A DNA stretch of 32,000 bases from Dickeya dadantii NCPPB 898 (GTDB taxonomy: Bacteria > Pseudomonadota > Gammaproteobacteria > Enterobacterales > Enterobacteriaceae): NCBI RefSeq assembly GCF_000406145.1, contig NZ_CM001976.1, positions 927,260-959,259 on the forward strand, written 5' to 3'. This document shows, one piece after another, positions 1-32,000 of the stretch (positions are counted from its first letter, which is position 1; the number at the start of each line of letters is the position of its first letter). The position numbers and the translations under genes are program-made. The notes beneath the pieces were generated by a model. It searched no databases. It was not told the DNA's origin and was given only the letters and a program-made list of their open reading frames with translations.

Positions 1-402
1 GACTTGGCTTTCTCTTCCAGCAACGGCAGATCAAACTCGATGACCACGTCGCCTTTTTTGACGCGCTGCCCTTCTTCCGCGATACGTTTAAAGCCTTCGC
101 CTTTCAGTTCAACGGTATCAATACCAAAGTGAACGAACAGTTCGATGCCATTGTCTGATTCGATGGAAAAAGCATGGTTAGTTTCGAAGATCTTACCAAT
201 GGTGCCGTCCACCGGCGCGACCATTTTGTTACCGCTAGGTTTGATAGCGATGCCATCGCCGACGATTTTCTCTGCGAATACCACATCAGGCACGTCTTCG
301 ATGTTGACGATTTCACCGGATAACGGGGCAATGATTTCGATGCTGCCGGTTTCTTTCTTGTCGTCAGAAACCAGAGATTTCAGTTTATCGAACAAACCCA
401 TG
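1..402 (-). pseudogene. crr: PTS glucose-specific IIA component (Crr), 3' end beyond the window; apparent +1 frameshift after codon 14
   Basis: Absent from the ORF track. The reverse complement of 361-402 reads [17 protein letters not shown]. Positions 359 down to 2 read [119 protein letters not shown], almost identical to E. coli IIA-Glc. The ATG (402, frame 0 mod 3) and the body (codon starts 2 mod 3) are out of frame because of one extra C (complement of G360). The ATG frame hits TGA after 27 codons. Position downstream of ptsHI matches the pts operon. Confidence 0.6.
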
Positions 403-442
403 ATTTTCTCCTAAGCATTAATATTGGGTCAGCACAGCGGTA

Positions 443-2170
443 TCAGCAAAGCGTCTTTTCTTTAATGAACCGGCTTACCAGACTGCTTAACTCTTCTGCT
501 GTCGGCTGGGCTAATGCCTGCTCCGCCAGCGCTTTCGCATCTTCGTAGTTGGCATTGCGAATAATTTTCTTGATGCGAGGAATCGAGATGGCACTCATGC
601 TGAATTCATCCAGACCCATCCCCAGCAGCAGTAGTGTAGCACGTTCGTCACCCGCGAGTTCACCGCACATGCCTGTCCACTTGCCTTCGGCGTGCGAGGC
701 GTCGATCACCTGCTTGATCAGGGTCAACACGGCCGGAGACATCGGGTTATAGAGATGAGAAATCAGCTCGTTCCCACGATCTACCGCCAGAGTATACTGG
801 GTTAAGTCATTTGTCCCAATACTAAAGAAGTCAACTTCCTTCGCCAGATGATGGGCGATGGCCGCTGCGGCCGGGGTTTCCACCATCACGCCGACTTCGA
901 TTGTTTCGTCGAACACTTTGCCTTCCGCACGCAACTGGCCTTTGAGCATCTCCAGTTCGGCTTTCAGCGTACGCACTTCTTCCACCGAAATGATCATCGG
1001 GAACATGATGCGCAGTTTGCCGAACGCGGACGCACGCAGAATAGCGCGCAACTGCGAATGCAGAATTTCCTTGCGATCAAGGCAGATACGAATCGCACGC
1101 CAGCCAAGGAACGGGTTCTCTTCCTTCGGCAGGTCCATGTACGGCAGGTCTTTGTCGCCGCCGATGTCCATGGTGCGCACGATCACCGCCTGCTCGCCCA
1201 CCGCTTCCGCGACGGCTTTGTAGGCCTGGAACTGCTCTTCTTCGGTCGGCAGGGCATCGCGATCCATGAACAGGAATTCGGTGCGATACAGGCCCACGCC
1301 TTCCGCGCCGTTACGCTCAGCGCCGGCGACGTCGCGCACGGTACCGATGTTGGCGCACACTTCCACCTGATGACCGTCCAGCGAGATGGCCGGCAGATCT
1401 TTCAGTTTGGCGAGTTCATATTTCTCGGTGTTGTACTGTTCCTGAACGGCCTTGAGCTGGTCAATGGTAGCCTGATCAGGATTCTGGTAAATCTTGTTGT
1501 TTACCCCGTCCAGAATGATGAAATCGCCATTCTTGATTTTCTGGGTGGCATCGGTGGTGCCCACGATAGCGGGCAGTTCCAGCGAACGCGCCATGATTGA
1601 GGTATGGGACGTACGGCCGCCGATATCGGTAATAAAACCCAGCACCTTGTCCAGGTTCAACTGCGCGGTTTCGGACGGGGTCAGATCTTTGGCAATCAGA
1701 ATCACTTCGTCCTGGATGTCGCCCAGGTCGACGATGTGCAGGCCCAGAATGTTTTTCAGCAGGCGCTTGCCGATGTCGCGCATATCCGCGGCGCGCTCTT
1801 TCAGGTATTCGTCATCCAGTTCTTCCAGCGCTTTCGCCTGGGTCTCGATGACGGAAAACGCCGCCGCGTCCGCGGACGCGTGGTCGTCTTTAATCAGGGA
1901 GATGATTTCCTGCTCGAATTCCTCATCTTCCAGCAGCATGATATGCCCTTCGAAGATGGCTTCTTTCTCTGGCCCCAGCGTTTCAGCCGCTTTTTGCTTG
2001 ATCGCTTCCAACTGCTTCGAGGCTTTGGCGCGACCCGTCAGAAAGAGTTCGATTTCCTGATCGACCTGGTCTGCAGAGATTTTTTTCCGGTTGACGACGA
2101 TCTCGTCATCTTTCAGTAGCAGCGCCTTACCAAAAGCAATTCCCGGTGATACTAATATGCCTGAAATCAT
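443..2170 (-). CDS. ptsI: PTS enzyme I (phosphoenolpyruvate-protein phosphotransferase)
   Basis: 575-aa ORF beginning [20 protein letters not shown], with [22 protein letters not shown] around the active-site His. Full-length collinear with E. coli PtsI and located between ptsH and crr. Confidence 0.97.
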
Positions 2171-2217
2171 AACCCTACCTTACTTGATTCTGATGTTCAC
2201 TAAAGAGAGCGGGCCGT

Positions 2218-2475
2218 TTACTCAAGCTCAGCCATCAGTTTAACCAGATGCTCAACGGCTTGCTGCTCGTCTTCACCTTCGGCGGAAATGGTGACCACGG
2301 TACCCTGGGTCAGACCGAGGGTCTGCAATTTGAACAGGCTCTTGGCGCTGGCGCTTTTGCCGTTGGAGGTAACGGTGATTTCAGAGGTGAATCCTTTGGC
2401 TTCTTTCACGAACTGTGCGGCGGGACGAGTGTGCAGGCCATTCGGCGCGGTAATCGTTACTTCTTGCTGGAACAT
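2218..2475 (-). CDS. ptsH: Phosphocarrier protein HPr
   Basis: The ORF track gives 96 aa from an upstream ATG. The canonical 85-aa HPr starts at [29 protein letters not shown] (ATG at 2473-2475, GGGGAAA upstream). Confidence 0.95.
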
Positions 2476-2818
2476 TCTGTTTTCCCCAACTTGTTGGATT
2501 AGGTTCATGTTGTGGAACTAAAGTTTAGTGTATGTACTTAACTTTAGCCTGTTTGGTTGCCCTGAATGGTTCAGGACAGGCCGGGATGCGGTTGAGGAAA
2601 ACGGTGTGCGCTTACCCCTGGTTAACGTCGACAATGCCCCGTGCTGTTTCCTGCGATGATGAAGCGTCCGGCCATGCTGCTCCATGTCGCTGGAATGATA
2701 TCCGTATGTGGGGGCCTCGACGGATATTAATTTCACGCATCAAAATAATTGTCCGGTTAAATACTAAACCTGACTGGGAAAAGCAATGTGTAAGTAACAG
2801 AAAGTTTGAACTCGGCCA

Positions 2819-2848
2819 CAAAAAAGCACCCCGGAGGGTGCTTTTTTA
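2819..2848 (-). terminator. Rho-independent (bidirectional-looking) terminator downstream of cysK
   Basis: Hairpin agcaccc-cgga-gggtgct (2825-2842), flanked by an A-run on the left and a T-run on the right. It lies 33 bp after the cysK stop. Confidence 0.8.
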
Positions 2849-2880
2849 ACTTTTAAATCACATTTGTGACCAGGGGAAGC

Positions 2881-3849
2881 TTACTGCTGCAGTTCCTGTT
2901 CGGTGAACAGATCGGCAAACAACGCCGTACTGAGGTAACGTTCGCCGGAAGAGGGCAGGATCACCACGATGGTCTTGTTGGCGAATTCCTCTTCTTTCAG
3001 CAGGTTCAGGGCCGCCGCTACCGCTGCGCCTGAAGAGATCCCCGCCAGAATGCCTTCTTCTTCCATCAGACGGCGCGCGGTGTGGATAGCCTCTTCGTTG
3101 GTGACGCGCTCAACGCGATCGACCAGTTTCAGGTCCAGGTTGGCTGGAATGAAACCGGCGCCGATCCCCTGGATCTTGTGCGGACCGGGTTTGATCTCTT
3201 CACCAGCCAGCGCCTGGGTGATGACCGGCGAGTCGGTTGGCTCAACGGCAACGGAGATGATGGCTTTACCCTTGGTGTTCTTGATGTAACGGCTAACGCC
3301 GGTCAGCGTACCGCCGGTGCCCACGCCGGAAATGAACACGTCCACTTCGCCGTCGGTGTCTTCCCAGATTTCCGGGCCGGTGGTTTTTTCGTGAATTTCC
3401 GGGTTGGCCGGGTTACTGAACTGCTGCAGCAGCAGGTAACGTTGCGGGTCGCTGGCCACGATTTCTTCGGCTTTGGCAATAGCGCCCTTCATGCCTTTGG
3501 CGCCTTCGGTCAGCACCAGGTTGGCGCCCAGCGCCTTGAGCAGTTTGCGGCGTTCAATGCTCATGGTTTCCGGCATGGTCAGCGTCAGTTTATAACCGCG
3601 CGCCGCCGCCACATACGCCAGTGCGATACCGGTATTACCGCTGGTCGGTTCTACGAGTTCGATGCCGGGCTTCAGCACGCCGCGTTTTTCGGCATCCCAA
3701 ATCAGGTTGGCGCCGATACGGCATTTCACGCTGAAGCTCGGGTTACGCGACTCCACCTTAGCCAGAATACGCCCATTGCCGATGCGATTCAGACGAACCA
3801 GCGGCGTATGGCCGATAGTGAAAGAATTGTCTTCGTAGATCTTACTCAT
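2881..3849 (-). CDS. cysK: Cysteine synthase A (O-acetylserine sulfhydrylase)
   Basis: 322 aa, [47 protein letters not shown] (PLP lysine motif). Near-identical to E. coli CysK along its whole length. Confidence 0.97.
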
Positions 3850-4011
3850 AGCCCGTCCTTAATAACTGTATGAAATTTTTGCGAACCGTAGAGAGAATAC
3901 TCGTTCGGGACAGCCAGTGAAGGAAAGAATCGCTATATCGATATGTTCTGAGGAAATATGTTTTCATCAATATCCAGTTATAGAACATATTAGCGCCAAT
4001 ATCCTTCCCAC

Positions 4012-4782
4012 TCAGCTTCGGTGCAGTGTGCCGGAAAGGTGACGATAACGATCAACCCACAGGGCCGTGGCGCCGCAGACCGCCACCGGCATGATCAACA
4101 GATTAAGCACCGGCACCATGGTGCACAGGCTGACCAGCGCGCCAAACTGTAGATTGGTTAGCTTGTTTTGCCGCAACGCCTGCCGCATGGCTGAAAAGCC
4201 GACTTTGTGGTTGTCGAACGGGTAATCGCAGTACTGGATTGCCAGCATCCAGGCGCCAAACAGGAACCACACCACCGGCACCACCGTCTGGCCGATGCCG
4301 GGCACGAAATACAACAGCAGCAATACCAGTACCCGCGGTAAATAGTAGGCCAGTTTTTGAATTTCTCGCCGCATGATACGGGGCACGTCTTTGGCGATAT
4401 CAAGGATACCGCTGGCCGGCAGCGGCTGGCCGGTCAACCGGGCTTCCAACTGTTCCGCCAGCAGGCCGTTGAACGGCGCGGCGATCAGGTTGGTGATGGT
4501 GCTGAAAAAATAGCTGAACACCAGCAGCACGGAGAGGGTCACCAGCGGCCAGAGCAGATAGCTCAGCCACTGCAGCCAGTCCGGCACATGGGTCATCAGT
4601 TGCGGTATCCAGGTGCCAAGCTGGTGGAACAACCACCAAAAAGCGCCGCCCATCAGCAGGATATTAACCAGCATGGGAAGAATGACAAAACGGCGGATGC
4701 CGGGCAGTGAGAGAAGTTGCCAGCCTTTCAGAAAGTAATGCAGGCCGCTGTGTTTGGGATCAAGGTGTTGCGTGTAAGACAT
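4012..4782 (-). CDS. cysZ: Sulfate transporter CysZ
   Basis: 256 aa, multi-[23 protein letters not shown]...[14 protein letters not shown] matches E. coli CysZ. The cysZ-cysK-ptsHI-crr order is conserved. Confidence 0.93.
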
Positions 4783-5004
4783 GGTGCTGTTCTCACCCTA
4801 TGATATGCAGGTTACGGCATCATATCGGGATGATTTTCAGCTGGCTAGTTGCGATTTGCATGAAAAAACGGCAAAAAAATGCCCGCAGTCGATCTTTATT
4901 ATCATAAACTAGCGCCCAGACTTGCACTTGGGTACACAGGCAAATACAGTTAGAGGTATGTGTATTTGCCGTAGTGGCAACGTATTGGAATAACTGGGAT
5001 AGCA

Positions 5005-5931
5005 ATGATGCAGGACCTGCGTCTGATCTTGATTGTTGTTGGCGCGATCGCAATTATAGCACTGTTACTGCATGGTCTTTGGACAAGCCGTAAGGAGCGC
5101 TCGTCCCTTTTCCGCGATCGTCCGGTAAAACGCCTGAAGCCAAAGCGTGACGACGCCCCGCTGGAGGAGCTTGATGAAGGGGTCGGCGAGGTGCGGGTAA
5201 CGCATTCCCGCGGCCAGCAGAATCCTTCGCCCGGCAACTATACGCCTTCGGGCGAGCGTTCAGCGCCGTCCTTCGGGCAGGAACCGGCGGCCTATGATCC
5301 GCTGCTGGATGACGTCGAGCCGCAAGCGCCGTTGCGTCAGCCCGTTCAGCCTGAGGCACCGCGTGCGGAGCCTCAGCCCACTCCCCAGTATCAGCAACCG
5401 CAGCCGGTATCCGAACCCGTTGCGCGCACTGTCGACGAGACTGTGTCGGAAGCCTATGACCGGCAACCCGAACCGCCGGCGCCAGACGCGCCCGCGGCCG
5501 CACAGCAGCAGGAAGCCGTGCTGGTGCTGCATGTGGCGGCGCATCAGGGCGGTGTGATCGGCGGCGAATTGTTGCTGCAAAGCGTGTTGCAGTCCGGTTT
5601 CCAGTTCGGCGAAATGAACATTTTCCACCGTCACGTCAATCCGGCGGGCAGCGGCCCGGTGCTGTTCAGCCTGGCCAACATGGTCAAACCCGGTTCTTTC
5701 AATGTGGACGCGATGTCCGAGTTCACCACGCCGGGTGTGTCGATTTTCATGATGGTGCCGTCTTACGGCGACGCCAGCCAGAATTTCAAGCTGATGCTGC
5801 AGTCGGCTCAGCGTATCGCCGATGACGTGGGCGGCGTTGTGCTGGACGACGAGCGTCGTCTGGTGACGCCGCAGAAAGTGGAAGCCTATAAAGCTCGTAT
5901 TCGTGCGGTACTCAAGGCTAATGGCGAATAA
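5005..5931 (+). CDS. zipA: Cell division protein ZipA
   Basis: [35 protein letters not shown]-terminal TM anchor, a long P/Q/E-rich linker, and the C-terminal FtsZ-binding domain ([13 protein letters not shown]...[22 protein letters not shown]). Divergent from cysZ as in E. coli. Confidence 0.93.
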
Positions 5932-5982
5932 CGTTCAGGGCGAATAACGGCGAATGTGTCGTTAATACTTGTAGTTTTCAGA

Positions 5983-6007
5983 AGCCTCCGTCCGCGGGGG
6001 CTTTTTA
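5983..6007 (+). terminator. Putative rho-independent terminator after zipA
   Basis: agcctcc-gtccgc-gggggct imperfect stem followed by TTTTT, about 50 bp after the zipA stop. Confidence 0.55.
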
Positions 6008-6094
6008 CTTTCACCGTGTTCGTCCGTGCGGCGTTCACGTTCAATGCGTCGGCGCGGGGCAAGATGCGTGCCAGCTGGCGACAAGGTGTAGACA

Positions 6095-7348
6095 GTGGGC
6101 GGCAGTAATACGTTAAAACAGGAGTTGGGGCTGGTGCAGGGCATCGGGTTGTTGTCGACCTCGTTGCTGGGGACCGGCGTGTTTGCCGTGCCCGCACTGG
6201 TGGCGGAGCAGGCGCGAGGCGATAGCCTGTGGGCCTGGCCGCTGCTGATTGCGCTGGTGTTTCCAATCGCTATCGCCTTTGCGTCGCTTGGCCGGCACTT
6301 CCCGAATGCCGGCGGCGCGGCGCATTTTGTTCGGCTGGCGTTTGGCCCCCGTCTGGCCCGGGTCACCGGTTGGTTATTTTTGTCGGTCATCCCGGTCGGT
6401 TTGCCCGCGGCGATGCAAATCGCCGCCGGTTTCTGGCAGGCGGCCTTTGGCCTGACGGCGGGCGGCTTACTGTTGGTGCAATTGCTGACGCTGGCCGTGA
6501 TCTGGCTGCTGGGCATGCGCAGCGCCGGTTCCAGCGCCACGATACAGACGCTGATTGCGCTGCTGGTGGTCTTACTGGTGGCGGCGATCTGGTGGCAGGG
6601 TCGGATTATGCCGTCCCAGATTCCGTGGCCTGCGCTGGCGGACATTAGCGGAACGAAGATGCTGGATGCGCTGGCGGTGATGTTCTGGTGCTTCGTCGGG
6701 CTGGAGGCTTTTGCCCATCTGGCGACGGAGTTCAAATCGCCCGAGCGGGATTTTCCACGCGCGTTGCTGATCGGTATGCTGCTGGCGGGCGCCGTTTACT
6801 GGGGATGTACTGTCGCGGTGTTGCATTTCGGCGCGTATGGCCCTCATCAGGCGGCTACTGCGTCTTTGCCCGGTATCGTGGTGCGTCTGTTCGGCGATCA
6901 TGCATTGTGGCTGGCCTGCATAGTGGGCTATCTCGCCTGTTTTGCCAGCGTGAATATCTATACTCAGGGCTTTGCCCGGCTGGTGTGGTCGCAGGCGCCA
7001 GAAGAGAGCCGGCTGGCCCGTTTATCGGCGTCGCGTACGCCGGTGAATGCGTTATCGCTGGTGGTGGCTTGCTGTTTGATCTGCTGTCTGGTCATTTACT
7101 GGCTGAACTTGCCGCTATCCGAGCTGATCGTTTACGCCAACGGCATTTTCATTCTGATTTATCTGCTGTGCATGCTGGCGGGGTGGCGTCTGTTGCGCGG
7201 GCGTTCCCGCGTGATGGCGAGCGTCGGCAGCGTACTGTGCGCGGCGCTGTTGCTGACGCTCGGCTGGAAGTCGTTGTATGCGTTGGGGATGCTGGCGGCG
7301 TTGTGGTTGCTGCTGCCAGCCAGACGCGAGGCCGTGACGGCTGGGTGA
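6095..7348 (+). CDS. yjeH: APC-family amino-acid exporter, YjeH-like (L-methionine/branched-chain amino acid exporter)
   Basis: 417 aa. LKQELGLVQGIGLLSTSLLGTGVFAVPAL...VMFWCFVGLEAFAHLATEFKSPERDFPRAL...GWKSLYALGMLAALWLLLP is collinear with E. coli YjeH. GTG start with AAGGTG upstream; the exact start is uncertain. Confidence 0.86.
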   Translation: MGGSNTLKQELGLVQGIGLLSTSLLGTGVFAVPALVAEQARGDSLWAWPLLIALVFPIAIAFASLGRHFPNAGGAAHFVRLAFGPRLARVTGWLFLSVIPVGLPAAMQIAAGFWQAAFGLTAGGLLLVQLLTLAVIWLLGMRSAGSSATIQTLIALLVVLLVAAIWWQGRIMPSQIPWPALADISGTKMLDALAVMFWCFVGLEAFAHLATEFKSPERDFPRALLIGMLLAGAVYWGCTVAVLHFGAYGPHQAATASLPGIVVRLFGDHALWLACIVGYLACFASVNIYTQGFARLVWSQAPEESRLARLSASRTPVNALSLVVACCLICCLVIYWLNLPLSELIVYANGIFILIYLLCMLAGWRLLRGRSRVMASVGSVLCAALLLTLGWKSLYALGMLAALWLLLPARREAVTAG

Positions 7349-7357
7349 AAGTGAAAG

Positions 7358-7382
7358 CAGACAGGGCAGAAAGCCCTGTCTG
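7358..7382. terminator. Hairpin between convergent yjeH and ubiK (terminator-like, weak U tracts)
   Basis: Perfect 10-bp stem cagacagggc-agaaa-gccctgtctg. Confidence 0.45.
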
Positions 7383-7400
7383 GCACCGCGCCGGCAGGGA

Positions 7401-7685
7401 TTACTGCGGATCGGCTGGCGGCTGTGATGTCGGCTCGCTGCCTGCGGCTTTCGCTTCCAGCGCGCTCAGACGCTGCTCCAGCAGCGCCAGTTTCTCGCGG
7501 GTTCGCAGCAATACCTGGGTTTGCACATCAAACTCTTCGCGGCTGACCAAATCCAGTTTGCCCAGTTGCGATTGCAGAATCTGACGGATTTTCTTCTCCA
7601 CATCCTCGCCAAATTCCCGGATGCCTTTTGGCATGGATTCCTGCACCTGACGGGCAATCTGCTCTAACTTTTTCGGGTCAATCAT
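7401..7685 (-). CDS. ubiK: Ubiquinone biosynthesis accessory factor UbiK (YqiC)
   Basis: Track ORF is 119 aa. The conserved protein starts at [35 protein letters not shown] (ATG 7683-7685), matching the E. coli UbiK N-terminus. Divergent from ribB as in E. coli. Confidence 0.9.
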
Positions 7686-7810
7686 GACGCTTTCCTGAAC
7701 TGTTTGACGAAATGGCCTATATAGCCCAAGTGTAATGCCAGACTGAAGCGGTATAAACAAAAAGTGATTTTCATGCGATGAATTTTGCGATCCATAAGCG
7801 GCGTTAGAGA

Positions 7811-7839
7811 TTGCCCGTCCCTCCGGTTAGCGCTATAGT
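7811..7839 (+). promoter_or_regulatory. Putative sigma-70 promoter of the ribB leader
   Basis: TTGCCC (7811-7816), 17-nt spacer, TATAGT (7834-7839). The predicted start falls just before GCTTATTCTCAGGGC, the first bases of the RFN element. Confidence 0.5.
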
Positions 7840-7845
7840 AGCCCT

Positions 7846-8006
7846 GCTTATTCTCAGGGCGGGGCGTAATTCCCCACCGGCGGTAAACCAGTTTGCGCCA
7901 TCAGGCCAGCTGGAAGCCCGCGAGCGCTCAGGCGGTATCGTTTGAGGTCAGCAGATCCGGTGCAATTCCGGGGCCGACGGTAATAGTCCGGATGGGAGAG
8001 AGTAAC
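7846..8006 (+). promoter_or_regulatory. FMN riboswitch (RFN element) controlling ribB
   Basis: Conserved RFN blocks: gcttattctcagggcggggcgtaattccccaccggcggtaa ... agcccgcgagcgc ... ggtcagcagatccggtgcaattccggggccgacggtaatagtccggatgggagagagtaacgg. Located in the 5' leader of ribB as in E. coli. Confidence 0.92.
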
Positions 8007-8132
8007 GGTTTCTGACAGGCTTACGCCTGCCCGCGTTATTTTTGCGTTTTTGCCTGTTTATTCAGTGCAAAAGCGGCTCCTCAAGTTCGCCCTGATTCTG
8101 GTAATCCATATTAACAATGAGGTTTCTTTACC

Positions 8133-8786
8133 ATGAATCAGACTTTACTTTCCGAATTCGGTACCCCTGTCGAACGTGTTGAACGTGCGCTGGATGCGTT
8201 GCGTCACGGCCGCGGTGTGATGGTGCTGGACGATGAAAATCGTGAAAACGAAGGTGACATGATTTTCCCGGCCGAAACCATGACCGTTGAGCAGATGGCG
8301 CTGACCATCCGTCACGGCAGCGGCATCGTGTGCCTGTGTCTCACCGAGGAACGCCGCCAGAAGCTGGAACTGCCGATGATGGTGGAAAACAACTCCAGCC
8401 ATTTCCAGACCGCGTTCACCGTCACGATTGAAGCCGCCGAAGGCGTCACCACCGGCGTATCCGCCGCTGACCGTCTGACCACGATTCGCGTGGCGACTGC
8501 CGATGACGCTCGCCCGAGCGACCTGAACCGTCCCGGCCATGTGTTCCCGCTGCGTGCGCAGCCGGGCGGCGTGCTGGCGCGCGGCGGCCACACCGAAGCG
8601 ACGGTGGATTTGATGCGTCTGGCCGGGTTCAAACCGTTCGGCGTGTTGTGCGAACTGACGAATGATGATGGTTCCATGGCCCACGCGCCGGAAGTGATCG
8701 CCTTCGCGAAACAGCACGCTATGCCGGTACTGACCATCGAAGATTTGGTGGCCTACCGCCAGGCGGCTGAGCGTAAAGCCAGCTGA
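8133..8786 (+). CDS. ribB: 3,4-dihydroxy-2-butanone-4-phosphate synthase
   Basis: 217 aa, [48 protein letters not shown]. Full-length match to RibB. Confidence 0.97.
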
Positions 8787-8820
8787 TTATCCGGCGGCGT
8801 GCCGCTGACTGTTGTTCCCG

Positions 8821-8850
8821 CAGGGCCGGTTTTCCGGCCCTGATTGTTTT
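8821..8850 (+). terminator. Rho-independent terminator after ribB
   Basis: cagggccgg-tttt-ccggccctg (8821-8842) followed by attgtttt. Confidence 0.75.
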
Positions 8851-8862
8851 CAGGCGTCGGCT

Positions 8863-9726
8863 TCAGGCAGGTTTGCGCGCCAGCAGCGTGGCAAAGCGCA
8901 GTTTGATACGGTTGCCGTTGGCGTCGGTTTTGTGCAGTTCTCCCACATCCTCGTTGTATTTCACGATCTCCCAGTCACGATAATAGTCGTGCAACTCGTT
9001 GTGCCCGAAGGTGAACGAGAACGGCATCGGGCAGGGGAAATCGTCGGTGGACATGGCGGCGACGATCAGGTTATAGCCCCCGGCGACGGTGTGTTGCTGC
9101 ATGTTGCTGACGATAGCCGGGATCCGCGCCCGCTCCAGAAACATAAACACCACTGTCGACAGGATGAAATCGTACTGGTGACGAATATCGGCCAGATTGA
9201 TGTCGTGGACGAACGCATCAATCCGGCTGAGCGGTTCGCCGGCGATGATGCTATTAAGTGAATCAATGCTCATCGCGTTTTTGTCGCAGGCGGTGACGTC
9301 AAACCCTTTCAGATTCAGGTAGAGCGCGTTGCGCCCGCCGCCGCAGCCCAGATCCAGCGCTTTTCCCGGCTGAACATAACGCAGGGCGTTGATCACTTCC
9401 GAGTGGGTGCGTGTCAGCTCATACTTTTTGTGGTAATAGTCTTCCGCCGAGCAGTAAAAGCCCAACTGGCATTCCAGATCGTCTGAAAATGAGACGATGC
9501 GATGCCAGCACTGCGGTTCAATATAGGGCGGTTGCTGCTGAGGTGAGAACTGGAAGCGCTCTTTGGTGTCACCCTGTTCTGTTAGCAGGTCGAACGTCAG
9601 CTCGCCTTTTAAAATCTGTAGCTTTGCCCAGGTACCTTCTTTAGTGTTGTGTTTTTCCTGGAATGCCGCAGGCAGCGTGCTGCTGTTCCATACCGGCATG
9701 TGTTTATAACAAATCAGTTCTTGCAT
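8863..9726 (-). CDS. tehB: Long-form tellurite-resistance SAM-dependent methyltransferase TehB (N-terminal DUF1971 domain plus methyltransferase)
   Basis: [35 protein letters not shown]...[14 protein letters not shown]...[24 protein letters not shown]...[24 protein letters not shown] is collinear with the 286-aa Haemophilus-type TehB. Preferred start is ATG 9724-9726 (GAGG 5 nt upstream); the track start 9741 adds 5 aa. No tehA is adjacent. Confidence 0.87.
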
Positions 9727-9786
9727 AAAAACCTCGTGCATCCGCGTATCCGGCTATTCTATTAATCACGCGATGGTGTGACCAGA

Positions 9787-9809
9787 AATATGTATTGTAA
9801 ATACATCAA
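9787..9809. promoter_or_regulatory. NsrR-like operator (11-1-11 inverted repeat) in the tehB promoter region
   Basis: AATATGTATTG-T-AAATACATCAA matches the remembered NsrR consensus AAGATGYATTT-N-AAATRCATCTT at 18 of 22 positions. It contains the perfect palindrome ATGTATT-GTA-AATACAT, lies 61-83 bp upstream of the tehB ATG, and overlaps a TACAAT -10-like hexamer on the minus strand. Confidence 0.45.
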
Positions 9810-9856
9810 ATAATCTGCTGACCGTATGGCGACCATTACATCGATATGATGGCGAC

Positions 9857-11020
9857 TCATGATGACAGTTGCCGTAACAGCGGAAAGGCGTCTTTCATGC
9901 GATCGCCACCCACGACGAACCCCCGCAGTTGCTCTCCTTCCATCCCTTTTGCCACTATTCCGCCACGATCGGCGATGGTGTGCCAGACCAGCTCCGGGTT
10001 CTGTGTTTCGCCAGCCAGCTGTAATGGAAACAGCGGGGTTTTCACCTTAATCAGCATTGCGGGTAGGGTGAGGGAACCGTTCCCTCCCCGTATCTGGTCA
10101 GCCGTATTACTGGTGCTGGTTATAATGCTGCTGGCAGCAATGTTGGCGGTTAGCTGAATCGGTTGCAAAAAGGGCAGCAGTTTGCCGTTGATTTCGGCGC
10201 AGTCGCCCAGTGCGTAAATATGCGGATCGGAGGTACGCATCTGACTGTCGGTAACGATGCCGCGATTCACCGTCAGACCGGCGGCAGTTGCCAGCGAGGT
10301 ATTGGCGCGCAATCCGATGGCGGAGATCACTTCGTCGACCTCCAGCGTGCGCCCGGACATCAACGTGACTTCCAGGCCGGCGTCGGTTTTCTCCAACCGC
10401 TGAAGTCCGCTATTGAGCATCAGCTCTACGCCTTGTCGCAGCAAGGCGTCTTGCAGCCGGGCGCTGATGTCGACGGGCAGCAGCGCGGAAAGGAGATGCG
10501 ATGCCCGATCCACCAGCGTGACGTGCTTGCTGGCCTGCGCCATATCCATCGCCAGTTCGCTGCCGATCAAACCCGCCCCCAGTATCAGAATGCGAGTCGC
10601 CTGCGTCAGACGTGTTTCCGCCCGGCGATATTCCTGTTGGCTGTTGAGCGTCAGCATCCACTCATGACCGGGAACCGGCGGTATCACGGCGCTGGCGCCC
10701 GTCGCCAGCACCAGTGTGTGATAATCATAGTGCCGGGTATCGCAGATAACCTGCCGTCGCCCGGCATCAATGCCGGTGACGGAGGTGTGCGCCAGCAGCG
10801 TAATCCGCTGTTCTTCGGCAAATTGCGCCGCGCTCATGCGCGTTAGATCGTCGGCGGGGCGATGCTGACTGATCACATGGCTCAGCTCCGGTTTGTTGTA
10901 TTCATCGCCGCTGTCGGCGGTGATCAGGCGAATCGGGCGTTGGGTATCCTGCTTACGCAGGTTTTTAATCAGTTGCCGGGCGGCGAAACCCGCCCCGATA
11001 ACAATGATGTCGTCAGACAT
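9857..11020 (-). CDS. norW: NADH:flavorubredoxin reductase
   Basis: 387 aa. IIVIGAGFAARQLIKNLRKQD...DEYNKPELSHVIS...YALGDCAEINGKLLPFLQPIQL is collinear with E. coli NorW. It lies 9 bp downstream of norV. Confidence 0.93.
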   Translation of the reverse strand: MSDDIIVIGAGFAARQLIKNLRKQDTQRPIRLITADSGDEYNKPELSHVISQHRPADDLTRMSAAQFAEEQRITLLAHTSVTGIDAGRRQVICDTRHYDYHTLVLATGASAVIPPVPGHEWMLTLNSQQEYRRAETRLTQATRILILGAGLIGSELAMDMAQASKHVTLVDRASHLLSALLPVDISARLQDALLRQGVELMLNSGLQRLEKTDAGLEVTLMSGRTLEVDEVISAIGLRANTSLATAAGLTVNRGIVTDSQMRTSDPHIYALGDCAEINGKLLPFLQPIQLTANIAASSIITSTSNTADQIRGGNGSLTLPAMLIKVKTPLFPLQLAGETQNPELVWHTIADRGGIVAKGMEGEQLRGFVVGGDRMKDAFPLLRQLSS

Positions 11021-11029
11021 GACCGCTCC

Positions 11030-12526
11030 TTAGTGGATGGGATTAAACACGTCTTTGCCTAAGCCGCATTCAGGGCACAGGAAACTGTCGGGCACATCAG
11101 ACCAGGGGGTGCCCGGCGTCACGTCCTGCATCGGTTCACCGATGGCGGGATCGTAAATCCACTGGCACACGCTGCACTGCATCCGGTCATTATCTTGCGA
11201 CGTTGACGCGCTGGTACAGGCGCAGGCAGATGGCGCCGCCATGATCGCCGGTGTTTCAGCCGTTTCGGCCGTTTTGGCGGTGTTGATAGCGGCGGCGTCG
11301 ATAGCGGCGGCAGGCGATACGGTTAACGGATGCAACGCCCACTGCCGGGCAATTTCACGGCCGTGTTCCCGGCAGATTGCCAGCGCGGATCCATCCGGAC
11401 GCCACTTGGTTTTCAGCGAAAGCGTGGTTTCAAAGCCGGCATCCATCAGCCGGGTCTGGATACGGTCAACCGCGCCGCCGTTCCAGCCGTAGCTGCCAAA
11501 GGCGGAGGCTTTCTTGTTCTGGAAACGCAGACCGGTGATTTCCTCCAGCATGGCGGCCACTTTCGGCATCATCACGTTATTCATGGTGGAAGAACCGACC
11601 AGTACGCCTTTGGAGCGGAACACCTGCGTCAGAATTTCGTTTTTATCGTGGCGGGCGACATTGTAGATTTTTACGGCGACACCCGGATCGACATCATGGA
11701 TCCCTTGCGCGATGGCGTCAGCCATCATGCGGGTATTGTTGGACATGGTGTCGTAGAACAGCGTGATGCGATCTTCCTGATAGCTGTCGGCCCAGCGCAA
11801 ATAGTGATGAATAATCTGCGCCGGGTCGTCGCGCCACACCACGCCGTGGGAGGTGGCGATCATCGACAGCGGCAGGTTAAACCCCAGCACTTCGTTGATC
11901 TTGGCGGTGACCAGGCGGCTGAACGGCGTCAGGATATTGGCGAAATAGCGCTGGCATTGTTCGAACAGTTCGCCCTGATCGACCTCATCATTGAACAGAT
12001 GCTCATCGCAGTAGTGCTGGCCGAAAGCGTCATTGCTGAACAGGACCGCGTCGCCGCTCATATAGGTCATCATGCTGTCAGGCCAGTGCAGCATCGGGGT
12101 TTCGATGAAGACCAGCTGTTTGCCGTTGCCGATATCCAGCGAATCGCCGGTTTTGACGGTGTGGAAATGCCATTCCGGATGATGGTGATGGCCGGTAATG
12201 GAGTCGATGGCGTTATGGGTGCAGTAGATCGGCGTCTCGGGGATGTGAGCCATCAGTTCGCTCAGCGCCCCGGCGTGGTCTTCTTCGGCATGGTTGATCA
12301 CGATGTAATCGATCTGCGCCAGATCGATCTCCGTCATCAGGTTCTGTACAAAATCACGACTGAACTTGTGGTCAACGGTGTCGATCAGCACCGTTTTTTC
12401 TTCCCGGATCAGGTAGCTATTATAGCTGCTGCCTTTCAGCGTTTTGTATTCGGTTCCGTGGAAATCGCGCACTTCCCAATCCCGCTGCCCGACCCAGTGA
12501 ATATTGTTTTTAACATGAATAGACAT
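11030..12526 (-). CDS. norV: Anaerobic nitric oxide reductase flavorubredoxin
   Basis: 498 aa. [42 protein letters not shown] (metallo-beta-lactamase-like diiron domain), a flavodoxin domain, and a C-terminal rubredoxin ([10 protein letters not shown]...[13 protein letters not shown]). Confidence 0.95.
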
Positions 12527-12569
12527 CGTAATACTCCAGTGAATGTAGTAAAGGTGGATGCGATGTCAT

Positions 12570-12585
12570 TGCATGAGCCGTGCCA
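12570..12585 (-). promoter_or_regulatory. Sigma-54 (-24/-12) promoter of norVW
   Basis: The minus strand reads TGGCACGGCTCATGCA (TGGCAC-N5-xTGCA), about 43 nt upstream of the norV ATG. A sigma-54 promoter is the expected architecture for NorR-dependent norV. Confidence 0.8.
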
Positions 12586-12628
12586 AATTTTATCTGTTTG
12601 ATTATTAAGTACTTTAAAAATACTCTTT

Positions 12629-12639
12629 GTCATTATGAC
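12629..12639. promoter_or_regulatory. NorR binding box (GT-N7-AC)
   Basis: GTCATTATGAC in the norR-norV intergenic region, upstream of the sigma-54 promoter. Confidence 0.6.
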
Positions 12640-12653
12640 AATAACTGAGTAAT

Positions 12654-12664
12654 GTCTTTTTGAC
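12654..12664. promoter_or_regulatory. NorR binding box (GT-N7-AC)
   Basis: GTCTTTTTGAC, 25 bp from the first box. Confidence 0.6.
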
Positions 12665-12688
12665 ACTCCTTTGTGAAAAAGACAGACC

Positions 12689-14215
12689 ATGCCGCTATCG
12701 ATAGATTCCTTTGCGCACATTGCCATTGAACTGCAACAAGGGCTTTCAACCCGGGACCGCTTTCAGCGCCTGCTCAATAGTTTGCGCCAGTTGCTGTGTT
12801 GCGATGCCGCTGCGTTGCTGTGTTATGAAAGCCAACTGCTGCGTCCGCTGGCGACCGATGGACTGGCGCCGGACGTGCTGGGGCGGCGTTTCCGGTTGTC
12901 CGAGCATCCCCGGCTGGAGGCGATAGCCCGGGCGGGCGATGTGGTGCGTTTCCCGGCGGACAGCCAGCTTCCCGATCCTTACGATGGCCTGATTCCCGGT
13001 CAGGAAGCGTTGAAAGTCCACGCCTGCGTCGGCCTGCCACTGTTTGCTCACCATACGCTGATCGGCGCGCTGACCATTGATGGGATGGACCCTCACCAGT
13101 TCGATCATTTCAGCGATGAGGAACTGCGGCTGATTGGCGCGATGGCGTCCGTTGCCTTGAGCAATGCGTTGCTGATGGAGCAACTGGAACGGCAAACGCT
13201 GGCGCCGCTGCCGGATGCCGCTCCGATGGCGGATGCGGAGGCTGACGAGATGGTGGGATTATCTGAGCCTATGCAGCAGCTGAAAAAAGAAGTGGCTATC
13301 GTGGCCGACAGCGATCTTAACGTGCTGATCATGGGGGAAACCGGGGTCGGCAAGGAGCTGGTGGCGCGGGCTATCCATCAGGGATCGCGGCGTGCGGGCC
13401 GCCCGCTGGTGTATCTGAACTGTGCCGCACTGCCGGAGTCGGTGGCGGAAAGCGAGCTGTTTGGTCACGTGAAAGGGGCGTTTACCGGCGCCATTCACCA
13501 CCGTACTGGCAAGTTCGAACTGGCGGACAACGGTACGCTGTTTCTGGATGAAATCGGCGAATTGTCGCTGACGTTACAGGCCAAACTGTTGCGGGTATTG
13601 CAGTACGGCGATTTGCAGCGCGTAGGCGACGACAGTAGCCTGAAAGTGGATGTGCGCGTGCTGGCGGCCACCAACCGGGATTTAAAACAGTCGGTACAGG
13701 AAGGCGCTTTCCGCGCCGACCTGTTCCATCGTCTGAGCGTGTTTCCGCTGTCGGTGCCGCCGCTGCGCGCGCGCGGTCAGGATATTGCCGTGCTGGCCGG
13801 TTTTTTCTGCGAGCGCAGCCGTGCCCGGTTGGGGTTGCAGCGGCTGGCGTTGTCGTCGGAGGCGACGCAGTTGCTGGCGAGCTATCCATGGCCGGGAAAT
13901 GTGCGCGAGCTGGAACATGTGATTTACCGGGCGACCATTGTGGCGCGGGCCGGTGGAACGACCGGCGATCTGACATTACGCCCGGAGCATTTGAATCTGG
14001 ATGGCGTTTTGCCTGACGAGCCTCATTCGGCCGCCGCCGATACCGTACCGCCGTGGCGTGGCGTCAGCCTGCGGGATGCGACGGATCAGTATCAACGGCA
14101 GGTGATTAGCGACACGTTGACGCGACATCAGGGCAACTGGTCATCTTGCGCCCGCGAGCTGGCGGTGGATAGCGGTAATTTGCACCGGATGGCAAAACGG
14201 CTGGGGATAAAATAA
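12689..14215 (+). CDS. norR: Sigma-54-dependent NO-responsive transcriptional activator NorR
   Basis: 508 aa. GAF domain ([32 protein letters not shown]), AAA+ domain ([15 protein letters not shown]...[15 protein letters not shown]) and a C-terminal HTH. Collinear with E. coli NorR. Confidence 0.95.
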
Positions 14216-14221
14216 TTTTGT

Positions 14222-14637
14222 GTTGATAAACAGCTTGATTATTTTGTTACTGGAGAATTTATGCCGGAGCGGCGAGATGTTTCGTGCGTGATGACATTGG
14301 CTGTCCCTTTGCAGCAGCATCGCACGCACGACAAGGAGAGGTTCACGCCACCTCTCCTTGACCTCTGGCTGGGGGCTAAACTGTGCCGCTGCGCGGTTCC
14401 CTCGGCGTTCGTCTTCGCTATTCGGGCCGCTCGTGACACGATTACTCGCCCCATCCCTGGGGCTCGCCCTGCGGGCCAGCGTAAACGGTGTTCAAAAACG
14501 CTTCCGGCGTTTTTGTCAGACGCGGCACGAGCTTTCGCCGCGTCCATGCGGCTCACCCGGCGAATTCGCCCACCTCGGCACAGTTTTTAACGCCGGAAAA
14601 ACCGTCACCTTACCTGTAAGGGGCTGTCAGCAATATT
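14222..14637 (+). repeat. Copy A of a ~420-490 bp structured intergenic repeat (unclassified family)
   Basis: Aligns end to end with 18991-19476 in the same orientation. Internal hairpins: caaggagaggt-N7-acctctccttg (14332-14360), gcccca-tccc-tggggc, caaaaacgc-N5-gcgtttttg (14493-14515) and gacgcggc-N10-gccgcgtc (14519-14544). It fills the norR/fumarate hydratase intergenic gap. Confidence 0.8.
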
Positions 14638-14658
14638 GTCCCCTAGCCTGACGAATCA

Positions 14659-16302
14659 TCAACCGCAGCGGGTGCAATTCTGCGACTGGATCACCTGGAA
14701 GAAGTCGTTGCCCTTGTCATCCACCAGGATGAAGGCCGGGAAGTCTTCTACTTCGATTTTCCAGATAGCTTCCATACCCAGCTCCGGGTATTCCACGCAT
14801 TCCAGGCTCTTGATGCTGTTTTGCGCCAGAATCGCCGCCGGGCCGCCGATGCTGCCGAGGTAGAAGCCGCCGTGTTTATGACAGGCGTCGGTCACCTGCT
14901 GGCTACGGTTGCCCTTTGCCAGCATGATCATGCTGCCGCCGTGGGATTGCAGCAGATCAACGTAGGAATCCATACGGCCGGCGGTGGTGGGGCCGAGTGA
15001 ACCGGAGGCGTAACCTTCCGGCGTTTTGGCCGGGCCGGCGTAGTAGATCGGGTGATCTTTCACGTATTGCGGCAGCTCGCCGCCGTTATCCAGCAGCTCT
15101 TTCAGCTTGGCGTGCGCAATGTCGCGCGCCACGATGATGGTGCCGTTGAGCGACAGACGGGTGGAAACCGGGTACTGCGACAGCGTTTTGAGAATATCGG
15201 CCATCGGGCGGTTCAGGTCGATGCGCACCACTTCGCCTTCGCCGGCCTGACGCAGGTGTTCCGGAATGTATTTGCCGGGGTTGGTTTCCAGCTGTTCCAG
15301 CCAGATACCCTGACGGTTAATCTTGGCCTTGATGTTGCGGTCCGCCGAGCAGGACACGCCCATGCCGATCGGGCAGGAAGCGCCGTGACGCGGCAGACGG
15401 ATCACACGTACATCGTGGGCGAAGTATTTGCCGCCGAACTGGGCGCCGAGCCCCAGATTGCGGGCTTCTTCCAGCAATTCCTGTTCCAGCGCCACATCGC
15501 GGAACGCCTGACCGTGCTCGTTGCCTTCGGTCGGCAGCTCGTCATAGTAGCGGGTGGAGGCCAGTTTGACGGTTTTCAGGTTGGTTTCCGCCGAGGTACC
15601 GCCGATGACGAACGCAATGTGGTACGGCGGGCAGGCCGCGGTGCCCAGCGTACGCATTTTTTCCACCAGATAGTTGGTCAGCTTACCCGGCGACAGCAGC
15701 GCTTTGGTTTCCTGATACAGGTAGGTCTTGTTGGCGGAACCGCCGCCTTTGGTGACGAACAGGAATTTGTATTCATCGCCTTCGGTGCTGTAGAGGTCGA
15801 TCTGCGCCGGCAGGTTGGTGCCGGTGTTGACCTCTTTGTACATGTCCAGCGCTGCGTTCTGAGAATAACGCAGGTTGTCTTCGATAAAGGTGTTGTACAC
15901 CCCGCGCGACAGCGCTTCGGCATCGTCGCCACCGGTCCACACGCGTTGGCCTTTTTTGCCGACGATGATGGCGGTGCCGGTGTCCTGACAGGTGGGCAGG
16001 ATGCCTTTGGCGGCGATTTCGGAGTTACGCAGGAACTGCAGCGCGACATAACGGTCGTTTTCGCTGGCTTCCGGGTCGAGCAGGATATCGGCGACCTGTT
16101 GCTGGTGGGAAGGGCGCAGCAGGAAAGAGGCATCGTGGAATGCCTGCTGGGCCAACAGCGTCAGCCCCTGCGGGTCGACTTTAAGAATATCCTGGCCTTC
16201 AAACTGGCTAACGGAAACAAAATCGCTGCTGATTAAACGATATTCGGTTTTATCCTTCGCTAATGGAAACGGATCTTGGTAATAGAACGGTTTATTCGAC
16301 AT
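14659..16302 (-). CDS. fumA: Class I (Fe-S, oxygen-labile) fumarate hydratase, FumA/FumB type
   Basis: 547 aa. [14 protein letters not shown]...[26 protein letters not shown]...[13 protein letters not shown]...[22 protein letters not shown] is collinear with E. coli FumA/FumB. Several positions ([21 protein letters not shown]) look more FumB-like from memory, so the paralog assignment is not secure. Confidence 0.93.
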
Positions 16303-16751
16303 TTTCTTCTCACTTGCAGCCGCATAATGGAATGATTCATCGGGTCTTATTTTCCGTCTAGGGCTTTTGTGCCGGTCTTATTGTTGTGTCAATCGTTGTG
16401 GTGTCAATCGCCTCGGGCACGACGACAAAAGCAATAAACGTCGGGTGATATTCCTTAACTTGCGCCAGTATCGCGCCCCTTGAGGGATACCGCCTCACAT
16501 ACTATGGCTTTATGACCGGGAGTACCACGCTGACAAGTCACATTATTTTTATCTCCGTCATGTTTTCGTTGAAAATATATCTCAGACAGAAACATAACGC
16601 TGTTACCGGCAAAAATGACCCCTGGGCGCGTCATATTAAGTCATTTATTTAAATTAATTAAGTGTGGCGTGCGACAGCTAAATATCCATTAAATAAATAA
16701 GGTTTATTGATTGCCCAATTAAATTGCGCATTCGGTTTCACAGACGGATGT

Positions 16752-17618
16752 TCATTCGCGCTGTTCCAGCAGGGTATCGATCAACCACAGCCCTGCCGGG
16801 CCGGGAGGGAAAGGGCGCGACCAGGCGATGTCCACCTCAATTTGCCGCGGCCAGCCGGGCAGCGCCAGTTCTACCAGTCGGTTTCGCGCGTATTCGTTCA
16901 CCAGCCAGCGCGGCAGGATGCTCCAGCCAAATCCTTGTTCCGCCATTTCCAGCAGCATCAGGTACGACGGCGTCGACCAGGTGGCGCCTTCGGACTGCGG
17001 CCGTTCCCGCTGGCTATAGGTGTGAAGGCACAGCTGACGCGCCGTGGCGAGCTGTTCCTGGGTCACCGGCGTGTGCTGCGCCAGCGGGTGAGTGCGGGCC
17101 GCGTAGATCGCCATTTCGGTTTTCACCTGCAACCGGGATACCGCGATATCGATAGGATAATGCGCCTGCGACTGCAATACGCCGATATGGGCGCGCTGCG
17201 ATTGCAGCAGGTCCACCACGTCCTCGTCTTCCGCAATCAGACACTCGAACTCCACATCAGGAAAACGCTCGGCGAAGCGCTGCAACACTGGATAGTAGTG
17301 GCGGCATTGCCAGGTGTCCGACAGCACAAAAGTCAGCCGCGGCTCCACCTTATCCGCCAGCCGGATCGCCAGTTCGTCCAGCGCTTCGCTGGCGGACAGA
17401 ATGGCTTTGACGTGGCTGAGCACCTTGCGTCCTTCGTCGGTCAGCGCCGGCTGATGGCCGCGCCTGTCGAACAATGTCAGGCCCAGATCCGCCTCCAGAT
17501 TCGCCACCGCCGTGCTGACGGTGGACTGGCTTTTTTGCAGGTGACGAGCCGCCGCGGAAAAAGAACCGGTATTCACGGTGGCGATGAACGCCAGCAGGGA
17601 TTCAGGAGAATAACGCAT
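16752..17618 (-). CDS. LysR-family transcriptional regulator (AceR-like position, divergent from the PACE transporter)
   Basis: N-terminal wHTH MRYSPESLLAFIATVNTGSFSAAARHLQKSQSTVSTAVANLEADLG followed by an LTTR substrate-binding domain. The track ORF starts at GTG 17660; ATG 17618 gives the usual LTTR N-terminus. Confidence 0.85.
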   Translation of the reverse strand: MRYSPESLLAFIATVNTGSFSAAARHLQKSQSTVSTAVANLEADLGLTLFDRRGHQPALTDEGRKVLSHVKAILSASEALDELAIRLADKVEPRLTFVLSDTWQCRHYYPVLQRFAERFPDVEFECLIAEDEDVVDLLQSQRAHIGVLQSQAHYPIDIAVSRLQVKTEMAIYAARTHPLAQHTPVTQEQLATARQLCLHTYSQRERPQSEGATWSTPSYLMLLEMAEQGFGWSILPRWLVNEYARNRLVELALPGWPRQIEVDIAWSRPFPPGPAGLWLIDTLLEQRE

Positions 17619-17724
17619 CGCTGTCTCTATCGCTTTTTTAGATGGAAACTCATTTAACACTATTGGTTATTTCGATGAGAATGACAACCCGCAATCGCAG
17701 TCATGCAGGCAGAAGGAGGAAAAC

Positions 17725-18189
17725 ATGCAACAGCAAATCCAGCGGAAAGCGCGTCATGAACGAAAAACATTCCGTGAACGGATGGTGCATGCCATCGGTT
17801 TCGAGGTGATGGCGTTGCTGATTTGCGCCCCGATCGGCGCCTGGGTGCTCGGGCGCTCGATCTTGCAGGTCGGCGCGCTGTCGATAATGCTGTCCAGCGT
17901 GGCGATGATCTGGAACGTGGTGTACAACAGCGTGTTTGATCGCCTGTGGCCGGTCAGCCGTGTCAGACGGGGTCTGTGGGTGCGGATGGGGCACGCGCTG
18001 GGCTTCGAGGGCGGCTTTATCCTCATTGGCTTGCCGCTGGCGGCGTGGATGCTGAATATCACCCTGTGGCAGGCGCTGATGGTGGAGATCGGTTTCTTCC
18101 TGTTCTTCCTGCCGTACACCATGGCCTACAACTGGTTGTATGACCTGCTGCGCGAGCGGCTGCTGGCGACCGCGGTACCAGGGCGTTAG
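17725..18189 (+). CDS. PACE-family efflux transporter (AceI-like, two bacterial transmembrane pair domains)
   Basis: 154 aa with four predicted TM helices. Tandem BTP motifs: RERMVHAIGFEVMALLICAPIGAWVL...WNVVYNSVFD and WVRMGHALGFEGGFILIGLPLAAWML...YTMAYNWLYD. Strong RBS GAAGGAGG. Confidence 0.85.
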   Translation: MQQQIQRKARHERKTFRERMVHAIGFEVMALLICAPIGAWVLGRSILQVGALSIMLSSVAMIWNVVYNSVFDRLWPVSRVRRGLWVRMGHALGFEGGFILIGLPLAAWMLNITLWQALMVEIGFFLFFLPYTMAYNWLYDLLRERLLATAVPGR

Positions 18190-18237
18190 ACGTGTGACAC
18201 GGCAAAAACCACACGGTAAAAGCGATACGGCAAAGGA

Positions 18238-18257
18238 GAGAGGCGACGTCGCCTCTC
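18238..18257. terminator. GC-rich palindrome between convergent PACE and alkA-like genes
   Basis: gagaggcgac/gtcgcctctc, a perfect 20-nt palindrome with no clear U tract. It shares the GGAGAGG...CCTCTCC arm sequence with the hairpin inside the two large repeats. Confidence 0.4.
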
Positions 18258-18289
18258 CGGGTTCGGGGCTGTCGGCTTGACCGCTTGCG

Positions 18290-18964
18290 TTACTGACGCA
18301 GCGAGGCGCGGTACTCGGCGTAATCCGGCATATGGGGAATACGCCACAGATACCAGGCGGCCAGCGTGCGGTAAGGGCGGCAGGCTTCGCTCATCTCCAG
18401 CATCGCTTTACGCGTCGGGTCTTGCGGCAGGCGGTACAGGTAACGAAACCCCTGTTTGATGCCGAGATCGTCCACCGGCATGATGTCCATCCGCTCCAGC
18501 GTGGAGATCAGCAGCATTTCCACCGTCCAACGGCCGATGCCTTTCAGCGTGCAAAGTCGTTCGATCAACGTCTCGTCATCCAGATGTTCCGCCTCCGCCC
18601 GGCTTGGCACCAGCCCATTCTGCACACCCTGAGCAATCCCTTTGACCGTGTCGATTTTGCGGGCGGAAAAGCCGCACTGGCGCAAGACTTCCGGTTCGCA
18701 TGTCGCCAACTGATCGGCGGAGGGAAAACCGTTTTCACCCACGGCGAAACGTTGCTGCAGTTTGCCGATGATGGCCGCGGCGGCGCGGTTGCTGAGCTGC
18801 TGGCTGGCGACCGCCCGAATCAACGCGTCGTAAGGTTCCCGCGCCGGGCGGCTTTCAAAACGAATATGGCCGACGCCGTCGATCAACCGCGCCCAGTGCG
18901 CGTCAATGGCGGCCAGATGGGCGAGAGCCTGGGGTTCGTCGAATGGGAGCGGTGATGTGGTCAT
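18290..18964 (-). CDS. DNA-3-methyladenine glycosylase II family protein (short AlkA-like, HhH-GPD domain only)
   Basis: 224 aa. YDALIRAVASQQLSNRAAAAIIGKL, the HhH LCTLKGIGRWTVEMLLI, and a catalytic-Asp context MPVDDLGIKQG. Confidence 0.85.
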   Translation of the reverse strand: MTTSPLPFDEPQALAHLAAIDAHWARLIDGVGHIRFESRPAREPYDALIRAVASQQLSNRAAAAIIGKLQQRFAVGENGFPSADQLATCEPEVLRQCGFSARKIDTVKGIAQGVQNGLVPSRAEAEHLDDETLIERLCTLKGIGRWTVEMLLISTLERMDIMPVDDLGIKQGFRYLYRLPQDPTRKAMLEMSEACRPYRTLAAWYLWRIPHMPDYAEYRASLRQ

Positions 18965-18990
18965 CCTGCGGCATCCTTATTATTGAGGCT

Positions 18991-19476
18991 GTTGACAAAC
19001 AGCCATGTTGTTTTATTACAGATGAATTTATGCCAGAGCAGTGGAAAGTTTCGTGCGTGATAACGTCGGTTGTTTCTTTGCAACATCATCACACGCCCGA
19101 CAAGGAGAGGTTCAACGCCACCTCTCCTTGACCACTGGCTGATGGCTAAATTATGAACCCTGACGGGTTCACCCTTGCGGGCCAGCGCAAGCGCTGTTCC
19201 ATTTTGCGTTGCAAAATGGTGTGGCGCTGCGCGCTCCCTTCGACGTTCGCCTTCGCTGTTCGAACCGCTCGTGACGTGATTACTCGCCCCATCCCTGGGG
19301 CTCGCCCTGCGGGCCAGCGTAAACGCTGTTCAAAAACGCTCCCGGCGTTTTTGTCAGACACGGCACGAGCTTGCGCGGCTTCCCTGCCGCGCATCCGGCG
19401 AAGTCGCTCGTCTCAGCACAGTTTCTGACGCCGTAAAATCCTATTGCCTGTAAATAAAAGGTTTTTTCAGCAATAT
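18991..19476 (+). repeat. Copy B of the structured intergenic repeat, with an extra ~75 bp module
   Basis: Same order of blocks as copy A. Hairpins at 19101-19130 and 19331-19353. The extra segment (~19151-19225) carries a second copy of the sub-unit CCYTGCGGGCCAGCGYAARCGSTGTTC plus hairpins gaaccc-tgac-gggttc and ccattttgc-gtt-gcaaaatgg. It occupies the divergent alkA-like/alkB promoter region. Confidence 0.8.
18992..19019 (+). promoter_or_regulatory. Sigma-70-like promoter at the 5' edge of repeat copy B
   Basis: TTGACA (18992-18997), 16 nt, TATTAC (19014-19019). Copy A has the weaker TTGATA-16-TGTTAC at the same place. Confidence 0.35.
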
Positions 19477-19580
19477 GTTTTTCTGTTTCAGATAATTATC
19501 GTGTCGTGTAAAACAACGCGGGCAAGCTGTTCATTGACCGCGTACACTCGATAATACTGGTTATTTAGACAGAGGTCTGC

Positions 19581-20234
19581 ATGAATTTCGAACTGTTTGC
19601 CGATGAGCCGCCGGAACGCCGCAATGACACGCTGGCGCCCGGCGCCATGCTGCTGCGCGGTTTTGCCTGGCAACAGGCCGGTGAGTTGCTGGCCGGGCTG
19701 GCACAGGTGACGCAGCGGTCGCCGTTTCGCCACATGGTGACGCCGGGCGGGCATACCATGTCGGTGGCGATGAGTAACTGCGGGCCGCTGGGTTGGGTGA
19801 GCGACGAACTGGGGTATCGCTACAGCGCTCAGGATCCGCTGACCGGCCAGCCGTGGCCCGCCATGCCGGCCTGCTTTTGGCAACTGGCGCAGGCGGCGGC
19901 TCGCGAGGCTGGGTATGACGGTTTTGCGCCGGATGCCTGCCTGATTAACCGGTACGCCGTGGGGGCCAAACTGTCGCTGCATCAGGACAAGGACGAGCAG
20001 GATTTGCGCCAGCCGATCGTCTCCGTCTCGCTGGGGTTAAGCGCGGTGTTTCTGTTTGGCGGGGCAAAACGCAGCGACCCGTGCCAGCGGCTGGCGCTGA
20101 TGCATGGCGATGTGGTGGTGTGGGGCGGCCCGTCCCGGCTGTATTACCACGCCATTTTGCCGCTCAAAAACGGACCGTTGCCGGCGGGAATGTCGGATGA
20201 GGTTCGCGTTAATCTAACGTTTCGTAAAGTGTGA
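19581..20234 (+). CDS. alkB: Alpha-ketoglutarate/Fe(II)-dependent DNA/RNA dealkylating dioxygenase AlkB
   Basis: 217 aa. LAPGAMLLRGFA...FRHMVTPGGHTMSVAMSNCGPLGWVSD...CLINRYAVGAKLSLHQDKDE...SLGLSAVFLFGG...RVNLTFRKV is collinear with E. coli AlkB and includes the HxD...H iron ligands. Confidence 0.93.
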   Translation: MNFELFADEPPERRNDTLAPGAMLLRGFAWQQAGELLAGLAQVTQRSPFRHMVTPGGHTMSVAMSNCGPLGWVSDELGYRYSAQDPLTGQPWPAMPACFWQLAQAAAREAGYDGFAPDACLINRYAVGAKLSLHQDKDEQDLRQPIVSVSLGLSAVFLFGGAKRSDPCQRLALMHGDVVVWGGPSRLYYHAILPLKNGPLPAGMSDEVRVNLTFRKV

Positions 20235-20237
20235 AAG

Positions 20238-20257
20238 GTCCCCCACGAGTGGGGGAC
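20238..20257. terminator. Hairpin between convergent alkB and the flavoprotein gene
   Basis: gtccccca-cgag-tgggggac, an 8-bp stem with no U tract. Confidence 0.45.
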
Positions 20258-20265
20258 GAAAGGCA

Positions 20266-21825
20266 TTACTTTTTGGTGAAGCGGAGATAATCGAGGGCGT
20301 TTTCTGCCGCCATGCGACCTGAGTTGAGGGCGAAGCCGAAGGTGCCGCCGCCCAGCAGCAGATCGTAGGTGTCGCCGTACATGCCGGCGGCGTCATTACC
20401 GGTGACGTACAGCCCCGGCACCGCATTGCCTGCCGGCGATATCGCTTCCATCTTCTCGTTGATCTTCACGCCGCCCAGTGTGCCGAGCGCGGCCGGCAGC
20501 ATTTTCACCGCGTAGAACGGGCCGGTTTTCATCGGGCGCAGGTAGTCCATGTTCTTGTTGAACACCTCGTCCCGTTTCTGTGCGGCGAAGCGGTTGTTTT
20601 CGTCAACGGTGTGTTTCAACACGCTGGCGTCGACGCCCATCTGTTTCGCCAGTTCGTCCAGCGTGGCGGCCTTGAACACAAAGCCGCGGTTTTTCTGGCT
20701 CTCTTTGGTGAACTCATCATCGAATTTCACCAGCTTGGTGTTGGCGATCACCCATTCGCCGATCGGCACATCGATGCCGTCGTTGACGAAGTGCTTGCGG
20801 GCGTCTTCGTCAAACACCGAATACATCACCCCACCGGCTTTAGCCAGCGCGTTGCCGGCGTGCGGCCAGATGATGACGATGGATTCGTCGGTGAAACGGC
20901 GGCCGTGTTGATCTATCCACAGATAAGGCTGACGAGCGGCGGCCAGCAACTGAGAGTTAGGCGCATAGTCCGGCAGGCCGGGGCGGTAGGACTGTACGAC
21001 GCCCATGCCTTCCTCTTTGGCCCCGGCTTTCCACGCCATTTTGATGCCGTCGCCGTCTTTACCGACGTTGCCCACCATGATGGTGTCCGGCACCGCCACG
21101 TATTTTTGCAGCATCTCCTTGTTGTTGGCGTAGCCGCCGGTGGCGATGATCACCGCTTTGGCGTCGATCTGGAACGGTTTGCCGTCGCTGCCTTCGGCGA
21201 TCACCCCGGCGACTTTGCCGTCCTTCATCACCAGATCTTTACCGGCGGTTTTCACCAGCGTGGTGACCTTCATATCTTTGAACTGCTCGTGGAAGGTTTT
21301 GATCAGGTGGCGGCCGTGGCCGGGGCCGTCGATCACGTGCCAGGTCAACATCCCGCCCGGTCCGCCGGGGCCGATGTATTCAAACTTGATGCCTTTGGAT
21401 TTGACCCACTCGATGGTGTCGGCGGAGCGGTTGACGAAGGCGCGCACCACAAACGGGTTCGCCATCCAGTGGCTGTATTCCATGATGGTTTTGAACGCCA
21501 TGTCCGGCGTCACCACGATGCCCTGACGTTTCTGCATGGTGCTGTTGGCGGCGAAAATGCCTTCGGCGAAGTTGCCGGTGCCGCCGACCACGCCCTGTTT
21601 TTCCAGCAACACCACGCTGGCGCCTTTCTCGGCCGCTGCCATGGTAGCGGCGGTGCCGGCCGCTCCCGCGCCGATGATCACCACGTCAGCGCTTTTGGGG
21701 AGCTCGACCGGTTTGGCCGGTTCGGCGCTTTTAGCCGGCTCGGCCGGCCCTGATGCCTGAACGGATGTGATCCCCAGAACCGAGAGGCACAAAGCCGCAA
21801 GGAGTTTTTTTCGGTATTGAACCAT
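20266..21825 (-). CDS. Sec-exported FAD-dependent oxidoreductase of the fumarate reductase / flavocytochrome c / KstD (FAD_binding_2) superfamily, without haem or FMN_bind domains
   Basis: 519 aa. Signal peptide MVQYRKKLLAALCLSVLGITSVQA, a PAEPAKSAEPAKPVELPK linker, dinucleotide fold DVVIIGAGAAGTAATMAAAEKGASVVLLEK, and C-terminal GLYVTGNDAAG...GGGTFGFALNSGRMAAE. Confidence 0.85.
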   Translation of the reverse strand: MVQYRKKLLAALCLSVLGITSVQASGPAEPAKSAEPAKPVELPKSADVVIIGAGAAGTAATMAAAEKGASVVLLEKQGVVGGTGNFAEGIFAANSTMQKRQGIVVTPDMAFKTIMEYSHWMANPFVVRAFVNRSADTIEWVKSKGIKFEYIGPGGPGGMLTWHVIDGPGHGRHLIKTFHEQFKDMKVTTLVKTAGKDLVMKDGKVAGVIAEGSDGKPFQIDAKAVIIATGGYANNKEMLQKYVAVPDTIMVGNVGKDGDGIKMAWKAGAKEEGMGVVQSYRPGLPDYAPNSQLLAAARQPYLWIDQHGRRFTDESIVIIWPHAGNALAKAGGVMYSVFDEDARKHFVNDGIDVPIGEWVIANTKLVKFDDEFTKESQKNRGFVFKAATLDELAKQMGVDASVLKHTVDENNRFAAQKRDEVFNKNMDYLRPMKTGPFYAVKMLPAALGTLGGVKINEKMEAISPAGNAVPGLYVTGNDAAGMYGDTYDLLLGGGTFGFALNSGRMAAENALDYLRFTKK

Positions 21826-21855
21826 ATTATTTTCCTTTTATTTTACGCGTGGAAT

Positions 21856-21878
21856 GACGCGCCAAACACCGGCGCGTC
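21856..21878 (-). other. Intercistronic hairpin between the FMN_bind and FAD subunit genes
   Basis: gacgcgcc-aaacacc-ggcgcgtc, an 8-bp GC stem in the 62-bp gap. No U tract follows it, and AAAGGAAAA plus the ATG of the FAD gene come next. Confidence 0.4.
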
Positions 21879-21887
21879 GCCCGGTAT

Positions 21888-22238
21888 TCATTTGGCTTTG
21901 GCTTGAGCGTAAGCCGCCTGAGATGCTTCATGCACCGCGCCGCTGGTCATGGTGGCGCCGGAGACACCGTCGACGTTGATGGTTTTTTTCTCGGTCATGG
22001 TTTTCGCCAGCTCTTTGGCGGCGTCCCCGCCTACTTCCGGGGTTTCATTGGGCGCATCGATAGTGGCTTTCTGCACCACCCCTTTGTCATCGATATCCAG
22101 AGTGACCGTCACATCACCGCCGATGCCTTGTCCGGTGGCCGAATAGGTTCCGGCTTTGAACTGACCCGCGTCTTCGGCGACGGCCGTTCCGGCGATCAGC
22201 AACAGGCAAGCCAATAATTTAATGGAATTTTTCTTCAT
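21888..22238 (-). CDS. Secreted small FMN-binding (FMN_bind) domain protein, predicted ApbE-flavinylated
   Basis: 116 aa. Signal peptide MKKNSIKLLACLLLIAGTAVA, then an FMN_bind fold with the flavinylation motif DGVSGATMTS. Confidence 0.8.
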   Translation of the reverse strand: MKKNSIKLLACLLLIAGTAVAEDAGQFKAGTYSATGQGIGGDVTVTLDIDDKGVVQKATIDAPNETPEVGGDAAKELAKTMTEKKTINVDGVSGATMTSGAVHEASQAAYAQAKAK

Positions 22239-22299
22239 AACGTGATTTCACTCTTTTGATTAACGGAATGTTGATTAATAAAAATATCCGGCTGCCCGG

Positions 22300-23679
22300 T
22301 CAGGGAGCGGGCGACAGTAATACGTTCCCGTCCTCGTGACCGAGATGACGAAACAGCAGGCAACTCAGCGCCAGTCCGACCCCGAGCAGCGCAAACAGCA
22401 GGCTGAACGGGCTGATGTGCAGCCACGGCGACAGGTGCGACAGCGCCCGCAGCGCCGGAAAGGTCAACGCCATGCTCAGCATCACCGCCAGCAGTTGGCT
22501 GAGCAGCAGGATGTTGTTGCCGCTGTTGCAGGTGTCGTGTTCCAGATGGCAGCAGGCGAGCGTGCTTTCCGCCGAGTGCAGCAGCGCCGTCAGCACGCCG
22601 AGCAGGCCGGACAGAGCGCCGATGCACGGCAGCGAGCGGTGCTGGATGGCGACACCGAGCGCCAGCACCGCGATCGCCGCCAGCAGCGTGGCGGCGATCA
22701 GCAACTGGCGGTAACCGGCGCGGCGCACCAGCGGTTCAAACAGCAGCTTGGCGAGCAAGGCGCCGGCGGAAAACAGCAGCATGATGATCCCGGCGGTAGC
22801 CGGCGTCAGACCCAGCGCGGTCTGGGTAACCAGTGAGATCACCACCGGGAGTGACGCCAGCAACAGTCTGGTCAGCACGCCGCCCCACACGCCGACATAA
22901 AAGGTGCGAATGCCGAACAGCGCGGCGGGCAGCAGCGCCTCGCGCGCCCGGCGATCGCCGCGCAGATACAGCCAGCCGCAGCCGCAGCCCGCCAGCGTAA
23001 TCAGTATCAACGCCGGTAGCGGCAGCAGGTGTTTGGGGGCGGCGACCAGCAGCAGCGCGAGCAATAACAGCGCGGTGGTCAGCGGCAGCAGGCTGCGCAG
23101 CGGAATATGGCGCGGCGACGGCGTGACGCCATCAGGAATGGCGTACCCGGTCAGCCACAGGCACAGCAACGACAGCGGAATCGGCGCGAGAAAAATCGCG
23201 CGCCAGCCGAAAGTATCGGTCAGCAGGCTACCCGCCAACGGGCCGGTCAGGGTGCCGAGCAGGCCGAGTAGCGTCATACGGTTAAGAAAAGACAGTTTCT
23301 GCGCGGGGGTGGTGACGCGCAGCGCCTGAGTGCGAAGCACCGGCAGCAACAACGCCCCGCCGATGCCTTGCAGGCAGCGACAAATCGCCAGCGCGGCGGC
23401 CGACGTGGCCTGGTTGCACAGCAGCGCGCCGGTGATGAACGTCAGCAGCGCCAACTGGCAGGTGCGTCGTTCCCCCATCCGCTGGCTCAGCCAGCTGTTG
23501 AGCGGGGTGAATGCCACCACGGCGACCAGATAAGCCATCACCACCGGCTCCATGCGCAGTACCGGCTCGCGCAGCGTATGCGCCATCGCCGGAACGGCGA
23601 CATACAGCATGGTGGTATCCAGCGATTGCATGAAGAACGCCACCGACGCCAGCCAGAATAACGCGCGCGAGCCGGCCAT
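22300..23679 (-). CDS. MFS transporter, DHA2 / MdtD-like (14-TMS type)
   Basis: 459 aa. FFMQSLDTTMLYVAVPAMA, LQGIGGALLLPV and NSGNNILLLSQLLAVMLSMA resemble E. coli MdtD. The ATG lies 2 nt after the nrfD stop (TGAtcATG). Confidence 0.85.
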   Translation of the reverse strand: MAGSRALFWLASVAFFMQSLDTTMLYVAVPAMAHTLREPVLRMEPVVMAYLVAVVAFTPLNSWLSQRMGERRTCQLALLTFITGALLCNQATSAAALAICRCLQGIGGALLLPVLRTQALRVTTPAQKLSFLNRMTLLGLLGTLTGPLAGSLLTDTFGWRAIFLAPIPLSLLCLWLTGYAIPDGVTPSPRHIPLRSLLPLTTALLLLALLLVAAPKHLLPLPALILITLAGCGCGWLYLRGDRRAREALLPAALFGIRTFYVGVWGGVLTRLLLASLPVVISLVTQTALGLTPATAGIIMLLFSAGALLAKLLFEPLVRRAGYRQLLIAATLLAAIAVLALGVAIQHRSLPCIGALSGLLGVLTALLHSAESTLACCHLEHDTCNSGNNILLLSQLLAVMLSMALTFPALRALSHLSPWLHISPFSLLFALLGVGLALSCLLFRHLGHEDGNVLLSPAP

Positions 23680-23681
23680 GA

Positions 23682-24638
23682 TCAGGCCACCGTCATCTGT
23701 CCGGCGTACAGCACGAACAGTCGCAGCAGGAATACGCCTAGTAGCGTCAGGCCGGCGGCGATCCGCGGCAGCGACGTGACATGGCGCCGCATGGCGGGCA
23801 GACTACCCGCCGCCAGCGGCACCAGCATGCCGATGCCGATAATACCGATCCAGAACACGCTGCCCCAGAATCCGCTCAGCGCCACCTGCGCCGCCACCGC
23901 TTTCTGCCCGCCGCCCAGCAGCAGGCCGATAAAGAAGGCGAACAGCAGGAACAGTTCGATCAGTGCGACCGGTTTTTCCAGTTTGTGCAGCAGATGCAGG
24001 GTCTGCGGGCAGTCACAATGGCTGCGCGCCGATGCGCCGACCATCATCAACACCGCGATGCCGGAGGTGACGCCGGACACCAGAAACAGCACCGGCAGCA
24101 CCGGGTTATTCAGCAACGGGAAGGATTTCAGCGCTGAAAGCAGAAAACCGGTATAACAGCCGAGCAGCAACGCCAGCACCAGCAGCAGATTTTCCACCGG
24201 ACGTATGCAGCGGGTTACCAGCACGATGACCCGGTTTAGCAAACCGTGCAGGGCACCCGGTAAATGGCGTTCGCTCCAGGCCAGCAACGGTTGCTGATAC
24301 AGGCTGGCAATCCAGAGGAACATCACCAGCATGTACACCTGAAACAGCATTACCCCCAGCGACATGATGGAATGGGGATTATAGAAAATCATCAGGTACC
24401 AGAAGGTGACAGGACGGGCGAGGTGGAAAATCAGGATCACCAGCCCGACTATCACCGACAGCGGCGCAACGATCGCCGTGGCGGTCATCAACGGGTTGGT
24501 GTGCTGATTCTCCGCGGGCAGGTAGCGGCGAAACAGCAGCGTCAGTACCATCATCCCGGATGAGATCCCCACCAGCAGCAGATAGACGGCGATCGGCCAG
24601 TCCCACACCAGCGAGTGAAAATGAAAGGCGTCATGCAT
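23682..24638 (-). CDS. nrfD: NrfD-family integral membrane quinol-interacting subunit
   Basis: 318 aa, the same length as E. coli NrfD. FHFHSLVWDWPIAVYLLLVGISSGM...CYTGFLLSALKSFPLLNNPVLPVLFLVSG...LRLFVLYAGQMTVA is collinear with NrfD. The start overlaps the nrfC stop (ATGCATGA). Confidence 0.9.
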   Translation of the reverse strand: MHDAFHFHSLVWDWPIAVYLLLVGISSGMMVLTLLFRRYLPAENQHTNPLMTATAIVAPLSVIVGLVILIFHLARPVTFWYLMIFYNPHSIMSLGVMLFQVYMLVMFLWIASLYQQPLLAWSERHLPGALHGLLNRVIVLVTRCIRPVENLLLVLALLLGCYTGFLLSALKSFPLLNNPVLPVLFLVSGVTSGIAVLMMVGASARSHCDCPQTLHLLHKLEKPVALIELFLLFAFFIGLLLGGGQKAVAAQVALSGFWGSVFWIGIIGIGMLVPLAAGSLPAMRRHVTSLPRIAAGLTLLGVFLLRLFVLYAGQMTVA

Positions 24639-25329
24639 GGTCGCTCTCTCCGTATTTACCGGGAATGCGGTAGAGGTTGGGGCCGGTGCCCAGATAAACT
24701 TTGCTGCGGTAGATCGGATTGCTTTTGATCATTTTCGAGATCTCGCTATCCGGATCGTTGAGATCGCCGAACACCAGCGCCTTGGTCGGGCAGATCTCGA
24801 CGCAGGCCGGTCTCTTGCCCGCCGCCAGATTGGTTTCCCGGCAGAAGTTGCACTTATCCGCCGTGTTGGTCACCGGGTTGATGAAGCGCACATGGTACGG
24901 GCAGGCGGCGATGCAGTAGCGGCAGCCGACGCAGCGCTTGTCGTTGACGTCGACAATGCCGGTCAGCGCGTCTTTGAACGAGGCGCCGGTCGGGCAAACG
25001 GAGACACAGGGCGGGTTATCACAGTGCTGGCAAGACTGACGAAAGAACTGTTTGATCGGTTTACTGCTGTCGGTGGCCGGGATATCGACGGTTTGTATGA
25101 TATCCAGCCGGGTGACGCCCTCCGGCACCTGATTGGTTTTGCGGCAGGCGGTCATGCAGGCTTTGCAGCCGATACAGCGTAGCTCGTTATGCAATATGCC
25201 GTATTTGACGGGGCGCGGGCCGGCGGCGGGCGTTGCCGTTTCCTGCGCGATCGCCGGCAAGCCGCTGCCGGAAACGGCCAGTGCGCTGCCCATAATGGCG
25301 ATAAAACGGCGTCGGGTGTAATTTTCCAT
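24631..25329 (-). CDS. nrfC: NrfC-type periplasmic 4x[4Fe-4S] ferredoxin subunit with Tat signal
   Basis: 232 aa. Twin-arginine signal MENYTRRRFIAIMGSALAVSG. Four Cys clusters: CIGCKACMTAC, CQHCDNPPCVSVCP, CVGCRYCIAACP and CNFCRE...CVEICP. Collinear with E. coli NrfC. Confidence 0.9.
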   Translation of the reverse strand: MENYTRRRFIAIMGSALAVSGSGLPAIAQETATPAAGPRPVKYGILHNELRCIGCKACMTACRKTNQVPEGVTRLDIIQTVDIPATDSSKPIKQFFRQSCQHCDNPPCVSVCPTGASFKDALTGIVDVNDKRCVGCRYCIAACPYHVRFINPVTNTADKCNFCRETNLAAGKRPACVEICPTKALVFGDLNDPDSEISKMIKSNPIYRSKVYLGTGPNLYRIPGKYGESDHA

Positions 25330-25376
25330 AAAATAACCTTTCAGAAATCGAAAATCGGCCTAGCGCAACCGATATC

Positions 25377-25452
25377 TGTTCAGCGATAACACTCGTGTTC
25401 AGTGATAAAGCTGTTTTTCAGTGATAGAACCATTTTTCAGTGATAAAGCTTT
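25377..25452. repeat. Four tandem 19-bp direct repeats (core TTCAGYGATAR) immediately upstream of nrfC; probable regulator-binding array
   Basis: Units tgttcagcgataacactcg / tgttcagtgataaagctgt / ttttcagtgatagaaccat / ttttcagtgataaagcttt. Cores start at 25379, 25398, 25417 and 25436, an exact 19-bp phase. The array lies 48-123 bp upstream of the nrfC ATG. Confidence 0.7.
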
Positions 25453-25801
25453 TTATTTTCTTACTCATGGGTATTAATGAGCGCGATAAATAACGACAAA
25501 GCCCGTGTGTCGGGAAATAAAATGTATTGGTGCGAATAATTGGAACATGCGTGCCTGGCGGGAGATGTGGCACGCCTCACATTTAATTTTTTGTATATCG
25601 GGATAAAAATAATTGCAAAAAACGATAACTGGCGCGGATAGTGTTATTATTGTCGAGACTTTTATTGTTAATGTTATTTTTGTTGTTTGTTTGTGTTATT
25701 AAAATGTCTTTTTTGATTTTTGTAATAAAACCCTTTTTTGGCCAAAATGAATAAAAATGATGTGGCGCAATAATGGATATTTCAGGTGAGTTATTTGGCC
25801 G

Positions 25802-25832
25802 GAAAATAAAAAACACCTCCAGCGAGGTGTTT
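25802..25832 (-). terminator. Rho-independent terminator of the esterase gene
   Basis: The minus strand reads aaacacctc-gctg-gaggtgttt followed by TTTTTATTTT, about 80 bp after the stop at 25910. Confidence 0.85.
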
Positions 25833-25909
25833 CAGATGTCTGACGAATCCTTTAAGTGCAACGCACAATACAACGCGGCTGTTGGTTAACAGCCACGAAC
25901 ACCAGCCAA

Positions 25910-26884
25910 TTATGGCTTCAACTGACGGTCCAGAAACTGAATCACTTTCTGCATGATTTCCGGTTGCAGCCAGTAAACGCCGCCATGCTCCGCGCCTTTC
26001 ACCACGTAATAGGTGCTGTCGATGCCGTGGGCTATCAGCGCCCGGTGCAGGATTTCGGTCTGACGGGGGGACACCAGCGTGTCGGCGCTGCCGTGCATGA
26101 TCAAAAACGGCGGGGTATGCTGGCCGATGTAGGTGATCGGGTTGGCGGCGGCGGTTTTCTCCGGGAAGCGGGTAATCGGGCCGCCGTCATTGAACACCGA
26201 GGTGCCGTTGACCCAAATGGCTTCGGTGGAGGACGGCGAGGCGTGTTTCTGCACCACTTCATCCGGGAAGCCTTCGCCGACGCGGGTCAGGTCCGACAGA
26301 CCGTAGAAATCGATCACCGCCTGTACCTGGCTGCTCTGGTCGAGGTGTTCGCCGCGGTCAAATTGCTTGTTGCCGTTGGTGGTGCCGGCAAACGCCGCCA
26401 GATAGCCGCCGGCGGAAGCGCCGAATACCGCCACATGACCGGCATCGATGCCGAATTTGCCCGCGTTGGCGCGCAGGTAACGAATGGCGGATTTCACGTC
26501 TTCCAGCGGTGCCGGGAACAGCACGGTCGGTGCCACGCGGTATTCCATGCTGGCTACCACGTAGCCGGCTTCCGCCAGTTTCAGCCGCTGCTGGATGTAA
26601 CTGTCTTTATTGGCGTTGATGAAGCCGCCGCCGGTGATAAACAACACGGCGGGCTGCGGTGATTTTGTTTCCGGCTGCAGAATGTCCATCTTCAATGCCA
26701 CGTTGGCATAACCGCGCATCGGCACCTGGGCGTAAACCACGTCGGAAATCAGTTTAACCGACGGCTGGCGCGGGGTCAGGGTCAGTTCATGAATGTTGTC
26801 TGCGGCCATGGCGCTGGTCACCTGTGCGGCTCCGGTAATCGTAACAGCGGACAACAGTAGCATTTTTAGCGGGAGGGTACGCAT
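25910..26884 (-). CDS. Secreted alpha/beta-hydrolase esterase (carbohydrate/feruloyl/acetyl-esterase-like fold)
   Basis: 324 aa. Signal peptide MRTLPLKMLLLSAVTITGAAQVTSAMA, oxyanion region VLFITGGGF, nucleophile elbow GASAGG, and a C-terminal HGSADTLV block carrying the Asp, with a His further on. Confidence 0.85.
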   Translation of the reverse strand: MRTLPLKMLLLSAVTITGAAQVTSAMAADNIHELTLTPRQPSVKLISDVVYAQVPMRGYANVALKMDILQPETKSPQPAVLFITGGGFINANKDSYIQQRLKLAEAGYVVASMEYRVAPTVLFPAPLEDVKSAIRYLRANAGKFGIDAGHVAVFGASAGGYLAAFAGTTNGNKQFDRGEHLDQSSQVQAVIDFYGLSDLTRVGEGFPDEVVQKHASPSSTEAIWVNGTSVFNDGGPITRFPEKTAAANPITYIGQHTPPFLIMHGSADTLVSPRQTEILHRALIAHGIDSTYYVVKGAEHGGVYWLQPEIMQKVIQFLDRQLKP

Positions 26885-26972
26885 GAAGTATTCCTTAAAA
26901 TTATTATTTAGCCGATGCTTGTCGTATCAATACAGGAAGGAAAAAATCAGGAGGCAGGCTATCACAGCTGGG

Positions 26973-26993
26973 ATTAATACAAATGTGCTTAAT
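26973..26993. promoter_or_regulatory. Candidate LTTR box (ATTAA-N11-TTAAT) in the esterase/LysR divergent region
   Basis: attaatacaaatgtgcttaat contains the T-N11-A dyad typical of LysR-type operators. Confidence 0.3.
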
Positions 26994-27058
26994 CTCACAT
27001 TAGTATTTTTGTAATTTCATATAATTATTATTCGTTAAGGTTATAAATAAATATAATC

Positions 27059-27961
27059 ATGATAAGTATAAAGCGAGCACTCTATTACCATGAGCTGGTG
27101 CGTAAAGGGAGTTTTACCCGCGCGGCCAAATCACTCAATATCTCACAGGCGTTTCTCTCCCAGGAAATATCCCGGCTGGAGCAGGAACTGGAAAGGAAAC
27201 TGATTAACCGCACTACCCGGCAATTTGCGTTGACGCCATTCGGCGAAGCGTTTGACGAAAAAATAAAACCGTTGATTCGGGAATATTATGATGTCGAACA
27301 ATTTGTGCAATCGTACGAAGACAGTCAGGACGGTGCCCTAATGGTGGGGGTAATTCCGATCTTCAACCGGCTGAGATATTACGATGTCTTCACGCTGTTC
27401 CAAAAGCAGCATCCGAATATCGAACTGTCCTTTATTGATGGCGTCAGCAGCGACCTGCTGGAAAAGGTCAGAAACGCCGAGATCCACGTGTCGCTTTCCA
27501 CGCCGTTTGACGACTACCTACAGGATCCGCTGTTTAACCACACCATCTTTCTGGACGACAATCTGGTGGCGGTGATGGCGGCTGACCATCTGCTGGCGGA
27601 TCAACCGAGCCTGACGCTCAATCAACTGGCGCAGGAGCGGCCGATCGTGCCGCAGAAGGGCACCGGCGAACATGCGGCGGTGTCGGCGGCGTTCAGCCGC
27701 GCCGGGTTGGAAGACACCTGCTTTCGGGAGTGCAGCAATCTCGACATCATTATGGATCTGGTGATGCACCACGGCGGGGTGGTGTTTCTGTGTTCGTCGG
27801 TGGCAAACAGCCTGAAAGGGTACGATATCGTGATTCGCCCGGTGGCGACGCCGATCACCCGTACGTTTGCGGTCAGTTACCTTAAACGCAGCGCCGGTAT
27901 TCCGATGGTGCGCCGCTTTCTGGATTTTATGGAGCGGCATCATCCGATGCTGCGCGGATAA
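27059..27961 (+). CDS. LysR-family transcriptional regulator
   Basis: 300 aa. wHTH LYYHELVRKGSFTRAAKSLNISQAFLSQEISRLEQELERKLINRTTR followed by an LTTR effector domain. Divergent from the esterase gene. Confidence 0.88.
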   Translation: MISIKRALYYHELVRKGSFTRAAKSLNISQAFLSQEISRLEQELERKLINRTTRQFALTPFGEAFDEKIKPLIREYYDVEQFVQSYEDSQDGALMVGVIPIFNRLRYYDVFTLFQKQHPNIELSFIDGVSSDLLEKVRNAEIHVSLSTPFDDYLQDPLFNHTIFLDDNLVAVMAADHLLADQPSLTLNQLAQERPIVPQKGTGEHAAVSAAFSRAGLEDTCFRECSNLDIIMDLVMHHGGVVFLCSSVANSLKGYDIVIRPVATPITRTFAVSYLKRSAGIPMVRRFLDFMERHHPMLRG

Positions 27962-28032
27962 CGGCTCATGGAAAAACACAGCAACAATCGGGCGACGACG
28001 ATCGCCCGATAAGCTTGAACGCAATCAGCGGC

Positions 28033-28239
28033 TCAGCTACGGCCCAGACGCATCAACTCTTCCGGTGCGAAATAGCCGTTAACGCCTTTCAGTTCGACAC
28101 ATCTGGCATGGCGCACTTCGTCCTGTGGCAGATTTTCGGCGTGAATGGCGGCGATGGTGCCTACCAGATGTGAACCGTTCTGCATAACCCGGCAGCCAGT
28201 GTCGAGCGGATTTCTGTATCTGTCATACGCTGTATACAT
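28033..28239 (-). CDS. Small hypothetical protein (68 aa)
   Basis: The track ORF (98 aa) has an internal ATG at 28237-28239 preceded by AAGGAGG with a 6-nt spacer. Product: MYTAYDRYRNPLDTGCRVMQNGSHLVGTIAAIHAENLPQDEVRHARCVELKGVNGYFAPEELMRLGRS. No family recognised. Confidence 0.5.
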   Translation of the reverse strand: MYTAYDRYRNPLDTGCRVMQNGSHLVGTIAAIHAENLPQDEVRHARCVELKGVNGYFAPEELMRLGRS

Positions 28240-28393
28240 TATTACCTCCTTCGTTTGACGACAAAAACCGTTCCCGATCCTACTGCCGACCAGTCGTGCG
28301 GGCCAGAACGGCGGCTGGTTTATGCGCAATTCCTCTATCCCGGCACGCCGTTGTAACGCCGGGGAGTAAAACCGGCCGTCTGGCTACATACCG

Positions 28394-29380
28394 TTAACGC
28401 ACGATCAGCGTCGGTTTAATACGGACGGTTTCCCCTTTCTGCGCCTCGCCGCTCAGCACCCGTTGCAGATGGCGCATGACCTGCGCCACCAACAGCTCTA
28501 CCGGCTGGCGGACGGTGGTTAGCCGGTATCCTTCCCAGGCCGCCTGCGGGGTGTCGTCGCAGCCCACCACCTTGCACGCCGGGCCGCCGGTCAGACGCAG
28601 GGCGTCAAGGGCGCCGAAGGCCAGCGCGTCGCAGGCGCAGAACACGCCTTCGATCGTCGGATGCTGTTGCTGCAACCGGCACATGGCGTGATAGCCGCTG
28701 TGGTAGGCGTAATCCGGATTATCCGTCACGACAGGCTCCGGCAGGCCGTGATGGGCCAGTCGCTGGCGAAAACCCGCCAGCCGCTCTAGCGACGCCTGCC
28801 CGTCCTGACGGCCGCCGATATACGCCAGCCGGGTCAGCCCCAGCGAGATCAGGTGATCCGCCGCCAGCTCGCCCGCCAGCCGGTTATCGGACAGCACCGC
28901 GGTGACGGTTTCTCGCTGATCCTCGCGGCCCATCAGCACCATCGGCAGCGACAGCTCCAGACAGCGGCCGGTGGCCTCCCGCGACAGGCTGCCCGCGGAG
29001 ATGATCGCCGCTTCCACCTGCCACGACTGCGCCTGCTGCAAGCGGGCGCGGATGTCGCACTGTTCGGTGACGCTGACCAGCATCGGCACCAGCCCGTGCT
29101 GTTGCAATGCCTGAGTCAGCAGGCTGAACAGCCAGGGCTGGAACGGGTTGTCGAACTCGCCCATCACCACCGCCACGATGCCGGAGCCATGCCGCCCGGA
29201 ATTGACCAGCGCCCGCGCCAGCGCATTAGGGCGATAGCCCAGTTGATCCGCTGCCGCCAGTACCCTTGAGCGGGTTGCCTGACTGACCTTACCCGGCGCG
29301 GAATAGGTGCGTGATACCGCCGATGCCGAAACGCCGGCGCAGCGGGCGACGTCAATCGAGGTGATGCGTTTCTTATTCAT
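28394..29380 (-). CDS. LacI-family transcriptional regulator
   Basis: 328 aa. HTH ITSIDVARCAGVSASAVSRTYS followed by a periplasmic-binding-protein-like sugar domain. The start overlaps the MBL gene stop (ATGAATAA). Confidence 0.9.
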   Translation of the reverse strand: MNKKRITSIDVARCAGVSASAVSRTYSAPGKVSQATRSRVLAAADQLGYRPNALARALVNSGRHGSGIVAVVMGEFDNPFQPWLFSLLTQALQQHGLVPMLVSVTEQCDIRARLQQAQSWQVEAAIISAGSLSREATGRCLELSLPMVLMGREDQRETVTAVLSDNRLAGELAADHLISLGLTRLAYIGGRQDGQASLERLAGFRQRLAHHGLPEPVVTDNPDYAYHSGYHAMCRLQQQHPTIEGVFCACDALAFGALDALRLTGGPACKVVGCDDTPQAAWEGYRLTTVRQPVELLVAQVMRHLQRVLSGEAQKGETVRIKPTLIVR

Positions 29381-30140
29381 GTTCCGAGTCCCTGATGACG
29401 TGCCAATACCCGTTGCGGCACTGCGCCCGGTCGCCCTGTTCCGGCAGAAACACGCCGGGCGAGGCGGCGATAACCTGTTGCAGCGCCGCTTTTTGCGACT
29501 GTTGAACGTGGTACAGGCCCAGCGGCGCGCCCGGTTTTCGCGTCAGCGTCTGCACCTGCGGCCAGTTGCCGTGGTAGGCATTGTCCGCCGCCTGCGGCGA
29601 AAAACACTCCACCAGCGCCAGATCCGACTGTGCCAGTAACGCGGCGCCCGCAGGCGTCAGCTGGCCGTCGCCGCTGTAGAACAGCGACCCCTGTTCGCCG
29701 TCGAGCCACAGGGAACGGTTGGGCACCGAGTGGCGGGTCGGCGCGGTCTGGCAACGCCACGGACCCAGTTCGTTCAGGCTTTCGCTGTCCTGCCAGTTAA
29801 GGGCAAACAGCGGCCGGCCGGCGGGCCAGAAGGCGAAATCCGCCAGACGCTGCAACGGCGGCAATTGCTGACGCGGCGCGATAATCGCCAGCGGCGCGGT
29901 GCGCCCACAGGATTCGCACCAGTTGAGCCAGGTGGTCAGGCCGAGCGCGTGGTCGGGGTGAGCGTGGGTAATGTAGATGGCGTGAATGTCGTCCGGCGCG
30001 GTCTGGCGCTGCCACAGCGCCTGCGGTACGGTCGGACCGCAATCCACCAGCAGTTGGAATCCGCCTTCGCTGACCCGTATCGCGGCGTTGACCCGCTGGC
30101 TGTCGTAAGCTTCGCCGCTGCCGAGAATCTCAAGCTCCAT
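29373..30140 (-). CDS. MBL-fold metallo-hydrolase
   Basis: 255 aa. HxHxDH motif ITHAHPDHALGL and LVDCGP near the N-terminus. It overlaps the upstream ATPase gene by 11 nt. Confidence 0.85.
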   Translation of the reverse strand: MELEILGSGEAYDSQRVNAAIRVSEGGFQLLVDCGPTVPQALWQRQTAPDDIHAIYITHAHPDHALGLTTWLNWCESCGRTAPLAIIAPRQQLPPLQRLADFAFWPAGRPLFALNWQDSESLNELGPWRCQTAPTRHSVPNRSLWLDGEQGSLFYSGDGQLTPAGAALLAQSDLALVECFSPQAADNAYHGNWPQVQTLTRKPGAPLGLYHVQQSQKAALQQVIAASPGVFLPEQGDRAQCRNGYWHVIRDSEHE

Positions 30141-31218
30141 GCTGGCCCTCCTGCCCGGTGAACAACGAGGGCTGCGGCAAGCGCTGACCGGCGGCGTCGA
30201 ACCAGTGGCAGCGTTCCGGCGCGACCTGCAACGCCAATTCCTGGCCGATGTGCGCCGGCTGGCGGCTTTCCACCACCAGCGTCAGGCAAGGTTCGTGGAT
30301 GAAGTGGCCGTGCAGGTGATAGTGCGCGCCCAGATTTTCCACCAGATCGACCTGAAACGTCGGGATGCCCGCGGCGATGTCAAAGGCGTCCGGGCGAATG
30401 CCGAGGGTGACGGCGCGTTCATCCCGTTCCAGGCGTTGCAGCCACGGCGACAAAATTTGATTGGGCGACGGCATTTGGCCGGGCGACAGCGGAAAGAAAT
30501 TCATTTCCGGCGTGCCGATAAACCCGGCGACAAAGGTATTGGCGGGATGGTGGTACAGTTCTTCCGGCGTACCCTGCTGGGCGATGCGGCCCTCGTGCAG
30601 CACCACGATGCGGTCGGCCAGCGTCATCGCCTCCACCTGATCGTGGGTGACGTAAATCATGGTGGCGGCTAACTGTTGATGCAGCGCTTTTAACTGCACG
30701 CGGGTATGGGTGCGAAGTTTGGCGTCCAGATTGGACAGCGGTTCGTCAAACAGAAACAGGCGCGGCTTGCGCACGATGGCGCGGCCAATCGCCACCCGCT
30801 GACGCTGGCCGCCGGAGAGCGCGCCGGGCTTACGGTGCAGCAACGGCGTCAGTTGTAGCATTTCCGCCACCTGCGCCACTTTCTCTTCAATCGCCTGACG
30901 CCGTTCGCCCGCCATCTTCAGCGCGAAACCCATGTTTTCCGCCACGGTCATGTGCGGATAAAGCGCGTAGGACTGAAACACCATCGCCATTTCCCGCTGG
31001 CCCGGCGGCTGGCGCGAAATATCCTCGTCGCCCAGCATGATTTGCCCGCTGTCCTGTTCCTCCAACCCGGCGATGGTGCGCAGCAGGGTTGATTTCCCGC
31101 AGCCGGACGGGCCGACGAACACCACCAGTTCTCCCTGTCGGATATGCAGGTCGATGCCGTGCAGCACCGGCTGACGACCGTAACGCTTGGCGACCTGATG
31201 TAACCGTAATTCACTCAT
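30130..31218 (-). CDS. Sugar ABC transporter ATP-binding protein (MalK/UgpC/MsmX type)
   Basis: 362 aa. Walker A GPSGCGKSTLLR, signature LSGGQRQRVAIGRA, Walker B LFLFDEPLSNLD, and a C-terminal TOBE-like regulatory domain. Confidence 0.92.
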   Translation of the reverse strand: MSELRLHQVAKRYGRQPVLHGIDLHIRQGELVVFVGPSGCGKSTLLRTIAGLEEQDSGQIMLGDEDISRQPPGQREMAMVFQSYALYPHMTVAENMGFALKMAGERRQAIEEKVAQVAEMLQLTPLLHRKPGALSGGQRQRVAIGRAIVRKPRLFLFDEPLSNLDAKLRTHTRVQLKALHQQLAATMIYVTHDQVEAMTLADRIVVLHEGRIAQQGTPEELYHHPANTFVAGFIGTPEMNFFPLSPGQMPSPNQILSPWLQRLERDERAVTLGIRPDAFDIAAGIPTFQVDLVENLGAHYHLHGHFIHEPCLTLVVESRQPAHIGQELALQVAPERCHWFDAAGQRLPQPSLFTGQEGQHGA

Positions 31219-31227
31219 CCGCGAGTC

Positions 31228-32000
31228 CTATTTCTGGCTGACGGCGAAGCCGCGCAGCAAATAACGTTGAACAAAGCCCGCCACCAGCAGCACCGGCAGC
31301 GAAGACAGCAGCCCGATGCCCATCAGTTCTCCCCAGTAGATCTGGTTTTCGGTCATGAAGTTGGCGATAAACAGCGGCAGCGTGAACTGCTGCGGGGTTT
31401 GCAGGTACAGCAGGGCGAACAGAAATTCGTTCCACGCCATGATCAGAGTGAAGATCGCCGTGGCGACCAGACCGGGGGCGCACACCGGCAGCACGATGTA
31501 GCGCAGCCGTCGCCACAGCCCGGCGCCGTCCATCGCCGCCGCCTCTTCCAGCGACAGCGGCACGTCGCGGATAAAACTGAGCAGCATCCAGATGCAAAAC
31601 GGCAGGGTATAGACCTGATAAGCCAGCATCAGCCCGGTCAGGCTGTTGAGCAGGTGCAGCGATTTGAGCAGCGAATAGAGCGGGATCGCCACTACCATCG
31701 GCGGCATCATCTTGATCAGCAGCACCAGCAGCAGGAACAGACTGTCGAGCCGCGCCGGAAAGCGGTGGCGCGCCAGCGTGTAGGCGGCCAGAAACCCGGT
31801 CAGCAGCGATAACGCCGTAGCGCCGGCGGCCACCCACAACGTATTAAACAGCCGTGCGCCGACGCCGTTATTCAGCAGGCTTTTCAGGTGAGTGAGCGTC
31901 CACTGTTGCGGCCAGAACGGGCTGGCAAGGCTGGAGAATTCGGCGGTGGACTTAAACGCCGCCGCCACCATCCACAGGATCGGCAGGGTGAAAAACAGCA
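31228..32000 (-). CDS. Carbohydrate ABC transporter permease (5' end beyond the window)
   Basis: Multi-TM protein with an EAA-like loop (LSLEEAAAMDGAGLWRRLRYIVLP). The frame stays open upstream of the track's first Met (..LFFTLPILWMVAAAFK), so the gene continues past 32000. Confidence 0.88.
   Translation of the reverse strand, partial: LFFTLPILWMVAAAFKSTAEFSSLASPFWPQQWTLTHLKSLLNNGVGARLFNTLWVAAGATALSLLTGFLAAYTLARHRFPARLDSLFLLLVLLIKMMPPMVVAIPLYSLLKSLHLLNSLTGLMLAYQVYTLPFCIWMLLSFIRDVPLSLEEAAAMDGAGLWRRLRYIVLPVCAPGLVATAIFTLIMAWNEFLFALLYLQTPQQFTLPLFIANFMTENQIYWGELMGIGLLSSLPVLLVAGFVQRYLLRGFAVSQK

Follow-up and report, generated by a model that had tools for sequence, protein, structure and literature searches.

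A conserved operon of soft-rot plant pathogens that may couple NrfCD to a flavin-only periplasmic reductase

Escherichia coli carries nrfABCDEFG, in which NrfCD belongs to nitrite respiration. In Shewanella UrdA and Listeria FrdA (the latter with PplA/EetAB/Ndh2), an FMN_bind domain bearing the ApbE motif feeds an extracytosolic FAD_binding_2 domain, and in Shewanella the quinol dehydrogenase is supplied separately as CymA. The vinyl phenol reductase VprA of Lactiplantibacillus is cytoplasmic and NADH-linked. The acrylate reductase ArdAB of Shewanella woodyi has been characterised and pairs a flavoprotein with a tetrahaem cytochrome (bioRxiv 10.1101/2024.02.11.579808), and interchange of cytochrome and FMN_bind is a documented pattern in fumarate-reductase-like enzymes (PMC8238504). 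Shewanella has Bfe, an inner-membrane protein dedicated to FAD export (PMC3551548). Within the searchable literature we found no link between NrfCD and flavinylated reductases and no record of a periplasmic FMN_bind domain that receives electrons from an Fe-S protein, and the flavinylation surveys searched contained no mention of Nrf, Fer4 or Fe-S cluster.

Here we describe five genes in a 32,000-nucleotide stretch of the Dickeya dadantii NCPPB 898 genome (the window) that, on balance of the comparative evidence, seem to encode a cytochrome-free, quinol-linked periplasmic reductase. They form a conserved operon of soft-rot plant pathogens in which the NrfCD of nitrite respiration has apparently been rewired to a flavin-only periplasmic reductase, a combination for which our literature search found no earlier description.

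Layout of the operon and its products

The operon and its surroundings comprise the following features, as read from the sequence:

20240..20255, minus strand: GC-rich hairpin (CCCCCAC-TC-GTGGGGG) where the FAD and alkB genes converge, the probable end of the operon
20266-21825, minus strand: FAD_binding_2 flavoprotein, 519 aa
21888-22238, minus strand: FMN_bind protein, single domain, 116 aa
22300-23679, minus strand: MdtD-like MFS transporter, an offshoot of DHA2, 459 aa
23682-24638, minus strand: NrfD, 318 aa
24631-25329, minus strand: NrfC-like protein, 232 aa
25330..25809, minus strand: AT-rich spacer (GC 0.46), presumably with the promoter and operator of the nrfC operon
25810..25897, minus strand: two terminator-like hairpins just past the esterase stop (25897-25874; 25833-25810, then a T-run)
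25910..26884, minus strand: secreted alpha/beta-hydrolase esterase of the BD-FAE family (Pfam BD-FAE, 182 bits; signal-like N-terminal leader)
27059..27961, plus strand: LysR-type transcriptional regulator (Pfam HTH_1 and LysR_substrate), divergent from the esterase/nrfC side

When open reading frames were re-derived in the window, all five lay on the minus strand exactly where an initial sequence-only reading had placed them, packed as one unit in the order nrfC, nrfD, MFS, FMN_bind and FAD_binding_2. The coordinates reproduce the spacing it gave (an 8-nt overlap of nrfC and nrfD, an MFS start 2 nt past the nrfD stop, and gaps of 61 and 62 bp), and profile searches returned the domains it had named (Fer4_11, NrfD, MFS_1 with an MdtD-like best match, FMN_bind and FAD_binding_2); its word "fused" was wrong, the genes being merely adjacent. 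A terminator scan of the coding strand detected no canonical terminator in either gap. The 61-bp gap, before the FMN_bind gene, has no terminator-like site on that strand, as had been claimed, and the 62-bp gap, before the flavoprotein gene, holds a GC-rich hairpin with no T-run, which we add as a correction. The hairpin past the FAD gene was missed by the consensus terminator scan and was spotted in the printed sequence. Operon structure is read from the overlap, the short gaps, the terminator-like hairpins ahead of nrfC and this last hairpin; no mention of the five genes in a transcriptome was found in the literature search.

The first two products resemble E. coli NrfC and NrfD in identity (58% and, over the full length, 50%), in the Tat leader and 16 Cys of NrfC, in the nrfC-nrfD overlap and in gene order. 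NrfC, by prediction a Tat-exported periplasmic electron wire with four [4Fe-4S] clusters, has the twin-arginine leader (TRRRFIA) and four Cys motifs recognised earlier, and both the leader and the 16 Cys are kept in 22 of 22 orthologous loci with an intact NrfC, one additional Cys occurring in loci L024 and L076. Besides its Fer4_11 match, it scores 330 bits against the NCBI NrfC equivalog TIGR03149, under the cut-off of 377.6; NrfD, the predicted integral-membrane quinol-interacting subunit, matches PF03916 (280 bits) and TIGR03148 (407 bits, over the cut-off of 347.6). The operon differs from NrfABCD in having no NrfA, NrfB or NrfEFG, the partner being a predicted flavinylated protein and a flavoenzyme, and in an NrfC that scores under the equivalog cut-off and falls in a separate clade. 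In agreement with the first reading, a Pfam scan of the window's large ORFs turned up neither nrfA nor nrfB and no gene for a molybdopterin protein or a c-type cytochrome, nor does the window contain a complete nrfAB(EFG) set for these nrfCD genes to serve; published work reports that nrf, nap and some of ccm are missing from D. dadantii (PMC3349551).

The FMN_bind product (PF04205, 50.7 bits) carries the flavinylation motif DGVSGATMTS, as previously noted, and the pattern D-G-x-[ST]-G-A-[TS] is conserved in 24 of 24 loci; FMN is predicted to be attached covalently by ApbE at Thr96, and the protein is predicted to shuttle electrons between NrfC and the catalytic flavoprotein. Both this protein and the flavoprotein have leaders without a Tat motif, consistent with the Sec signals proposed for them, and every orthologue keeps its export signals, in line with a location outside the cytoplasm. 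As the AxA cleavage site of the FMN_bind leader is conserved and its Cys is not, the protein is probably cleaved by signal peptidase I and is unlikely to be a lipoprotein.

The flavoprotein (PF00890, 210 bits), the predicted Sec-exported catalytic subunit, has VprA (NF053717) as its top NCBIfam match and best-scoring curated family, with 402 bits over the full length, far under the cut-off of 600. Its AF2 model (pLDDT 84) has UrdA as best structural match, with Fcc3 and KstD also among the nearest folds, and on this predicted model 3-ketosteroid and cyclohexanone dehydrogenases match as well as reductases do (TM about 0.72-0.74). In a HMMER alignment Fcc3 H365, R402, H504 and R544/545 correspond to Y280, I318, L447 and L490. 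The active site is thus not of the fumarate, urocanate or acrylate type, and with the catalytic and binding residues of Fcc3 missing the chemistry is uncertain. The absence of fumarate-type basic residues would suit a non-dicarboxylate substrate, as with VprA, from which the flavoprotein differs in its export leader and in a donor that would be quinol via NrfCD, not NADH.

The operon shares with ArdAB and the fused FccA/Fcc3 a periplasmic FAD_binding_2 subunit of about 52 kDa, and with ArdAB a small electron-transfer subunit of about 12 kDa. It differs in lacking the conserved carboxylate-binding and proton-donor residues, in having an FMN_bind partner and not a cytochrome, in the Sec-type leaders of the flavoprotein's clade (that of ArdA is Tat-type) and in encoding its quinol dehydrogenase, NrfCD, within the operon. 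An ApbE-motif FMN_bind protein feeding an extracytosolic FAD_binding_2 protein would parallel UrdA and FrdA; here the membrane donor would be an Fe-S/NrfD module, and FMN_bind is a separate polypeptide in the type-1 loci described below.

Distribution and a second architecture

About 24 species-level genomes from five genera keep the five genes and the LysR gene in synteny (Dickeya, Pectobacterium with 13 species, Brenneria, Symbiopectobacterium and Edaphovirga; type 1), and the same set occurs in L087, an uncultured metagenomic relative with unrelated flanks. Across these loci the export leaders and cofactor motifs are all conserved. A second architecture (type 2), found in Musicola, Acerihabitans and Brenneria uluponensis, joins NrfC and NrfD to a homologous MFS and to a reductase whose FMN_bind and FAD domains are fused; in Acerihabitans the order is NrfC-NrfD-MFS-[FMN_bind-FAD fused], and the other two share the gene set. 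Between the types identity is 62% for NrfC, 49% for NrfD, 40% for MFS, 54% for FMN_bind (against the N-terminal domain of the Acerihabitans fused reductase) and only 32-35% for the FAD domain. Co-occurrence of nrfCD and flavin genes in relatives is strong, and none of the three findings that the sequence-only reading had named as counting against it (an nrfAB(EFG) set, cytoplasmic flavoproteins, absent co-occurrence) was obtained.

NrfC proteins of both types form one clade (97 of 100 bootstraps), sister to genuine enterobacterial NrfC and placed inside gammaproteobacterial NrfC; by this phylogeny the donor module descends from genuine NrfCD. Beyond this lineage, true orthologues of the flavoprotein (46-59% identity; Shewanella, Geomonas, Deferribacterales, Desulfopila and Propionivibrio) adjoin a gene of 113-124 aa whose product, a tetrahaem cytochrome c, has four CxxCH motifs; ArdAB has the same architecture. 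As these orthologues pair with a tetrahaem cytochrome, the FMN_bind subunit takes the cytochrome's position, and the two genes are positionally equivalent. This lends direct comparative support to the earlier proposal of an Fe-S/NrfD module standing in for the usual cytochrome donor. The system looks like a mosaic of a donor module, NrfC-NrfD-MFS-FMN_bind, common to the sister cluster with the fused reductase, and a catalytic subunit from a clade of split flavocytochromes c.

Electron flow and the role of the transporter

In the proposed mechanism (demethyl)menaquinol would be oxidised within the inner membrane by NrfD. The electrons would travel along the four [4Fe-4S] clusters in NrfC, itself exported by Tat, to the small soluble periplasmic protein with its ApbE-attached covalent FMN, and pass from there to the non-covalent FAD of the Sec-exported fumarate-reductase-superfamily flavoprotein, which would use them to reduce a C=C bond of an organic acceptor. 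This route, suggested from the start, is supported by comparative genomics. We infer physical contact between NrfC and the FMN_bind protein, flavinylation of the latter, flow toward acceptor reduction, and energy coupling; our guess at the substrate is a plant phenylpropanoid alkene of hydroxycinnamate or vinylphenol type.

Since KstD-type dehydrogenases match the flavoprotein equally well, the same complex might run in reverse, as a KstD-like periplasmic dehydrogenase or desaturase that oxidises a saturated substrate and passes electrons from FMN through NrfC and NrfD to quinone, in the manner of the Qrc and ACIII NrfD-type modules. The missing Fcc3 proton-donor Arg would fit this, as would the operation of NrfD-like modules in either direction in different complexes (PMC8076601); yet we consider reversal unlikely, since the orthologues with a cytochrome c3 partner come from anaerobic respirers (Geomonas, Deferribacterales, Desulfopila, Denitrovibrio) and share the ArdAB/Fcc reductase architecture, the top family score belongs to a reductase, VprA, and the module's parent, NrfCD, works as a quinol dehydrogenase. 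That the association is coincidental or vestigial, with NrfCD left from a decayed nrf operon or serving another partner and the flavoprotein drawing electrons from elsewhere, is very improbable. Stand-alone flavoprotein paralogues without a nearby donor gene do occur (Brenneria, Acerihabitans, Shewanella, Sutterella) and the sub-cut-off NrfC score could be read this way, but the cofactor ligands are all intact in about 24 genomes, the genes overlap or abut, the unit recurs between other flanks and as a second architecture, the NrfC of both types forming a clade of their own, and Pectobacterium retains this copy besides a genuine nrf operon.

The MFS protein scores 110 bits with MFS_1 and 183 bits with the MdtD model, under the cut-off of 426. 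Its type-2 homologues are 40% and 34% identical, in Edaphovirga it is split into two ORFs, and relatives at 36% identity or less show no linkage to NrfCD or flavin genes. The transporter co-varies with the donor module (NrfCD and FMN_bind), not with the catalytic domain, and most likely supports the electron-transfer module itself. This makes FAD export into the periplasm, the reading we favour, a reasonable, if unproven, role, and FAD would be needed there both by the Sec-exported apo-flavoprotein and by periplasmic ApbE; flavin transport, put forward at first as pure speculation, is now among the better-supported readings. The job would be analogous to that of Bfe, which supplies periplasmic FAD for Sec-exported flavoenzymes (PMC3551548), although Bfe belongs to the MATE superfamily and the operon transporter to MFS/DHA2. 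It is possible, if rather doubtful, that the complex works as proposed and the MFS serves the substrate instead, exporting a toxic cytoplasmic phenolic or vinylphenol or importing the reduced product. MdtD-like DHA2 proteins are a drug/metabolite efflux family, and to our knowledge no flavin transport has been demonstrated for any of them; near the cytochrome-linked orthologues, MFS of other subfamilies make up 19 of 69 neighbours and OprD porins 13 of 69; and because both catalytic types, split and fused, match VprA best, a role tied to a common substrate class is conceivable. Against this, the MFS follows NrfCD and FMN_bind while the catalytic domains diverge, substrate uptake is not required because the reductase is periplasmic, and Sec export of the flavoprotein makes periplasmic FAD necessary.

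Upstream spacer, regulator and esterase

Upstream of nrfC only AT-rich non-coding DNA had been reported, but past a 580-bp AT-rich spacer lie the esterase gene and the divergent LysR gene. A LysR homologue (254-630 bits) is divergent upstream in all type-1 loci except two, one of these ending at a contig end; it is also kept in L087, whose flanks differ, and adjoins nrfC directly where the esterase is missing in L017 and L024. From this placement the divergent LysR probably controls the operon. A motif scan of the spacer found no FNR-like box upstream of nrfC at two or fewer mismatches.

The two hairpins at 25810..25897 would set the esterase transcript apart from the nrfC operon. The esterase is an accessory neighbour, present in most type-1 loci and missing from L017, L024 and L087, and its closest solved structures are a metagenomic esterase (6nkf), a bifunctional GH43-CE (6mly) and acetyl-xylan/carbohydrate esterases (6xyc/6tkx). 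The spacer also contains a strain-specific 19-bp sequence repeated four times in tandem (about 25370-25449), of which D. undicola has one copy and other genera none.

Operon layout and conservation of the cluster

The cluster lies as five consecutive minus-strand genes, and the positions, overlap and gaps given for them by a model working from the sequence alone (the sequence-only reading) all matched the ORF listing, with its domain calls for all five products borne out by Pfam and NCBIfam. In window coordinates the genes are:

24631-25329, minus strand: NrfC-like gene
23682-24638, minus strand: NrfD gene, overlapping nrfC by 8 nt
22300-23679, minus strand: MFS transporter gene, starting 2 nt past the nrfD stop
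21888-22238, minus strand: FMN_bind gene, preceded by a 61-bp gap
20266-21825, minus strand: FAD_binding_2 (flavoprotein) gene, preceded by a 62-bp gap

A consensus scan of the 61-bp gap picked up nothing terminator-like on its coding strand, as had been read there. The 62-bp gap between the FMN_bind and FAD genes (21826-21887) holds a GC-rich hairpin, ACCGGGCGACGCGCCGGT, lacking a T-run, which may serve in mRNA stability or processing or act as a partial attenuator. Two terminator-like hairpins lie 3' of the upstream esterase gene and one hairpin lies 3' of the FAD gene. The upstream region had been described as AT-rich non-coding DNA only; this holds for a 580-bp AT-rich spacer, but beyond it lie a gene for a secreted esterase of the BD-FAE family (PF20434, 182 bits against a gathering cut-off of 26.8) and a divergent LysR gene. 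No FNR box (TTGAT-N4-ATCAA, allowing up to 2 mismatches) was found in the spacer (25330-25909). On the minus strand at 25370-25449 (-116 to about -41 from the nrfC ATG) there is an exact direct repeat of 19-bp period in four copies, in order TATCACTGAAAA, TATCACTGAAAA, TATCACTGAACA and TATCGCTGAACA. We rejected this repeat as an operator array and regard it as a strain-specific tandem expansion, as a single copy was found in D. undicola and none in D. oryzae, Pectobacterium or Brenneria; expansion of a repeat in a promoter region could alter expression.

The rest of the window carries housekeeping genes (ptsI, cysK, cysZ, zipA, ribB, norVW, fumarase and alkB), and the large window ORFs scanned include no gene for apbE, nrfA, nrfB, ccm or a molybdoenzyme, in agreement with the earlier remark that nrfA, nrfB and a molybdopterin subunit are absent. 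Anaerobic or NO-stress genes lie about 5-10 kb from the cluster: norW and norV (flavorubredoxin) with a divergent 508-aa ORF (12689-14215) at the position of norR (sigma-54 activator), together at 9857-14215, and a class I fumarase gene at 14659-16302.

In a conservation scan of one genome per species, with loci sorted by script into three groups, LysR plus NrfC-NrfD-MFS-FMN_bind-FAD (the type-1 cluster) was found in Dickeya, 13 Pectobacterium species, Brenneria, Symbiopectobacterium and Edaphovirga. The cluster usually has the esterase gene on its upstream side and alkB on its downstream side. The linkage of nrfCD to flavin genes, for which the sequence-only reading had proposed a neighbourhood survey, is kept in these five genera and in a metagenomic relative (locus L087, 74% identity), where LysR and the five cluster genes lie amid unrelated neighbours. 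On this evidence these six genes make up the mobile, conserved unit. At the protein level, identity to Dickeya is 95%, with D. dianthicola closest for the FMN_bind subunit, and neither E. coli genomes nor a plasmid collection gave a megablast match to the 5-kb region. None of the distant FMN_bind relatives (39-46% identity) lay beside NrfCD, and the pairing was not extended past this lineage by that route.

Several loci carry fragmented genes, which may be pseudogenes or assembly errors. Two are from insect-symbiont Symbiopectobacterium genomes, one with the NrfC, NrfD, MFS, FAD and esterase genes broken (L026) and one with the FAD, MFS and esterase genes broken (L076); in Pectobacterium sp. 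PL152 (L044) only the FAD gene is split and in Edaphovirga (L024) only the MFS gene.

The proposed NrfCD donor module and its two architectures

NrfD-type quinone modules are known to serve molybdoenzymes and cytochromes. The NrfD of the cluster is a full-length polytopic membrane protein (TIGR03148, 407 bits against a cut-off of 347.6; PF03916, 280 bits), and its 318 aa align with E. coli NrfD at 50% identity. NrfC is 58% identical to its E. coli counterpart and scored 330.4 bits with TIGR03149, under the equivalog cut-off of 377.6; its orthologues bear the PGAP name '4Fe-4S dicluster domain-containing protein'. The Tat signal and four Fe-S cysteine clusters that had been read in NrfC were recovered as a TRRRFIA leader and 16 cysteines in four cluster motifs, conserved in orthologues, and all 16 cysteines are kept in 22/22 loci with an intact nrfC. 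Neither nrfA nor nrfB was found near the cluster, whether in the window or within about 8 kb in the loci with gene or Pfam calls, and NrfC does not have the two genes alongside as a nitrite-reduction partner would; none of the type-1 loci has a multihaem ORF (at least 2 CxxCH, at least 45 aa) within 5 kb of its flavoprotein gene. D. dadantii is reported to lack nrf, nap and part of ccm (Babujee et al., PMC3349551), which makes the nrfCD of the window an orphan in Dickeya and offers a reason for having a wire without haem; Pectobacterium additionally keeps a genuine nrf operon (PMC3349551). A locus of Shewanella algae (L095, 7527-9935) encodes an NrfB-like cytochrome, NrfC, NrfD and a 96-aa cytochrome c3 with no nrfA nearby, and is another NrfCD module without nitrite reductase.

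NrfC homologues at 61-65% identity that are not named NrfC by NCBI led to a second architecture (type 2), in which FMN_bind and FAD_binding_2 are fused in a reductase of 628-636 aa and of which no prior description was found in our literature search. Acerihabitans (L094) has NrfC-NrfD-MFS with the fused reductase, and Musicola (L093) and Brenneria uluponensis (L176) have all of these genes and, in addition, an OprB porin and a sigma-54 activator. In a neighbour-joining tree, NrfC of types 1 and 2 fell into a single clade (97/100 bootstraps), whose sister group is the canonical NrfC of Enterobacterales/Pasteurellales. Between the two types, NrfC is 62% identical, NrfD 49%, the full-length MFS protein 40% and the FMN_bind domain 54%, but the catalytic FAD domains only 32-35%. 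In the simplest history, a duplicated NrfCD would have been recruited once by a flavinylated reductase, a donor module NrfC-NrfD-MFS-FMN_bind would have become established, and in the type of the window a flavocytochrome-type FAD subunit would have replaced the catalytic domain, leaving FMN_bind as a separate gene.

A 2021 review of the NrfD family makes no mention of flavin, FAD or FMN, the extracytosolic flavinylation surveys examined name no Nrf (NrfC, NrfD), Fer4 or Fe-S donor among membrane donors, and the supplements of the eLife flavinylation survey, in text form, hold no Dickeya, Pectobacterium or NrfD entries. A literature search pairing NrfC or NrfD with flavinylation, flavin reductase, Dickeya or Pectobacterium gave no description of the system, and no paper was found for Dickeya together with nrfC or nrfD. 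For Pectobacterium, the only matches found in the papers searched were a passing joint mention in a paper on a moss metatranscriptome and, in a gene list produced by machine learning, an entry named 'putative component of polysulfide reductase'. Both an NrfCD module and a flavinylated fumarate-reductase-like enzyme are of known kinds, and the proposed combination of the two, well supported by comparative genomics, would be new.

Flavin proteins, active site and cytochrome-linked relatives

The FMN_bind subunit (PF04205, 50.7 bits) carries the flavinylation motif D-x-x-[ST]-G-A-[ST], and the DGVSGATMTS sequence noted earlier is present and kept in 24/24 loci examined. Its leader is Sec-type with a conserved AxA site, predicting an extracytosolic location, and the leaders of both flavin proteins are without a Tat motif. 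The LLAC stretch of the FMN_bind leader could point to a lipoprotein, but we rejected this, as the cysteine is not conserved.

The flavoprotein has the FAD_binding_2 fold (PF00890, 210 bits), and its AF2 model (pLDDT 84) matched UrdA (6t86, TM 0.73/0.83), Fcc3 and KstD-type dehydrogenases by Foldseek. The sequence-only reading had suggested the fumarate, urocanate and acrylate reductases; we rejected this membership, as the binding and catalytic residues are absent and curated scores fall below cut-off. In a HMMER alignment, His365, Arg402, His504 and Arg544/545 of Fcc3 correspond to Tyr280, Ile318, Leu447 and Leu490, the surroundings of R402 being the least certain; Leu447 is invariant in the flavoprotein clade, as are residues including Arg281, Tyr483, Asp485, Tyr487 and Asp488. 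By its predicted active site the flavoprotein is not a fumarate-, urocanate- or acrylate-type reductase. It scored 223.6 bits with TIGR01813 (soluble fumarate reductase/flavocytochrome c), under the cut-off of 285.45. The best NCBIfam model was that of VprA (vinyl phenol reductase, NF053717), whose 402.4 bits are under the equivalog cut-off of 600 and well ahead of the flavocytochrome c score (402 against 224 bits); VprA likewise scores best among the families for the two cluster types and the orthologues linked to cytochromes. As three of four cinnamate-reductase clades of gut bacteria likewise lack the active-site arginines, cinnamates are still possible substrates.

The closest flavoprotein relatives outside the lineage (46-59% identity; Shewanella, Geomonas/Geobacteraceae, Deferribacterales, Desulfopila, Propionivibrio and others) directly adjoin a gene for a protein of 113-124 aa with four CxxCH motifs. 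A multihaem partner as in flavocytochrome c is thus present beside the orthologues outside the lineage and absent from type-1 clusters, where the 116-aa FMN_bind gene takes the place of the tetrahaem cytochrome gene. The cytochrome-linked relatives are organised like ArdAB, a characterised split flavocytochrome with a 52-kDa FAD subunit and a tetrahaem subunit (bioRxiv 10.1101/2024.02.11.579808), although the ArdA leader is Tat-type whereas those in the flavoprotein clade of the window are Sec-type. Interchange of cytochrome and flavin has already been noted among fumarate-reductase-like enzymes (PMC8238504), which fits FMN_bind standing in the place of the cytochrome. Some relatives of the flavoprotein stand alone beside an OprD-type porin gene.

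Proposed electron pathway, transporter and acceptor

Electrons would pass from quinol to NrfD, from NrfD to the four [4Fe-4S] clusters of NrfC, on to the covalent FMN (predicted at Thr96) of the FMN_bind subunit, and from FMN to the FAD of the flavoprotein and a C=C bond of the substrate. The gene linkage, cofactor motifs and topology signals of this pathway are present in the cluster; the contacts between subunits, the direction of electron flow and flavinylation are what we infer. The pathway, if true, would be a new wiring of periplasmic flavoenzymes to the quinone pool and would show a lineage without cytochrome c maturation keeping a periplasmic respiratory reductase. With five genes in genetically tractable hosts, each step is directly testable.

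It also raises the question of how FAD reaches the enterobacterial periplasm, for which the MFS protein is a candidate. The earlier label 'MdtD-like' stood in part: the protein passes Pfam MFS_1 (110 bits) and no other model, its MdtD (182.9 bits, cut-off 426) and DHA2 (TIGR00711, 98.5 bits, cut-off 230) likeness being distant. In a metagenome scan by MFS alignment, linkage to NrfCD was found only in the two closest match groups (L096/L097 and L098), and 77 MdtD-like relatives at up to 36% identity have unrelated neighbours with no NrfCD or flavin-gene linkage, so the MdtD family name says little about the substrate. The gene always lies within the operon, abutting nrfD, and is kept with the donor module across clusters with different catalytic domains. 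As the leaders of the flavoprotein clade are Sec-type, FAD must be taken up in the periplasm, and ApbE likewise needs FAD there. For these reasons, and by analogy with Bfe, the dedicated exporter supplying periplasmic FAD in Shewanella (PMC3551548), FAD export is the role that we tentatively prefer for the MFS protein. Handling of the substrate or product instead is plausible, and MFS genes of other subfamilies recur next to the cytochrome-linked orthologues.

A second question is which plant-derived acceptor Dickeya and Pectobacterium would use during anaerobic tuber rot. The VprA score, the neighbouring esterase (of a feruloyl/acetyl-xylan esterase family) and tannase-family neighbours elsewhere are weak hints to the substrate, and in the literature searched we found no account of Dickeya or Pectobacterium reducing hydroxycinnamates or vinylphenols. 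Taking all parts together, soft-rot Pectobacteriaceae might possess a periplasmic branch of respiration that is entirely free of cytochromes (menaquinol to NrfD, NrfC Fe-S chain, flavinylated carrier and FAD enzyme), with the embedded MdtD-like MFS protein as the first MFS-type FAD exporter, by which plant phenylpropanoids (hydroxycinnamates or vinylphenols freed by the adjacent secreted esterase) would be respired or detoxified in anoxic rotting tissue as a fitness factor for soft rot; that the whole of this reading holds is improbable.

Two loci, that of Shewanella avicenniae (L003, 11648-15697) and L027, have tannase/feruloyl-esterase genes (PF07519) just downstream of cytochrome-c3, flavoprotein and OprD genes, which independently places a family of phenolic-ester hydrolases beside the reductase clade. 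Secreted flavoprotein paralogues that stand alone (46-58% identity) were also observed in Brenneria (L031, L045, L051, L052 and L054), Acerihabitans (L030) and Sutterella and relatives (L077-L084), often with an OprD-like porin gene adjacent and no electron-donor gene nearby; a common donor, for instance the NrfCD/FMN_bind module, might supply them.
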